In this document: piece by piece, positions 1 through 64,000 of the stretch
Position numbering within the stretch: position 1 is the stretch's first letter
How the letters are laid out: each line of letters starts with the position of its first letter
NCBI GenBank assembly: GCA_032250835.1
Contig: JAVVEA010000005.1
Coordinates: 134,402 to 198,401 of the forward strand
DNA length: 64,000 bases
Origin: a bacterium
GTDB lineage: Bacteria > SAR324 > XYD2-FULL-50-16
Reading direction: 5' to 3'
Position numbers and translations under genes: made by a program
The notes under the pieces: model-generated
Databases searched by the model: none
What the model was told of the DNA's origin: nothing
The model's input: the letters and a program-made list of their open reading frames with translations, nothing else

Positions 1-2
1 AG

Positions 3-665
3 CGGCCCGCCCCGGCCTATCAGCCCGCCCCCAGGTTCAACTTCAATCTAGGCTTCCATTTCAACGGCCCCATCCGGGGCGGAAACGACGACGCGGTGGC
101 TCTCTTTTTTGTGGTCGTCGGCTTGGTGGTGGTCTTTGCCTTTGTGGCCTATTCGGTAACCTATCTGTACCGCTATTTGGCCCATGGCTACCGAGGGCAA
201 GGTTGGTTTGAGTTAGGCGTCGGGGCCTGGGGTTTTGCTAACGCCCAAGAATTTGGCGGGCTGAAGGCCGCAAGGATCGGGATGGGACTCAAAGAACGGG
301 GGTTCTCGTGGGGCCTAGGAGCCGAGTTGGGCCGGATCGACGCCACCTTGAGTTTAGAACCCAAAGACCAAGCAAAAGACTTGGCCCTTTCGGGGGCCTA
401 CGCCGCCGCCGGTCCGCGCCTCAACTACGCCACCGACTGGGGCCCCCAATGGACCCTGGAGTTTTTAGCGGGCACCAGCGAACACCCCGAGGTGCACCTC
501 TTAGCCAAGGCTATGCTGGGCCTACGCTGGCGCTATGGTAGTGGGTTATATTTCGGCCTCAGCACCGGCAGCCTGATGGTCAGTCTCAAGAGCAACCTAG
601 GCTATGTGCGCCAACAAAACCCCTACAACTGGCTGAGCGGAGCCGAGACAGGCTGGCGGTTTTAG
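3..665 (+). CDS. Hypothetical membrane/outer-membrane protein, probably 5'-truncated by the window edge
   Basis: The frame of ORF 96..665 stays open back to position 3. It has a hydrophobic segment, then amphipathic beta-like strands and a C-terminal W-R-F. Confidence 0.6.
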   Translation, partial: RPAPAYQPAPRFNFNLGFHFNGPIRGGNDDAVALFFVVVGLVVVFAFVAYSVTYLYRYLAHGYRGQGWFELGVGAWGFANAQEFGGLKAARIGMGLKERGFSWGLGAELGRIDATLSLEPKDQAKDLALSGAYAAAGPRLNYATDWGPQWTLEFLAGTSEHPEVHLLAKAMLGLRWRYGSGLYFGLSTGSLMVSLKSNLGYVRQQNPYNWLSGAETGWRF

Positions 666-671
666 CGGCCT

Positions 672-1211
672 TTAGGGCTGGTTTTCGGAGTCTTGGTAGA
701 CACGAGTGCCGGTGGCGCGGCGTTGGCCTTGATATTTGCCGTCGTAGGGGTTTTTGGCGGCTTGGTCCATTTCGGCCAAGACCAACTGACAGATGCGGCG
801 GCCTGCCACCAAGCGGATGGGGACGTTGTTGGCGTTAAACAACTCTAAAGTGATTTCGCCTTCAAAGCCCGGATCGACCCAACCGGCATTTTGGATGAAC
901 AAACCCATGCGCCCAATCGAACTGCGGCCTTCAACGAAGGCCGTCAGGTTGTTGGGCAGGCCGATGTATTCCATGGTAGTCGCCAAGATGAAGCTGTGCG
1001 GCGGCAAGATGATCTCTTCGCGCTCGATGGTCACATATTCAGGCGGCGTTTCTAGGTCGAGGTGGGTGACGTTGTTTTCGCTGATCTTTAAGAAGTGGGT
1101 ACCCAAGCGCAAATCCACCGAGGCCGGTTGGATCTGGTGTTCCACTAAAGGGTCGATCTTCAACTCGCCCTTGTCGATCAGTTCTGCAATCTTGTGGTCA
1201 GATAGGATCAT
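672..1211 (-). CDS. dcd: dCTP deaminase
   Basis: [35 protein letters not shown] and KYQGQ motifs. Confidence 0.95.
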
Positions 1212-1334
1212 GAGCCCAATTTCCCTTTACAAAGCACCAAAAAAAGCCAAACCTAACTGGCAAATCCGCAGGGCCGAACGCTTTGCGGTTTGGCCATCCT
1301 GTATGAAATTCCCCCAAAAGGCAAGCTTAGCTCC

Positions 1335-2510
1335 ATGACCCAACCTCTGCGTTTTAATTTGCACCAAACCGACCCCAGCGGCGCGCGCCGGGGTGAGATC
1401 GTCACCGCCCGCGGAACGGTACAAACGCCCATCTTCATGCCCGTCGGCACCGCTGCGGCGATGAAGGCACTGACCCCCGCCCAGCTTAAAGACTGCGGGG
1501 CTCAGATTGTCTTATCCAACGCCTACCACCTAGAAAACCAACCGGGCAGTGAGCTGATCGAAAAGCTCGGCGGCCTGCATGAGTTCATGAAGTGGGACGG
1601 GCCCATGCTGACCGATTCGGGCGGTTATCAGGTCTTTAGCCTCAAGAAAAAGACGGTCGAAGAAGAAGGGGTGACCTTTGCCTACGCCCTTGAAGGTAAG
1701 CCCGTGCGCCTCAGCCCCGAGATCAGCATGATGATCCAAAACCGGCTGGGTGCGGACATCATCATGGCCTTTGATGAATGTGTCGAATTCCCGACCACCT
1801 ATGGCTACGCCAAGGAATCCCTGGAGCGCACCCTACGTTGGGCCAAGCGCAGCAAAGAGGCCCACAACAACCCCGCCCAAGCGCTCTTCGGCATCAGCCA
1901 AGGAGCCCTGTGGGAAGACCTGCGCCAGCGCAGCATGGAAGGCCTGATTGAACTAGACTTTCCGGGTTATGCCATCGGCGGGCTTTCGGTCGGCGAGGGG
2001 CTGGAACACATGAAAAATGCGCTGGACTTCACCACGCCGTTGATGCCCGCAGACAAGCCCCGCTACCTGATGGGTATTGGTCTGCCTGAGGACATCTTAG
2101 AAGCCGTAGAACGCGGCATCGACATGATGGACTGCGTGATCCCCACCAAGTTCGCCCGTAGCGGCGTCTTGTTCACCCACGTAGGCCGCCTCCGGGTGAC
2201 CAACGGTGAATTCCGGCGCGACAAGTTCCCGGTGGACACCAATTGTGAATGTTATTGCTGCCAAAACTTCAGCCGTGCCTACCTGCACCACCTCTTTGCG
2301 GCCAACGAGATCTTAGGGGCGACCTTGACCTCGATCCACAACGTCCATTTTTACATGACCCTTTCTACCAAAATGCAGCAGGCCATCGAGCAAGGGCGCT
2401 TCGGAGCCTTTAAGGCCGACTTCTTAGAGACCTACCAGCGGGCCGAAAAGAAGCAAGCCGCCAAGGGCTCGAGGCCCAAGCCCATCTCGGGCAAGCGGAA
2501 GAAAAAATAA
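1335..2510 (+). CDS. tgt: tRNA-guanine transglycosylase
   Basis: TPIFMPVGT, LTDSGGYQVFS, DMMDCVIPT and Zn site CECYC...H. ATG at 1335 preferred over 1290. Confidence 0.95.
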   Translation: MTQPLRFNLHQTDPSGARRGEIVTARGTVQTPIFMPVGTAAAMKALTPAQLKDCGAQIVLSNAYHLENQPGSELIEKLGGLHEFMKWDGPMLTDSGGYQVFSLKKKTVEEEGVTFAYALEGKPVRLSPEISMMIQNRLGADIIMAFDECVEFPTTYGYAKESLERTLRWAKRSKEAHNNPAQALFGISQGALWEDLRQRSMEGLIELDFPGYAIGGLSVGEGLEHMKNALDFTTPLMPADKPRYLMGIGLPEDILEAVERGIDMMDCVIPTKFARSGVLFTHVGRLRVTNGEFRRDKFPVDTNCECYCCQNFSRAYLHHLFAANEILGATLTSIHNVHFYMTLSTKMQQAIEQGRFGAFKADFLETYQRAEKKQAAKGSRPKPISGKRKKK

Positions 2511-4624
2511 TGAAGCTCGACCCCGCCAACCTATTCCGGCTCCTCAAGAATCACCCAGGGGGCCTAAACAGCAAAGAAATCCTGACCCAAATGGGTCAGA
2601 AGCAAAAGATGAAGGCCCAACTGCGCAAAATACTGCGCCATATGGCCCAGGAGGGTTGGGTTTTTAAAGACAACAGCCGCTACCAACTCACCGACCAGGG
2701 GAAAGAGGCCTCCGGGGCCTTTGCCGCAGCGTCAGAAAAGAAAAGGGAAAAGGAAAAACCAACCGCCAAGCGACGCATCCAGGAGGCTTTTTTCAAGGCC
2801 CAAGGCAGCTACCTCTTGGCGCGCGGCACCGGCCAGCGCTTGGAGTTGGCCCCCAGTTCGGAGCGTGAGTTCTTGACCGGCGACTTGGTGGGCTTTGAAG
2901 AAACCCCGCAAGGGGCGAAGATCAACCGCTTTATCGAACGCAGCATCGAGCAAATCAAAGGGCGGCTGCGTTTTGAAGGTGAACAGCTTTTCTTCGACCC
3001 CCTCAGCGCCGACTTCCCCAAGGGCTTTAAGGCCAGCGGCCTCAAGCCGACCGAAAAGCTCGACGGCCAAAAAGCCATGGGCAAGGTCTTGGCCTTTCCC
3101 GACGCGCGGGTCCGCATCGAAGGGTTGATTTCAAAAGACGAAAACGATAAAGCCGCCTACCGCAGCATCCAGATCCAAAACCAAATCCCCTTTGAATTCC
3201 CCCAAGCAGTCGTCGAGCAAGCCCGCTCCTTTGGGACCGAGCCAAGCCCGAGCCCAAACCGGACCGACCTGCGCGACCTACCCATTGTGACCATCGACGG
3301 AGCCGACGCCAAGGACTTTGACGACGCCATCTGTGGTGAAGAAACGCCGGACGGCGATTTCCGCCTTTGGGTCAGTATTGCCGACGTGGCCGAATACGTG
3401 ACCCTCAAGAGCGACCTAGACAAAGAAGCCGCCCAGCGCGGCACCAGCGTCTATATGCCCGGCACGGTGGTGCCGATGCTGCCCGAGGAGTTATCCAACG
3501 GGCTGTGTAGCCTCAACCCCGAGGTCAACCGCTTAACCTTGACCGCCGAGATGCTCTTAGGCCCCAAAGGCGAAGTCAAGGATTGCAAAATCTATGAGTC
3601 CACCATCAAATCCCGCGCCCGCCTGACATACGGCGAGGTGGACCAGCTGTTTGAGACGGGAAGCTGGGACAAGGATGCGGTCTTAACCGAAAAGCTGATG
3701 CTCTACCGCAAGTGGGCGCTGATCTTACGGGGCAAGCGTGAAAAGCGCGGGGCCATTGCCTTTTCACTGCCTGAAGCGGTTTTTGACTTTGCGCCGACCG
3801 GAGAGGTGACCGGTATCCACCAATCCTTCCAAAGCGAGGCCCAGAAACTGATCGAGCAGTTTATGTTAGAGGCCAACGAAAATGTGGGCCATTTCTGTGA
3901 GAAACAAAAGCTACCGATCCTTTGGCGTAACCACCCGCCCCCGCTGCCGGCCAAACAGGAACTACTCAAAAGCCTGTTGTGGAACCTAAACATCCGCGTG
4001 CCCTTCTTGCAGCGCGGAAAGGACTACAACGAGGTTTTGGCCCAAGCCCATGACAACCCCAACCGCATCTTTGTGGAAAACGCCCTGCTGCGCTCCATGT
4101 CGCTGGCTAACTATGGAGCCAAGCGCGAGGGCCACTTTGGTTTGGCGGCGACCCATTACCTGCACTTCACTTCGCCTATAAGGCGCTACCCGGACCTAGT
4201 GGTCCACCGCGCCCTGAAGGCCCATTTGGCGGGAGAAAAGCCCCCCGCACTGGCCCGCTTTTTAGGCGAAACGACCAGCGAACGGGAACGCCTGGCTAAG
4301 CAGGCCGAGCGCGACGGGGTCAAGCTCAAGCGGATGGTCTATATGTCCGGCTTTATCGGGCAAGACTATAAGGCACGCATCACCGGCTTGAACCGAGCGG
4401 GCATCTACTGCGAAGTCGCCGAACCCTATGTAGAAGGATTCATCCCCTTTAAAGGCTTGGTGGATGACCACTATGATTGGGACGACCAGATCCAACGGGC
4501 CCTAGGCAAGCGCAGCCACCGTAGTTTGGCCATCGGTCAGGAATTGCAGGTCCTTTTAACGGGCTTGCAGTTGGACTATAAGTCGCTGAATTTTGCTTGG
4601 ATTGCCTGGATTGACCCGGCCTGA
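2510..4624 (+). CDS. rnr: Ribonuclease R (RNB family)
   Basis: TIDGADAKDFDDA catalytic motif, HFTSPIRRYPD, C-terminal S1-like domain. Start overlaps the tgt stop. Confidence 0.9.
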   Translation: MKLDPANLFRLLKNHPGGLNSKEILTQMGQKQKMKAQLRKILRHMAQEGWVFKDNSRYQLTDQGKEASGAFAAASEKKREKEKPTAKRRIQEAFFKAQGSYLLARGTGQRLELAPSSEREFLTGDLVGFEETPQGAKINRFIERSIEQIKGRLRFEGEQLFFDPLSADFPKGFKASGLKPTEKLDGQKAMGKVLAFPDARVRIEGLISKDENDKAAYRSIQIQNQIPFEFPQAVVEQARSFGTEPSPSPNRTDLRDLPIVTIDGADAKDFDDAICGEETPDGDFRLWVSIADVAEYVTLKSDLDKEAAQRGTSVYMPGTVVPMLPEELSNGLCSLNPEVNRLTLTAEMLLGPKGEVKDCKIYESTIKSRARLTYGEVDQLFETGSWDKDAVLTEKLMLYRKWALILRGKREKRGAIAFSLPEAVFDFAPTGEVTGIHQSFQSEAQKLIEQFMLEANENVGHFCEKQKLPILWRNHPPPLPAKQELLKSLLWNLNIRVPFLQRGKDYNEVLAQAHDNPNRIFVENALLRSMSLANYGAKREGHFGLAATHYLHFTSPIRRYPDLVVHRALKAHLAGEKPPALARFLGETTSERERLAKQAERDGVKLKRMVYMSGFIGQDYKARITGLNRAGIYCEVAEPYVEGFIPFKGLVDDHYDWDDQIQRALGKRSHRSLAIGQELQVLLTGLQLDYKSLNFAWIAWIDPA

Positions 4625-4729
4625 GGCCGCTCGACCCTGGCCTAGTAAGATTCCAGCAAATTAGCTTATCATATCGGCCAGGATCGGATACCCTAGGGGG
4701 ACATTTGACCCCAACTAGGAGCTATCCAA

Positions 4730-5104
4730 ATGACTCAGAAAATTGCCTTCGGGGCCCGCGTGATCATGGGCCTGATCTTTGTGGTTTTTGGCCTAAACGG
4801 CTTCCTCAACTTCATGCCCACCCCACCGTTAACGCCCCCGGCGGCGGCCTTTTTAAACGCCATGATGGCCACCGGCTATATTTTGCCGATGGTTAAGGCG
4901 ACTGAGATCATCGGGGGCGCGATGCTGCTAAGCGGCGGACTGGCCCCCTTGGGCTTGGTCTTTTTGGCTCCGGTGATCGTTAACATCCTGGCCTTCCATC
5001 TCTTCTTGGACCCGGCGGGCCTGCCTATGGCTACGGTATTGACGCTCTTAGAAGCCTTTTTGGCCTTCGCCTATTTTGGCCGCTTCCGCAGTTTATTCGG
5101 CTAG
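4730..5104 (+). CDS. DoxX-family membrane protein
   Basis: AGGAG RBS; four hydrophobic segments; FGLNGFLNF and NILAFH motifs. Confidence 0.8.
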   Translation: MTQKIAFGARVIMGLIFVVFGLNGFLNFMPTPPLTPPAAAFLNAMMATGYILPMVKATEIIGGAMLLSGGLAPLGLVFLAPVIVNILAFHLFLDPAGLPMATVLTLLEAFLAFAYFGRFRSLFG

Positions 5105-5420
5105 GGTCTTGGGGCTGAACCGGCAAGGAGCAACCCCGCAAGGGGCATAAAGCCTGTGCTGGCCCTGCCCTAAAATAAACTGAAGCTACCCTTACCCCCT
5201 AGGACCTTGTGAATTGGGTTAACCCGGTAGCCTTCGGATGCGTTGGACGTTAAAGACCTGATAGACCTTGAGTTTCACCAAGCGCAGCCGAACAGAACCA
5301 ATGCCTCCTTGGGTATTTTGTTCCGCCGGAGCCTGGACCTTGTCATTCGGAAGACCGCCTGATAAAATATTGTTGTGGCAGGCAAACAAATCACTGCTTC
5401 GCACAAGTTTTACAGGATGA

Positions 5421-6029
5421 ATGATTGACCTAATCGCCACCTTTATCATTTTCTTTTCTGTTATTGACCCCATTGGGTCAGTACCAGTTTTCATTGCCGT
5501 TACCGCCAAGCACAGCGAAGAAGAACGGACCAAAATAGCGCTTCTGTCTACCCTAATTTCAGCAGCTATTCTTTTGGTCTTCATTGTCGCTGGGGAAATT
5601 ATTTTAAAGGCCATGAAAATTCCGCTTTCTAGCTATCAAACAGCTGGCGGGATTATTTTGTTTTTATTTGCTCTATCGATGATTTTTGGTGAAAGTAAAC
5701 CAGAAGAAGAGGTTAACCTAGCTAAGAAGTATCAAGATACGGCTGTTTTTCCTTTAGCTGTTCCCTCCATAGCTGGCCCAGGTGCCATGTTAACGGTGGT
5801 TCTATTGACGGAACATTCTCGTTTCAGCTTTTGGGAGCAAGCACAAACAGCGGCCGTAATGCTGTTTGTCTTACTTTTAACCTACTTATGTATGTTAGGT
5901 GCCAAGTGGATCAACCGAATCATCGGTAGCACCGGAGCCAGTATCATCAGCCGCGTCTTGGGGTTAATTTTAGCCTCCGCTGCAGTCGCCCATACCTTGG
6001 CGGGTATTAAAGCCTATTTTGAACTCTAG
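5421..6029 (+). CDS. MarC-family membrane protein
   Basis: VIDPIG and FPLAVPSIAGPGA motifs; about 6 TM segments. Confidence 0.9.
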   Translation: MIDLIATFIIFFSVIDPIGSVPVFIAVTAKHSEEERTKIALLSTLISAAILLVFIVAGEIILKAMKIPLSSYQTAGGIILFLFALSMIFGESKPEEEVNLAKKYQDTAVFPLAVPSIAGPGAMLTVVLLTEHSRFSFWEQAQTAAVMLFVLLLTYLCMLGAKWINRIIGSTGASIISRVLGLILASAAVAHTLAGIKAYFEL

Positions 6030-6107
6030 CCCCCGCAAAACAGGCAAGTTCGCCCAAGAATAGGGGAATTTGACGGATACACCTCTTTAAAAAACCATGG
6101 AGAAGCC

Positions 6108-7181
6108 GTGTTCATTGACGTCGCAATGTTGTTAGGTGGGCTGGCGTTATTGGTTTTTGGAGCCGATTTGCTTGTGAAAGGGGCTTCTGGAATTGCCCAT
6201 CGTTTTGGGGTGCCCCCTTTAGTGATCGGCTTAACGATTGTCGCCTTCGGTACTAGCGCGCCCGAGGCTTCCGTGGGCATCCAGTCCGCCTTATTGGGGC
6301 AGGCAGGGATTACCACCGGAAACGTAATTGGCTCCAATTTATTTAATACCCTGGCTATTTTGGGTGTAGCGGCACTGTTAGTCCCTCTGGTGGTATCGGC
6401 CCAGATCATCCGCAAAGAAGTCCCTGTAATGATAGCGGCTACCCTTTTAGTGCTGCTATTAGGCCGTGACGGGTATTATGGATGGTGGGATAGTTTGCTG
6501 CTCGTCAGCCTCTTGGTAGGTTATACCCTCTGGACGATCACTGAGGCGAACAGAGAAAGCGCCAAATCCAGTCAGCCCAAGGAAAAAATCAACTCCAAGG
6601 GGCCCTTAATCTTGTTGCTATTTACTTCCAGCGGGTTAGGTTTGCTGGTTCTAGGCGCTAATGGGTTAGTCACGGGCGCTTCTACTATTGCGAGTGCCTT
6701 AGGGGTTGATGAAGTAGTGATCGGCTTAACGATCGTCGCGATGGGTACCTCGCTTCCCGAAGCGGCTACCTCAGTGGTGGCGACCTTAAAGGGAGAGCGG
6801 GATTTAGCGGTAGGTAACGTGATTGGTTCAAATATTTTTAACTTAACCGGCGTGTTGGGACTGTCGGGCTTGGTAGCACCTCAGGCTATCCCAGTACCCA
6901 CCAGCATCCAATCATATGATATTTGGGTCCTTTTAATGGCAACCTTGCTCTGCCTGCCGGTTTTTATTTCCGGTGCCGAGATCTCTCGGCGCGAGGGACT
7001 TTTGTTTTTGTTTTTTTACTTGGTTTATATGCTTGATTTGGTTTCCGAGGCCACCGGCAATCCTCTGCATTCCCAGTTAAGAAATTTTGAACTGTTTGTG
7101 CTTTTTCCTTTGGTCGTGATAGCTGTGGCTCTAGAGTCCTGGTTCCTATACCGGAAAAAAAACTTGTCGAATAATAGCTAG
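6108..7181 (+). CDS. Ca2+/Na+ antiporter (CaCA, YrbG-like)
   Basis: Two alpha-repeats: GTSAPE...GSNLFN and GTSLPE...GSNIFN. Confidence 0.92.
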   Translation: MFIDVAMLLGGLALLVFGADLLVKGASGIAHRFGVPPLVIGLTIVAFGTSAPEASVGIQSALLGQAGITTGNVIGSNLFNTLAILGVAALLVPLVVSAQIIRKEVPVMIAATLLVLLLGRDGYYGWWDSLLLVSLLVGYTLWTITEANRESAKSSQPKEKINSKGPLILLLFTSSGLGLLVLGANGLVTGASTIASALGVDEVVIGLTIVAMGTSLPEAATSVVATLKGERDLAVGNVIGSNIFNLTGVLGLSGLVAPQAIPVPTSIQSYDIWVLLMATLLCLPVFISGAEISRREGLLFLFFYLVYMLDLVSEATGNPLHSQLRNFELFVLFPLVVIAVALESWFLYRKKNLSNNS

Positions 7182-7423
7182 CGAATAACCTGATGGTGAG
7201 CAGCGATAGACACCAATGCGTAGATTAAAAAAAACCTAACTAGCAAACCTGAAATTAGGCTAAGCGATATTAGGCCGCCTTCATTCAAAAACCCTTTTTT
7301 TTGGGGGGGCATGGAGTCTCTGGTCGAACAGGCTAAAATCTATTCCCAGCACTTGCTCGCCCCCAATCAATTTGGACCACAGCCTAGCTCCATCGCAGGC
7401 CAAACAATATTGAGGTTTTTCCT

Positions 7424-8011
7424 ATGACCGACATCAAATTTGACCCCAAAAAGCTGGCCAAGCTCAACAACCCAGAGCGCCTAAAGGCCCAAGACCCCGA
7501 TAAATATTGGGACCAATTGGATTTACCGGAAAATCCGGTGATCGTTGATCTAGGCTGCGGGACCGGCTTTTTTAGTGTGGAGTTTTTGCGCCGAGCGAAA
7601 GGGCCGAACGCCCAAGTTTTCGGCTTGGACATTGCCCAAATCATGCTCGATTGGATCGCGGAAAACCGGGCCGAGTACCAGGAGGGGCGTCTGGTCACCG
7701 GATTGATGCAAGAAGCCAACATCCCGCTTGAAGACGACTTAGCCGACTTGCTGGTGATGATCAACCTCCACCACGAGCTGCACCGCCCCACCCCGCTGCT
7801 AGAAGAGTGCTTCCGGGTGCTCAAAGAGGGCGCAAAAATCTTGATCATCGACTGGAAACCGACCGAAATGCCCCAAGGTCCGCCGCTAAAAATCCGCGTG
7901 GCCCCCGAGAAAGTAGTCGAGCAACTGACCCACAGCGGCTTTGAACAGGCCCGTGACTTACAACTCTACGAAAATTTTTATGCGGTGTTGGCTCTTAAGC
8001 CTGAGGCTTGA
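7424..8011 (+). CDS. Class I SAM-dependent methyltransferase
   Basis: DLGCGTG motif I, RVLKEGA, IIDW. Confidence 0.88.
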   Translation: MTDIKFDPKKLAKLNNPERLKAQDPDKYWDQLDLPENPVIVDLGCGTGFFSVEFLRRAKGPNAQVFGLDIAQIMLDWIAENRAEYQEGRLVTGLMQEANIPLEDDLADLLVMINLHHELHRPTPLLEECFRVLKEGAKILIIDWKPTEMPQGPPLKIRVAPEKVVEQLTHSGFEQARDLQLYENFYAVLALKPEA

Positions 8012-8069
8012 AAAAAGATCACCACTCCGCTAGATTCAAGGGGCAAACCACCAACCGTCAAAGGCGCCT

Positions 8070-8552
8070 ATGTTTTCAGTCAAAGCCACCTTCCACAATG
8101 GCCAGTTCCAATTGGAAGACCCCTTGTTTTTTAAGGGTAAAGCCAAAGTGATCGTGACCCTACTTGAGGGCGACTCGCTAGATGCCAGCCAGTCCATCGA
8201 AGTAGACGACGAAGACAACTTGAGCGAAGAAGAACTCCGCGCCCTGCGCCGCTTCGAGCGCCACCGCGCCCGTGGCACCATCACCATCAATGAAGAAGGG
8301 ACAGAGGAAGCCTTTAAGCTCTTTGACTACTCCAAAGGCGGCCTCAGCTTCATTTCCAAGCGGCCTTTTGAAAAAGGGCGCTTGCTCACGGCGCACCTTA
8401 AAGATGCCCTAGACAGCTCTTCTTCGGTTTTGGAATTTGAATTTGAAGTAGCCCGCTCGGTGGAGCATGGTCAGGAATTCAAAATCGGCTGTAAATTTAC
8501 CGACGACATCGACGAAGGCCTGTGGCACGACTTGATGCGAACCAGCGGTTGA
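8070..8552 (+). CDS. PilZ-domain protein with a small N-terminal DUF104/AF2212-like module
   Basis: RRFER (RxxxR) and DYSKGG (DxSxxG) c-di-GMP motifs; C-terminal IGCKF. Confidence 0.75.
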   Translation: MFSVKATFHNGQFQLEDPLFFKGKAKVIVTLLEGDSLDASQSIEVDDEDNLSEEELRALRRFERHRARGTITINEEGTEEAFKLFDYSKGGLSFISKRPFEKGRLLTAHLKDALDSSSSVLEFEFEVARSVEHGQEFKIGCKFTDDIDEGLWHDLMRTSG

Positions 8553-8553
8553 G

Positions 8554-9156
8554 ATGGAACTAGTCATCGGTTTAGCGGACTTCATAAAGTGGAGCTGCGT
8601 CATCTACGGCTGGATGATCCTTGGCGCCTTCCTGCTCAGTTGGATCCACGCGGACCCCAACAACGGCATGGTCCGTTTCATCAACAACGCCACCCAGCCC
8701 TTCTGGTACGCCGTCAGCCACAAGCTGCCCCTTTCGCTGGTGCCCTTGGCCCCGATTGTGGCCCTATTTTTGGTGGATTATGCTGAGGTTTTCTTGCCCG
8801 GCCTAGTGCGTTCGGTGGGGGCCATGTTGGTCGCGGGATTGCCACCCGAAACGGCGGCGCTGAACATTGGCGTCTATGCTTTGTTGGCCGGTTTGATGGT
8901 GCTGCGCAGCATCATGTTTTTCCTGGGTTTGCTCTGCGTCTTGTATTTTATCTTCGGCGTGGTGGCTCCTTCTCTGGGCAACCCCATTGTCCGCAGCGTC
9001 ACCTTCATGATCGACCCCTTTTTACGGCCCCTACAGCGGCTCTTGCCCCGCGCTAGCGTGGACCTTTCTCCGGTGGTTTTGGGGCTGGGGCTCTACATCG
9101 GCATGACCGCCATGATGCCCCTCTTTGTGACCTTGCAGCGGCAATTGAGCATTTAA
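8554..9156 (+). CDS. YggT-family membrane protein (two repeats)
   Basis: LSWI..DPNN..VRFI and NPIVR..DPFLRPLQRLLP..DLSP repeats. Confidence 0.85.
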   Translation: MELVIGLADFIKWSCVIYGWMILGAFLLSWIHADPNNGMVRFINNATQPFWYAVSHKLPLSLVPLAPIVALFLVDYAEVFLPGLVRSVGAMLVAGLPPETAALNIGVYALLAGLMVLRSIMFFLGLLCVLYFIFGVVAPSLGNPIVRSVTFMIDPFLRPLQRLLPRASVDLSPVVLGLGLYIGMTAMMPLFVTLQRQLSI

Positions 9157-9157
9157 C

Positions 9158-10258
9158 ATGCCCGAAGCCCGCGCCTCTTTAGTCCGGCGAATCCAACGCC
9201 TCGCCGGAATCGACCCCTTAGCCGATTTTGACGAAAGCTTTTTCGCCCCGACCGGTAACGATCAGGGGGCCCAGTTTTGCTTAAAAAACCTGTCGCCCGA
9301 GTTGTTAGAATTAGACCCCGCCGATGCGCACCACTTTCTTTGCGCCGAATTGGGGGCCGCTTTGGGTTTGGAATTAACGCTAGACGAGTCCGGCCTATTC
9401 GCCGAGGTCAAAACAGAGCCCCAAAAGGGTTCGCCCTTACAATTGGTTTTGGACCTCAGCGACCCCTTGCTGGTGGTGGCTCATTATCTGGGCGACGCCC
9501 GCGCCATAACGCGCCTAAACGCCCAATTAACGGCCCAGCCAGCACTCCCCCCGGCCCGTTTGGGCGGTCAAGGTTTGAGGGACCTGCGCGGCCTTTGGAC
9601 CCGCCTGTTCGAGGCCCATTTAAACTTCGAGCAATCGCCCAAACTATTTAATTACCCTCAAGGCCTCAAAGCGCAGCTCAAGGGAGCCACCGCCAGCCAG
9701 CTCTTTGGCAAGTTGCTGGGGCCCGAAAACCGCTGGGTAGAGTTGGAATTATTATCCGGCGAAACCGACCAAGGGTCCGGTGCTTGGTTATCGGTCAACG
9801 AGTCGGCCTATCTGCTTGGCCGGGGCATGAAGACGGGACAATTCTTAGAGCCGGTCCAGGCAGCAGCAGAGCGCTTGCAGCGACGCTACCAGAGCCTTGA
9901 AGCGCTCTACTGCGCCAAACTAGAACCCCAAGGTTCCGGCTGGTTTCAGCTAGACGACCCCTGGGTAAGCGCTCGGCTGGACCAGCCGATTGAGCGGATC
10001 GACCAATTCTTGCGCCTGCTGGGCCAAGAGACCAAGTCCTTGGAACTAGCCGGACAGTCCGAACGACTGACCCCTGAACTCTGGAGCCTATTGCTTTGTG
10101 ACGCCCGAGGCGGGCAGTTGAAGCTAGAAGTGAGCCGGCAAAAACTACGCGCCCAGCTAGAAGGGCGCGCTTCGATTGCTCTGTTAGACCGCCTGGAGCG
10201 ATTCTTAGCTGCTCAGGTTTGTGCTGGATTGAGCTTCCTTGAGGCCCAAGATGTTTGA
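9158..10258 (+). CDS. Hypothetical protein
   Basis: 366-aa ORF with host-like codon style, tightly packed in an operon; no motif recognised. Confidence 0.65.
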   Translation: MPEARASLVRRIQRLAGIDPLADFDESFFAPTGNDQGAQFCLKNLSPELLELDPADAHHFLCAELGAALGLELTLDESGLFAEVKTEPQKGSPLQLVLDLSDPLLVVAHYLGDARAITRLNAQLTAQPALPPARLGGQGLRDLRGLWTRLFEAHLNFEQSPKLFNYPQGLKAQLKGATASQLFGKLLGPENRWVELELLSGETDQGSGAWLSVNESAYLLGRGMKTGQFLEPVQAAAERLQRRYQSLEALYCAKLEPQGSGWFQLDDPWVSARLDQPIERIDQFLRLLGQETKSLELAGQSERLTPELWSLLLCDARGGQLKLEVSRQKLRAQLEGRASIALLDRLERFLAAQVCAGLSFLEAQDV

Positions 10259-11120
10259 ATTTGCCGCTAACGAACAATTGCTGGCCGATTGGGTGTTGGA
10301 TCAAAACCACCATAACGGCCTCTTCCCCCCGGCGAAGGGTTGGACGCTGCGTTTTAAGCTCTTTGAGCCCAAAAGTGAGCTACGCCCGCTCTTTTTGTTT
10401 GAAGCCTTAAGCGAAGGCGAACGGGTGCGTTTGCTTCCCTTAAGCCCCCTGGTATCCCCAAAGCTTTACCGCGAATTGCCCGCCTTGTGTGATGGTGCGG
10501 ACCAGTTGGTGTTGCTTTGTGGGCAGGCCTATAGCGAAGAGCTGAGCGCAAAGACCGAAGGCCTACCGATCCGGCCCGTACAACTAGCCTTAAGCGAAAG
10601 CGGGATGAAGTTGGTCGGTGGAGAATTCAAAAACTCCCGCTTGGAATTCCGGTTAATGAAGACCGAATCAAAACCCCAACTCTTACCGCACCGCATGCCC
10701 CTGAATCCAGGCCTGCATGAAGACGAGGCCATCTTGGCCCGCTGTTTCCACGCCCTCTTCCACCAGCTCAACCGCCTCTGGCTGGCTGGAACGACCCAGG
10801 CCAAGCTAGATCCCCTTTGGGACCTGGCCCTACCCCTCTTTCCCTTGATGGGTAAGGCCCAGCGCAAAGAAGCCGCGGGGAGGCTGGACGAACACCTATC
10901 GCTCCTGACCCAAGCGGGGCCGTTAAAGGGCTGGTTGGACTTAAAATGGCACCAAAAGAAACCCCAATCCCAACCGGTGCGCCAGTTGTCTTGGAGCGGC
11001 CCGCCAGAGAACCGCGCGGTTCTCTTAGCGGTGCTACGTCGCCAGGATCAGGCCCTCCATTTGCTGCGCACCCAATCCCAACAGACCAGCTATTATGACC
11101 CAGAAACTGACGCACTTTGA
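10251..11120 (+). CDS. Hypothetical protein
   Basis: ATG at 10251 overlaps the upstream stop; the 3' end overlaps moaC. Confidence 0.65.
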   Translation: MFEFAANEQLLADWVLDQNHHNGLFPPAKGWTLRFKLFEPKSELRPLFLFEALSEGERVRLLPLSPLVSPKLYRELPALCDGADQLVLLCGQAYSEELSAKTEGLPIRPVQLALSESGMKLVGGEFKNSRLEFRLMKTESKPQLLPHRMPLNPGLHEDEAILARCFHALFHQLNRLWLAGTTQAKLDPLWDLALPLFPLMGKAQRKEAAGRLDEHLSLLTQAGPLKGWLDLKWHQKKPQSQPVRQLSWSGPPENRAVLLAVLRRQDQALHLLRTQSQQTSYYDPETDAL

Positions 11121-11583
11121 CGAATCGGGCCGGGCCCGGATGGTTGATGTTTCGGCTAAATCCGAAACCAGCCGATTGGCGCTGGCCCATGCGGAAATAA
11201 AGATCAGCGCGGAGTTGGCACAAATCCTTGCCGAAGGGAGTCTTTCCAAAGGAGACGCCTTTACGGTAGCTAAAACAGCGGGCATCCTGGCGGCCAAGCG
11301 TACCGGGGAGTTGATCCCCATGTGCCACCCTTTGGGCTTAGATCAAATTGAGGTAGAAATCCGGCTGGATCAGCCGGGCGGTCGTATTTTCTTAGAAGCT
11401 ACCGCCAAGTGTCAGGGTAAGACGGGTGTTGAGATGGAAGCCTTGGTGGCCGTTAATCTAGCGGCTTTGACGGTCTACGACATGTGTAAGGCCGTAGACA
11501 AGGGGATGTTGATCGAGCGGGTCGGGCTGGTGCGCAAAGAAGGGGGCAAATCAGGCCTCTACCAGAACCCAGAGTTCGCTTAA
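11095..11583 (+). CDS. moaC: Cyclic pyranopterin monophosphate synthase
   Basis: LTHFD..GRARMVDVS, LIPMCHP, TGVEMEAL, YDMCKAVD. Confidence 0.96.
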   Translation: MTQKLTHFDESGRARMVDVSAKSETSRLALAHAEIKISAELAQILAEGSLSKGDAFTVAKTAGILAAKRTGELIPMCHPLGLDQIEVEIRLDQPGGRIFLEATAKCQGKTGVEMEALVAVNLAALTVYDMCKAVDKGMLIERVGLVRKEGGKSGLYQNPEFA

Positions 11584-11915
11584 AACTTCAGGCTGGAAGA
11601 ATCAAAGACCAAGCGGCTGGCCAATAATTTGCCTTTAGATACCTCAAACCACTGGGCTACGTCCAAGGTGGCCCCTTCCTTTTGGTAGCGATAGAAAAGC
11701 GCTACCTGCCCACCCTCTTCTACTTCTGCTAAAATCAGGGCTTCGCCGGGCTCTAAGGGGTTGGCCTTGAGGTTCGCTAAATAAGCCGGGGCGCTTTCGC
11801 TCCTCAACAGGGGGCTTTCAAAACGGAAGTCATCGGCCAACAACTTGGCTACGCCTTCTAGGTCACGAGTGACTAAGCAGCGTAGGTATTGTCGGGCTAG
11901 TTCTAAAGAAGTCAT
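11580..11915 (-). CDS. SnoaL/NTF2-like protein
   Basis: LLADDFRFESP and FEVSKGKL patterns; 111 aa. Confidence 0.7.
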   Translation of the reverse strand: MTSLELARQYLRCLVTRDLEGVAKLLADDFRFESPLLRSESAPAYLANLKANPLEPGEALILAEVEEGGQVALFYRYQKEGATLDVAQWFEVSKGKLLASRLVFDSSSLKF

Positions 11916-12778
11916 CAGGCACTTTTAGCTAAGAGGATGGAAATTTCATAAGCAAAAGACAGGGCCACCACGATGAAGCCAGAAATAGCCCAGATGGCGG
12001 AAGCTTTGCCCCGCATCCCTTCGATGCTGCGGTCTAATAAGAAAACGGCGTAAATAGCCCAGGTAGCAACGGGCAGGCCCTGACGCAGGTTCACGCCCAT
12101 CCCACCGGAATTAGCAAATAGATTCATCCCCACGCCAGACAAGAGCCCAAAGGTAACCAGCAGGAACCCTACCGCGATTACCTTATAATTCAGTTTATCC
12201 AGGTAACCAAGGCTCGGCACCTTGCCGCCGCGTAAGTGCAGCGTCTTGGCCTTGAGTTGGTGCTCTTGGTAGAGGTAAAAGATGGAGGTCACGCAAGCTA
12301 CCGCAAAGAGCAAGTAGCCAACCATCAGGTTGCTGGCATGAAAGATCAAGATCACCTTGCCGAAGACCGGCGAACTAGAAAGATACCCCTCGGTTCCGAT
12401 CTCCCGGTGGGCGACTAGGTCCGAAAGCAGCAAAAAAAACAAGGTGAGCGGCGGGAAGATGACCTCAAAGATTTGGTTGGTATAGTAAAAATCCAACACA
12501 AAATAGAGCGTCAAGACCAAGAGGGACCCAAAGAGAAACAGCCCTGCGGTGCTGCTAAAGGGGTCTAAGCCCAGCTCGATATAGCTCGCCACCGCGTAGA
12601 CTAACTGGAACACCAAGCCCACGAAGAGTAAACGTTCGCCGACCCGATGACTCCTTTGGCTGTCTTTAAAAAAGGACAAACAACTGAGCACCCAGCCCAG
12701 AGTGATCAGGGCGAAAAGGGTCCAAAAAAAGAGGCTTAAGCTCACGTTGACTTTGGGGCTAAAGGGTTCGTCAGACAT
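11915..12778 (-). CDS. Cytochrome c assembly family (CcsA/YpjD-like) membrane protein
   Basis: About 8 TM segments; conserved His (IFHAS) and YLYQEHQLK..PSL..LD motif. Start uncertain; ATG 12778 chosen. Confidence 0.75.
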   Translation of the reverse strand: MSDEPFSPKVNVSLSLFFWTLFALITLGWVLSCLSFFKDSQRSHRVGERLLFVGLVFQLVYAVASYIELGLDPFSSTAGLFLFGSLLVLTLYFVLDFYYTNQIFEVIFPPLTLFFLLLSDLVAHREIGTEGYLSSSPVFGKVILIFHASNLMVGYLLFAVACVTSIFYLYQEHQLKAKTLHLRGGKVPSLGYLDKLNYKVIAVGFLLVTFGLLSGVGMNLFANSGGMGVNLRQGLPVATWAIYAVFLLDRSIEGMRGKASAIWAISGFIVVALSFAYEISILLAKSA

Positions 12779-12824
12779 GATGAGAAATCCAAGGGCCCCT
12801 GTCCACCCCTTTTTCGGTAGGCTT

Positions 12825-13760
12825 TTACCAGCCCTTGGGACGCTTAGATGCGCGGCCCATGGCGGCCAATAGGTCTTCACGCATTTCTAAGGTGGCGCGC
12901 CTCGCCGCTAACCCATAATCTTCGGGGGCCATATTCAACCGGTCCCAGGCGAAGAGGATGCCTCTAGAGGAGTTGATCAGCGCCCCGTAGCCCTGGTCAT
13001 TGAAGCTGGGCATCACATCGTCTCCGGTGCCGCCCTGAGCGCCATATCCGGGCACCAAAAAGGGCACGTTAGGCATCAGTTGGCGCAGCCTAGCGGCCTC
13101 GTCGGGCCAAGTGGCTCCCACCACCGCGCCCAGCGGCGCAAATCCATATCCACCGGTATGTTGGGCCGCTTGGGCTTGCAGATCTAAGGCGATCCGCTCA
13201 TAAAGCGGCATCCCATCGACCACGGCGGTCTGGTATTGACCTGAAGAGGGATTGGAAGTGCGCACCAGCAAGAAGACGCCCCGGTCTTCGGCTAGGGCGA
13301 CTCGGTAGAAGGGATCGGTGCCGTCGCTCCCGAGGTAGGGATTGACGGTCACAAAATCGGCCAGCGCTTCGGGGGACTTCCCTTGGAGCAGCGGAGCCCG
13401 ACCAATATGCCCTAAGGCATACAATTGGGCCGTACTGCCGATATCGCCGCGCTTGCTGTCGTCAATGACGATCAGGCCCATCTGGCGAGCTTGGGTACAG
13501 GTCGCTTCAAAGGCGGCCAAACCAGCCGGTCCGAAGAGTTCATAACAGGCCATCTGCAGTTTCACCGCAGGCACCAAGTCGGCGACGGCTTCTAAAATGC
13601 CTAGGTTAAACTCCAACAAAGCCTCGGCTGCACCTTCTCTGCCCCCTTTCCTCCCTTGGGTTAAAAAGGGCGGCAAGCGGTCTAACAGAGGGTCCAGCCC
13701 GACCATAATCGGGCTGGCCTTGGCGTCTACTGCTTGAAACAATCGGTCGATCAAAGACAA
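12825..13760 (-). CDS. pyrF: Orotidine-5'-phosphate decarboxylase (subfamily 2)
   Basis: VGLDP, DSKRGDIGST, GAVVGAT, PGYGAQGG, NSSR. TTG start at 13760 inferred. Confidence 0.93.
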   Translation of the reverse strand: MSLIDRLFQAVDAKASPIMVGLDPLLDRLPPFLTQGRKGGREGAAEALLEFNLGILEAVADLVPAVKLQMACYELFGPAGLAAFEATCTQARQMGLIVIDDSKRGDIGSTAQLYALGHIGRAPLLQGKSPEALADFVTVNPYLGSDGTDPFYRVALAEDRGVFLLVRTSNPSSGQYQTAVVDGMPLYERIALDLQAQAAQHTGGYGFAPLGAVVGATWPDEAARLRQLMPNVPFLVPGYGAQGGTGDDVMPSFNDQGYGALINSSRGILFAWDRLNMAPEDYGLAARRATLEMREDLLAAMGRASKRPKGW

Positions 13761-13764
13761 GGAT

Positions 13765-14232
13765 TCAGCGTTTCTTGAGGTTGTCGATAAAGCCATGGAT
13801 CTTGGCAGTAAGGGCCTTTTGAAGATCATCAAGCTTGGCCAAGTCGCTGGGCATAGAAGCGGTTTTTTGTTTGAGGAACTTCATCAAGGTTTCTTCTAGT
13901 TCCCTAAACCGTTTGTCAATGGGGTTAACCCGGCGGCCACGCTTGCCGACTTGAACATCCAAGGTTTTGAGCAATTGGTCCATCTGCTTTTCTAAATTAC
14001 CGACCCGGCTTTCTAGGTCGCCGGTCGTTTTGCGCGGGCGGCCGCGCTTTGCCTTCGGGGCCACCTCTTTCTTAACTTTCTTGGCCTTGGCTGGAGTGGG
14101 GGCAAATTTGCTGCGGTAATGGCGCAGCGTGTTTTGCCTTACCTTCGGGAAAGCCTCGTAAAGTTCCTTATTGCCCGCTTCTGGGTTTTCTTTAAGATAG
14201 TCTTGTACTTCTTCGGCAATCGACTTAGCCAT
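13765..14232 (-). CDS. Basic hypothetical protein with an AT-hook-like motif and coiled coil
   Basis: GAGGGAG RBS; KRGRPRK motif; Lys-rich linker. Confidence 0.75.
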   Translation of the reverse strand: MAKSIAEEVQDYLKENPEAGNKELYEAFPKVRQNTLRHYRSKFAPTPAKAKKVKKEVAPKAKRGRPRKTTGDLESRVGNLEKQMDQLLKTLDVQVGKRGRRVNPIDKRFRELEETLMKFLKQKTASMPSDLAKLDDLQKALTAKIHGFIDNLKKR

Positions 14233-14435
14233 AGTTTTCTCCCTCAGTGCCTCAAGAACTGATCAAAAAAACGGGGCGGCAATAGGTTCGCCTCGTAGAA
14301 AGCCCCTAAAACTATTTGGGGATAGTTGATTTTATATCAGCAAATAAGAGTTTGTACAATAGGCTAAGCTTGCTCCTTTTTAATAAAGGCGGTATAAATA
14401 GCCCCTGATATATTTTCGAAAGCGCTAAGGAGCTT

Positions 14436-15155
14436 ATGGAAATCCCCCTCTTCGAAGCCAGTAACGGTGCCTGTCCCTATTTAAAGGGCAAAGAATGGCT
14501 CAGCTACTTGACCCACGCCGACCGCCTCGACGAGTACCTTTACGAAGCGTTGCTCAACCGCGGATTCCGGCGCAGCGGACACATTTTCTATCAGAACCAA
14601 TGTAAAGGCTGTGACGCCTGCATTCCCGTCCGCTTAAGCGCCGATAGCTTTGAGCCCACCAAGTCGCAGCGCAAGGTTTGGCGTAAGAACCAAGACCTAC
14701 GTTTAGAAATCCTGCCCGCGCGCTTTGATGAAGAGGCCTACAAAGTCTACGACGCCTTCACTAAAAGTCGCTACAACGCCTCAGCTACGGCCGAAGAGTT
14801 CCAGCAATTCCTCGTAAAAACCGCCGTAGACACCCAAATGGTCAAGTATTACCTAGAAGACCAAATAGTTGCGGTTGGCTGGCTAGATATCTTAGCCAAC
14901 TCGGTCTCCAGCGTATATTTCGCCTTCGATCCCTCCCAAGCAAAGCGCAGCCTGGGCACTTTTAGCGTGATGAAGGAGATCGAAATCTGCCGCGAAATGG
15001 GCAAAGATTATTTGCACTTGGGCTTTTGGGTTGCCGACTGTCAGGCAATGGCCTATAAAAGCAAATTTTATCCTCACCAGTTCCTGATAGACGGCGAGTG
15101 GTGCGACCCCATCCGCTACAGCGGCCAAGAACCCAACCTCCCTTATGAGCAATAG
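14436..15155 (+). CDS. bpt: Aminoacyl-tRNA-protein transferase (ATE/Bpt family)
   Basis: CPYL, GFRRSG, CxxCxxCIPVR, RSLGTFS, MAYK motifs; AAGGAG RBS. Confidence 0.88.
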   Translation: MEIPLFEASNGACPYLKGKEWLSYLTHADRLDEYLYEALLNRGFRRSGHIFYQNQCKGCDACIPVRLSADSFEPTKSQRKVWRKNQDLRLEILPARFDEEAYKVYDAFTKSRYNASATAEEFQQFLVKTAVDTQMVKYYLEDQIVAVGWLDILANSVSSVYFAFDPSQAKRSLGTFSVMKEIEICREMGKDYLHLGFWVADCQAMAYKSKFYPHQFLIDGEWCDPIRYSGQEPNLPYEQ

Positions 15156-16251
15156 CTTCGGACGACTTTTCCGGATCACCACCTTTGGCGAAAGCCACGG
15201 GCGTGGCCTAGGTGTGACCTTAGACGGTTGCCCCGCCGGGCTGGCTATTGACGCCGCCTACATCCAAGCCGAACTGGACCGCCGTAAGCCCGGCCAAAGC
15301 AAGATCACCACCAGCCGTAAAGAAGAAGACCAGATCGAGATCCTTTCGGGGATCTATCAAGGCCAAACTTTAGGCACCTCGATCGGGATGGTGGTCTACA
15401 ACGCCGATGCCAAGTCAAAGCATTACGACGAACTCAAAGACCTCTACCGGCCGGGCCATGCGGACTATACCTACCAAAGCCGCTATGGGCTGCGTGACCA
15501 CCGCGGCGGCGGTCGGGCCAGCAACCGTGAAGCAGTAGGCCGCGTCGCCGCCGGAGCGGTGGCCAAGGCTTTTTTGCAAGATCTATTGGGGACCTCTTGT
15601 CTTAGTTGGGTAGAGCAAGTCCACCATATCGAAGCACAAATCGACCCCGATCAAGTGCGCTTTGAGGACATTGAGGCCAACATCGTACGTTGCCCCGACC
15701 CCGCCAAAGCCCAAGAGATGATCGCCGCCATCAGCCAAGCTAAGACCGAGGGCAATAGCTTAGGAGGCAGCATTGGTTTCGCCGTCAAGGGCTTGCCCGC
15801 AGGCCTGGGTGCGCCGATATTCGACAAACTGACCGCCCTTTTAGCCCAAGCCTTAATGTCGATCCCCGCAACCCGCAGCGTCTCCTTTGGCTTAGGCGAA
15901 GGAGCGACCCGGCTGAAGGGATCCGAGCATAACGATGCCTTTATCCTTAGAGACGGACGGGTCTCCACCAAATCCAACCGAGCCGGCGGGATGCTCGGCG
16001 GCATGACCAACGGAGAGACCCTCTGGGGCCATGTGACCTTCAAGCCCACCGCCACCTTGATGATCGACCAAGAAACGGTCACCGCCGACGGCCGAGAAGT
16101 TATCTTCAAAGCCCGTGGCCGCCACGATCCCTGTGTATTGCCTAGGGCGGTGCCCAATGTAGACGCGATGGTGAATTTAGTGTTGGCTGATCAGCTTTTG
16201 CTGTATAGTTGCGCCAACATGGACCGACTACGCCGATCTTTGCGGCAGTAA
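15145..16251 (+). CDS. aroC: Chorismate synthase
   Basis: TTFGESHG, RPGHAD, GGGRAS.RE, RGRHDPCV. Confidence 0.96.
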   Translation: MSNSFGRLFRITTFGESHGRGLGVTLDGCPAGLAIDAAYIQAELDRRKPGQSKITTSRKEEDQIEILSGIYQGQTLGTSIGMVVYNADAKSKHYDELKDLYRPGHADYTYQSRYGLRDHRGGGRASNREAVGRVAAGAVAKAFLQDLLGTSCLSWVEQVHHIEAQIDPDQVRFEDIEANIVRCPDPAKAQEMIAAISQAKTEGNSLGGSIGFAVKGLPAGLGAPIFDKLTALLAQALMSIPATRSVSFGLGEGATRLKGSEHNDAFILRDGRVSTKSNRAGGMLGGMTNGETLWGHVTFKPTATLMIDQETVTADGREVIFKARGRHDPCVLPRAVPNVDAMVNLVLADQLLLYSCANMDRLRRSLRQ

Positions 16252-16349
16252 ATCAAAAATTAACGGCTATTTTAGTTGATCCTAGCGGTAAAGTCCTTTA
16301 GGATTCATGCAAATTTCGGCAACCAAAATATATAGGGAAGGCCTGAGTC

Positions 16350-16748
16350 ATGAAAGAGATCAAGGAAATGCTGATCGAGATGCAGCAAACGATCATCGAT
16401 GAAATCGAGCAGGACCGCCGCTACTCGGACAATGCCATCACCAATGACATTGGCGACGACATCGACCACGCCAGCGAAGAACGCGACCGCGAGTTATATC
16501 AACTGCTAGGTGAGCGGGACCGCCGCAAGCTAGAGCAGATCGCTTCGGCTTTAGAGCGCATTGAAGACAGCACCTACGGGGTCTGCGAAGATTGCGGTGC
16601 CAAGATATCCAAAAAACGCTTGATGGCCCTGCCCTTCACCGAACTCTGCATCGATTGTAAAAACGAGGAAGAACGAACCCGTGGCAAGTCCGATCTAGCC
16701 ATTGATTCAGGCACCACCAAGTTCATGGATGCCGACGACGACCTCTAA
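16350..16748 (+). CDS. dksA: DksA/TraR transcription factor
   Basis: DxxDxA coiled-coil tip (DDIDHA); CEDC...CIDC zinc finger. Confidence 0.85.
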   Translation: MKEIKEMLIEMQQTIIDEIEQDRRYSDNAITNDIGDDIDHASEERDRELYQLLGERDRRKLEQIASALERIEDSTYGVCEDCGAKISKKRLMALPFTELCIDCKNEEERTRGKSDLAIDSGTTKFMDADDDL

Positions 16749-16799
16749 TCTCCCCTAAGGGGTCGCTAGACCCCGAACCCCACGCCCCCAGGCCCGGCC

Positions 16800-17585
16800 A
16801 TGGAAAGCGTGCTGCAGTTTTCTGCGGAACAGTATTTTACCTTCTTTTTAGTGGTTTTGCGCGTCTCGGGAATGTTTGTGACCGCGCCAATCCTCTCTTC
16901 CGCCTCAGTTCCGCGCCAGCTTAGGGTCTATATGGCCCTGATGGTCTCTATGATCCTCTTCGCTGCAGTCCCGTTAGGGAACATTTACGGCAATTGGACG
17001 GTCGCCGGTTTTTTGTCTATCGCCCTGGCCGAAACCATGGTGGGGTTGATGCTGGGCATAGTACCCCGGGTGATTTTCGCGGCCGTAGACTTTTCGGGTA
17101 CCATCATAGGTTACCAAATGGGCCTATCTCTAGCTAACGTGATGGACCCCCAGACCGAAGTACAGGTCTCGATTATCTCGAGTTTTAAGGGGCTTTTAGC
17201 AACCCTTTTGTTTGTGACCATTGACGGCCACCACATCTTTTTTGAAGTCTTAGGCACCACCTACGAGCAAATCCCCATAGGCGGGTTCAGCTTCGCCGCC
17301 AACAAGATCGACTACCTCTTACAACTCGGCGCTTTGGTGATCACCCTAGGGGTAAAGATCGGGGCACCGTTGATCGTGTCTTTATTGCTCGCGAATATTA
17401 TCTTGGGCTTTATGGCCCGCGCCATGCCGCAGATGAATATCTTTGTGGTCGGTGTCCCCTTGACCATTCTTTTGGGCTTCCTCTTGTTGTTCACCGGTAT
17501 GCCCTATATGATGACCGGCATGCAGCGGGCCTTCGACGGCATGGGCAAGCAGGTTCTTGAACTGATCGGTATTATGGCGCACTAA
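16800..17585 (+). CDS. fliR: Flagellar export protein FliR
   Basis: QMGLSLANVMDP, DGHH, RAMPQMNIFVVGVP. Confidence 0.95.
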   Translation: MESVLQFSAEQYFTFFLVVLRVSGMFVTAPILSSASVPRQLRVYMALMVSMILFAAVPLGNIYGNWTVAGFLSIALAETMVGLMLGIVPRVIFAAVDFSGTIIGYQMGLSLANVMDPQTEVQVSIISSFKGLLATLLFVTIDGHHIFFEVLGTTYEQIPIGGFSFAANKIDYLLQLGALVITLGVKIGAPLIVSLLLANIILGFMARAMPQMNIFVVGVPLTILLGFLLLFTGMPYMMTGMQRAFDGMGKQVLELIGIMAH

Positions 17586-18665
17586 ATGGCTGAAAGCGGC
17601 GGACAGGAAAAAACAGAGGCCCCAACCCAGAAAAAGCGCGACGACGCCCGCGAAGAGGGTCAAGTTGCCTTTTCCAAGGAGTTGTCCAGCGTAGCCCTCT
17701 TGGGCAGCTTTTTGTTGCTCTTCTGGTTTGCCAGTTCGAGCATGCTGGGCGCTTACCGCGACGCCTTTGTCCATTCCTTCACCAACTTAGATCAGGGCGA
17801 GTTCAACCCGGCGTTGATGGAACAAATGGTGGACTCGATTTTTGAAAGCGCCACCATCCTGGTCGGCCCTTTCTTCTTGACCGCCTTGGTCATCGGTGTC
17901 TTTGCCAGTGTGGTCCAGGTGGGCTTTAAGATCACCGGCAAACCCTTGATGCCCAAGCTAGACAAGCTCAGCCCCCTCAAAGGTATCCAAAGAATTTTTT
18001 CCAAGCAGGCCTTAAGCGAACTCTTTAAATCGCTCTTTAAAATGGGTCTGATCGGTTATATTGGTTGGTACACCTTCATCCAATATGATCAGGAAATGCA
18101 TAACCTGATTGATCAAGACCCGGTTGTCTTGTTGGGCATTGTGGGTAAAATCACCGGAGTCTTTACCTTCCGTCTCTTTTTAGCCCTATTGATTTTGGCT
18201 TTGGCTGACTACCTGTTCCAGCGTTGGGATTTGGAACAGAAGCTGATGATGAGCAAGCAGGACGTAAAAGAAGAAATGAAGCAGTCCGAAGGCGACCCTC
18301 AGCTAAAGGCCCGCATCCGCCAAATCCAGCAGTCCATGAGCCAAGCGCGGATGATGCAGGAGGTGCCCAAGGCGGATGTAGTGGTCAGCAACCCGACCCA
18401 CTTCGCCATCGCCATGAAATACGACCGCGAGACGATGGTGGCTCCGCAGGTGATGGCCAAAGGCGCGGACCATATGGCATTAAGGATCATCGAAATCGCC
18501 CAGGAAAACGGCGTGCTGGTCTACCAATCGCCTCAGGTAGCGCGGGGCCTATACTTCCAGGTCGAGGTTGGCGACGGTATCCCCGAAGGCTTTTATAAAG
18601 CTGTCGCCGAGATCCTGGCCTTTGTTTTCAAAGCCAAGGCCAAGACAAAGGGCAAAAGGCGTTAG
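17586..18665 (+). CDS. flhB: Flagellar export protein FlhB
   Basis: EKTEAPT, EGDP and the NPTH autocleavage motif. Confidence 0.96.
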   Translation: MAESGGQEKTEAPTQKKRDDAREEGQVAFSKELSSVALLGSFLLLFWFASSSMLGAYRDAFVHSFTNLDQGEFNPALMEQMVDSIFESATILVGPFFLTALVIGVFASVVQVGFKITGKPLMPKLDKLSPLKGIQRIFSKQALSELFKSLFKMGLIGYIGWYTFIQYDQEMHNLIDQDPVVLLGIVGKITGVFTFRLFLALLILALADYLFQRWDLEQKLMMSKQDVKEEMKQSEGDPQLKARIRQIQQSMSQARMMQEVPKADVVVSNPTHFAIAMKYDRETMVAPQVMAKGADHMALRIIEIAQENGVLVYQSPQVARGLYFQVEVGDGIPEGFYKAVAEILAFVFKAKAKTKGKRR

Positions 18666-18812
18666 CGCCCCCTGGTTTTTGGCCTAAATCTTTCATACTC
18701 CCCTCATAAGACCACTGCCGGATACCCGGCAGGACCACCCAAGGAAGGGCGGGTACAGGTATTTCAAGGATGTGCCGCAGGAATTGCCGCAAATGGATGC
18801 AGGTTGCCGACT

Positions 18813-18828
18813 TTGTACGGCCCTTGCA
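18813..18828 (+). promoter_or_regulatory. Possible imperfect sigma-54 promoter of flhA
   Basis: TTGTACG-N4-TTGCA versus consensus TGGCACG-N4-TTGCW; the -24 GG is not intact. Confidence 0.3.
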
Positions 18829-18908
18829 TGGATGACTCTTAATCAAGACGACTCTGGTTCGATCGATTCGAGCCGCCCTGGCGACCAACCAACTACTTAG
18901 AACCCGGC

Positions 18909-21014
18909 ATGGCCCTATCACTTTCCAGCGCAACCTCCGCCGCCCCAAAGAATCGGTTTTTAAGTCCAGACTTCGCGCTGGCCGTCGGGTTGATTTTGAT
19001 CTTGGCGGTGATGATTCTCCCGCTGCCTGCGGTGATCTTAGACGTGCTCTTCGCGTTAAACATCACCTTCAGTATTTTGATCCTCTTTGTGGCCCTTTAT
19101 AGCCTCAAGCCCCTAGACTTCTCGGTCTTCCCCTCCATCTTATTGGTCACCACCCTGGCACGGCTCTCACTCAACGTGGCCAGTACCCGGGCGATCTTGA
19201 CCAACGGCAAGCAAGGCACCGGCGCGGCGGGGAATGTGATTCAGGCCTTCGGCTCTTACGTAGTTGGCGGTAACTACCTGATCGGTATCATCGTCTTCTT
19301 GATCTTGGTGTTGATCAACTTTATCGTGATCACCAAAGGTTCGGGCCGTATTGCAGAAGTGGCCGCTAGGTTTACCTTGGACGCTATGCCCGGTAAGCAG
19401 ATGGCCATCGACGCCGACCTAAACGCAGGCATTATCAACGAAGTCGAGGCCCAACGCCGCCGCCGTGAAATCCAACACGAAGCAGACTTCTTCGGTGCTA
19501 TGGACGGTGCATCCAAATTCGTCCGTGGTGACGCCATTGCTGGCTTGATCATCACCACCATCAACATTATCGGCGGTTTGGTTTTAGGCGTGCTCTTTTA
19601 CAACATGAGCCTCGCCAATGCGGCCACTACCTTCACCAGCCTAACCATCGGTGACGGCTTGGTGGGTCAGATTCCCGCCCTGATCATCTCGATCTCGGCC
19701 GGTATGGTGATCTCCAAAGCCGGTGCCCAAAACCGTTTAGGGGTAGATTTTGGCCTGCAACTTTTTGGCAACCCCTTTGCCATGATGCTGGCGGCTGGTG
19801 CCTTAGCTATGTTTGCCATGGTGCCGGGCATGCCGAAGGCGACGTTCATCTCCTTGGCTGCCTTGATCGCCTTTGTGGCCTGGAGAACCAAAAACAAATA
19901 TGCCGAAGCCGAACGGGTCCAACTGGTCCAGACTGAGGCCGCCGAGGCGACTGAGGCCGAGGAATCTAGCGAAAGCATTGTGGATCTTTTGCCCATCGAC
20001 ACTTTGGGCTTAGAGTTAGGTTACGCCTTGATCCCGCTGGTTGATGCGGACCAAGACGGGGAACTGTTAGAGCGGGTCAAGGCAATCCGGCGGCAGGTGG
20101 CCTTGGACATGGGCTTTGTGGTGCCTCCGGTACACATCAAAGACAACTTGCAGCTTGAGCCCGGCGCGTACAGTGTCGTGATCAAAGGCATCGAGGTCGG
20201 CAAAGGCGAAATGATGATCGACCACTTCTTAGCCATGCAGGCGGGCGAAGTGGACGAAGAGGTCGACGGCATCCCCACCACCGAACCGGCCTTCGGCCTG
20301 CCAGCGCTTTGGATCAGCGAGGCGGACAAGGAAAAGGCACAAATCGCAGGTTATACGGTGGTTGACATCCCGACGGTGGTCAGCACCCATTTGACCGAGA
20401 TCATCCGCAGCCACTCGCCGGAGTTCTTGGGCCGCCAAGAGGTCCAGAAGGTACTCGACAAAGTGGCTTCTACGGAGCCCAAGTTGGTCGAGGAATTGAT
20501 CCCCGATTTATTGGGGTTAGGTACTATCCAGCGGGTTCTTCAAGCTTTGCTCAAAGAAAACGTCTCGATCCGCGACATGAACACGGTCTTGGAAGTGTTG
20601 GCCGACACGGCTCAATACACCAAGGTGCCCGAGATTTTGGTGGAGCACGTCCGCGAAGGACTAGCCCGCAGCATCACACGCCAGTACCAAAACCAAGAAG
20701 GGATTGTGCCAGTGATGACCTTGAGTCAAGACATGGAGCACATGATCGTCGAGGCGATCCAAGACACCGGTCAAGGGACCTTCTTAGGGATTGCGCCCGA
20801 AGACGCTCAGCGCATCATCGAAGCCATCGAACAGGGCATCGAGGCCTTCAATATGTACAACTACCAACCGGTGATCCTGTGCGGCCCTCAGGCCCGCATC
20901 CAGGTCAAACGGCTGACCGAACGGGCGATCCCCAACTTAGCGGTGATCAGCCACAACGAGATTGCCTCAGAAGTGCAGGTCGAATCGCTAGGCAACATCG
21001 ACTTTGTCAGCTAA
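18909..21014 (+). CDS. flhA: Flagellar export protein FlhA
   Basis: RIAEVAARFTLDAMPGKQMAIDADL, GAMDGASKFVRGDA. Confidence 0.97.
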   Translation: MALSLSSATSAAPKNRFLSPDFALAVGLILILAVMILPLPAVILDVLFALNITFSILILFVALYSLKPLDFSVFPSILLVTTLARLSLNVASTRAILTNGKQGTGAAGNVIQAFGSYVVGGNYLIGIIVFLILVLINFIVITKGSGRIAEVAARFTLDAMPGKQMAIDADLNAGIINEVEAQRRRREIQHEADFFGAMDGASKFVRGDAIAGLIITTINIIGGLVLGVLFYNMSLANAATTFTSLTIGDGLVGQIPALIISISAGMVISKAGAQNRLGVDFGLQLFGNPFAMMLAAGALAMFAMVPGMPKATFISLAALIAFVAWRTKNKYAEAERVQLVQTEAAEATEAEESSESIVDLLPIDTLGLELGYALIPLVDADQDGELLERVKAIRRQVALDMGFVVPPVHIKDNLQLEPGAYSVVIKGIEVGKGEMMIDHFLAMQAGEVDEEVDGIPTTEPAFGLPALWISEADKEKAQIAGYTVVDIPTVVSTHLTEIIRSHSPEFLGRQEVQKVLDKVASTEPKLVEELIPDLLGLGTIQRVLQALLKENVSIRDMNTVLEVLADTAQYTKVPEILVEHVREGLARSITRQYQNQEGIVPVMTLSQDMEHMIVEAIQDTGQGTFLGIAPEDAQRIIEAIEQGIEAFNMYNYQPVILCGPQARIQVKRLTERAIPNLAVISHNEIASEVQVESLGNIDFVS

Positions 21015-21033
21015 CAGGCCCCAGCTTTAAAAG

Positions 21034-21060
21034 AGCCCCCTACCCTGGGGGCTTTTTTTT
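21034..21060 (+). terminator. Intrinsic terminator after flhA
   Basis: AGCCCCC/GGGGGCT stem followed by a T-run. Confidence 0.85.
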
Positions 21061-21476
21061 GCCCAAAAATCGGCAGTGCCCGCTTAATGGGCTCAAAAAA
21101 CTCTGCGCTAGGGCCTCTAGGCGGCTCTAGAAAGCAAATTCCCTGGTCCGCTGCACTCACCATCATCAGGACAATTTGCCGGTCCTGGGGTGCCGAAAAG
21201 TTAGGTGAGACCAAAGCGTCTGGGGAGAGGGATCGTTGTTGGTTGGTGAGCCCCCCCTGCGTTTGGGGCGCACAGCAAGCAAAAGAGCGATTTGCAGCCC
21301 CTTGAGCAAGGGGCTCAGCAGAGCATTAGGCGAGGACTGATATCTTTTGGGGAGGCGGCATTCCACCAGCAAACAAGCCGGCGGCAGACGACCACCCGGG
21401 CCAGGGCATCGGAGCCATCAACGCGGTCGAAGGGGTTTTTATTGCAGCTCCCAAAGCAAGGCTGGCAAGGTTGTGG

Positions 21477-22169
21477 TCACGATTTCGGGTCCTTTGGTTT
21501 GACCTCAATTGTGTTTGCGCTCTGCAAATCCAGGAGGTCATTGAGATTGCCAAAAATCTGTCGGATGTCTTTCGGCGGGTTTTTCATGCTGCACCGCCGC
21601 ATCAAATCCCCATCGCGGAAAGCGATCACCACCCGGTCAATCTCCAAGATCGGCTCTAGAAGATTCTTTTTTACAGACCGCAAAAAGATCATACCCGCCA
21701 TAAAGGTGGCGGTCGCCATAAAAACGACGCCCCAAGCCCCAGCATATCCTAATTGCTTGGCCTTGGCGTCTGCCCGGTGCATAGCCGCTCGGTTGATGGC
21801 CCCTAGCTCAACGATGGCCTCCACCGTTTGTTTGAGCGCCCGGTCGTTGCCCTGGAAAGCCGCTTGATAATGCTGGGCTATTTTTTTTATGACCCTAGGT
21901 TCTTCTTGCTCAGTGATATTGTTGGATGCTTTGTTCAAAGCGTCGCGAAAAGATTCAATGGAAAACTCCGCTCGGTCCTCATCACTCTCTGTCATTAAAA
22001 GGCTGGACAGCATCCCCTCAGAAGCTTCTAGGGACACCTCATTCTGGTTGATAATGACGTCGATTGCCGGAGCCATCCGCATAAAGACCCAGATAGATCC
22101 AAAAGCGATCAAGAGATTGAGGGCGATCAGAAGCCAGGCACCGACTTTCACGGATTGTGCGAGTTTCAT
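21477..22169 (-). CDS. Membrane sensor protein (TM, periplasmic four-helix bundle, TM, HAMP-like) with no output domain
   Basis: Two TM segments; NNITEQEE motif; EPI..GDL..R HAMP-like tail; ATGA overlap with ktrA. Confidence 0.75.
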   Translation of the reverse strand: MKLAQSVKVGAWLLIALNLLIAFGSIWVFMRMAPAIDVIINQNEVSLEASEGMLSSLLMTESDEDRAEFSIESFRDALNKASNNITEQEEPRVIKKIAQHYQAAFQGNDRALKQTVEAIVELGAINRAAMHRADAKAKQLGYAGAWGVVFMATATFMAGMIFLRSVKKNLLEPILEIDRVVIAFRDGDLMRRCSMKNPPKDIRQIFGNLNDLLDLQSANTIEVKPKDPKS

Positions 22170-22831
22170 GATTGGAAGCTCTTAGTCAATTTGGGGATAG
22201 CCGCCTCATTGGAGACAATGATCAGGTGGTCATTTTCCTGCAAAGGATCGATCGGTGATGGATGAAGAATTTTGGGCGGAATTCCTCTGCGGATGCCAAC
22301 CACCATGATACCAAAATGCTTCGGCAACGAAAGCTCGATGAGGTTTTTGCCAATCATGGCCGGTTGCACCCGAATCTCTGTTAGATTCAGGTCTTCCCCT
22401 AGATTAGTATCGACCACCACATCTTTATACAACAGCCGGTTGGCAAAGCGTTTGCCGAACTCACGCTCAGGGTTGATGATCTGGTGCGCACCGACCAGCT
22501 TCAAGATGCGCTGGTGCATCTTGTCATTGGCCCGCGCAATGACTACCGGAGCGCCCATCTGGCGCAACAGAGCGGTACAGATGATGGATGCTTCCTTTGA
22601 GTCATCGCCAATCGCGCAAACCGCAGAGTCCCTCTTAGCGGGCTCTAGGCGCGCCAGTTCAGCCTCGTCGGTGCCGTCAACAACCAAGGCCTCTGCCACA
22701 AAGGCCGAGGCCTCCTCGACAAGATTCCGGTTGGTATCGATGGCCAGCACCTCAGCTCCCTTTTCGGAGAGCGTTGAGGCCAGAGACATCCCGAAATGGC
22801 CCAGGCCGATAATCAATATTTGTTGTGCCAT
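22166..22831 (-). CDS. ktrA: Ktr/Trk K+ uptake RCK regulatory subunit
   Basis: IGLGHFG, VLAID and INPEREFG motifs; TrkA-C tail. Confidence 0.9.
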   Translation of the reverse strand: MAQQILIIGLGHFGMSLASTLSEKGAEVLAIDTNRNLVEEASAFVAEALVVDGTDEAELARLEPAKRDSAVCAIGDDSKEASIICTALLRQMGAPVVIARANDKMHQRILKLVGAHQIINPEREFGKRFANRLLYKDVVVDTNLGEDLNLTEIRVQPAMIGKNLIELSLPKHFGIMVVGIRRGIPPKILHPSPIDPLQENDHLIIVSNEAAIPKLTKSFQS

Positions 22832-22847
22832 AGGTGGATCTCGCTAC

Positions 22848-24851
22848 TTAAGTGATGGATACGCTGATCATCGGATGCCGGTTATCGGCAATGGCCTGTT
22901 CATCGTTTAAAAGCATAAATAAAGTAATCGGCCCGATCCGCCCGGCGAACATGGCAAAGATGATGATAACCTTGCCGATGGCGTCCAGCAATGAGGTTGC
23001 TCCGGTAGACAGACCAACGGTGGCGAGGGCCGAGGTGGCCTCAAAAATCAAGTCCCTAGCGGGGATTTCCTGGGTCACTTGCAGCATCAAGACGACCCCA
23101 AACCATATCGCCCCCCCTGCCCCCAGAACGGTGATGGCGCGGTAGATCGTCGCCGATTGGATCCGCCGGTTTTGGAAGATGATCTGGTTTCTATTGGTGA
23201 TATTGGACCAAAAGGTCAGGGCCAAGATACTGATGGTCGTGGTTTTTACGCCACCGGCGGTCCCTCCTGGACTGCCGCCGATAAACATAAAGGCGGTCAT
23301 GATCAGAAACATGGGGCCTGATATACTGGCGATATCGACGGAATTAAATCCCGCAGTGCGCAAGGTAACGGACTGGAACCAGGCATTCTGTATTTTATCG
23401 CTTAGGGACAATCCCCCCAAGACGCCGTTCCATTCGAAGGCGAGCACAAAAAAAGTCCCTCCGGCCAGCAAAATAACGGTGGTGATCAAGGCCAGCCTGG
23501 GGGCAATCGGAACGGGCTTTCGGCTCAGCCATCTAGGCACCATCAAACTAGTCGCCGGTGCCATCCCCCCGGAAACGATCAGTCCCGCCACAATATGCAG
23601 GACCCAAGGGTTGGATTGGTAGGGAATCAAGCTGTCGGTTTGCAGGGCAAATCCCGCATTGCAAAAGGCCGATACGGCAGTGAACAATCCCCGCCAAATA
23701 GCTTGGCTGATGGGATCTCCCTCGGCGTAAAACAGTAGGCTCAGGAACAGGGCACCTAAAACTTCGGCCACCAGAGTAAACTTGAGGATCGTGGCCAGCG
23801 CCTGGAGCAGGTCCTGATGGCTGGTATCGGTCATCGCCACCAACAGCCGCTCATGTCTAAGGCTCAACCGACGGCCCATAACTTGTAGGGCTATAGTCGT
23901 GATGCTCATGATGCCAAGACCACCAAGCTGGATCAGCAACAAGATAAATATCTGGCCCAGGAGCGTAAAATCGTTGGGCGTATCGAGCACGATCAGGCCG
24001 GTCACACAGACCGCACTGACGGCGGTAAAGACCGCATCGATCAATTCAATAGTACCCCCTTGCGTCGATGCTGGAATCATGAGCAACAGGGTACCGGCCA
24101 GACTAAGGAGAAAAAAGGTGGCGAACAAAATTCGTCCTGGGTGGTCGCCTAACATGTCCCACCAATGATCTTCGCGACCCTGTTTGTTGGGCTTTCGCGG
24201 AATCATTAAGAAGCTGATGAAACTCGTCAGGCTAACCAAAACCGCAATCACCTGGACCGAAGGCCAGAACAACATGAGGGCGAGGGCCCACAGGGTGAAG
24301 GCCGCAGCAACAATGCGCCACTTCAACCGACCATTCACCGCCCAATGGAGAAAAAGAACTTGAGCAATCAACGAGGAGGCGGCAACGCTGTAGCGTGCTG
24401 GAGAACCGGCAGGCAACTCTAATAACAGAAAGGCGGCCACTACGGCCGGTACGGTCAGGGCCGCCCAACGAGCGCGCTGGAGGCAACGCGCGGCATGATT
24501 ATTCCGGTCTTCGTTTTTGCTGATGTCAAAGTCAAACAACAAGACCAGGACAAAAACCAGACCAACCAAACCGGTAAGCGCAGCAAAGGGATCTCTTGAA
24601 AGGTAGGGGAAGGCTGCCGAAAAGCTCGCCACCGAAGCCCCTGTAGCTAGTACTTTAGCGAACCGGGGGCGACGAAAAATGGTCAAAGCGAACAGAAAGC
24701 AAGAGGCCACCGCAAGGGCCGAAAAGGCCCCCCGCCAAACCGGTGGATATCCCGATTCAACCCCGAGAAAAGAGAGCACAAACAGGAAGGGAGAAAAAAC
24801 CATGAGGGTTCCTTCTAAACCTATCTTTGAAATATATGCTCTTGATTTCAT
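22848..24851 (-). CDS. ktrB: Ktr/TrkH K+ transporter membrane subunit with long N-terminal membrane extension
   Basis: Four pore motifs: CVTGL, FCNAGF, RTAGF, ATVGL; also GGSPGGTAGGVKTTT. Confidence 0.9.
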   Translation of the reverse strand: MKSRAYISKIGLEGTLMVFSPFLFVLSFLGVESGYPPVWRGAFSALAVASCFLFALTIFRRPRFAKVLATGASVASFSAAFPYLSRDPFAALTGLVGLVFVLVLLFDFDISKNEDRNNHAARCLQRARWAALTVPAVVAAFLLLELPAGSPARYSVAASSLIAQVLFLHWAVNGRLKWRIVAAAFTLWALALMLFWPSVQVIAVLVSLTSFISFLMIPRKPNKQGREDHWWDMLGDHPGRILFATFFLLSLAGTLLLMIPASTQGGTIELIDAVFTAVSAVCVTGLIVLDTPNDFTLLGQIFILLLIQLGGLGIMSITTIALQVMGRRLSLRHERLLVAMTDTSHQDLLQALATILKFTLVAEVLGALFLSLLFYAEGDPISQAIWRGLFTAVSAFCNAGFALQTDSLIPYQSNPWVLHIVAGLIVSGGMAPATSLMVPRWLSRKPVPIAPRLALITTVILLAGGTFFVLAFEWNGVLGGLSLSDKIQNAWFQSVTLRTAGFNSVDIASISGPMFLIMTAFMFIGGSPGGTAGGVKTTTISILALTFWSNITNRNQIIFQNRRIQSATIYRAITVLGAGGAIWFGVVLMLQVTQEIPARDLIFEATSALATVGLSTGATSLLDAIGKVIIIFAMFAGRIGPITLFMLLNDEQAIADNRHPMISVSIT

Positions 24852-25346
24852 GACAATAGTAGTCCTGCTTCCTGCTTCTGTGAAGACTCTAGTTGACTAC
24901 GACCCTGAAACTTATCCTTATAGTTTTATTTATGCCTAGTGTCAAAGTGCTTTCACCTTTTCCTCCGTCCCATAGCTCAGCGCTGTGGTGCCCTTCGGGG
25001 TCCGGTCTTTGGGGTTTGCCCAGGTCTGCCTATTTCGATTCCAATGGGTGACTGCATCTGGTTTTTGGCTTAAGCACCAAGGCCGCCCAATAGCCGCCAA
25101 ACACCTAGGTTAGACTGCAAAGGTTTTCTTTTTCCCTTATCACTCCCCGTAGGCTGTTAGCTTCGCGGAAAGACCGCGCGGGCTGTCCGCTTGCTTTGCC
25201 AAAAGTATAACGGATTCATCGTGGCTGGTGGGCTGAGGGCTCATCAATCAATCCCGGCCCTGGGCTTGGGTTGGTTTAGAAAAGCCCGAATCCAATCGGT
25301 TTGCTGGGCTACAAAGGCCTTTGAAAGTCAGCGGAATACTGGGGGC

Positions 25347-25377
25347 AAAACAAAAAAGCCCAGTAGAGCCGGGCTTT
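25347..25377 (-). terminator. Probable intrinsic terminator downstream of the 25405 ORF
   Basis: AAAGCCC/GGGCTTT stem followed by a T-rich tail on the minus strand. Confidence 0.55.
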
Positions 25378-25404
25378 GGTGCAGCTAAAAAGAGGGGGCC
25401 TAGG

Positions 25405-26199
25405 CTATTCTCCGTGGTCACGTTCCAAGCGAGCTTGAACCAACTCCAAGGCTTTCTTACGCACCGCAATCTTGGGCGAAAGCAAGGTTTTAAGGCCTTC
25501 ACGTTCCTTTTCGTCACCCCGCGAATAGAGACGCAAACAGACCCGGAAGATGGCCTGCAAACGACGCTCTAACATCGAAGGTGACACCCCTGGATCAGAG
25601 ATATCTTTACCCAAAAGTTTGACTTCGTCCAAAGCCAGCTTCACAATCAACCGCTTCACCGTGGCCGCAAAAGCCTGGGCTGCCTCTTCGGCCATAAAGT
25701 CATCGGCTACGGAATAAAAGACCTCGATCTGTTTGATCCGGTTCATCACCCGCTCGCCCGTATCCCCTACAATTTCGCCTACCTGTTTAACTAGGCCTTT
25801 TAAGACGTTGGGCTGGGGAAATTTCTTGATTGCCTGGGCGGCGAAGTCCTTGGGGCGTTCGGTCTGGCGTTGGAAATAAGAAGCGGCTACTTTGGGGTCT
25901 AAGAAGACCCAAAATTTGGCCTTTTTATTGACGATCCCCATCACCGGTTTTTCCAAAAAGAGATAGAGATCTCTCTTGCCTGCTAAAAAGTCAGCAAATC
26001 CAGGCCAATCATTGGCTAATGCAAAGGGCTTCAAAAAGTCAGTGGCCTGACGATTATCAATGATCAGGTTCCAGCCGCTTGAAGTGATGTCTATATTCAG
26101 CGCCTTGGAAAACTGCTTGGCCAACCCCTCACAGGTCTCAATCAGTATTGGGCTGAATATGTCGTAGAGCTGTTCGGGGGCAACCCGGATTTCTTCCAT
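25405..26199 (-). CDS. Hypothetical cytoplasmic protein
   Basis: 264-aa ORF; no signal peptide or motif recognised. Confidence 0.65.
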   Translation of the reverse strand: MEEIRVAPEQLYDIFSPILIETCEGLAKQFSKALNIDITSSGWNLIIDNRQATDFLKPFALANDWPGFADFLAGKRDLYLFLEKPVMGIVNKKAKFWVFLDPKVAASYFQRQTERPKDFAAQAIKKFPQPNVLKGLVKQVGEIVGDTGERVMNRIKQIEVFYSVADDFMAEEAAQAFAATVKRLIVKLALDEVKLLGKDISDPGVSPSMLERRLQAIFRVCLRLYSRGDEKEREGLKTLLSPKIAVRKKALELVQARLERDHGE

Positions 26200-26277
26200 T
26201 CTTTTGGGGGAGGGGCGGTCAGCCGGTCCAGACTAAGCCGGACCGGTAAAAGAATTCACCTAAAGGCCAAAGCGAAC

Positions 26278-27633
26278 TTACTGCATACAGATCAATTCTT
26301 CAAAGGAGATTTTATTGTCTCCTTTGACCGTAGGCTTGGTGGCCCCTGTGGCATCAAGGCGGATGTTGACCAAGCTACTAAAGGTGGTCGAGATCCCGCT
26401 TTTTGCACTCCCGTAGTCCGGCGTATAAGTCGCGTTGTCTGACTTCTGGAAGACCAGCCGGGCATCCAAGTCCGCAGAGTTAGTGCAGGAAAAGGTTACC
26501 GTGCCAGCCGAGAAGGCGGTGGGAACCGTCACCGATTTATCTGAAGCGGTGGTCAAGCTGCTGGCCTTGATCTTGTTCGTACTGGCATAGCTGGTGATGG
26601 CCGAGCTATTGGCCGAATCGATCAGCGTAAGCAACTGGTTGACCTCGGCGTAGGTGGCGTTGCTGGTGCAAGCGCCGCCATTGTCGATCTTGGTGGTAAA
26701 GTCCGATAGCCCTTCACGCAGGTCTGAATCGCTAGGCAAACCTAGCGAATTCGAATCAGCATCCAAGGAGTTGATCGCGCTCACAATCGAATCGGTTAGC
26801 GTCAACACCGCACTACCGGTGCTGATGGTGGCGGTGAACATATTCTGGACATCGTTTACCGTCGCAACTACCGCGCAAGTTCCCGAAACCGTAGCCCCGG
26901 CAGCCAATTCAGCGGTGGTTACTATGCCGCAGGTGTCCATGTTGCTTCCGGTGGTCCCGTTCAGACCTTCGATACCGTCATAGTTCGTATCAGACCAGCA
27001 GTTGGCCGTAGTCTTACTGGTATCGATCAAATAGGGCGTGGTGCCGTCTTTGACGAATTGTAGGTAATTTGAAGTCGAGATGTCGTTGCTGCCGTAATTG
27101 GCCGTATCGCTGCTGCTGCGGAGCTTAGTGAAGCTTTGAGTCTCCGATTCGGAAATGGTCCCGTTTTTATCGGCATCCAACTTGATATAAGTTTCGGCGA
27201 GCAGGTAACCTAAGGTAGCAAAGAAGTGGATTTCAATATCCGGGGTGCTACGGGTTTTGCCTTCGTAGGTATCACCGGTTCCATCACCCGAAAGGGTCCG
27301 TGCCGCCTCGTAATAGGTCTTGCCGTCCCAGGTGTCCCAATCGGTGGCACTCGAGGGAATGCCTAGGGCCGTGTTGAAGTTATCGGACGCCCCATCGGCC
27401 AAGAAGTTGGTGAACAAAAAGCCCGCCCGGCCCATATAGGCACTGGCTCGTTCATAGGTAGAGCAGCTAGTGTCTTCGCTGACAGTCACAAAATCGCTCT
27501 CGTCCAGCTTTTGGGTACAGCTGGTAGAACTGGTCGAATCAGCGCAACCGCTTAGCAACAGGCTTAACCCAACAGCCAAGGGCAGGAGGGCCCGGTTCGG
27601 CGATTTGCTTAAGGAGCTCAAATTAAATTTCAT
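26278..27633 (-). CDS. Ser/Thr/Asp-rich lipoprotein with EF-hand motif
   Basis: Lipobox LSGC; DADKNGTISESE loop; GAGG RBS. Confidence 0.8.
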   Translation of the reverse strand: MKFNLSSLSKSPNRALLPLAVGLSLLLSGCADSTSSTSCTQKLDESDFVTVSEDTSCSTYERASAYMGRAGFLFTNFLADGASDNFNTALGIPSSATDWDTWDGKTYYEAARTLSGDGTGDTYEGKTRSTPDIEIHFFATLGYLLAETYIKLDADKNGTISESETQSFTKLRSSSDTANYGSNDISTSNYLQFVKDGTTPYLIDTSKTTANCWSDTNYDGIEGLNGTTGSNMDTCGIVTTAELAAGATVSGTCAVVATVNDVQNMFTATISTGSAVLTLTDSIVSAINSLDADSNSLGLPSDSDLREGLSDFTTKIDNGGACTSNATYAEVNQLLTLIDSANSSAITSYASTNKIKASSLTTASDKSVTVPTAFSAGTVTFSCTNSADLDARLVFQKSDNATYTPDYGSAKSGISTTFSSLVNIRLDATGATKPTVKGDNKISFEELICMQ

Positions 27634-27663
27634 GGTCTATTCCTCTTTGCCTTTCCGGGGTTG

Positions 27664-29649
27664 TTATTGAGCTTGGGGTTCTTCCCCTGCGGCTTCACCG
27701 CCGGTTGGTTCGGGCGTTTCAGTGGCTGCGGGTTCGACGGCTTCGGTAGTAGCTTCGGTAGCTGCTTCTTCTTTGGGCATTTCAGGAGCCTTAAGTTCAG
27801 CTACCCTAGCGTATAGATCTTGGCCGCAGAACTTGGGGTTCTCCACCAAGCTGTCTTCTTTGGTTTGGACCGGTTTGGCGTAAGCTGGATAACCTTGTAC
27901 CTGAAAGAAAGCCTTCGACTGGGCGGCTAGGTCACCGTAGGGCAAACTCAAGCAAACCTCTTTTTCCTGTTCCGGATAGGCCTTAAGCGCCGCAACCAAG
28001 GCGAGCAGGTAGCGGGTTTTCAGGTAACGATCCTCTACATTACGCGCCATCCCATTGCGCAGCGAGGTGGCCACCCGGATGAAGCTGGCCCCACCGGCCT
28101 TCAGGCTCGGCCAAGCAGCCGACAGCAAGGCCAGTTCGCGTTCTTGCTCCCATACCTCAGCACCTGCCAAAGCGTCGATCCGAGCCCGAAACTGAGCTTC
28201 TAAGGTCCGGGGATTCTCGATCAGATAACCGCGGTTCAAGGCATCGATCATGTGGTAATATAAGATCGACTTTAATTCTTTGGCCGTTGGACTTCCGTCA
28301 TAGCCGCGGTAAAAAATCCATTCCTGGGGCACCGTGAAGCCTTCGGTTTCCGTAGGCTTAGGCCCTTGTGTGTAGCGGCTGCCGGGCTTAAAAAGCTGGC
28401 GGTCTAGAATGGTTGCGGCATTGTTCAACCAGAACGCAGCCCCCAAATAGGCTCCGGGATTCGCCAAGTTAGCTTTGGGCGCGAAGCGCACCGAGGCCAA
28501 CATCTGAGAATCCGCCTCCTTTTCTGCCCGCCGCTTAGCTTCTAGCTGTTCGGCAATGGCCGTGGCTGGTTGGTTTTCGTTGATTTCGGTCTGTTCCTTG
28601 GCTTTGGCTTCAAAGGCGGCTCGGTTAAAGTCCCCTTGGTATAAGTCAGGGTGATAACCTTTTAACTTATTGGCAGCCGCAGCGAGCAGCGGCAGGCGGT
28701 CCTGGGGAAAAAGCCCTTCGTCTTCCAAGCCCTGGACTTGTTCGGCCAAATCCGCCATATCCTCGACATAAGCCACCGAAGCCGCAGCCATCAATAAACC
28801 GGAACTAACTTCCGGGGCCAAGTCGCTGTAGGCTAGCAATTCATCGAGGTCATCAATCAAGTCTTCTTTCCACTCCACCTGCTCTGCCCGGTCGTCTTTA
28901 CGGCATTGCATTTGGGATTTATCTTCCTCGGTGACGATGCTTTTTTTAATGATCGTTGCGGGAATCCCTTTGGGGCGATTGGCCTCGGTCAGACCCGCCA
29001 AAGCAGGGTTGGGGATCTCTTGGGAAATCTCTCGGGTAGTGGTCTTATAACCCATCTTCAAGCAGACGGGCTCAGCACTCAATACATCGGCAAAGGCCAA
29101 GGCCGTTTGGTATTGCAGATAAGAATCAACTTGGCCGAAGTGGTCTTTCAAAAATTCCACTGCCTCGGCACGTTCGTCTTCATCGGCTAAGATCAGTTCC
29201 TCTTCTGTGCCGTCGATCAGCGTCAGTGAAAACTGTCCGGTGGCAATCTCGGCTTTGGCGCGGATGGCTTCAACCGCCAGGGCCACATCCCCAGAAGTCA
29301 AAATTGCCGAAACCCGGGAATCGGCTTTGTCGCGTACGTCGCCATCGCTAGCGTAAGCTGCGATAAAGACCAAACCGCGCACAGCCATTTGGCGTTTGGC
29401 GGGATCATCGGCCCATTTGGCTAAGTGGCGGAGCGAACGCACGGCGTTAAACTGTTGGGCCGTGTTGCCATCTGCCACTTCTTCGTAAAGCTTCTGCATC
29501 GAGAGGTCCAACTCGCGGTAGCTGGCGTCCTCACGTTCAAAAACGGCGTGGGTCAAGTATCCTTGGCTAGAACATCCAGCCAACACAAGGGCGCTCAGGG
29601 CGACGGCGAGAGAAGTTTTGAACCGGTTCATCGTCCTATCCATGATCAA
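27664..29649 (-). CDS. Large, largely helical lipoprotein
   Basis: Lipobox LAGC (start may be 29631); acidic Ala/Glu/Thr/Pro-rich C-terminal tail. Confidence 0.75.
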   Translation of the reverse strand: MIMDRTMNRFKTSLAVALSALVLAGCSSQGYLTHAVFEREDASYRELDLSMQKLYEEVADGNTAQQFNAVRSLRHLAKWADDPAKRQMAVRGLVFIAAYASDGDVRDKADSRVSAILTSGDVALAVEAIRAKAEIATGQFSLTLIDGTEEELILADEDERAEAVEFLKDHFGQVDSYLQYQTALAFADVLSAEPVCLKMGYKTTTREISQEIPNPALAGLTEANRPKGIPATIIKKSIVTEEDKSQMQCRKDDRAEQVEWKEDLIDDLDELLAYSDLAPEVSSGLLMAAASVAYVEDMADLAEQVQGLEDEGLFPQDRLPLLAAAANKLKGYHPDLYQGDFNRAAFEAKAKEQTEINENQPATAIAEQLEAKRRAEKEADSQMLASVRFAPKANLANPGAYLGAAFWLNNAATILDRQLFKPGSRYTQGPKPTETEGFTVPQEWIFYRGYDGSPTAKELKSILYYHMIDALNRGYLIENPRTLEAQFRARIDALAGAEVWEQERELALLSAAWPSLKAGGASFIRVATSLRNGMARNVEDRYLKTRYLLALVAALKAYPEQEKEVCLSLPYGDLAAQSKAFFQVQGYPAYAKPVQTKEDSLVENPKFCGQDLYARVAELKAPEMPKEEAATEATTEAVEPAATETPEPTGGEAAGEEPQAQ

Positions 29650-30737
29650 AAGTTAAAGGAGATTTGCACAGAGGTCCGTTTGTCTTCTTTGGCACCGGCG
29701 GCGGCGCCAACCTCTTCGGACCAGCTAGCATAATCGATCATAAAGGGCAGATAGGGAGGGTTCAGCGACAGGCCCGTGGTGGTATAGGGTCCCTTGCGCC
29801 CAAAACGCAGCGCCAGCGCATGGTGGTTGTTTGAACGGGGCCAAAAGCCCAGTTCCATACCCATGTTCAGGTTGCGTTGGAAGGACTTTTTCTCGGTAGC
29901 TTGGTAGGTTGCGTCCACCAAGTCCACCGCGCCAATAACGTCAACACCCAGGACTTCGGATTCCGATGCGACACCAAAGTCGATGGTGGTCGGGAGCGTT
30001 CCCGTACTGCCAAAGTCCATGCCTCCGATGTTTTTCATCACCGCCGAAAAGCTTAAAAAGGCATTATAAAAACGGTCGTAATGATAGGTAACGCCTACGT
30101 CTGGGGAGATGCGGGAGGTATTGACGAACTCGTCTTGGATATTGTCGGCAAAGTCATCATCCAAGAGGTCTACGATATGCACGGTCTTACCGATACCGGC
30201 TCGTTGCACGTATTTCATCGAGACGCCCACATCCAATGACTGATCCCAAAGGGTGAAGGCGAAGCCGCCGATCAGGCCCGCTTGCACGTAAGCCAGTGTT
30301 TCAAAGTAAGGGACGGTAGGGTTGTGCACCTGTTGGTCCAAGACCAAGTTATTAAAGAAAGAGTAACCCCAATAGGGTGCCGTAAAGCTCAGCAACCCGG
30401 TGCCCGCTTCTACGTACAGCTTTTCTCCCACAAACTCGCCCATCTTAGCCGTTGACTCATCGGAATCCGCTTGGCTCAGGTCAATCAAGTTTTGGTTTAA
30501 GGTCGCGTTGACCGAGAGAATCTCAAACATACTCCGCTTGACTGAGGCCAACCCGGCGGGGTTGTAAAAGAGGCTTGATTCGTCGTTTGCTGCGGCCACA
30601 AAGGCGTTACCCATACCCAGCGCGCGGATGGACAAACGCAGGTGTTGGGGCTCGTCTGCTGTGACTTTGGGGGCCCCGTAGAGAGCCAAAGTACCAGCAA
30701 GGAGCAAACAGCTGAGGATCGGTCGTATTCGTGCCAT
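29646..30737 (-). CDS. Outer-membrane beta-barrel of FadL/PorV/TraF_2 type
   Basis: Signal peptide; RALGMGNAFVA...FYNPAGL hatch motif; alternating beta-strands; C-terminal F-N-F. Confidence 0.8.
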   Translation of the reverse strand: MARIRPILSCLLLAGTLALYGAPKVTADEPQHLRLSIRALGMGNAFVAAANDESSLFYNPAGLASVKRSMFEILSVNATLNQNLIDLSQADSDESTAKMGEFVGEKLYVEAGTGLLSFTAPYWGYSFFNNLVLDQQVHNPTVPYFETLAYVQAGLIGGFAFTLWDQSLDVGVSMKYVQRAGIGKTVHIVDLLDDDFADNIQDEFVNTSRISPDVGVTYHYDRFYNAFLSFSAVMKNIGGMDFGSTGTLPTTIDFGVASESEVLGVDVIGAVDLVDATYQATEKKSFQRNLNMGMELGFWPRSNNHHALALRFGRKGPYTTTGLSLNPPYLPFMIDYASWSEEVGAAAGAKEDKRTSVQISFNF

Positions 30738-31032
30738 AATCGGTTCGCGAAGATAATCCTATTACAGCGCCAGCCATTGCTGCGCCTGTGTTTATAGTTA
30801 AAGCTTGCCCGATGGTAAGCTATTTTTTTTCATCCTGTCAATTTAACAAGTTACTCGAGAAGCTGCATTTGCCTCTACTCTAGGCTCCCGCAATGAATCC
30901 GCCGTCCTGTTGCGCCAAGCTCACCAAAAGCCAATATCCGGCACTAGGGCACTTGCCAAGGGCAGAGTATGCTGATAGCCAATATGCTAGGGGCTCAGCC
31001 CCATCCAACAACCCAACGAAAATAAGTTCAGC

Positions 31033-32937
31033 ATGAAAATCAATCTACCTGATTCCTCCATTGAAGAGCTACCCGAAAATGCTTCTGGCATCGACTTAGC
31101 TCGCAAGGTAAAGAAGTCCTTCGAAGGCCCCGCTTTGGCGGTGAAGATCAACGGCCAATTAAAGGACCTCAACACCGCCCTAAAAGACGGGGATCAAGCA
31201 GAGATATTGAGCTTTTCTAGCGACGAAGGCAAAGCGCTCTTCTGGCACAGTTCGGCGCACCTGATGGCTCAGGCGATCCAAAGACTCTTCCCCGAAGCCC
31301 AACCAACCATCGGCCCCTCGATCGAACAAGGCTTTTACTACGACTTTGCGAACCTAGAGATCCATGAAGAGGACCTAGAGCGCATCGAAACCGAGATGTT
31401 AAAAATCGTCTCGGAGCGCCCCGAGCCCCAGCGTATCGAATACACTTCAAAAGCCGAGGCCCTGGCCCAGTTTGGATCAAACCCCTTCAAACAGGAAATG
31501 ATCGAGCAGCTAGAAGAAGGGCTTTCGGCTTACCAACAAGGCGATTTTGTGGACCTCTGCCGGGGACCGCACCTACCGCACCTAGGCCTCGTACAGGCCG
31601 TCAAGGTACTTAAAACCTCGGGGGCCTATTGGCGCGCCGATGCCACCAAAGAGCAGCTAACTAGAGTTTACGGGATCAGCTTCCCGGACAAAAAGCAGCT
31701 CAAAGCCTACTTAACTTTTTTAGAAGAAGCCAAGAAACGGGACCACCGCATCTTAGGTAGGCAATTGGGCTTATTCAGCTTCCACCCCGAAGGGCCGGGC
31801 ATGCCCTTCTTCCACCCTAAGGGCATGATCCTTTGGGATGAGTTGATGGCTTATTGGGAAGAAGAACACAAAAAAGAAGGCTACCTCAAGATCAAGACCC
31901 CGGTCATGCTGAGCCAAGAGCTTTGGGAACGCTCGGGCCACTGGGGCTACTACCGAGAAAACATGTATGTCTCGGAGATCGAGGACAAACATTTTGCCAT
32001 CAAGCCCATGAACTGCCCCGGAGCCATGCTCTTTTACAACGAAGGTCAGTACAGCTACCGCCAGCTCCCCCTCCGCATCGGCGAGATCGGCAATGTCCAC
32101 CGCCACGAGATGTCCGGCGCCCTTTCGGGCCTCTTTCGGGTCCGCAGCTTCCATCAGGACGACGCACATATATATATGAAGCCTGAGGATGTAGAGTCCG
32201 AAATCTTAAATGTACTGCAATTGGCCGACCGGATGTATTCCACCTTCGGTTTGACCTACCACTTAGAGCTTTCCACCCGTCCCGAAAAGTCCATCGGTAC
32301 CGACGCAGATTGGGAATTGGCCACCAACGCCCTAATCCATGCGCTCCAGCAAGGCGGCCATGATTACGTGGTTAATCCAGGCGACGGGGCCTTCTATGGC
32401 CCTAAAGTGGACATCCACATTAAAGACGCCATCGGACGGACTTGGCAGTGTGGGACCATCCAGCTAGACATGTTCCTACCCGAACGTTTTGACCTCTCCT
32501 ACATCGCTCAAGATGGCAGCAAAAAACGACCGGTGATGATCCACCGAGTGGTCTACGGCAGCATCGAGCGCTTTTACGGAATCTTGGTGGAGCATTACGC
32601 CGGAAAGTTGCCCCTTTGGCTCGCGCCGGAGCAACTCCGGATCATTGCCATCAGCGAAACCCACCACGACTATGCCCAGCAAATCCTGGCCCAATTCCGA
32701 GCGGCTGGTTTGCGGGCCGAAGCGGATTTAGAGAGCGAGTCGGTGAACAAAAAAATCCGCAGCGCCCAGGTGGACCAAATCAACTATATTTTGGTCGTCG
32801 GCGACCAGGAGATTGAAGCAGGCACCGCCACGGTACGCGCCGGGAATCAGGTCTTGGGTGCCCAGCCTATCGAGCGGATCATCGCCGCACTGACCGACGA
32901 AATCATGTCCCGCGCAGATCGCCGCAACCTTGTCTGA
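31033..32937 (+). CDS. thrS: Threonyl-tRNA synthetase
   Basis: TGS N-terminus, HSSAH, DLCRGPH, RDHR, KPMNCP, GAFYGPK. Confidence 0.97.
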   Translation: MKINLPDSSIEELPENASGIDLARKVKKSFEGPALAVKINGQLKDLNTALKDGDQAEILSFSSDEGKALFWHSSAHLMAQAIQRLFPEAQPTIGPSIEQGFYYDFANLEIHEEDLERIETEMLKIVSERPEPQRIEYTSKAEALAQFGSNPFKQEMIEQLEEGLSAYQQGDFVDLCRGPHLPHLGLVQAVKVLKTSGAYWRADATKEQLTRVYGISFPDKKQLKAYLTFLEEAKKRDHRILGRQLGLFSFHPEGPGMPFFHPKGMILWDELMAYWEEEHKKEGYLKIKTPVMLSQELWERSGHWGYYRENMYVSEIEDKHFAIKPMNCPGAMLFYNEGQYSYRQLPLRIGEIGNVHRHEMSGALSGLFRVRSFHQDDAHIYMKPEDVESEILNVLQLADRMYSTFGLTYHLELSTRPEKSIGTDADWELATNALIHALQQGGHDYVVNPGDGAFYGPKVDIHIKDAIGRTWQCGTIQLDMFLPERFDLSYIAQDGSKKRPVMIHRVVYGSIERFYGILVEHYAGKLPLWLAPEQLRIIAISETHHDYAQQILAQFRAAGLRAEADLESESVNKKIRSAQVDQINYILVVGDQEIEAGTATVRAGNQVLGAQPIERIIAALTDEIMSRADRRNLV

Positions 32938-33934
32938 GCCGGTTTCGGTCCTGATCACCTGTTACCAGGGGGCCCCCTATTTGGCCCCCTGTCTTGAAAG
33001 CGTCTTGACCCAAAGTTTAAGCGATTTTGAGTTAGTTGTCATCGACGATGGCAGCGACGACCAGAGCCCTGAAATCCTCCGTGCCTTCGCCGCCAAAGAC
33101 CGGCGGGTCCGCCCCTTCTTCCTCCCCAAAAACACAGGCGTCCCCGAGGCAGCCAACTTCGGCTTGGCGCAGTTAAGGCACCCTTGGGTCGCCCGATTAG
33201 ACGCCGACGACCTGATGTTACCTGAGCGACTTGAGGCCCAACGGGCCCTTGCCGAAGAAACCGGAGGCCTAGTGGGCAGCCAAGTGCAGTTGATCGGCAA
33301 AACCACCCGAGGCCAGCGAGAATATATTGCCTGGAGCAATGGCCTGCTCACGCCCGAGGACATCAGCCGCGAAAGCTACCGCGAACTGCCCTTACCCCAC
33401 CCTAGTTGGTTTGGGCCTAAGGAGTTGTTCAGCAGCCAAAATTACCGCCAAATGTCTTGGGCCGAAGATTACGACTTACTGATGCGAAGCCTACAAGCTG
33501 GCTGGCCGGTCCACAAAGTACCGGAGCTGTTGACGCAAAAACGTGAAACTGGCGTCGGGTTGTCCTCCTGGGCCAGCCCCTACAAACGACCCGCCATGTT
33601 CTCGGCCAAGGCCCACTTCTTGGTCCGCTCTGGATTGGGGTCGGAGCGACCCTGGTGGGTCTTTGGCTCCGGTCCTTCGGGCCGACTGCTGGCCAAGGCA
33701 CTGCTGGACCAAGGCCAATCGGTGGCCGGTTTTATGGATAACGTAAGCGGGAAGGGTCGCCGGGTTTTGGGGTTGCCGGTTCGGCATTTGAGCGCAGAGG
33801 GCACTGAGTTAGAAGACCTAGATTCGGCCTTTAAACTGCTTTGTATCGGCCAGCCCAAGGCCCGCAAACAAATGATCCGCTTGCTAGAGGCGCGCGGCGA
33901 AAGGGAGGGGCAGGACTGGATCGCCCTGCTTTAG
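32930..33934 (+). CDS. Glycosyltransferase family 2
   Basis: IDDGSDD, RLDADD (DxD) and EDYD motifs; C-terminal Rossmann-like segment. Confidence 0.88.
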   Translation: MSEPVSVLITCYQGAPYLAPCLESVLTQSLSDFELVVIDDGSDDQSPEILRAFAAKDRRVRPFFLPKNTGVPEAANFGLAQLRHPWVARLDADDLMLPERLEAQRALAEETGGLVGSQVQLIGKTTRGQREYIAWSNGLLTPEDISRESYRELPLPHPSWFGPKELFSSQNYRQMSWAEDYDLLMRSLQAGWPVHKVPELLTQKRETGVGLSSWASPYKRPAMFSAKAHFLVRSGLGSERPWWVFGSGPSGRLLAKALLDQGQSVAGFMDNVSGKGRRVLGLPVRHLSAEGTELEDLDSAFKLLCIGQPKARKQMIRLLEARGEREGQDWIALL

Positions 33935-35622
33935 CCGGTCACCTCGTTGGCATGCTCCAAGACCTTAGGAATCCGCAAGATAAAACGCGCCCCTTCACCG
34001 AGCTGGCTTTCCACCCGGATATCCCCGTCCATCTTAGCTCGGACTAGGTTATACAAGATATGTAACCCCAGGCCGGTGCCGCCACGCCCCGAACTGGTCG
34101 TGAAAAAGGGTTCAAATATACGCGGCAGGTTTTCTGGGGAAATCCCTTTGCCGTTGTCTTCGTAGGTCAGTTCGATCTTTTGTTTTACCTCAAATACCTT
34201 CACGGTGATCTTCGCTGCTTGACCTTCTTCAAAACCATGGCGGAGCGAGTTTTGTACTAGGTTTACGATCACCTGCCCCAAAGCGCCGGGATAACCGCGG
34301 ATAGCCAACTCTTCGTCGCATTGCAGCAACACCTCAGGTTTAAAGGCCTTCATTTCCGGCTCTAGGCTTTTGAAGGTAGCCCGCAGGTATTCACAGAGCT
34401 TAAAATCTTGTAATTCAAAACGGGTTTGGTCTACCGCCACCCGCTTAAAGCCTTGGATCAGTTCGGAAGCACGTTCCAAGTTGGCCAACATAATCTCGGC
34501 CATCTCACGGTTTTTCGTAAGGTAAAGCTCAAAATCCTCTTGGCTCAAATCGCCCTTCTGGTGAGCCTCTTCTAGCTTAACGATTCTCGAAAGTACCGAA
34601 CTGGCCCCTGTAACCCCAATGCCAATCGGCGTATTCAACTCGTGGGCCACCCCGGCAACCAAGCTCCCCAAGCTGGCCATGGTACGCGATTCGATCAAGG
34701 CATCTTGGGTGTTTTTTAATTCCGCTAAGAGCTGTTCCAGCTCCACGTTGGATTCCTCCAACTGGGCTTGATAGGCTTGCATCTCGGCCTGTCGGCTTTT
34801 GCGTTGCACCAACTCGACGGCCAACCTTTCCGCCTCCCGTTCTTTAGAAATCCGGTGGTCTATGTGCCCGGCAATGGACTCCAAAAGATAGTTTACCCGC
34901 AACACGATCAGCGAAAACTCGTCCGACTCGTGCCCCAGGGGTACATTCAACCGACCGGATTCAGGCTTTTGGGGGTCTAGGGCGCTGAGCTGCTCGGTCA
35001 GGTCCACAAAGGGCCGGGTTAAATATCGATTAAATGCCCACAGCAACACCCCCGCTAAGGCAAGGTTGCGTAAAACCCCGGCGGTCAGAACCCAGATCAC
35101 TCGATTTAAAAACAGCTTCCCCGAGTTGTAGGTATCGATCCAAACCTCAACTTCCCCCACCTCCTGCACGTTGGCCATAGCCATCAAAAAATCGGGGGCC
35201 GCCTGATAGTTTAGGGTTTTCTTAAAGGAGCGGAAGGGACCAAAAAGCCAATCGACCAAGACGCGGTAAGGCCCCTGGCGTAACGCTCCGGACTGCGCGG
35301 CTAAGATTTCCCCGTCTGCATCTCGCAGTTCGGCGCGGTAAACTGGCTGGTAGCTAAAATAGCCAACGATCAATGCCTTGGCGTATTTTGAGTCCCGGCG
35401 GTAGGCGGCAAAGGAGGCCGGTTGGTCTAAAATCTCAAGGAACTGCCGGCTAGTCTTCTCCAGTCGCCCAACCTCCTCATCTAAATCCAAGGCCAACTGC
35501 ACAAAACTAAAAACCAACCCCAACAGCACCGCAGCCACCAAGGCCCACCTAGTTTGGCGGACCGATAGGCGATTGCGTCGGGAAATTTTTACGTTCAGCG
35601 GTGTGGTTTGTAGGGGGTCCAT
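33931..35622 (-). CDS. Membrane sensor histidine kinase
   Basis: Two TM segments, HAMP-like region, H-box AHELNTPIG, DNGKG, GTGLGL. Confidence 0.92.
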   Translation of the reverse strand: MDPLQTTPLNVKISRRNRLSVRQTRWALVAAVLLGLVFSFVQLALDLDEEVGRLEKTSRQFLEILDQPASFAAYRRDSKYAKALIVGYFSYQPVYRAELRDADGEILAAQSGALRQGPYRVLVDWLFGPFRSFKKTLNYQAAPDFLMAMANVQEVGEVEVWIDTYNSGKLFLNRVIWVLTAGVLRNLALAGVLLWAFNRYLTRPFVDLTEQLSALDPQKPESGRLNVPLGHESDEFSLIVLRVNYLLESIAGHIDHRISKEREAERLAVELVQRKSRQAEMQAYQAQLEESNVELEQLLAELKNTQDALIESRTMASLGSLVAGVAHELNTPIGIGVTGASSVLSRIVKLEEAHQKGDLSQEDFELYLTKNREMAEIMLANLERASELIQGFKRVAVDQTRFELQDFKLCEYLRATFKSLEPEMKAFKPEVLLQCDEELAIRGYPGALGQVIVNLVQNSLRHGFEEGQAAKITVKVFEVKQKIELTYEDNGKGISPENLPRIFEPFFTTSSGRGGTGLGLHILYNLVRAKMDGDIRVESQLGEGARFILRIPKVLEHANEVTG

Positions 35623-35757
35623 GGCCGCAAGATAACCTAACCCAAAAACTTTTCCAAGTATTTTACCATTTTAGCTCAAGGTATTATTGCTTCGCTGGAT
35701 GCGCTGTGTTAGTCTCGCTCCAGAAAGGATTTCCAGGTTAAATTAAGAGAGCTGGCT

Positions 35758-37385
35758 ATGCCCAACGGACCCACCCCCTTCACTTCGCCGCAAGCCCCAA
35801 ACCAAGCCCGCCTAGCGAACAAAGCTGGAAGATTTTACTGGTAGACGACGAACCCTCGGTCCACCAAATCACCGAAAACGTTTTAAGCGACTTCAATATT
35901 CTGGGCCGTTCACTGGTTTGCCACAGCGCCTATAGCGAGTCCGAGGCCAAACGTCTTTTTAAAGACCACCCTGACGCGGCCGTTTGCTTGCTTGATGTGG
36001 TGATGGACTCCAAAGACACGGGCCTCAAGCTCGTGGATTTTGTCCGCAATGAGTTGGGCAACCACCAACTACGCATCGTCTTACGCACCGGGCAGCCGGG
36101 CATGGCCCCAGAGCGCCAAGTCTTTGAAACCTACGACATCAACGATTACAAAACCAAAACGGAGCTAACCGATACGCGGCTTTACCTGACGCTACTCGCG
36201 GCGTTGCGTGATTTTGATTCCATGGCGCGCCTGTCGAACCAAAAGGATTTTCTGGCCGACGTGATGGACAGCATGCCCGAGATGCATCTGGTGTTAGACC
36301 ACCAACTGCAAATCACCAACGTCAATGCCGAAGCCATTTCCTACCTTAAACGGGACCGCCATCAGATTGAAGGCAAGGGCTTTTTTGAGCTTTTCGACTG
36401 GCTCAGCGGAAAAGAACAACGCCTGCGCCAAGCGGTAACGCGGCGCGAAATCGCCCGCATGGAGCGGATCAAACGCAAAGGGCTGGGCGGCGGCCAATAC
36501 TTCGACCTTCTGGTCTATCCTTTGAGCACCCAGCCGGGCGTTGCGCTGGTGCTGCAAGACGTCACGCTCAAAAGACGCTATGAAGAAATGATGATCCAGT
36601 CCGAGAAGATGCTCTCGGTCGGCGGTTTAGCCGCCGGGGTGGCCCATGAGATCAACAACCCTCTGAGCACCATCCATCAAGCGGCCCAAAACGTTTCGAG
36701 GCGCTTAAGCGGCGATCTGCCCCAAAACCTCAAGACCGCAGAGGAATGCGGCTTGGATATGGCCGCTTTGCACAGCTACCTGGACAAACGCAAAGTATTG
36801 GAATTTTTAGACCATGTTACCGAAGCAGCGGAACGCGCCTCGTCGATCGTGGAGACCATGCTGCGCTTCTCGCGCCGCGCCGAGGCACGCAAGTCTTCAA
36901 CAGACCTCAACCAACTAGCGCTTTCGACAATCGAACTCGTGGGTAACGACTTAGACCTAAAAAAGCGTTACCACATCGACAAAATCCGCTTTAAAACCAG
37001 CCTTGAAGACCAACTCACCTTAACACCCGTCGAAGTAACGGAGGTGCAGCAGGTCTTTTATAACCTCATCAAAAACGCAGCCCAGGCCCTAAAAGAAGGT
37101 GAGGTAGCCAACCCCACCATCGAGATCAACACCCGCGCCGAAAAAGATGCGGTGGTGGTAGAGGTCTGTGATAACGGGCCGGGCATGAGCGAAGAAGTGA
37201 GGGCCCACATTTTAGAACCCTTTTACACCACCAAAGAGATCGGTGAAGGGACGGGGCTGGGCCTTGCTGTTAGTTATTTTATTGTCACCAACAACCACGG
37301 CGGGCAATTTGAAATCCACTCCGAGCCCGGTCAAGGGACTCAAGTCCATTTAAAGTTCCCCCTAGTGGACCAACATGCAGATTAA
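35758..37385 (+). CDS. REC-PAS histidine kinase with an apparent 1-nt frameshift near the 5' end
   Basis: The frame of ORF 35988 extends upstream through WKILLVDDE but has no ATG/GTG/TTG start. The ATG at 35758, with a purine-rich RBS, is one base out of frame. H-box HEINNPL. Confidence 0.8.
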
Positions 37386-39411
37386 CCACCAGCCTACCCT
37401 CAAGCGCATCCTTACGGTAGAAGACGATCAGGCGCTAAGACTCAACCTAGCCGGTTACCTTGAAGACTGCGGTTACGAGGTGATCGAGGCTGGCGACGGT
37501 AAGGCCGGTCTCGCCGCTTACCAGGAGCACCACCCCGATTTGGTCTTGGTGGACCTGCACATGCCCGAAATGGACGGCGTCTCTCTGCTGCAGCAGCTTT
37601 CGGCGCTCAGTGACGAAACCCCGCTGATTGTGGTGTCCGGCGCTAGTGACATCAACGAAGCCATCGCCGCTACCCAATCAGGGGCTTGGGATTTTGTGCT
37701 CAAGCCGCTCAAGGACATGAAGAGCTTAGAATCGGTGATCGCCCGCTCCTGGGACCGCGCCTGCTTGGTGATGGAAAACCGTCGTTACCAAGACCACCTT
37801 GAAGATGAGGTCAACAGCCGCACCCTTGAGCTAAGCGCGGCGAACCAAGAATTGCAGGCGAACCGTGAGTTACTGGCCAATGCCGAGCGGATCGCCAAGC
37901 TGGGCTCTTGGAGCTGGCAGCCCCAATCGGGCCAGCTGCGTTGGTCCGAAGAACTGTTTGAAATCTTAGGGTTGCCCAATACCGCCGTACCGGAGATGCA
38001 GGCCGTGTTGGACCGAATCCCCGAAGAAGAACGGATCCTCTTCCAAGCGGCACTCGACGAGTTGGGCCAAAAAGGTGGGCAAATAAAAATTGAGCACCGA
38101 ATCCAAGCCCCCGATGGCGGTTTAAGGGTTCTGCTGCACCAAGCCAAAGCCGCCGGGGACCCCTTGGGTTCGAGGCTTGACGGGGTGGCCCTGGACATCA
38201 CCGACCGGCGCCTGATGGAAGATGAATTGCGCGGTGCCAAGGAAGCGGCCGAAGCGGCCAGTCAAGCCAAAAGCAACTTCATGGCGACCATGAGCCACGA
38301 ACTGCGCACCCCCTTAAATGGGGTGATTGGGATGGCTCAGCTGATCCAGTCCGAAAGTACCGAAGAAGAAGTGCGCCACTGGGCTCAGGTGATTTTAACT
38401 TCCGGCAATGCGTTGTTGAGGATCATTGACGAGATATTGGACCTGACTAAGATCGAACGTGGTCAGTTGGACTTACTAGATGAGCCCTTTGAGTTGCATA
38501 GCTATCTAGAGAACCTCACCGAACTCTTCGGGGCCACCGCAAAGGCCAAGCGGCTGGAATTTGCCCTTGAAATCGGGCATGACATACCCCAGTGGGTGGT
38601 GGGGGACGCCGACCGCCTGACCCAAGTCCTGACCAATCTCTTAGGTAACGCCTTTAAATTCACCCAAGAGGGAAGTATTTCCCTTTCTTGCCTGTTGGAA
38701 AAATCCGAGGAGGAGCAGGTTTGGCTGCGTTTTAAAGTCCGTGATACGGGCGTCGGGGTACCTTTGGAGTTGCGCGAAGTGATCTTTGAGCCCTTTGTGC
38801 AAGCCGAAATGACCAGCACCCGCCGCTTTGGCGGCCTGGGCCTAGGGCTTTCGATTGTCCGCCACCTTGTCTCACGATTGCAAGGCAGCCTAACGATGAC
38901 TTCGGAACCGGGCAAGGGTAGTTGCTTTGAGGTCCTTTTACCCTTAAAGCTAATTGGCGAGATTCTCCCGCTCACCCAAGCAGACGCCAAAGCCCCAGGC
39001 GGCTTACCTATCCACCAAATGCCCCTTCGTGTCTTGGTGGCCGAGGACGACCAAATCAACCAAGATGTGATCAGCGCGCTACTCAACCATATGCATTGCC
39101 AAGTCCAGACGGTTAACAATGGGCAAGAGGCCGTCGAAGCCTTTGAACAAGCCAACTACGACTTAGTCCTATTGGACCTATTGATGCCGCTGATGGATGG
39201 CTACGAGACCGTTCGGCGTATGCGCGCCGTTGAGTCGCAGCAGAGCCGCCGACCTTTGCCGATCTATGCGGTCAGCGCGAAAACCGGAAGTGAAGAGGAA
39301 AGCCGCTGCATCGAGGCGGGTATGAATGGTTATATCTGCAAGCCTATCGGACTCACTCGGTTGAGTGAGGTGATCCGCGAGGCCCAATCTTACCGAAAAC
39401 AGGAGGTTTAA
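37375..39411 (+). CDS. Hybrid histidine kinase (REC-PAS-HisKA-HATPase-REC)
   Basis: VEDD..DLHMP, SHELRTPLN, GLGLGLSI, AEDD..DLLMP..KP. Confidence 0.93.
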   Translation: MQINHQPTLKRILTVEDDQALRLNLAGYLEDCGYEVIEAGDGKAGLAAYQEHHPDLVLVDLHMPEMDGVSLLQQLSALSDETPLIVVSGASDINEAIAATQSGAWDFVLKPLKDMKSLESVIARSWDRACLVMENRRYQDHLEDEVNSRTLELSAANQELQANRELLANAERIAKLGSWSWQPQSGQLRWSEELFEILGLPNTAVPEMQAVLDRIPEEERILFQAALDELGQKGGQIKIEHRIQAPDGGLRVLLHQAKAAGDPLGSRLDGVALDITDRRLMEDELRGAKEAAEAASQAKSNFMATMSHELRTPLNGVIGMAQLIQSESTEEEVRHWAQVILTSGNALLRIIDEILDLTKIERGQLDLLDEPFELHSYLENLTELFGATAKAKRLEFALEIGHDIPQWVVGDADRLTQVLTNLLGNAFKFTQEGSISLSCLLEKSEEEQVWLRFKVRDTGVGVPLELREVIFEPFVQAEMTSTRRFGGLGLGLSIVRHLVSRLQGSLTMTSEPGKGSCFEVLLPLKLIGEILPLTQADAKAPGGLPIHQMPLRVLVAEDDQINQDVISALLNHMHCQVQTVNNGQEAVEAFEQANYDLVLLDLLMPLMDGYETVRRMRAVESQQSRRPLPIYAVSAKTGSEEESRCIEAGMNGYICKPIGLTRLSEVIREAQSYRKQEV

Positions 39412-39980
39412 TGAATTTCAGAAATCTATTCCTGGCGGTGGCCCTGTTGCTCTTCGCAAGCCCCCTCTGGGCCGAAGAAACACCCACAAAAAGCGCCGAG
39501 GAGTGTTACGCCACCTTCAAGGCCCGTTACACCCCCGAATCGGTAGTCCAGCTAGCCAGAGCCGCAGCCAACCATGTAGCAGAAAAGGGCGAAGAGGCCC
39601 TGTCTGATTATCTATCCATCAACCCCCGAAGCTGGCCCGATCCGCCCTATTCTCCGCCGATCACCATCATGCGCTGCGACAACATGAGCTCGGCCGCATT
39701 TTTTCTCCCCCAGGTCTTTGAGGCGCTCAAAAAACCGGGTATGTTAAAAAAGTTTCAAGATGCCGAAGGCCAACACACCTTTTTTAACCTCTGTAAAAAG
39801 GTCCAGGGTAAAGACCAAGCCGCTTGGGTGATGCAGACCCACTTTTGGACCGGTTGCGAAGGCCCCCTGCGGATGGGTGTATTGGGGATCAAGGTTCCGG
39901 GAACCCCTTATATGATCCAGTCTTCCCTGCCCTCTGCGGAGCTCAGTTTGGAAGACTTTGAGAAAACGATCGTGAAATAA
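39411..39980 (+). CDS. Secreted/periplasmic protein, possibly Cache-like
   Basis: AGGAGG RBS; signal peptide; AANHVAEKG.EAL and FQDAEG patterns. Confidence 0.6.
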   Translation: MNFRNLFLAVALLLFASPLWAEETPTKSAEECYATFKARYTPESVVQLARAAANHVAEKGEEALSDYLSINPRSWPDPPYSPPITIMRCDNMSSAAFFLPQVFEALKKPGMLKKFQDAEGQHTFFNLCKKVQGKDQAAWVMQTHFWTGCEGPLRMGVLGIKVPGTPYMIQSSLPSAELSLEDFEKTIVK

Positions 39981-40164
39981 TCTTGCTAATGTTAACTTTT
40001 GATGAATTCTGTTGGGGTGCCTGCGCTGCCCCTTGTGGTTCCCATAGTGATAACTTATAATTGGCTACAGGCATCGTGGGCAATGTGGTTCTCGATGCTG
40101 TAAGCGCCTCAAAGCGGACACTCCCCGGACCTTTGAGGAGAACCCAATCAATTAAGTTTTTGAT

Positions 40165-41265
40165 ATGAAGCTGAGCAACCGATGGAACCAAGCGATCTTC
40201 ACCGCTTGTATACTGGGCCTGATCTCCATAGCTGGATGTAACAAAGCAGCCGAAACCCAGCAAGAAACGACCAGCCCCAAAGACCCACTGATCGAAAAGG
40301 CCTTAGGACAGTTTCAGCCCCTACCGGACCAAGCACCGGCTTTGGCGGGCAACCCTATGAGCGAAGCCCGTCTGGATCTGGGCAAAAAGCTCTTCTTAGA
40401 CCCCCGCATCTCTTCGAGCCAACTAATCAGTTGCAATACCTGCCACAACCTGGGCACGGGCGGCGTGGACTTGCAAAAGACCAGTACCGGACATGCTTGG
40501 CAACAGGGCCCCCGCAACGCGCCGACGGTGTTGAACTCGGGTCTTTTCAGCCATCAGTTTTGGGATGGACGCGCCGCTGACCTAGAAGCGCAGGCGAAAG
40601 GACCGGTTCAGGCTGGCGTCGAAATGAGCAACACCCCGGCGGTAGTCGAAGCGACCCTCAAGAGCATGCCCGCCTACGTAGAAGCCTTTAAAGCTGCGTT
40701 CCCCGGTGAAGAACAGCCCGTTAGCTTCGACAACTTTGCCAAAGCCGTCGCGCTCTTTGAGTCCACCCTCTTGACGCCTAGCGCTTTTGACCGCTTCTTA
40801 AAGGGCGATGCCCAGGCCCTGGATGCTGAAGCTAAAGAGGGCTTGAACCTCTTCATGGATAAGGGTTGCTCTAGCTGCCATGGCGGCGTGGCCCTCGGTG
40901 GGCAGGGCTTCCAAAAATTCGGCCTGATCAACGCTCCGGAGGCGAAACACCGCCCGGCGGGTGACAAAGGCCGCATGAAGGTTACCGGTGATGCCGCCGA
41001 CGAATACGCTTTCCGCGTACCGACCTTGCGCAACATTGCCGATACCCGCCCCTACTTCCACACGGGATCAGCCCAGACCCTTGCCGAGGCCATTCGGGTG
41101 ATGGGGAAGTCCCAGTTGGGCGTGGACTTGACCGATGAAGAAGTGTCGAAGATCCAGGCCTTCTTAAACAGCCTGAGCGGCCAAGTTGAGGTAACCTACC
41201 CCAACCTACCCAGCTCAAGCGACCAGACGCCTCAGCCCAACCTGAGCGTCGCTAAAGGTCACTAG
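40165..41265 (+). CDS. ccpA: Di-haem cytochrome c peroxidase (lipoprotein)
   Basis: CNTCH and CSSCH haem sites; RNAPTVLN, QFWDGRA, FRVPTLRN; lipobox IAGC. Confidence 0.93.
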   Translation: MKLSNRWNQAIFTACILGLISIAGCNKAAETQQETTSPKDPLIEKALGQFQPLPDQAPALAGNPMSEARLDLGKKLFLDPRISSSQLISCNTCHNLGTGGVDLQKTSTGHAWQQGPRNAPTVLNSGLFSHQFWDGRAADLEAQAKGPVQAGVEMSNTPAVVEATLKSMPAYVEAFKAAFPGEEQPVSFDNFAKAVALFESTLLTPSAFDRFLKGDAQALDAEAKEGLNLFMDKGCSSCHGGVALGGQGFQKFGLINAPEAKHRPAGDKGRMKVTGDAADEYAFRVPTLRNIADTRPYFHTGSAQTLAEAIRVMGKSQLGVDLTDEEVSKIQAFLNSLSGQVEVTYPNLPSSSDQTPQPNLSVAKGH

Positions 41266-41285
41266 GCTTTAAGACTTAAGATTAG

Positions 41286-41322
41286 GCCCCCCGTCAAACT
41301 CCCATTGATGGGGGGCTTTTTT
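41286..41322 (+). terminator. Intrinsic terminator after the peroxidase gene
   Basis: GCCCCCCGTCAA/TTGATGGGGGGC stem followed by T6. Confidence 0.8.
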
Positions 41323-41476
41323 GTCCTCAAGCTCCCTCAGCCCTGTGCCGAGGCTACCTAAGCCTATCTAAACCCGGCCAAAAGCAACCCATACCTTGCC
41401 CAAGTACCCCTTGCTCTAGCCTAGGACCAATCTGCGCAGGCATTAAGCTATACTTTAGCGGAGCCAGCCGGTGAGG

Positions 41477-41869
41477 TTAAGGGCCGCCCCCGTCGCGCCA
41501 ATATCTATTGTAAGCTGGTGGATCATAAAATCGGCGGTGCCCATAGACCTCCACCACTGGCCCCAGGGGGACATCGGCCTCGTGGAAGAGTCGGTCACCG
41601 ATCATCAAGACCCCCCAAAAAAAACCTTCTTGAGCCAGCACCAAACGCCCATAGGCCGAGCCCGTCGGGTAGCTGGGGCTTCGGGGTCCATCGGCAGGGC
41701 TGATCACTTGCTGGAACAGGACCACCGCCTGCTGGCCCAGCCAACTGGGTAAACTCGGTAATTCGAGGGTTTTTGCTGGGGAAGGGATTGCCGGAGGACC
41801 GTTTAGGCCCGCCGCCAGCAGCACAGAGGGAGCAAAGAAAAAACCAACCACCAGCACCCAGGCTTTCAC
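41477..41869 (-). CDS. YidD/DUF37-like protein with N-terminal signal sequence
   Basis: FQQVISP..GPR...YPT.SAY and YDPP motifs. Confidence 0.65.
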   Translation of the reverse strand: MKAWVLVVGFFFAPSVLLAAGLNGPPAIPSPAKTLELPSLPSWLGQQAVVLFQQVISPADGPRSPSYPTGSAYGRLVLAQEGFFWGVLMIGDRLFHEADVPLGPVVEVYGHRRFYDPPAYNRYWRDGGGP

Positions 41870-42219
41870 TGAGCCGCGTCGCTAGTGGCCTCACCCAGCA
41901 CTTGGGCTAATGGGGGCAGGGCCTCTTGGGGGGCCAACAAAATAAATTCGTCTTTGGCGATCATCCCCAACCGTTCGCGGGCCAGGGTTTCTAAATAGGT
42001 GGAGTTATGCCGCAAGCTTGCTAACTTACCGGCCCATTCGAGCTTCTCGCGGCGCAGGGCTTCCAGCTCGGTTTTGAGCTGGCTTTCCTGTTCCTGAATT
42101 CGGCTCAACTGGACCACGCCCTTGTCCCCGATTAGTGACAGCAGAACCACCACCAGCGTCAATAACACCAGTAGTCCTTGGACCACCTTCTTTTCCTTGA
42201 AGGGAAGCTTGCGGCTCAT
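41866..42219 (-). CDS. ftsB: Septum formation initiator (FtsB/DivIC)
   Basis: TM segment, GDKG, coiled coil, LARERLGMI; follows eno. Confidence 0.85.
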   Translation of the reverse strand: MSRKLPFKEKKVVQGLLVLLTLVVVLLSLIGDKGVVQLSRIQEQESQLKTELEALRREKLEWAGKLASLRHNSTYLETLARERLGMIAKDEFILLAPQEALPPLAQVLGEATSDAAQ

Positions 42220-42257
42220 AGGGCTTATCGGGGGCAGGCAGCCTGCCCCCTTGAAGG

Positions 42258-43607
<1,350 letters not shown>

Positions 43608-43670
43608 TTACCGCCTTAAGCTCAAGAAATCAAACCCAAAAGGATCGCTATCGAAAGGCTGCGAGAAGGC

Positions 43671-43700
43671 TTGACCATATGCGGTGGCTCCGATTAGTCT
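43671..43700 (+). promoter_or_regulatory. Putative sigma-70 promoter of the tRNA
   Basis: TTGACC-N18-TAGTCT ending 10 nt before the tRNA. Confidence 0.5.
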
Positions 43701-43710
43701 AGACCACTTG

Positions 43711-43787
43711 GGGCCTATAGCTCAGTTGGTTAGAGCATCCGGCTCATAACCGGACGGTCCCTGGTTCAAGTCCAGGTGGGCCCACCA
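43711..43787 (+). tRNA. tRNA with CAT anticodon, probably Ile2 (lysidine-modified)
   Basis: Cloverleaf: GGGCCTA acceptor stem, TCCGG-CTCATAA-CCGGA anticodon arm, GGTTCAAGTCC T-arm, encoded CCA. C4:G69 and C5:G68 pairs favour Ile2; no initiator features. Confidence 0.9.
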
Positions 43788-43826
43788 TTTCCCCGCCAGG
43801 CTCGGCATGACGACTTCGGAGTAACG

Positions 43827-44582
43827 ATGCAAGATTCCAGTGAGGCCCTCCTCCAGATCGCAGACCTAGACCGACAGATTCTCCACCACCAAAAAGGCTT
43901 AGAAACCCTTCCGGCCAAACGCGCCAAGATCCGCGGCGCTCTCGATCAGGTGGAGACCGAATTAGAAAAAGCCCAGAAAGAACAAAACAACTTGAGCCTA
44001 CAGATCAAGTTGCGCGAGCGTTTGGTTGAATTGGAGAAATCCAAGATCAATGCAGCCAACGAACGCATGATGGGCGTGAACAACCAGAAAGAATACATGG
44101 CGGTCCACCGAGAGATCGACGCTTCGACCCGCACCATCAAAAAGGTAGAAGACCAAATCTTGGCCCTTGAAGAACAGATGGAACCGCTTAAGGAACAAGC
44201 CGCCTCCATCGAAACCCGCCACCAAGAAGAGAGCGGACGCTTCGAGCAGGAAGACCAAGTCTATAAAGACGAAGAAGCCCACTTAAGCGAAAGTATCACC
44301 CAAGCCGAGGCTACCATCAAGGCGCTCAAGCCGAAGGTCGAAGCCGAATTACTCGAAAAATATGAGCGGCTCATGCTGCGCCACTTGATCCCCGCTGCGG
44401 TGGGCATTGATGACGCGTTCTGCGGCGGCTGTGCGGCCAGTATCCGCGCCCAGATTTTCAACGAAATCATCCGGGCCGGGTCCGGGGAGTGCCCCAGTTG
44501 CCGACGCCTCCTTTTTTATCGGCCCAAGGTAGAAGAACCCAAAGCTTCGGATTCAAAAAAATCCGACGCCAAAGCCGGTTAA
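43827..44582 (+). CDS. Coiled-coil C4 zinc-ribbon protein (DUF164/CT398-like)
   Basis: LQIADLD N-terminus, long coiled coil, CGGC...CPSC. ATG 43827 with GGAG RBS. Confidence 0.88.
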   Translation: MQDSSEALLQIADLDRQILHHQKGLETLPAKRAKIRGALDQVETELEKAQKEQNNLSLQIKLRERLVELEKSKINAANERMMGVNNQKEYMAVHREIDASTRTIKKVEDQILALEEQMEPLKEQAASIETRHQEESGRFEQEDQVYKDEEAHLSESITQAEATIKALKPKVEAELLEKYERLMLRHLIPAAVGIDDAFCGGCAASIRAQIFNEIIRAGSGECPSCRRLLFYRPKVEEPKASDSKKSDAKAG

Positions 44583-44600
44583 CCCACCTCAGGACAGCAG

Positions 44601-45890
44601 TTGATCGTCGGTCCGTTAATTCTGGCGCTTTTGATCGCTCTATCCGCTTTTTTTTCGGGTATCGAAAGCGCCTTTATCTCCCTCGGGGAATTCGACCTCT
44701 ATGAGATCGAAAAAACCCGTTCAAAAAACCGCAAGCTCTTAGCGCTCTTAGTATCCAAGCGCGAAAAGCTGTTGTCCACCATTCTAGTAGGCAACAACCT
44801 CGCGAACATCGGTGCCAGTGCGCTGGCGACTGCGCTTGCCATCGACTATGGCCCCGAATTGGGCTATTCGCCGGAGCTTTCGGCGAGTATCGCGGCCATA
44901 TTCTTGACCCTGGTGATCCTGATCTTCGGTGAGGTGACGCCTAAGTCCATCGCCATCTCCCACAACCGCAGCATTGCGCTATTCGTTTCGCCGGTGGTTT
45001 ACCCACTGACCATCCTCTTCTTACCTGCAACTTGGTTGTTGTCTCTGGCTTCAGGGCTTCTGTCCCGTCTGACGGGGGCCCCTTCTTCAAGCCAAACGAT
45101 CAGCGAATCGACAGTGATCACCATGGTGGAAAAGGGCGAAGAATTGGGGGTGATCAACGAGCGGGAACGCCACTTGATCGAAAATGTCTTTTTATTTGAC
45201 GACCGGGAGGTTTATCCGGTGATGACACCGCGCACCCGCGTCTTCGCCTTGCCCGAAGCCAAAACACTAGCCGAAGTCAAGGACCAGTTACTAGAGCGGA
45301 TGTTAACCCGCATCCCGGTTTTTGGGGACTCCTTTGACCACATCACGGGCATCTTAAACCTAAAGGACGCCTTACGCGAACTGATCCAAGGCAACCAAAA
45401 CACCAAGCTCAGCGCATTGGCCCAACGGCCCCACTTTGTCTATGAGACCCAACCGCTCTCGTCGGTGTTAGAAAACTTCCAACATGAGCGCTTGCATTTG
45501 GCGGTTGTGGTCGACGAATTCGGCGGTATGGCCGGGGTGATCACCTTGGAAGATATTTTAGAAGAGCTAGTCGGCGAAATCTTTGACGAAAAAGATACGG
45601 CCACCGCCTTTGTTAAACCCATGGGTGAACACAAATGGCTGGTTTCCGGGCGGCACGACATCGTCACCATCAACCGGCTGATTCCCGGAGAAATCCCCAT
45701 CGAAGGTGATTTTGACAGCTTGCAGGGCATGATCATGTCTCGTTTAGACCATGTCCCCGCCTTAGGTGATCAGGTCCACGAAGGCCCACATAAGTTCACG
45801 GTGATAAAGATGAACAAAAATGAGATCCTTTCGGTGCTGATCGAATACCTCCCCCAATTGGATCAAAGCCGATTGGAGGATCAGGATTAG
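44601..45890 (+). CDS. CNNM/CorC (HlyC) family transporter
   Basis: SAFFSGIE, ILVGNN, FGEVTPK, CBS pair, VVDEFGG. Confidence 0.92.
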   Translation: MIVGPLILALLIALSAFFSGIESAFISLGEFDLYEIEKTRSKNRKLLALLVSKREKLLSTILVGNNLANIGASALATALAIDYGPELGYSPELSASIAAIFLTLVILIFGEVTPKSIAISHNRSIALFVSPVVYPLTILFLPATWLLSLASGLLSRLTGAPSSSQTISESTVITMVEKGEELGVINERERHLIENVFLFDDREVYPVMTPRTRVFALPEAKTLAEVKDQLLERMLTRIPVFGDSFDHITGILNLKDALRELIQGNQNTKLSALAQRPHFVYETQPLSSVLENFQHERLHLAVVVDEFGGMAGVITLEDILEELVGEIFDEKDTATAFVKPMGEHKWLVSGRHDIVTINRLIPGEIPIEGDFDSLQGMIMSRLDHVPALGDQVHEGPHKFTVIKMNKNEILSVLIEYLPQLDQSRLEDQD

Positions 45891-45946
45891 CATTGACTCA
45901 GGCCCTAGCCCACTATACTTTGGGTAAGAACCTTCAGTGATTCCCC

Positions 45947-46939
45947 ATGAAAGCTCTCAAAGTCGCCCTCGTATTCATTTTAGTGGTCAACGCCGGTTGG
46001 TCCCTGCTCAACTGGTTGAGCCCTGATCCAGAACCTATGCCCCCGCTGGCTCCGCCGGCCCAAACGGCCATGGTCCCCGCCGACACGGGTCTTGACCTGC
46101 CCGCTCTGGTAGGCTTGACCAAAGAAATCCGCTCTGGTCAAGAATTGGAGCGCCGCCTCAACGAGAAAGACGGCATCAACAACCTCGACCTGGACGCCAA
46201 CCAAAAGGTGGACTACCTGCAAGTCGAAGAGTTTGGCCAACCCACTGAAGGGGCCATCGGCTACAGCGTCTTCACCGAACCGGCCAAGGACCAACGCCAA
46301 GAGGTCGCCGAAGTGACGGTCCAAAAAAATGGGGACCGGGCCGAAATTCAGGTGATCGGCAACGAACAAATCTACGGCACCGACGCGATTTACAATGACT
46401 GGGCCCCGGTAGAGCGGGAAGTCGCGCAAACCGGACAGAGCGCCGGATCGCCGCCCTACTACCCCAGCTATTTCATGCCGCACCCTTTATGGATATCGCC
46501 CTTCGGGTTTGGTTACTACCCCCCTTATTTTAGTTTCTTCCCGATTCTGGGCCCCTCAATGTACATGAGCCGAGTCACCCACTACCGCTCTGGCGTGGCC
46601 CCAGGTGCAAACCGCCACCAAGCCACCCAAGGCAAAGCGCTCAACAACCCGAACAAGGGCAAATCCGCCGACCAAGGCGTTAAACGTAGCCTCAAGCGGC
46701 CCACCTCAACTCAGCGCCAATTCCAAGCGAGCAGCCGCCGCAACGTCGGCAGCGGAGGTTTTGGTCAAACCAAAGCCCGCGCCAGCGCCCCCAGCAGCAG
46801 CCGCCCGGCATTAGGGCAAGGTTCTAGCGGCGGTTTTGGACGCAATAGCGGCAGTAGCTTCGGACGCTCCAGCGGAGTCTCCAGCCCCTTACGCAGCCCA
46901 TCGACGCGTTCACGCAGCTTCAGCTTTGGCGGTAAATAA
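45947..46939 (+). CDS. Exported hypothetical protein with Gly/Ser/Arg-rich tail
   Basis: N-terminal TM segment; NNLDLDANQKVDYL motif; Pro/Tyr-rich segment; GGFG tail. Confidence 0.75.
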   Translation: MKALKVALVFILVVNAGWSLLNWLSPDPEPMPPLAPPAQTAMVPADTGLDLPALVGLTKEIRSGQELERRLNEKDGINNLDLDANQKVDYLQVEEFGQPTEGAIGYSVFTEPAKDQRQEVAEVTVQKNGDRAEIQVIGNEQIYGTDAIYNDWAPVEREVAQTGQSAGSPPYYPSYFMPHPLWISPFGFGYYPPYFSFFPILGPSMYMSRVTHYRSGVAPGANRHQATQGKALNNPNKGKSADQGVKRSLKRPTSTQRQFQASSRRNVGSGGFGQTKARASAPSSSRPALGQGSSGGFGRNSGSSFGRSSGVSSPLRSPSTRSRSFSFGGK

Positions 46940-46942
46940 TTT

Positions 46943-49603
46943 ATGAGCCAACCGCTACGCAGCCTGCTCTCGGTTTTACCCGACACGGGATACCAAGTGA
47001 TGGGTGACCCCAACCTGGACATCAACGGGTTCCACTGGGACCCGCAACATATCCAGCCCGGTTTTTTATTTGCCGCCTTAGAGCGCGAAGAATTCCAAGA
47101 GGAACATCTACGCCCCAACAGTTTAGCCCATTGGCGCGAGGCAGTCGCCGCCGGCGCGGTGGCGGTAATGACCCAGAAAGGGGTGCGCCTTGAGCTGCCC
47201 GAAGGGATCACCCAAATCGAGCTGTGGGACCTCAACCTGGGCTTAGCTCTGATGGCTAAAGCCTTTTGGGAAGCGCCCTTTGAGAAGCTGCGCCTAGTGG
47301 GCATCACCGGGACCAACGGAAAAACCACCACCTGCCAGATCTTAGACAGCATCTTGACCTATGCCCAGCGCCCGGCTGGCGTGATCGGCACCATCGGCAC
47401 CTTTTATCCCAGTGCCAAGGAACCAGCAGGACACCTGTCCAACCCTTTGGCCCCGGAGCTATTCCAGATCGGCGACCGGATGCGCACCGAAGGGGCCCAA
47501 GTGGTGATGATGGAAGTGACCAGCCATGGCATGGATTTCGACCGCAACAGCGCCTTGGATTATGACATCGCCATCTTCACCAACCTAACCCAAGACCACC
47601 TCGACCACCACCGGACCTTTGAGGCCTATAAGGCGGCTAAGCTCAAGTTCTTTAAAAACCTAGGCCAAAACCGCAAGAAAGCCCTAGCCGTCGTCAACCT
47701 AGACGACCCCTATGCCGACGAGTTTTTGGCGGTCCTAGACCCCCACGCCAAGTTACTGGGCCGCATCCGCAGCTTAACTTACGGGATCAAAAACAAAGAA
47801 GCCGAGTTGTTGGCCATCCCTAAGGAGATGACCGGCTCCTCCAGCAGCTTCGAGATCAAACTGCGCGGAGTGCCGCTCTGTGAGGTGCGCCTGCCCATGG
47901 CGGGCATGTTTAATATCTACAATGCCCTGGCGGCTTTCGGGGCCGGTTTGGGCTTGGAAGTACCGGTCGATACCTTGGCCAAAGGCCTAGAAAAGGCCCG
48001 CCAGATCGACGGACGCTTTGAAAAAATCGAAGGCCCCGGCGGAGCGCAAGTCTACATCGACTATGCCCACACCCCCGATGCCCTAGAGAAGATCTTGCGG
48101 GAGGTCTCTAATTTAACCTCCGGTAAACTCTATTGTGTCTTTGGCTGCGGCGGAGACCGCGACAAAACCAAACGCCCTCAAATGGGGATGATTGCAGGTC
48201 AAATTGCCGATGTGGTGATCGTCACCAGTGACAACCCCCGGACCGAAGACCCCAAGGGCATCTGCCAAGAGGTTTTATCCGGCATCCCCGAACGGCCCGG
48301 ACTGTTTCTAGAGCCGGACCGGAAAAAGGCGATTGAGCTGGCTTTAGAGTTAGCCAAACCCAAAGACTCTATCTTGATCGCCGGAAAGGGGCACGAAACT
48401 TACCAGATCATCGGCCACGAACGGCACCCCTTTTCGGATCGCCAGACCGTCTTGGACCATTTTTCGGTCCCCAAGGAACGCCACTACCGCGCTGAAGTGG
48501 TGGTCGACCGCGCGGCAATCCGCCACAATTTAGCGTTGCTCTTTGAAGAGAAAGCGCCGGACCTAAAGGTCATGGCCGTGGTCAAAGACGACGCCTTGGG
48601 CCACGGGATGGTGGAAACAGCCAGGATCGCCTGTGAGGCCGGGGTGCATTACCTGGGCGTGGCCACCATGAGTGAAGCGTTAGGCCTGCGTGAGGCGGGC
48701 TTGATCAACCACCCCATCTTGGTCTTTGGAGAGCGCAACCCTGAAGACCTAGAGATGGCGGTACGCAACTGCCTGTCCCTACAAGTCCAATCAACCGAGC
48801 GCATCGAACAAATCGGCGCATTGGCCCAAAGTTTGGGTCAGGTCACCAAGCTACACCTAAAGATCGACAGCGGCATGGGCCGATATGGCGTACGCCCCGA
48901 AGAAGCTTTGGCTTTAGCCCAACTGATCCAGGCCACCGAAGGGGTAGAGCTTGAAGGCTTGATGACCCATTTCGCCATGTCCGACGAGGCCGACAAAAGC
49001 TACGCCCACCAACAATGGGCTCGTTTTGAATTGGCCGCCAAGGCGCTGGAGCGCGCGGGACTCTTACCCCCCCTGGTCCATGCTTGCAACAGCGGTGGCT
49101 ACCTGGACCTGCCCTTTGCCCACGGGACCATGGTGCGGGTGGGTACCTTGATGACCGGCGTATACCCCTCAAAGGTTTGCCGCCAGATCAGCCTCAACGG
49201 GAGACAGCTAAAAGCGGCCTTAACGCTCCGGGCAAAAGTGGCCTTTTTAAAGGATCTGGTGCCCGGCGACAAGGTGGGCTACGGCATGCACTTCACCGCA
49301 GCGGCACCGATGAAAGTGGCGGTCTTGCCGATCGGCTACGGAGACGGCTACCCTAGGCTACGCAACCAAGGACAGGTTCTGATCCAGGGACAGTTCTGCC
49401 CCATCATTGGCGGCAACAGCATGGACGCGTTGATGGTTGACGTATCGCAGCTAAACCACCCCCAAATTGGCGATGAGGCGGTTTTGGTGGGACGTCAAGG
49501 CGACGAAGAATATACGGCCATGATGCTGGCCAAGGCAGTGGGCACCGTCACCTATCAGGTCCTAAGTGGCTGGACCCCACGGATCGAAAAACGCTGGATT
49601 TAA
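46943..49603 (+). CDS. MurE-like ligase fused to an alanine-racemase-like domain
   Basis: GTNGKTT, NLTQDHLD, DYAHTPD, GCGGDRD, DNPR, AGKGHE; then AVVKDDALGHG, DSGMGR, THF, VGYG, GYGDGY. Confidence 0.92.
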   Translation: MSQPLRSLLSVLPDTGYQVMGDPNLDINGFHWDPQHIQPGFLFAALEREEFQEEHLRPNSLAHWREAVAAGAVAVMTQKGVRLELPEGITQIELWDLNLGLALMAKAFWEAPFEKLRLVGITGTNGKTTTCQILDSILTYAQRPAGVIGTIGTFYPSAKEPAGHLSNPLAPELFQIGDRMRTEGAQVVMMEVTSHGMDFDRNSALDYDIAIFTNLTQDHLDHHRTFEAYKAAKLKFFKNLGQNRKKALAVVNLDDPYADEFLAVLDPHAKLLGRIRSLTYGIKNKEAELLAIPKEMTGSSSSFEIKLRGVPLCEVRLPMAGMFNIYNALAAFGAGLGLEVPVDTLAKGLEKARQIDGRFEKIEGPGGAQVYIDYAHTPDALEKILREVSNLTSGKLYCVFGCGGDRDKTKRPQMGMIAGQIADVVIVTSDNPRTEDPKGICQEVLSGIPERPGLFLEPDRKKAIELALELAKPKDSILIAGKGHETYQIIGHERHPFSDRQTVLDHFSVPKERHYRAEVVVDRAAIRHNLALLFEEKAPDLKVMAVVKDDALGHGMVETARIACEAGVHYLGVATMSEALGLREAGLINHPILVFGERNPEDLEMAVRNCLSLQVQSTERIEQIGALAQSLGQVTKLHLKIDSGMGRYGVRPEEALALAQLIQATEGVELEGLMTHFAMSDEADKSYAHQQWARFELAAKALERAGLLPPLVHACNSGGYLDLPFAHGTMVRVGTLMTGVYPSKVCRQISLNGRQLKAALTLRAKVAFLKDLVPGDKVGYGMHFTAAAPMKVAVLPIGYGDGYPRLRNQGQVLIQGQFCPIIGGNSMDALMVDVSQLNHPQIGDEAVLVGRQGDEEYTAMMLAKAVGTVTYQVLSGWTPRIEKRWI

Positions 49604-49604
49604 A

Positions 49605-50303
49605 ATGACCCCAGAAAGCGGAATGTGGGCCTTGGTGCTCGAAGGTGATTTGATTTCTCGCGCGGTGATGGCGCTCTTGCTACTGCTGTCGGTGGCTTCC
49701 TGGGGGTTGATCTTAGGTCGCTATAGAGCCCTGGCCCAAGCTAGCACACGCAGCGAAACCTTTTCACAGCGTCTGGAGCGACCTTTAGATATGGCGGTGG
49801 TCAAGCAGGTGGTGGAAAGTTCGCCCTACAGCCCCTTGCGGGAATTGGCCATAGAGGCCTATTTGCTCAAAAAGTCCGAAACGACCCCAAGCACCCTGGT
49901 GGCGAAAAACCGCCCGGTCACCCAAAGACTCCAACACACCCAATTCCTCGCTCGCTTGGAGCGGGCCCTAGAAGCTCGGCTTTTAGGCGAAGAAAAAAAG
50001 CTGCAAAAGGGATTGAGCCTACTGGCCACCTTAGCTAGTTCCTCTCCCTTCATCGGGCTTTTGGGCACCGTTTTGGGCGTGATCGACGCTTTGGCCGCCC
50101 TAGGCCGCGCCGGTGGGGCCCATCTGGCCGCCGTTGGGCCCGGCATTGCCGCCGCCCTGGTGGCCACCGCCTTAGGCCTCTTTGTGGCCATCCCCGCCTT
50201 GATTGCCCACAACCTGCTAAAATCCAGAGCCGAGGGACTAGGTGAGGAGGGGCGACGCTTCGGTTTGGAGCTGCTCAACCTCTTCGATCATGAGGAATCA
50301 TGA
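49605..50303 (+). CDS. tolQ: TolQ (MotA/TolQ/ExbB family)
   Basis: PFIGLLGTVLG, PGIAAALVATALGL..AIPA; tol gene context. Confidence 0.85.
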   Translation: MTPESGMWALVLEGDLISRAVMALLLLLSVASWGLILGRYRALAQASTRSETFSQRLERPLDMAVVKQVVESSPYSPLRELAIEAYLLKKSETTPSTLVAKNRPVTQRLQHTQFLARLERALEARLLGEEKKLQKGLSLLATLASSSPFIGLLGTVLGVIDALAALGRAGGAHLAAVGPGIAAALVATALGLFVAIPALIAHNLLKSRAEGLGEEGRRFGLELLNLFDHEES

Positions 50304-50704
50304 AGCGGCTCAAACGCGCCGAAGGTGCGGTTGCGGAAATCAACGTAACTCCTTTTGTGGACGTTTTGTTGGTGCTGGTGGTGGTCCTGCTGGTTGCTAG
50401 TCCCATTTTAGAGCGGCAGATCAAGATCGACTTACCTAAAGAACAACTCAAGGAACGCAGCGTTAAGGCCGACCGCCGCCTGATCGTCACCTTAGACGAC
50501 AAAGGCCGAACCTACCTGGGGCGAAAAAGGCTCAAGGAAGAAGAGCTATTCAATCAAGTGGGCCTCTGGCTGGCCGAACATCCCGGCGACCGGGTCAACC
50601 TGCGCGCCAGCCGCAAGGTGCGCTATGAGCAAGTCACCCACTTGATGGCCCGTTTGAAACAGGCCGGAGCCGAGCGCGTCGGTCTTTTGGTAGAAGAAGA
50701 GTGA
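50300..50704 (+). CDS. tolR: TolR (ExbD/TolR family)
   Basis: EINVTPFVDVLLVL. Confidence 0.88.
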   Translation: MKRLKRAEGAVAEINVTPFVDVLLVLVVVLLVASPILERQIKIDLPKEQLKERSVKADRRLIVTLDDKGRTYLGRKRLKEEELFNQVGLWLAEHPGDRVNLRASRKVRYEQVTHLMARLKQAGAERVGLLVEEE

Positions 50705-51396
50705 TGGAACGTCTGACCTTGACGCCCTTTGGCGTTTCCTTATTGGGTCATGCCTGCTTCTTGGCCTTGATTTGGGCAGTCGCCCACTGGTCCCCGCTGC
50801 CACCCGAACCCCTATTAGACGCTACGCTGGTCTTTGAAAAGGCAGGCGGCGGGTTACCGGCCCTTGAATCGCCCAAACCCGTTCCGGCACCGGTGGCCCC
50901 ACCGAGCCCACCAGAGCCCGAAAAGGCCCCCGAAGCGATCCGCTCTGCCGAGCCCCAAAAAAAGACTAAGCCCACGCCGGCTCAAGTGGAACCCAAACCC
51001 ATCGAAGCCGAAAAAAAACCGGTTGAAGCCCCACCGGTCCGGCCCCAACCGCCCGCCGAAACGGCGGGCAACGCAGAGGCCGGGGGCTCCGGTTTGCTTT
51101 CGACGCGCTTGAGTTCCATGAGTTATAAATCCCTGCTACGCCAAAAGGTAGAGGGACGCTGGAAAGCACCGCGCATCGAGCGAGAATACCAAATCTTGTT
51201 TATGGTGACCATCAAACCCGACGGAAGGATCGACCAGTTGGAACTGCGCGAAAGCTCTGGGTTAGACCTCTTAGACCAAGCCGCCAAAAAAGCGATCCTC
51301 GCCTCTGCGCCCTTCCCGGCTCCGCCGCAAGACATCTTAGAAGGCAAGCCGGTCTTTGAAGCTTGGTTCCGCTTCCGACCCGACGAGGCCCCTTGA
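50701..51396 (+). CDS. tolA: TolA/TonB-like protein
   Basis: TM segment with SxxxH motif, Pro/Lys/Glu linker, SSG..LDQAA..PFP C-terminal domain. Confidence 0.75.
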   Translation: MMERLTLTPFGVSLLGHACFLALIWAVAHWSPLPPEPLLDATLVFEKAGGGLPALESPKPVPAPVAPPSPPEPEKAPEAIRSAEPQKKTKPTPAQVEPKPIEAEKKPVEAPPVRPQPPAETAGNAEAGGSGLLSTRLSSMSYKSLLRQKVEGRWKAPRIEREYQILFMVTIKPDGRIDQLELRESSGLDLLDQAAKKAILASAPFPAPPQDILEGKPVFEAWFRFRPDEAP

Positions 51397-52598
51397 GGCG
51401 TTGGTTATTAGTCTGGATGCTGCTTTGGAGTGGCTCGATTCCGCTGCAAGCTCGCGAGTACATTGACATCACCGGAGCGACCTACGGCCTGATCAGCATC
51501 GCCCCGGGCCCCGGTGCCCAGACCCCCTTGGGCCGTGAGTTATTAGACATCCTGCAATGGTCCGGCCTCTTCGAGCTGTTGCCGGAGAACGCCCCGGCAG
51601 ACATCGAGTTGTCGCTGGATTTTCACGCCGACTTGGCCCGCCTGCAATTGACCGGCTTAGACGAGATGGTGCTCTACACCGGGGTCTTTAGCCTGCCCCT
51701 GACAGACCAGACCACCCAAGCCCGCGAGGAGGCCGAACGGATCATCCGCCGCCTGACCGGGGCCCGCTCGGCCATGAAAAGCGGCATCGCCTACATCACC
51801 AAATCACGGTCCGAAGGCCACCGTTTAGTGCTGACCGATTTCTTTGGCCGCAGCCAAACCACCCTGTCTCAGCCGGGCGGTGTCTTGCTCTTGCCCCGTT
51901 GGAACCCCGCCGCTAACCAACTAATCTACACCTACTTGGGCCGCCGGGGTGCCGAGGTGCGTAAACTCTCCTTAGCTGGAGGCGAGCGCCCCCTACTGCC
52001 GGACCGAGGGGTATTACTAGAAGCCGCCTTCACCCCCTATGAGGGCCGCTATTTGCTCTGTCTTTCCATCAATGGCAATGCGGATATTTACCAATGGGAG
52101 CAATCGGAAAAAACCTTCCATGACCTAACCCACCGTAGCAGCACCGAATCCAGCCCGGCACTTTCGCCAGATGGAAAGCAGCTTCTCTTCGTTTCAAACC
52201 GGTCCGGCTCTGTACAAATTTATCAAAAGGATTTAACAACAGGAGAGGTTTACCGCATGACCTTTGAAGGAACCTACAACGCCGAACCGGCCTGGAGCCC
52301 AAGCGGGCGGTTCTTTGCCTTCTCGGGACTGGTTGAGCGGCAATATGAAATCTTCATGATGGACGCCAAGGGCTTAGCCCAGCGCCAAGTCAGCGAAGGC
52401 AAAGGCAGCAAAGAGCAACCTCAATTCTCACCTGACGGGCGGCAGCTGTTGTTTGTTAAAAAGCAGCAGGGCGTTCAGAAGTTATATTTAATGCGTATCG
52501 ATGGCAGCTATGTCCGCCGCCTCACCGATTCGCCCTCGAAAGTGGAGGAATACAACCCCGCTTGGAGCCCCAAGGAGATCCGATGGCCCGCCTATTAA
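51393..52598 (+). CDS. tolB: TolB
   Basis: YIDITG N-terminus; PD40 repeats (SPDGK, WSPSG, FSPDG). Confidence 0.85.
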   Translation: MRRWLLVWMLLWSGSIPLQAREYIDITGATYGLISIAPGPGAQTPLGRELLDILQWSGLFELLPENAPADIELSLDFHADLARLQLTGLDEMVLYTGVFSLPLTDQTTQAREEAERIIRRLTGARSAMKSGIAYITKSRSEGHRLVLTDFFGRSQTTLSQPGGVLLLPRWNPAANQLIYTYLGRRGAEVRKLSLAGGERPLLPDRGVLLEAAFTPYEGRYLLCLSINGNADIYQWEQSEKTFHDLTHRSSTESSPALSPDGKQLLFVSNRSGSVQIYQKDLTTGEVYRMTFEGTYNAEPAWSPSGRFFAFSGLVERQYEIFMMDAKGLAQRQVSEGKGSKEQPQFSPDGRQLLFVKKQQGVQKLYLMRIDGSYVRRLTDSPSKVEEYNPAWSPKEIRWPAY

Positions 52599-53353
52599 TC
52601 CTGTCCCTTTTTATTTTTTGGACGGTACCCTCCTGGGCGGTCAGTCTAGCCGACAGAGTCGGGGTGGTCGAGCAAAGAATGGTGGACTTAGAGCGAGTCC
52701 AGAACGACCAAGCTAAAGACGCCAAAGAATTCCGCGCCGATGCCAAAGCCCGCCTGGATCAATTGCAGGCCGCCAACAAAGGTTTTTTTTCCGAGCTCGA
52801 CGCCCTGCGTGAAGACCTAAAAGCCATTGCTGCGGAAGGCGAACGGGACCAACAGGGAAACCGCCAACTGAAAGAGCAACTGGCGCAACTAGAAGCCAAG
52901 TTAGACGCCCAGGCGGTCGAGCTTTTTGAGCTAAAAGAACTAATCCAAGCCCAAGCCGCCGAAGTCGCTTTGGGCAACCAAACCGAAGCCTTTGACGAGG
53001 CCATGAAGGTCTTTAAGGCCGGGAACTGGCCTAAAGCCCAAGACCAAATGCTGGCGATTTCGAAAGCCGCCAAGGACCCAGAGCTCGCCAAGGAATCACT
53101 TTATTACGGTAGCTTTGCCGCCCATGTGGCCAAAGATTGGAAAACCGCCAATGCGGGCTTCTCGGACCTAATCCGGCAATACCCCAAGTCCAACCGGGTG
53201 CCCGTATCGCGCTGGCGTTTGGCCTTGGGTTTGATAGAAGCCGGTGACCCAAAGGCCGCTAAGAAGCAATTAAAATCATTAATCGCCGACAAATCCAAAG
53301 AAAACGCCAAACTGGCCGCGAAAGCCGCCGCTAAGCTGAAACAACTAAGATAA
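52583..53353 (+). CDS. cpoB: CpoB/YbgF-like coiled-coil TPR protein
   Basis: AAGGAG RBS, signal peptide, coiled coil, YPKS-type TPR region. Confidence 0.75.
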   Translation: MARLLILSLFIFWTVPSWAVSLADRVGVVEQRMVDLERVQNDQAKDAKEFRADAKARLDQLQAANKGFFSELDALREDLKAIAAEGERDQQGNRQLKEQLAQLEAKLDAQAVELFELKELIQAQAAEVALGNQTEAFDEAMKVFKAGNWPKAQDQMLAISKAAKDPELAKESLYYGSFAAHVAKDWKTANAGFSDLIRQYPKSNRVPVSRWRLALGLIEAGDPKAAKKQLKSLIADKSKENAKLAAKAAAKLKQLR

Positions 53354-53359
53354 CCCCTC

Positions 53360-54187
53360 ATGCCACAGTCTATCGCCATGGCCCAGGTCTGCGCTACCCA
53401 CGACCTCGCCGCCAACCTCGCCAAGGCCCTCGACCTGATCAACCAAGCCGCCGCCCAAGGCGCGAAGATGATTCTCTTTCCCGAGTCCTTTTTGTTCCTA
53501 GGGCGCAAGGAAAGTGAATACCTCTCCATTGCCGAGCCCATTCCCGGCCCCATCGTAAACCAGTTTTGCGAAGCCGCCAAAGCCCAGGGTATTTGGATCT
53601 TGATGGGCGGATTTTGCGAAAAAAACCCGGAAAACCCGGCCAAGACCTACAACACCTCGGTCTTGATCGATGACCGAGGAACGGTCCAGAGCCGTTACCG
53701 AAAAATCCACCTCTTTGACACCAAGGTCCAAGAGGTGAACCTACAAGAATCCAAAACCGTGGCCCCGGGCCAGGAGATCATCACCGCCGAGTCCCCCATT
53801 GGGCTCTTAGGGATGACCATCTGCTATGACCTACGCTTTCCCTGCCTATTCCAGGCGCTGCGCCGGACCGGGGCACAGGTAATGTTGGTCCCTGCGGCCT
53901 TCACGATCCAGACCGGACGGTTTCATTGGAAGCCTTTGTTGCAAGCGCGGGCCATCGAAACCCAGTCTTACGTGATCGCCCCCGGACAGGTAGGCCGCCA
54001 CAACGAGAAACGCCAGTCTTACGGGCACTCCTTGCTGATCGACCCTTGGGGTCAGGTCCTGGCCGAAGGAGACGGTGAGCAAGAAGAACTGGTCTTTGGT
54101 GAAGTGGACTTGGAGCATTTAGCCCAGGTACGCGAACAAATGCCCGTCTTCGAGCACCGCGTCGCCGGGGTGGACTGGTCGCCCTGA
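53360..54187 (+). CDS. Carbon-nitrogen hydrolase (Nit1-like)
   Basis: E-K-C catalytic triad in FPES, YRKIHLFD, ICYDLRFP; ARAIETQ. Confidence 0.92.
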   Translation: MPQSIAMAQVCATHDLAANLAKALDLINQAAAQGAKMILFPESFLFLGRKESEYLSIAEPIPGPIVNQFCEAAKAQGIWILMGGFCEKNPENPAKTYNTSVLIDDRGTVQSRYRKIHLFDTKVQEVNLQESKTVAPGQEIITAESPIGLLGMTICYDLRFPCLFQALRRTGAQVMLVPAAFTIQTGRFHWKPLLQARAIETQSYVIAPGQVGRHNEKRQSYGHSLLIDPWGQVLAEGDGEQEELVFGEVDLEHLAQVREQMPVFEHRVAGVDWSP

Positions 54188-55563
54188 TGTTCCAACGGTT
54201 CTATGGACAGGTCATTCGGTGGATCGAAAAGCAGGGTTACGGGCCCCGCATCACCGCCCTGCTTCCCCAAGAAAACATCCAATGGAATGATAACCTCATT
54301 TGGCGCGCCTATTTGGCCGCTATCCTGCCAGAAGCGGCCAGCTCCCTGATCACCCTTGAAGGTGACCCGCTACGCCCCTTAGTGGAGCAGTTGATCAGCC
54401 AAAGCGAATTCGCTACGGGCCCGCAGTGGGTTGGTTTTATTCAGGCGAGCCCGCTCAGCTTTTTGGAAGAGCCCAGCGCCTTAGAATTAGCCGAACAGTT
54501 TGCCGCCCTGCGATCCAAGCTCAACGGTTGGTACCAAGGCACCTTACACAGCCGCATCGAAGCAGAACCAAAGGCCGCCTTTAGTGATTTGAGCCGTGAG
54601 CTGGGTATTAGCGACCTCTGGAAAACAGCCGAGTTTTTGTCCCGTCTGGGTTTCGGCTACCCGCATTCGAGCGAATCGGCCAGGGCCTTTGGACGTTTTT
54701 CCGGGCTAGAGGAAATCCACTATTTTGACTGGTTCGATCTCTTAGAAACTTCCCTAGACCGCTCACGGGCCTACCGGATCGACCGCGGCCTAGCTTTGTT
54801 TTTTGGCCCCAAAAACCCGCTGCATTTGCCCCAGGTGTGTGCCGCCAAGCCACTCTGTCCTTCCTGTTTTTTGCAGGCAGACTGCCGGTTTTTTGAGCAG
54901 CTTTATGGCCAAGAAGGCCTATTACCGCTCGAAAACCAACTCAAGTTAGGCCGTGCCGACCAGTTAGGCAGCCGCGAACTGTTACTCTACTTGGCTGGAG
55001 ACCGGTGGCAAAACAAACCGCTACAAAACAAATGGATCGCCCATTTCGTTAAAGGCGAGTTGGACCCCGATTTGATCCGCCCCGGAGACGACCCGGAGGA
55101 GGTGGATCTTTTGTTATTTACCCGTGCCTTGGAAGAGGCGGGACAACGCCTGGCCCTTTCGCGGCGCAAACGAGCAGGACAAGGGGTTACCAGTAGCCAG
55201 GATATTTTTGAGCAATATCGATTCCGCTTGGGCCGGGAAAAACAAGAAAGCTTTCATATCGCTATTTTGGATAACCGACACCGCCCCATGAGTTTGCAGA
55301 TGATCAGCCGCGGTTTGCTGGACCAGACCTTGGTACATCCTCGCGAGGTCTTTGCCCCTGCCTTGCAACTTCAGGCAGCTGCGGTGATCTTGATCCACAA
55401 CCACCCCAGCGGAGACGTCCGCCCCTCGAACCAAGATCTAAGCATCACTAAAAGGCTTTGCGAGGTCGGCAAGCTGGTGGGCATCAAGGTACTTGACCAT
55501 GTGATCATCTCCGAGGAAAGTTACTTCAGTTTCGCCGATGAAAACCTTCTCCCAAGCTCCTAA
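54187..55563 (+). CDS. radC: RadC (JAB domain) protein with N-terminal extension bearing a 4-Cys motif
   Basis: VHPREVF, HNHPSGD, LDHVII; CAAKPLCPSCFLQADC upstream. Confidence 0.88.
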   Translation: MFQRFYGQVIRWIEKQGYGPRITALLPQENIQWNDNLIWRAYLAAILPEAASSLITLEGDPLRPLVEQLISQSEFATGPQWVGFIQASPLSFLEEPSALELAEQFAALRSKLNGWYQGTLHSRIEAEPKAAFSDLSRELGISDLWKTAEFLSRLGFGYPHSSESARAFGRFSGLEEIHYFDWFDLLETSLDRSRAYRIDRGLALFFGPKNPLHLPQVCAAKPLCPSCFLQADCRFFEQLYGQEGLLPLENQLKLGRADQLGSRELLLYLAGDRWQNKPLQNKWIAHFVKGELDPDLIRPGDDPEEVDLLLFTRALEEAGQRLALSRRKRAGQGVTSSQDIFEQYRFRLGREKQESFHIAILDNRHRPMSLQMISRGLLDQTLVHPREVFAPALQLQAAAVILIHNHPSGDVRPSNQDLSITKRLCEVGKLVGIKVLDHVIISEESYFSFADENLLPSS

Positions 55564-56573
55564 TGGTTAAGTTTGTTGATACCGCCCGCATCATGATCCA
55601 ATCCGGCAAAGGCGGGGGCGGTTGTGCCAGTTTCCGCCGCGAAAAATTTATTGAATTTGGCGGGCCCAACGGGGGCGATGGTGGGCGAGGCGGTAGCGTG
55701 TTCATCCAAGGCGACCCCAACCTAACCAGCCTACAAGACTTACGCCTCAACCCGCACCAACGGGCGGGAAATGGCCAGCCGGGCATGAGTGACATGAAGA
55801 CCGGCAAAGCCGGAGCCGACAAGATCATTAAATTGCCGCTCGGTACGGTGATCTGTGACGAAATCAGCGGTGAGATCGTCATGGAAGTGCTCGACGAAAA
55901 CCCCGAATTGCTGCTGAAGGGCGGACGAGGCGGATTGGGGAACATCCATTTTAAATCCAGCACCAACCAAGCGCCCCGCTACGCCCAACCGGGCGAACCG
56001 GGCCAGGAAATGTCCTTGGAGTTGGAACTAAAAATCATGGCTGATGTGGGGTTGGTCGGCTTTCCTAATGCCGGCAAGTCGACCTTCATTTCCGCCATCT
56101 CTGCGGCCCGCCCCAAAGTGGCCGACTATCCCTTCACCACCCTCGTCCCCAACCTGGGCGTGGTCCAGTTGCCTGACTACCGCAGCTTTGTGGTCGCGGA
56201 TATTCCAGGGATCATTGAAGGGGCCCACGAGGGCGTAGGCCTAGGAGACCGATTTTTAAAGCATATCCAACGGACCGCCGCCTTGGCCTTCTTGCTCGAC
56301 GGCTCCCCCTTCGCCGAGAAAGCGCCAATCGACGCCTTCAAAGCACTCTACGAGGAGTTGCGGCTCTTTTCTGAAGACCTCTTAGAGAAGAAGCGGGTGG
56401 TGGTCTTGACCAAACTAGACAGCCTAGACCCCGAGTTTGACGTAGAGGAATTGCGCCGTGAGTTAGAAGACCAAGGGGAGACCTTTTTTGTGATCAGCGC
56501 GGTCAGCCACCAGGGATTGGAGCCCTTGCTAGAACATCTATACCGGCTGGTCCTAGCTAACCGGTCAGTTTAG
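55563..56573 (+). CDS. obgE: GTPase Obg
   Basis: FRREK..GGPNGGDGG, GFPNAGKS, YPFTT, DIPG, TKLD. Confidence 0.97.
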   Translation: MVKFVDTARIMIQSGKGGGGCASFRREKFIEFGGPNGGDGGRGGSVFIQGDPNLTSLQDLRLNPHQRAGNGQPGMSDMKTGKAGADKIIKLPLGTVICDEISGEIVMEVLDENPELLLKGGRGGLGNIHFKSSTNQAPRYAQPGEPGQEMSLELELKIMADVGLVGFPNAGKSTFISAISAARPKVADYPFTTLVPNLGVVQLPDYRSFVVADIPGIIEGAHEGVGLGDRFLKHIQRTAALAFLLDGSPFAEKAPIDAFKALYEELRLFSEDLLEKKRVVVLTKLDSLDPEFDVEELRRELEDQGETFFVISAVSHQGLEPLLEHLYRLVLANRSV

Positions 56574-57617
56574 CTTGCGCCGGATCAGCACCAAGCCCAG
56601 GATGATAAAAACAACATTCGACCCAAAGGCCGCCAAGGGCGCGGGGAGAGCCCCGGCTTCAAAGAACGAAACAAACAACTGGTCGGCAAGCCAAAAAACA
56701 AAGCCCAGCACTACGGCCACCACGATACCGGTCCGCACGTTTGCCTGACGCCCCGAAAAGAGTGAGAAAGGCAACGCCAAGAGCATCATGGTGAAGACCG
56801 CCACCAGGGCCGAAATCTTCTGATACATCGCGAACAGGTCTGATTGATAATTGACCGCCCCTTGGGCCTTGATGCGGATTTCATTGATCAGGGCCCAAAA
56901 GCTAGTGTATTTTGGGTGCGGCAATTCTGGCTTAAAGACCACCGGTAGGGCTTCGGTTTCGGCTTGACGGGCCATGATGGATTGATAGGTTAAACGCTCT
57001 CCATCAATCAACAAATCTAAACCAGCGCCGATTTGCCAGCCTTCTTCTAGCTGCTTGATGCCCTCAAAACGAATGATTTCGTTTACCTTGCGGTCCGCCC
57101 CGAAGCCTATCCCACCAGCCCGACCGGCCCGTTGTTGGGTTTTGTCTAGGTCCGTAAAATAATAAAGGCGGCCTTGATAAAAACGCCAATAGGTTTTTGG
57201 TTCCGTAGGGGCCGCAAAGTCCAGTTTCTTTTCAGCGCCCCACCAGGGCGCTAGATAAGATTGGTTGAAGTAAGCAAATCCGAGGATAAACGCGCCCACC
57301 AACAACACGGGCTTCATCAATTGAGGCAGGCTGATTCCGGCTGCGTGCATGGCCGTAATCTCGCTGGTTTTAGAGAGGCTAGAGAAGGTGAGGATGGTGC
57401 CCAAAAGGACCGCAATCGGCAGGGTCAACTCCACTAACAGCGGAATCGCCGCGAGGATAGCTTCAATAAAAAGCCGGGTGCCTTCGGGCTCACCCAGCGT
57501 ATCTAACTCGCTTAAGACCACAAAGGTTAGGGCAATCCCCACCAAACTCACCAAACAGGCCCCAAAATAGAGCACAAATTCCTTGATGATGTAGCGGTCG
57601 ATTAGCCCTAAGCGCAT
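56565..57617 (-). CDS. LptF/LptG family permease
   Basis: IDRYI, SEITAMHAAGIS; 3+3 TM segments around a periplasmic domain. Confidence 0.88.
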   Translation of the reverse strand: MRLGLIDRYIIKEFVLYFGACLVSLVGIALTFVVLSELDTLGEPEGTRLFIEAILAAIPLLVELTLPIAVLLGTILTFSSLSKTSEITAMHAAGISLPQLMKPVLLVGAFILGFAYFNQSYLAPWWGAEKKLDFAAPTEPKTYWRFYQGRLYYFTDLDKTQQRAGRAGGIGFGADRKVNEIIRFEGIKQLEEGWQIGAGLDLLIDGERLTYQSIMARQAETEALPVVFKPELPHPKYTSFWALINEIRIKAQGAVNYQSDLFAMYQKISALVAVFTMMLLALPFSLFSGRQANVRTGIVVAVVLGFVFWLADQLFVSFFEAGALPAPLAAFGSNVVFIILGLVLIRRKLN

Positions 57618-57620
57618 GGT

Positions 57621-59708
57621 TTAACGGGGGGTGGCGTCAGGCAAGCCGCCGTCTACCGGGATGGTCGCCCCGGAAGTTGGGCTTTGCCGGGTGGCGAAAT
57701 AGAGCACCGCATGGCCCACATGGCGGGCGGTTACCCGGGCCTTAAGCAGGTTCCGGTTGCGGTAATATTCCTCCAATCCTTTTTCGTCTAGTCCGCGGGC
57801 CTTCATACGGTCTGGGCCCACGGTGGCCCAAAGTCCCGATTTAACTTGGTCGTCATCGCTGAAAACGCCATCGGGGCTGACCATGTTCACCCGAACATCC
57901 ATATCGGCAAATTCCAAGCTAGCGATTCGGGCCAACTGATGGCTTCCGGCTTTGGTGGCCGAATAGGCCCCAAAATTAGCGCTGGGGCTGAACACGTTTT
58001 TGGTGCTAACCAACACGATGTCTCCGCCAGCGGCTTGGCGGCGGAAGTATTTAGCGCCCTGAGAAAGCATCAACAAAGTGCCTTCAACGTTGACCTTTTC
58101 TAATAGCTGGAACCGAGCCAAGTCCATGGTTTCCAAAGGAGAAACATGGGCCAACCCGGCGTTGATCACCAACAAATCGATGCCGCCATAGGCCCGGGTG
58201 ACCTCGTCAAAGCAGGCATCAATGGATTCGGCACTGGTTACGTCCATCGGGTGGTGCATCACCTGCCCAGGGTAGGCCTGATGGAACAACTGAGCGACCC
58301 GCTCTAGGTTTTCGCCCGGCAGGTCCGTAAAAACCAGCTGCGAACCCTCTTGGGCCAAGACATGGCAGATCCCGGCCCCGATGGCACCCGCGGCTCCGGT
58401 CACAATCGAGACCCGACCACGTAGCGGCTGATCCTTTTTGCCCTTAAGCTTATGGTGCTGTAGGCCCCGGTATTCCATCTCAAAAAGATGGTCTGGGCTC
58501 AAGCCTTCAAAACGTTTGTTCATCCGTGCCAACTGGCCTTTGGCTGCCAAGGTTTGGCGTAAGATGTCGCAGGTCACTTGGGCATGTTTGACGTCCGGCC
58601 CCAAAGCAACCGCCCCAACCCCAGGCAGCAAGACCATCCGGGGGAGGTTGTCGAAGCGCTCCAATCCGGCTTCCAGTCGGCCTTGATGGGCCTCAAAATA
58701 GGCGTCATATTGCTGGGCGTAGGCATCAAAAGCAGCGGCCAACTTTTCTTTGGCCGCCTCGAGGTCCTTGGGGTCCAAGCCCTCAACGATCATGGGCAGT
58801 GCTTTGGTGCGGATCAAGTGGTCCGGCGTCAGGGGCACCGTGTTGAGATAGCTTAAATCGCCTTCTAATAGGGGTAGGACTTCAGCTTCGATCAAAGGGA
58901 GGGCTACGAACCTACGTCCGCTGCGCAGGCTTGCCATACCCCTTAAAACCGGCCCCAATTGGGTAAAGGCTTCCCAGGCCGCTTGCACTTGGGCATCCTT
59001 GGCCTTAATGGCTTGCCCGGCACCGAGCTGAACCAATTTGGTTTCAGCCAAGGTAACCGCTTCAATCATCCGGCTGTAGGAGCTTTTGGCGTCCTCACCC
59101 CAGGTAATGATCCCATGGGACATCAGCACCAGACCTTTGGCTTGGGGGTGGTCGCTCAAGGCTTGAGCGACGGCTAAAGCCAACGGGAACCCAGCGTAAG
59201 CATAGTCGAGCACCACAAAATCAGGGCCAAAGGTCTCCTGGCAAAGGGCTTTCCCGCCCTGTTGGGCCGCCAGCACTAAGACCGCATCGGCGTGCGTATG
59301 GTCCACCGCAGCGGCAGGAATCCAGGCATGCACCAAGGCTTCGATGCTAGGGTTAGCCGCATTGGGGTCCAGCAATTGACGCCGTACTTGGTTGGTCATG
59401 GTCAGGTCGTCCATGGAGGACAGCGTCTTCAACTTAAGCAAACCTTCTAATTCTAAGGCAGGCAACCCTTGGGGGGTCAACTGCGCCATATCAAAACCCG
59501 AGGCTTTGACATAGAGGCAATCAATGGACTCACCGAAGATGTTTTGGCCCTTGGCTTTGATCGAGCTATTGCCACCGCCATGCAAGATCAGAGAGGCCTC
59601 ACGGCCCAATAAACGGCTGGCATAAAGGCGTTCGACCAAGCTAGCGGAAAGTTCGGGATACTGTTGGGCCAGTTCCTTGGCCTCGGCATCGGACCAGAGA
59701 TTCAACAT
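57621..59708 (-). CDS. Bifunctional class II aldolase / short-chain dehydrogenase (RhaD-SDR type)
   Basis: GGGNSS.K, PSIE..VH, DHTH, TPDH; TGAAGAIG, NAG, YSATK. Confidence 0.92.
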   Translation of the reverse strand: MLNLWSDAEAKELAQQYPELSASLVERLYASRLLGREASLILHGGGNSSIKAKGQNIFGESIDCLYVKASGFDMAQLTPQGLPALELEGLLKLKTLSSMDDLTMTNQVRRQLLDPNAANPSIEALVHAWIPAAAVDHTHADAVLVLAAQQGGKALCQETFGPDFVVLDYAYAGFPLALAVAQALSDHPQAKGLVLMSHGIITWGEDAKSSYSRMIEAVTLAETKLVQLGAGQAIKAKDAQVQAAWEAFTQLGPVLRGMASLRSGRRFVALPLIEAEVLPLLEGDLSYLNTVPLTPDHLIRTKALPMIVEGLDPKDLEAAKEKLAAAFDAYAQQYDAYFEAHQGRLEAGLERFDNLPRMVLLPGVGAVALGPDVKHAQVTCDILRQTLAAKGQLARMNKRFEGLSPDHLFEMEYRGLQHHKLKGKKDQPLRGRVSIVTGAAGAIGAGICHVLAQEGSQLVFTDLPGENLERVAQLFHQAYPGQVMHHPMDVTSAESIDACFDEVTRAYGGIDLLVINAGLAHVSPLETMDLARFQLLEKVNVEGTLLMLSQGAKYFRRQAAGGDIVLVSTKNVFSPSANFGAYSATKAGSHQLARIASLEFADMDVRVNMVSPDGVFSDDDQVKSGLWATVGPDRMKARGLDEKGLEEYYRNRNLLKARVTARHVGHAVLYFATRQSPTSGATIPVDGGLPDATPR

Positions 59709-59773
59709 CTTTTTGGGGGGATCAGGTTGGAGAATTCTCCGGCGGCCTTCACCGCCGGAGATAGATCAAGGGC

Positions 59774-60655
59774 CTAGCCCTTTGACTTGAGGTCGTTGAA
59801 CATTTCGAAGGCCTGCTCAGCCTTCATGTTCTCGTGTACCACTGCGTTGACTGCTTGGATCATAGCCACCGGCGCTTCGGATTGGAAGATGTTACGGCCC
59901 ATGTCTACGCCAGCAGCACCTTGGTCGATGGCTTTGTAGGCCATGGTCAATGCTTCCATCTCGGGCAGCTTCTTGCCACCAGCGATCACGATGGGCACCG
60001 GACAGCCGTGGGTTACTTTCTCAAAACCTTCTTCGACAAAGTAGGTTTTGACGTAATGGGAGCCGATCTCGGCGGCGATACGGGTCGCTAAACCGAAGTA
60101 GCGGGCGTCGCGAGCCATATCAGCACCTACGCCGGTCACAGCCAAGGTGGGGATGCCCACCCGGGTGCCTTCGTCGATCAGTTTGATCACGTTCATGATC
60201 GATTGGTGCTCGAACTTGGCCCCAATGTATACCTGTGCGGCGATGGCCGAAGCGTTGAGGCGAACGGCGTCATCAATGGCCACGGCCACTTCTTCGTTAG
60301 ACAGTTCGCTCATGATCGACATCCCGCCCGAGGCGCGCAGGGCCAGAGGTTTACCCAAAGCGGGGTCCACCACTTGGCGGGCAATACCGCGGGTACACAT
60401 CAAAACATCGGCATAGGGCATCAAAGGCGCGATGGTCAGGTCGATGCGCTCTAAACCGGTGGTGGGGCCTTGGAAATAACCATGGTCAAAGGCCAGCATC
60501 ACGGTCTTACCCGTTTTGGGGTTAAACAACTGGCTCAAGCGGTGTTTCATGCCCCAGTCTAAGTTGTTTGATCCTTTCAAGAAAAAGGGCTCACTTTTTT
60601 GGGGGATACCGATCCCAAAATCCTTACCGTCTTTGAGGCCGTCCAGATCTGCCAT
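59774..60655 (-). CDS. lsrF: LsrF thiolase (class I aldolase fold)
   Basis: [50 protein letters not shown]. Confidence 0.92.
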
Positions 60656-60810
60656 TACGCGCTCCTAAAATAGTTACTGGTTGACAACGAGCAAGCTATA
60701 TAAATAGGGAACCGAAGGCCTTACCGTCAAGTCAAATGCCTCCCAAGGCATGGACAAGCTAGTCCGGTTCAAAGTAAGCTCAAGAGAAAACCTAAACTTG
60801 GCAACTGCCG

Positions 60811-61653
60811 ATGGAAAGTCTTAAATTCCAAGCTATGGTCCTGACCGACAATCCCGGATTGAAGGCGGACTTAAAAGAACTGATGGACGCCGAAAATCTG
60901 GAGGTCGATTTCGTCAGGAGCTATGAGAAGGCTTCGCTTAACTTAAATAAGCACCACTATGACCTAGTGGTCAGCGAAATTTGTCTAAAACCGGGTAAAA
61001 AAGAGGGCCTGGACCTGCTCAAGGGACTGCGCGAGCGTGACCGCGACCTCCCCTTCGTTTTGATCGGCACCCAAGAAAGCATTGCCGACTCAGTACAAGC
61101 AGTGAACTATGGCGTTTCCGCCTTTCTGCTGCTGCCTTTAGACTTAGAAGAAGCCCGTGAGGCCTTTGCGCGAACCATCCGCCACCACAAAAGTCGGTTC
61201 CAAAAAAACGAGCTGATCAACTACCAGATGACCAACCAATATCAGGTGGTTATCCGCTCTAGCGAACGCAGCAGCCTCAAACTACTCGACACCGTTGACA
61301 ACCTAATCGAGCTGATCTACCCCGAGGAATACGGCAGTTTCCCAGACCTAAAGATGGCGATTTACGAAGGGTTGACCAACGCCGTAGAGCATGGAAACCA
61401 AAAGGACCCGGAAAAAAATATCTACTTCCAGATTTTTTTGATGATGGACCGGATCTTGGTGCAGATTAAAGACGAAGGGCGCGGTTTCGAAGCCGACAAG
61501 GCGATGGTCGGGGGCGACTTGATGCACCGTGGCCTGAAGCTAATCAGCCACTTGATGGACGAGGTCACCTTTAACCACCAAGGCAATGAGATCAACTTCC
61601 TCAAGCTCCTGCCCCAAGAAGCCCAAATGAACCCCGAATACCGGCGCACCTAG
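60811..61653 (+). CDS. Atypical receiver domain fused to an RsbW/SpoIIAB-type ATPase
   Basis: REC-like N-terminus; EGLTNAVEHGN, DEGRGF, RGLKLI..LMDEV.FN. Confidence 0.85.
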   Translation: MESLKFQAMVLTDNPGLKADLKELMDAENLEVDFVRSYEKASLNLNKHHYDLVVSEICLKPGKKEGLDLLKGLRERDRDLPFVLIGTQESIADSVQAVNYGVSAFLLLPLDLEEAREAFARTIRHHKSRFQKNELINYQMTNQYQVVIRSSERSSLKLLDTVDNLIELIYPEEYGSFPDLKMAIYEGLTNAVEHGNQKDPEKNIYFQIFLMMDRILVQIKDEGRGFEADKAMVGGDLMHRGLKLISHLMDEVTFNHQGNEINFLKLLPQEAQMNPEYRRT

Positions 61654-61706
61654 GGCCGAAGCGGCATGCGCCTGACTCGGGGGACGGCAAGCATTTAACG
61701 TAGTGG

Positions 61707-61745
61707 GCAAAAAAAAAGGCTCCCCAAGGGGAGCCTTTTTTTTGC
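61707..61745. terminator. Bidirectional intrinsic terminator
   Basis: A9-GGCTCCCC-AA-GGGGAGCC-T8 between convergent genes. Confidence 0.92.
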
Positions 61746-61767
61746 AACCAAAAAATATTGCCGCTGA

Positions 61768-62160
61768 TTAACGCTTCGAGAACTGGAAGCGGGCGCGGGC
61801 ACCTTTCTGACCGTACTTCTTGCGTTCCACTTCGCGTGCATCACGAGTCAAGAAGCCCGCTTGGCGCAAAGCCGGGCGGTTTTCTTCGCTGAAGCTAACC
61901 AAAGCACGAGACATCCCGTGTAAGATAGCACCCGCCTGACCGGTGGTACCACCACCTTTAACGGTGATGTATGCATCAAACTGACCCTGAGTTTCGGTTA
62001 CCGCGAAGGGCCGATTGATCTGGATCAGATAGATTTCTCGGTGAAAGAACTCACCGGCCTCACGGTCATTAACCATGATTTTGCCAGTGCCGGGCCTTAA
62101 AAAGACGCGGGCTACAGATGATTTTCTTCTACCGGTACCGTAAAACTGCTGCTGAGCCAT
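61768..62160 (-). CDS. rpsI: 30S ribosomal protein S9
   Basis: YGTGRRKSSVARV, GGGTTGQAGA, QFSKR. Confidence 0.98.
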   Translation of the reverse strand: MAQQQFYGTGRRKSSVARVFLRPGTGKIMVNDREAGEFFHREIYLIQINRPFAVTETQGQFDAYITVKGGGTTGQAGAILHGMSRALVSFSEENRPALRQAGFLTRDAREVERKKYGQKGARARFQFSKR

Positions 62161-62165
62161 ATCGA

Positions 62166-62612
62166 TCAAAATTCAAGGGTGGTCGGTTTGTGTGCGCCGT
62201 GCGGGTGCGCGGGGCCAGCGTAAACTTTCAATTTATCAAGTCCATTGCGGTTAAGCTGGTTGCTGGGCAACATACCCTTAACGGCGTGCTCAATAGCGGC
62301 CGAAGGTTTGCGTTCCATCAAAGCAGCTAAGTTGGCTTGCTTGATACCACCGGGATAACCGGTGTGGTGGTAATACATCTTGTCCTTCATCTTAGCGCCG
62401 GTGACCTTCACCTTTTCGGCGTTGACCACCACGACATAGTCGCCAGTGTCCACGTGGGGCGTGTAAGTGGGCTTATGTTTGCCCTGAAGGATTTTGGCGA
62501 TTTCGGTAGCGATGCGGCCGAGGGTCTTGCCTTCCGCGTCGATCACGAACCATTCCTTCTGGAGTTCGCCGGAGACGTAGTCTTCTTTCCGGACAAAGGG
62601 GGTCTGTTTCAT
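62166..62612 (-). CDS. rplM: 50S ribosomal protein L13
   Basis: [28 protein letters not shown]. Confidence 0.98.
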
Positions 62613-62653
62613 CTGCTTGCCTTGTGGGAAAATCGTTTTCCGTTGAAGGATTG

Positions 62654-62682
62654 TTATTAGCGGGATGGCAAAAAACTGTCAA
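62654..62682 (-). promoter_or_regulatory. Putative sigma-70 promoter of rplM-rpsI
   Basis: TTGACA-N17-TAATAA on the minus strand. Confidence 0.45.
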
Positions 62683-62711
62683 GCTTTCCCATCCAACCAA
62701 TGGAGATTTCT

Positions 62712-63410
62712 TTAGTTAGAGCCATCCACCCAAAGGGTGAATTCGTCTACTGGCGCACGGGGGATTTCGTACTGGTTTACCCTTTCCTGGTAATCTGCAT
62801 AGCCTAAAGCCATGCCTGAAAGAAAACGCAACTCTTCACCGACGCCAAAAAATTCGCGCAGCAAATCGGGCCAGGAAATCAAAGAGGCTTCGGGACAGGT
62901 TTCTAAACCTTCGCCCAAGGCCGCTAACATGACAGACTGGTAAAACATCCCGCAATCAAAGAGCGAACCATCCTTTAGGCGGTCATCCATCGCAAAAAAC
63001 ATGGCCACCGGAGCCCCAAAGGCCTCGAAGTTTTTGCGGGACTGGGCGATACGGGCCGCTTTGTCGTCTTTATCGATATTTAGGGTGTCGTAGAGCGACA
63101 TCCCGCACTCATAACGGCGAGTGTAGTAGGGCTCAAACCACTCGGTTAGATAGGCACTCATCTGCGGTGCCGCCGGGCGGCGCTCATCGAAGGCCTTGAG
63201 TAGCAATTGGTCTAGTTCCGCTTTTTTAGACCCCATCACCACAAAGACTCGCCAAGGCTGCATGTTGGTCGAGCTGGGCGTATGTTTGGCGGTATCCAAA
63301 ATCCGCTGCACCACCTCTTTGGGGACCGGTTGGTCCTTGTAGGCGCGGAAGGAACGGCGTTCTCGGATGGCTTGGTCTACCGGTGGGTGCGCTAAAGGCT
63401 GACTTCGCAT
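62712..63410 (-). CDS. Nitroreductase family protein
   Basis: RRSFRAY, PSSTNMQPW, LGLETC-like segment, ALGY. Confidence 0.9.
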   Translation of the reverse strand: MRSQPLAHPPVDQAIRERRSFRAYKDQPVPKEVVQRILDTAKHTPSSTNMQPWRVFVVMGSKKAELDQLLLKAFDERRPAAPQMSAYLTEWFEPYYTRRYECGMSLYDTLNIDKDDKAARIAQSRKNFEAFGAPVAMFFAMDDRLKDGSLFDCGMFYQSVMLAALGEGLETCPEASLISWPDLLREFFGVGEELRFLSGMALGYADYQERVNQYEIPRAPVDEFTLWVDGSN

Positions 63411-63542
63411 GGATCAAAGGGGAATCTGGTTTATCGCCCCTATGATGCGACTTTTTTGAGGTTATGACAAGCGATGCCCCAAAAATAAAGGGCTGCTTGG
63501 AAGGAAAGACTGCCATTTGCCGATGCAGGCCAGCTAAACGCC

Positions 63543-63949
63543 GCCTTACCTTGAGGAGAAAGAAAGCGTTGAACCTACCAACCGGTAGTTTACGCCTTAT
63601 GGGCTCAACGCCCTGTTCCTTCTGTGGTTTAGCGACAAGGCCGGTCCTTTGGGGGACCGGCCCGGCTCTAGAGGAGAAAGAAAGCGTTGAACCCAGAAGG
63701 GCCCAGGGAATCTGGGACTGGTCAGGGGTCAAAGGTTGGTCAGCTCAACGCCGCCTTGCGTCATAAGATAAAGGCCCAACCGGAGTTGGGCCTTACCTTG
63801 AGGAGAAAGAAAGCGTTGAACCTACCAGCGATTAATTTAAGCCTTATGGGCTCAACGCCCTGTTCCTTCTGTGGTTTAGAGACAAGGCCGGTCCTTTGGG
63901 GGGACCGGCCCGGCTCTAGAGGAGAAAGAAAGCGTTGAACCCAGAAGGG
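63543..63949. repeat. Two ~160-bp direct repeats (63543-63701 and 63790-63949) with internal hairpins
   Basis: Near-identical copies. The 23-mer GAGGAGAAAGAAAGCGTTGAACC occurs at 63553, 63671, 63800 and 63919. Confidence 0.92.
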
Positions 63950-64000
63950 TTCTGTAACCTTAGCCCCAGCGGATTCCCGCTTAGGGGTCTGCGGTTCCCA

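Follow-up and report, generated by a model that had tools for sequence, protein, structure and literature searches.

A conserved MurE-racemase fusion protein in a bacterial order with a putatively rewired route to the peptidoglycan stem tripeptide

The window, the whole 64,000-nt stretch of DNA analysed here, comes from an uncultured bacterium of sediment type and carries an ORF in which a MurE-type ligase is joined to an Alr-fold racemase (Table 1). An earlier reading of the locus, made from the sequence alone, had described a MurE-racemase ORF of 886 aa directly upstream of tolQRAB. The ORF was translated without any internal stop, and the stop codon between the halves that the sequence-only reading had allowed for was not found; domains of both halves were detected by Pfam and NCBIfam. 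The gene for an unclassified 330-aa protein ends 3 nt before the fusion ATG, as seen in the junction sequence, and the fusion stop (49601-49603) is followed by the tolQ ATG at 49605, then by tolR, the TonB_C/TolA-like gene and tolB. The 330-aa gene is directly upstream of murE(-alr) in six of the eight relatives' loci examined (G001, G003, G059, G004, G040, and G026). A promoter and terminator scan at the locus gave nothing above shuffles. Of the sequencing runs searched, none of RNA was listed as containing the sequence, and only two DNA runs contained roughly one-tenth of the sampled words. The fusion gene is probably co-transcribed with the 330-aa protein, which may be membrane-anchored, and with tolQRAB. 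As also stated earlier, it lies outside any dcw cluster: the dcw remnant of the source genome (rsmH, an ftsL-like gene, a class B PBP, an unclassified gene, class I lysS, an MBL hydrolase, and mraY) was found on contig C22, and ftsW-murG on C7.

Table 1. Features of the murE-alr locus, in window coordinates.
Feature	Position	Strand	Basis or remark
330-aa unclassified protein with a hydrophobic helix at its N-terminus, a conserved core and a tail rich in Gly, Ser and Arg	45947..46939	+	no Pfam family
MurE-racemase fusion ORF	46943..49603	+	886 aa plus stop; ORF list, translation, Pfam, NCBIfam
MurE half, three Mur-ligase domains (aa 1-507)	46943..48463	+	NF001126 matches 14-506; TIGR01085 matches 25-504
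Domain-1 variant motif (aa 32-60): WDPQ...EREEFQEEHLRPNSL for canonical DSR...G..DGH, including 7-aa insertion	47036..47122	+	MurE alignment
ATP P-loop GITGTNGKTT (aa 120-129)	47300..47329	+	E. coli MurE alignment; no variation among 49 fused proteins
Lys233	47639..47641	+	at the position of the AAK Lys that is carbamylated in E. coli MurE; invariant column, 49 fused proteins
DNPR (aa 430-433), meso-DAP carboxyl-binding motif	48230..48241	+	E. coli MurE alignment; D430, N431, P432, R433 invariant
Ligase/racemase linker (aa 508-516)	48464..48490	+	gap between NCBIfam envelopes; pLDDT 72-76 around aa 501-520
Racemase half (aa 517-886), an Alr-fold PLP enzyme of the KD/GG clade	48491..49600	+	TIGR00492 matches 517-885
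Lys548, PLP Schiff-base/catalytic Lys (VVKDDALGHG)	48584..48586	+	aligned to the mavvKanayghg Lys of G. stearothermophilus Alr; invariant
Tyr780, second catalytic base (VGYGMHF)	49280..49282	+	aligned to vsYGatY of G. stearothermophilus Alr; nearly invariant
GGNSMD (aa 823-828) for GR(I/V)CMD; entryway Arg to Gly, Met and Asp kept	49409..49426	+	alignments
tolQ (MotA/ExbB family)	49605..50303	+	start codon seen
tolR (ExbD family)	50300..50704	+	
TolA-like protein (TonB_C domain)	50701..51396	+	
tolB (PD40 beta-propeller)	51363..52598	+	

Pfam placed Mur_ligase_M at residues 121-334, Mur_ligase_C at 357-483, Ala_racemase_N at 521-742 and Ala_racemase_C at 759-884, and both halves scored above the NCBI curated cut-offs in NCBIfam. 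The AF2 model of the whole fusion had a mean pLDDT of 89.6 and a pTM of 0.53. Against NF008897 (bifunctional MurF/alanine racemase) the fusion reached 268.1 bits vs. a cut-off of 804, and the racemase part alone accounted for the match. An assembly or frameshift artefact was ruled out because the identical full-length architecture recurs in ∼50 independent fused proteins of the protein collection (43-65% identity) and in 12 of 61 genomes of the phylum. The motifs quoted in the sequence-only reading (WDPQ...EREEFQEEH, HLSNP, VTSDNPRTEDP, VVKDDALGHG, and IIGGNSMD) are all in the translation, and the departures from textbook motifs in both halves are conserved family-wide in our alignments. Judged by that conservation, the altered motifs are read here as clade signatures, not decay.

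The 61 genomes comprised 16 of the order (families f1-f5), 32 of f6 and 13 of f7; the source genome is denoted G000. The full-length fusion was present in all 11 family-f1 genomes and in G040 (f5). Split genes, still adjacent, were found in G026 (f4) and G014 (f3), and split and distant genes in G023 and G006 (both f2). The fusion most likely arose when neighbouring murE and alr genes were joined; in two sister families the two still lie side by side. Because the outgroup of the MurE FastTree was taken from the best matches to the query, we claim no donor or direction of transfer from it. The nearest named genome was a Candidatus Lambdaproteobacteria MAG, and SAR324-like names occurred among the homologues.

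The MurE half scored 462.8 with the MurE equivalog NF001126 (cut-off 373) and 445.9 with TIGR01085 (cut-off 257.3). Residues 2-508 of the AF2 model matched E. coli MurE (1e8c_B) with Z 42.4, 479 aligned residues and rmsd 2.2, and residues 3-512 matched S. aureus MurE (4c13) with Z 45.1; the three-domain fold, domain 1 included, is common to the fusion and known MurE proteins at ∼35% identity. The P-loop, EV(T/S)SHG, the AAK Lys, GCGGDRDK.KRP, DNPRTE.P, and GKGHE.YQ are kept relative to E. coli MurE and are invariant in 49 fused proteins, and the P-loop and DNPR diamino-acid motif noticed earlier were thus borne out by alignment. The DNPR motif binds the mDAP carboxyl according to the available text of PMC3829189. 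Judging from the aligned sites, the MurE half would activate the D-Glu gamma-carboxyl with ATP and then add meso-diaminopimelate.

The sequence-only reading saw in this half a possible specialised paralogue, which would attach an unusual, racemised amino acid to some non-standard acceptor and thereby modify the envelope beside normal peptidoglycan. The gene census argues otherwise. When a separate dcw murE was sought in the 97%-complete source genome, the fusion was the sole match above the murE cut-off; a second MurE was detected there neither by the family model nor by phmmer or blastp, and Mur-ligase-family ORFs numbered only three among 13,467 six-frame ORFs. Exactly one MurE match was found in each of the 16 order genomes. 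The MurE half is thus the only MurE of its genome and not a spare copy, and it keeps the P-loop, the carbamyl-Lys position, GKGHE, DNPR, and the other mDAP-site residues. The paralogue idea drew on the altered motifs in both halves and on the position of the gene outside the dcw remnant and beside tolQRAB, but this position is uninformative because all dcw genes are scattered in the source genome. We consider such an extra paralogue highly improbable.

Domain 1 is where the MurE half departs from known MurE proteins. We aligned 50 fused, 4 split, 8 family-f7 and 25 outgroup MurE sequences over this domain. The canonical DSR...DGH motif, which we take to contact UDP, is kept in 8/8 f7 and 24/25 outgroup sequences, whereas all order MurE examined (50 fused and 4 split) read WD.…EEEFQE, which includes a 7-aa acidic insertion. 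In the fusion, TTPE is also replaced by LSNP. The Pfam model of the Mur ligase N-domain (PF01225) gave no match in the fusion. Domain 1 holds the uridine site of MurE, as described in the available text of PMC3829189. The canonical motif was lost exactly in the order that is without MurC and MurD, which is a correlation only. The fusion therefore differs from known MurE in three respects: its domain 1, the attached racemase, and a host genome without the MurC or MurD that would supply the usual acceptor. The MurE half may act on a non-standard (non-nucleotide) acceptor.

The pathway context matters more than the fusion itself, since this is a lineage without the usual enzymes for the two steps that precede MurE. 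The source genome contains murA, murB, ddl, mraY, murG, ftsW and a MurF-like gene whose DSR...DG motif is canonical. It also contains dapF, which the sequence-only reading had suggested looking for; the need for the racemase to replace DapF activity was thereby ruled out. MurD above the cut-off was found in 0/48 genomes of f1-f6, the 13 positive genomes among 61 all belonging to f7, and true MurC was likewise confined to f7; three of the 48 sampled genomes without MurC and MurD are single-contig. In the source genome the MurD family model reached 73 bits at best, blastp and phmmer with Bacillus MurD gave weak cross-matches only, and tblastn with three f7 MurD proteins left no trace. MurI and Dat (D-amino-acid transaminase) above cut-off were absent from all 61 genomes. 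The search for an enolase-superfamily (MR/MLE-type) L-Ala-D/L-Glu epimerase returned enolase itself as the sole match, so that no D-Glu source was found among the three kinds sought (MurI, Dat, and dipeptide epimerase). To our knowledge, almost every bacterium with a wall is assumed to possess the four Mur ligases and some source of D-Glu.

The order does have an Mpl-type ligase, which in the source genome scored 410.3 with the mpl model (cut-off 388.7) and 294.8 with the murC model (cut-off 335.1). Mpl normally loads tripeptide onto UDP-MurNAc. In the seven order genomes examined, without exception, mpl overlaps a conserved 419-aa gene by 4 nt. The AF2 model of the 419-aa protein (pLDDT 88.7) matched BshC (4wbd_A) with Z 15.0 over 328 residues and class I LysRS with Z 9.7, whereas neither Pfam nor NCBIfam matched any of seven members of the family, and 'hypothetical protein' was the only name obtained from cluster names and the Atlas. 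This (DUF419-like) protein was detected in 16/16 genomes of f1-f5, 28/32 of f6 and 0/13 of f7, the mirror image of the MurC/MurD distribution. Natural fusions of it with MurC/Mpl-type ligases exist (P0324 and P0348). In four f6 genomes the surroundings of the 419-aa gene showed nothing conserved. G061, a MAG whose completeness is not known, had neither MurD above the cut-off nor a 419-aa homologue and is therefore uninformative as a separate lineage for comparison. A methyltransferase/ATP-grasp fusion at C40 was considered as a peptide ligase and set aside, as nothing links it to the pathway.

Given the order-wide domain-1 change, the lack of a recognisable MurC, MurD, MurI or Dat, and the presence of one Mpl-type ligase that is co-operonic with a BshC/class-I-aaRS-like protein, we infer that the fusion belongs to a pathway in which the synthesis of the stem tripeptide has been rewired. 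A comparable gap is described for Xanthomonas, which uses MurD2/MurL and, in the available texts of PMC8788868 and PMC5808125, is also without MurI or Dat. There, the AMP-forming MurL, a protein of unclassified domain, is encoded beside a Mur ligase, which parallels the mpl and BshC-like pair; the order differs in having no MurD-type ligase.

In one form of such a route, assembly would take place off the nucleotide: L-Ala and Glu would be joined by the BshC/aaRS-like protein, the MurE half would add meso-DAP to free L-Ala-D-Glu (or D-Glu), and the Mpl-type ligase would load the tripeptide onto UDP-MurNAc. The loss of the uridine-site motif to acidic EEEFQE in the 50 fused and 4 split proteins fits this scheme, the more so as the motif is kept in f7 MurE and in the source genome's own MurF. 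So do the restriction of the order to an Mpl-type ligase, with no MurD, the 4-nt overlap of the mpl gene with the 419-aa gene, the resemblance of the latter to BshC and class I LysRS, and the natural ligase fusions P0324 and P0348. However, the fold of domain 1 is still that of MurE (Z 42-45, residues 2-512), and its sequence diverges even in the UDP-using S. aureus MurE 4c12, for which the phmmer alignment begins at query residue 83. In the available text of PMC3829189 most MurE product contacts come from domain 2, and domain 2 is conserved in the fusion. Family f6, moreover, is without MurE yet keeps Mpl and the BshC-like 419-aa protein, so the scheme fails to explain the whole clade, and the co-distribution goes back to just one or two events in evolution and is not a pattern repeated independently many times. 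We regard off-nucleotide assembly as unlikely.

The racemase half scored 318 bits with the alr equivalog TIGR00492 (cut-off 168), and residues 511-886 of the AF2 model matched Alr 4y2w_A with Z 46.8, 371 aligned residues and rmsd 2.0. With canonical Alr (G. stearothermophilus 1SFT/1BD0 and C. difficile 4LUS) it has a common fold (Z 43-47) at 33-38% identity, and the catalytic and PLP-binding residues are all aligned. The catalytic Lys and Tyr', the PLP-binding Arg residues and the carbamyl-Lys were compared with G. stearothermophilus Alr: K548, Y780, R732, R647, K640, and H676 all have their counterparts there and are conserved family-wide, in agreement with the earlier statement that the catalytic Lys and Tyr are kept. 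In what we take to be the numbering of the G. stearothermophilus enzyme, the equivalents kept are K39, K129, R136, H166, R219, Y265', Y284', M312', D313', and Y354. The PLP motif AVVKANAYGHG, called absolutely conserved in Alr in the available text of PMC3146814, reads AVVKDDALGHG in the fused racemase (family consensus VVKD(D/N)ALGHG). The KD/GG clade further differs from canonical Alr in GGN.MD for GR(I/V)CMD, GYGMH for SYG, and THFAQSDE. Eight entryway residues are named as strictly conserved in the same text (inner Tyr', Tyr, Tyr', and Ala; middle Arg', Ile, Arg', and Asp; PMC3146814); five are identical in the fused racemase (three Tyr, one Arg, and Asp), with Ile replaced by Val, Arg by Gly, and Ala by Ser.

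The altered racemase motifs pointed out by the sequence-only reading are present and family-wide, but they are not peculiar to the fusion: the KD/GG clade also holds >100 stand-alone proteins annotated as alanine racemases, and among the nearest stand-alone homologues 115/119 have 'KD' and 119/119 have 'GG'. The clade is split from canonical Alr with an SH-aLRT of 100 in a quick tree. The models of VanT serine racemase scored 261.1 (NF033131, cut-off 460) and 141.3 (NF033132, cut-off 900). A separate alr, which had been proposed for checking, does exist in the source genome: a second, canonical Alr (C11:325253-326359, AVVKADGYGHG / GRVCMD) means that D-Ala supply needs no fused copy. The MurE-linked copy is the only Alr above the cut-off in G005, G040 and G026, genomes that are fragmented or 86-88% complete, and G004, a congener of G005, has canonical Alr. 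In the G061 MAG, no Alr but one of KD/GG type was found. Genomes of this sort, in which no other Alr was detected, give an indirect hint that KD/GG enzymes can supply D-Ala. The KD/GG-type gene of G061 lies beside a divergent GARS-like ATP-grasp ligase.

It is rather unlikely, in our estimate, that the racemase half has a substrate other than alanine, whether instead of it or in addition to it, and would racemise Glu, epimerise a gamma-Glu-DAP-type intermediate, or act on a diamino acid for the ligase. The missing MurI, Dat and MR/MLE-type dipeptide epimerase leave a gap that such a racemase might fill, canonical Alr is already present in the source genome, and in f1, f3, f4 and f5 the MurE-linked copy either forms one gene with murE or lies next to it. 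The entryway Arg to Gly exchange, the family-wide change from KANAYGHG to KDDALGHG, in which an Asp is gained and a Tyr lost, and the gene neighbourhood in G061 point the same way. On the other hand, the inner Tyr pair (Tyr265' and Tyr354), whose narrow constriction limits Alr to small substrates, is kept, as are Tyr284', Arg290' and Asp171; the score is far above the alr equivalog cut-off and below that of VanT (261 vs. 460); and the new acidic residues would be ill-suited to a Glu side chain. The genomes with the KD/GG type as sole Alr also speak against it. Finally, other D-Glu routes exist, namely MurL-type ATP-dependent epimerisation, as described in the available texts of PMC8788868 and PMC5808125, and, reportedly, bifunctional DapF (PMC5885031). 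We most likely see in the racemase half a producer of D-Ala for Ddl and MurF, and it should also dimerise the fusion protein, given that two subunits together form the active site of Alr.

A combination of these ideas can be formulated for the whole order, in which stem positions 1-3 would be built by an undescribed route: a BshC/class-I-aaRS-like adenylating enzyme and an Mpl-type ligase replace MurC and MurD, the fusion extends free D-Glu or L-Ala-D-Glu, a non-nucleotide intermediate, by meso-DAP, its PLP domain sets the D-configuration otherwise set by MurI, and Mpl loads the tripeptide onto UDP-MurNAc. This we find quite improbable as a whole. The reading that we favour, and hold to be somewhat probable from the sequence comparisons, is that the fusion is a genuine bifunctional peptidoglycan-precursor enzyme conserved in the lineage, a housekeeping meso-DAP ligase and alanine racemase in a rewired pathway. 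If confirmed, the rewiring would mean that a lineage abundant in the environment makes its peptidoglycan precursors through a new early branch, and the question can be tested directly with just four genes, namely mpl, murE-alr, murF, and the gene for the 419-aa protein.

Mur-ligase fusions with other peptidoglycan enzymes are known (MurE/MurF, MurC/Ddl, and MurF'-Alr), and a MurB/MurC fusion of Verrucomicrobium is reportedly another fused peptidoglycan-precursor enzyme (PMC4803751); the MurE-Alr architecture, here with the sole MurE, was not found in the literature searched. MurE/MurF (NF008896; PDB 8f5d, 'multifunctional fusion protein') and MurC/Ddl (NF011171) place two pathway steps on one polypeptide, as in our fusion. 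MurC/Ddl joins non-consecutive steps, and the partner domains of the known fusions differ from those of MurE-Alr. The MurF'-Alr chimera of Phocaeicola dorei and other Bacteroidota/Chloroflexota (PMC13726279; NF008897) also combines an N-part of Mur-ligase fold with a C-terminal Alr. Its N-part is a MurF-like extra copy beside a separate MurF, whereas the N-part of the present fusion is the only MurE; MurE serves as an outgroup only in the available text of that study. In the same text, the chimera prefers alanine, and its ligase-like part modulates the racemase activity (PMC13726279).

Translation of the MurE-racemase ORF gave a single 886-aa product, joining a MurE-like ligase to an Alr-fold racemase as the sequence-only reading had described, and all of the motifs quoted in that reading were found in it. 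Scored against NCBI curated models, the N-terminal half was above the MurE equivalog cut-off (NF001126, 462.8 vs. 373) and the TIGR01085 cut-off (445.9 vs. 257.3), and the C-terminal half was above the alr cut-off (TIGR00492, 318 vs. 168). The AF2 model, built with 49 fused homologues, had a mean pLDDT of 89.6 and a pTM of 0.53. Its residues 2-512 superposed on MurE of E. coli (Z 42.4), S. aureus (Z 45.1) and M. tuberculosis (Z 40.6), and residues 511-886 on alanine racemase structures, with a highest Z of 46.8. The position directly upstream of tolQRAB was confirmed, with tolQ, tolR, a TolA-like gene and tolB coming after the fusion. There is little space between the genes: the 330-aa ORF upstream ends just before the fusion, and tolQ starts at 49605. 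The gene for the 330-aa protein lies directly upstream of murE or murE-alr in six of eight relatives' loci; the protein matched no Pfam family, and its Atlas entries were hypothetical proteins only.

Coordinates of the fusion and of the other loci discussed (plain positions refer to the window; G000, the window's own genome; C, its contigs; L, loci)
Feature	Position	Strand	Remarks
MurE-racemase fusion ORF	46943-49603	+	886 codons, no internal stop
Mur ligase central and C-terminal domains of the fusion	aa 121-334, 357-483		Pfam
Alanine racemase domains of the fusion	aa 521-742, 759-884		Pfam
330-aa protein	45947-46939	+	N-terminal hydrophobic helix, conserved GINNLDLN.D.KVDY core, Gly/Ser/Arg-rich tail
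dcw cluster remnant	G000:C22:311220-318769, L160	-	Gene content
Mpl-type ligase (480 aa) and 419-aa gene	G000:C42:104878-107576, L104	-	4-nt overlap
1,723-aa ORF	G000:C7:62590-67761	-	Directly upstream of ftsW-murG
643-aa fusion	G000:C40:39762-41693	+	SAM methyltransferase and D-Ala-D-Ala-ligase-type ATP-grasp domains
Stand-alone KD/GG racemase and its neighbour	L009:677-3088		VKDQAYGHG, GGNAMD
Weak relative of the f7 murD neighbour	G000:C22:176406-177467

The fused architecture is genuine and conserved. A search of a large protein collection returned ∼50 proteins of 880-940 aa at 43-65% identity, all with the same four Pfam domains and labelled, for instance, SAR324 cluster or Deltaproteobacteria MAG; of the loci in named genomes, the nearest was that of a Candidatus Lambdaproteobacteria MAG (65% identity). 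We also surveyed the phylum in a sample of 61 genomes (G000 plus 60 more) from seven families, f1 to f7, where f1 is the window's family, f1-f5 make up its order and f6 is in the same class. The full-length fusion was present in 11/11 f1 genomes and in G040 (f5). Genomes G026 (f4) and G014 (f3) carry murE and the same alr type as separate genes, adjacent or overlapping, and in G023 and G006 (f2) the two genes are far apart. Since relatives carry fused, adjacent or distant states, the fusion derives from a murE-alr gene pair. Among published architectures, the MurF'-Alr chimera found in Bacteroidota and Chloroflexota comes closest, and PMC13726279 terms it a third structural type of Alr. The ligase-like part of that chimera is described there as an extra MurF-like copy, whereas the ligase part of the fusion is the only MurE. 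Full-text literature searches found no paper on a MurE-Alr fusion, although the supplements of PMC13726279 could list other chimeras, and no paper on SAR324-type peptidoglycan precursor synthesis.

The fusion is the sole MurE of the cell, a housekeeping enzyme rather than a spare copy. It was the only match above the murE cut-off in G000 (43 contigs, 97% complete), and phmmer searches of 13,467 six-frame ORFs with five Mur-ligase queries found three Mur-ligase-family genes only. All 16 order genomes have a single MurE. Residue-level alignment with E. coli MurE showed that the P-loop, EV(T/S)SHG, the Lys matching the carbamylated one, GCGGDRDK.KRP, DNPRTE.P and GKGHE.YQ are kept, and the positions shared with the E. 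coli enzyme are invariant across 49 fused proteins. The earlier proposal of a specialised paralogue is contradicted by the fusion being the only MurE in G000 and by the kept MurE-site residues. Given the DNPR motif, which binds the free carboxyl of meso-DAP (PMC3829189), and the presence of dapF in G000, the incoming amino acid of the ligase half is most likely meso-DAP. The ATP, mDAP and PLP catalytic residues are intact. We regard ordinary chemistry as a fairly probable reading of the fusion: the ligase half would join meso-DAP to an acceptor ending in D-Glu, at its gamma-carboxyl, the racemase half would make D-Ala and dimerise the fusion protein, and the fusion would co-ordinate the two supplies.

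The unusual part of the ligase half is domain 1, which in MurE contains the uridine site (PMC3829189). We aligned 50 fused, 4 split, 8 f7 and 25 outgroup MurE sequences. The canonical motif DSR...G..DGH was found in 8/8 f7 and 24/25 outgroup sequences; all fused and split MurE of the order instead have WD(Y/P/F)...EEEFQE.HI..NSL and a 7-residue insertion. The same WD(Y/P/F)...EEEFQE replacement occurs in P0088, a stand-alone MurE among the outgroup sequences. LSNP occupies the TTPE position in most order members, the Pfam N-domain model did not match the fusion, and the MurF of G000 retains the canonical DSR...DG motif. The MurE half might use a non-nucleotide acceptor, followed by loading by Mpl. 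In the AF2 model superposition, domain 1 of the fusion retains the MurE fold. Divergence of the domain-1 sequence also occurs in a genuine UDP-using MurE, that of S. aureus, to which the alignment begins only at query residue 83. We consider the non-nucleotide acceptor unlikely.

In an alignment of the racemase half with G. stearothermophilus Alr, the PLP Lys, second catalytic Tyr, carbamyl-Lys and both PLP Arg are conserved, as are the residues that we take to be His166, Met312', Asp313' and Tyr354 in the numbering of that enzyme. Family-wide changes are VKD(D/N)ALGHG for canonical VKANAYGHG, GGN(S/G/A)MD for GR(V/I)CMD and GYGMH for SYG; THFAQSDE is a further family-wide feature. Five of the eight conserved Alr entryway residues listed in PMC3146814 are identical, including the constricting Tyr pair; the other three have Val for Ile, Gly for the middle-layer Arg and Ser for Ala. 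The altered racemase motifs of the sequence-only reading are thus present, but they are common to stand-alone homologues and not fusion-specific: ‘KD’ was found in 115 and ‘GG’ in all of the 119 closest (44-59% identity; named, e.g., Verrucomicrobia or Calditrichota alanine racemase). In a quick ML tree the fused, split and stand-alone KD/GG proteins formed one clade apart from canonical Alr (SH-aLRT 100), and the racemase half is a member of this KD/GG clade.

The fusion is the sole murE of G000 but not its sole alr, as a second, canonical Alr is encoded on contig C11. The f6 genomes have one Alr, likewise canonical. The KD/GG type was the only Alr found in G061, a MAG labelled uncultured Cytophagia, and the MurE-linked copy was the only Alr above cut-off in G005, G040 and G026, whose assemblies are fragmented or incomplete. 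Because the KD/GG copy is the sole Alr detected in these four genomes, the fused domain may be a working alanine racemase. A non-alanine role of the fused racemase is quite unlikely; it can be combined with the non-nucleotide acceptor. At locus L009, on a contig of the uncultured Cytophagia MAG, a stand-alone KD/GG racemase adjoins a divergent GARS-like ATP-grasp protein; no other Alr-family gene turned up in that MAG.

The early ligase steps look different from usual in G000. Present are murA, murB, ddl, mraY, murG, ftsW and a MurF-like gene; recognisable MurC, MurD, MurI and Dat (D-amino-acid transaminase) are absent. Its best MurD match reached 73 bits, f7 MurD left no tblastn trace, and no MR/MLE-type epimerase was found in G000. 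The 48 MurD-less f1-f6 genomes include three single-contig ones (G006, G023 and G038).

Peptidoglycan genes by family (true MurC: above cut-off and scoring higher than its own Mpl score)
Gene	f1-f5	f6	f7
MurD above cut-off	0/16	0/32	13/13
True MurC	0/16	0/32	12/13
MurE above cut-off	16/16	0/32	13/13
MurC/Mpl-type genes	One per genome, Mpl score > MurC score	One in 30/32, Mpl score > MurC score; none found in G044, G060	Two or three per genome: MurC-type and Mpl-like copy
MurI above cut-off	0/16	0/32	0/13
Dat above cut-off	0/16	0/32	0/13
419-aa protein (profile A1)	16/16	28/32	0/13

The f6 genomes (32, in the class of G000) keep the Mpl-type gene and one other Mur ligase. Eight of them encode a protein of 935-979 aa that matches MurE only weakly and that we guess to be cyanophycin-synthetase-like. 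The f7 murD lies outside a dcw context (loci L106-L109), and in 3/4 of these loci it adjoins a gene of ∼385-392 aa weakly similar to one on C22 of G000.

More novel as a lead than the fusion itself is its setting, in which MurC and MurD are lost and mpl is paired with a BshC-like gene. The only MurC-like gene of G000 passes the mpl cut-off (410.3 vs. 388.7) but fails that of MurC (294.8 vs. 335.1), and in 7/7 order genomes examined mpl is followed by the conserved 419-aa gene. The 419-aa protein matched no Pfam or NCBIfam family. Its AF2 model (pLDDT 88.7) matched BshC (Z 15.0, 328 residues) and class I LysRS (Z 9.7), followed by GlnRS, ArgRS, CysRS, GluRS and MshC. Its conserved TSHHxTP and GKKSxKV motifs, in our reading, resemble HIGH and KMSKS. 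The phyletic pattern of the protein over the 61 genomes is the mirror image of that of MurD, which reflects few evolutionary events because the sampled genomes are kin. The protein has 567 relatives by exhaustive profile search, and in two of these (P0324, 898 aa; P0348, 631 aa) it is joined to a MurC/Mpl-type ligase. In its logic the pair bears a striking likeness to MurL as described in the literature.

The dcw cluster remnant of G000 contains rsmH, an ftsL-like gene, a class B PBP, a 269-aa unknown, class I lysyl-tRNA synthetase, an MBL-fold hydrolase and MraY, the last being divergent (179 bits vs. a cut-off of 192). murE and murF usually lie where lysS sits in this remnant. Elsewhere in the genome, acidic repeats rich in Glu and Asp (EEPELEGEE...) make up nearly all of the 1,723-aa ORF, whose N-terminus is response-regulator-like by eye, and the 643-aa ORF on C40 is a two-domain fusion.
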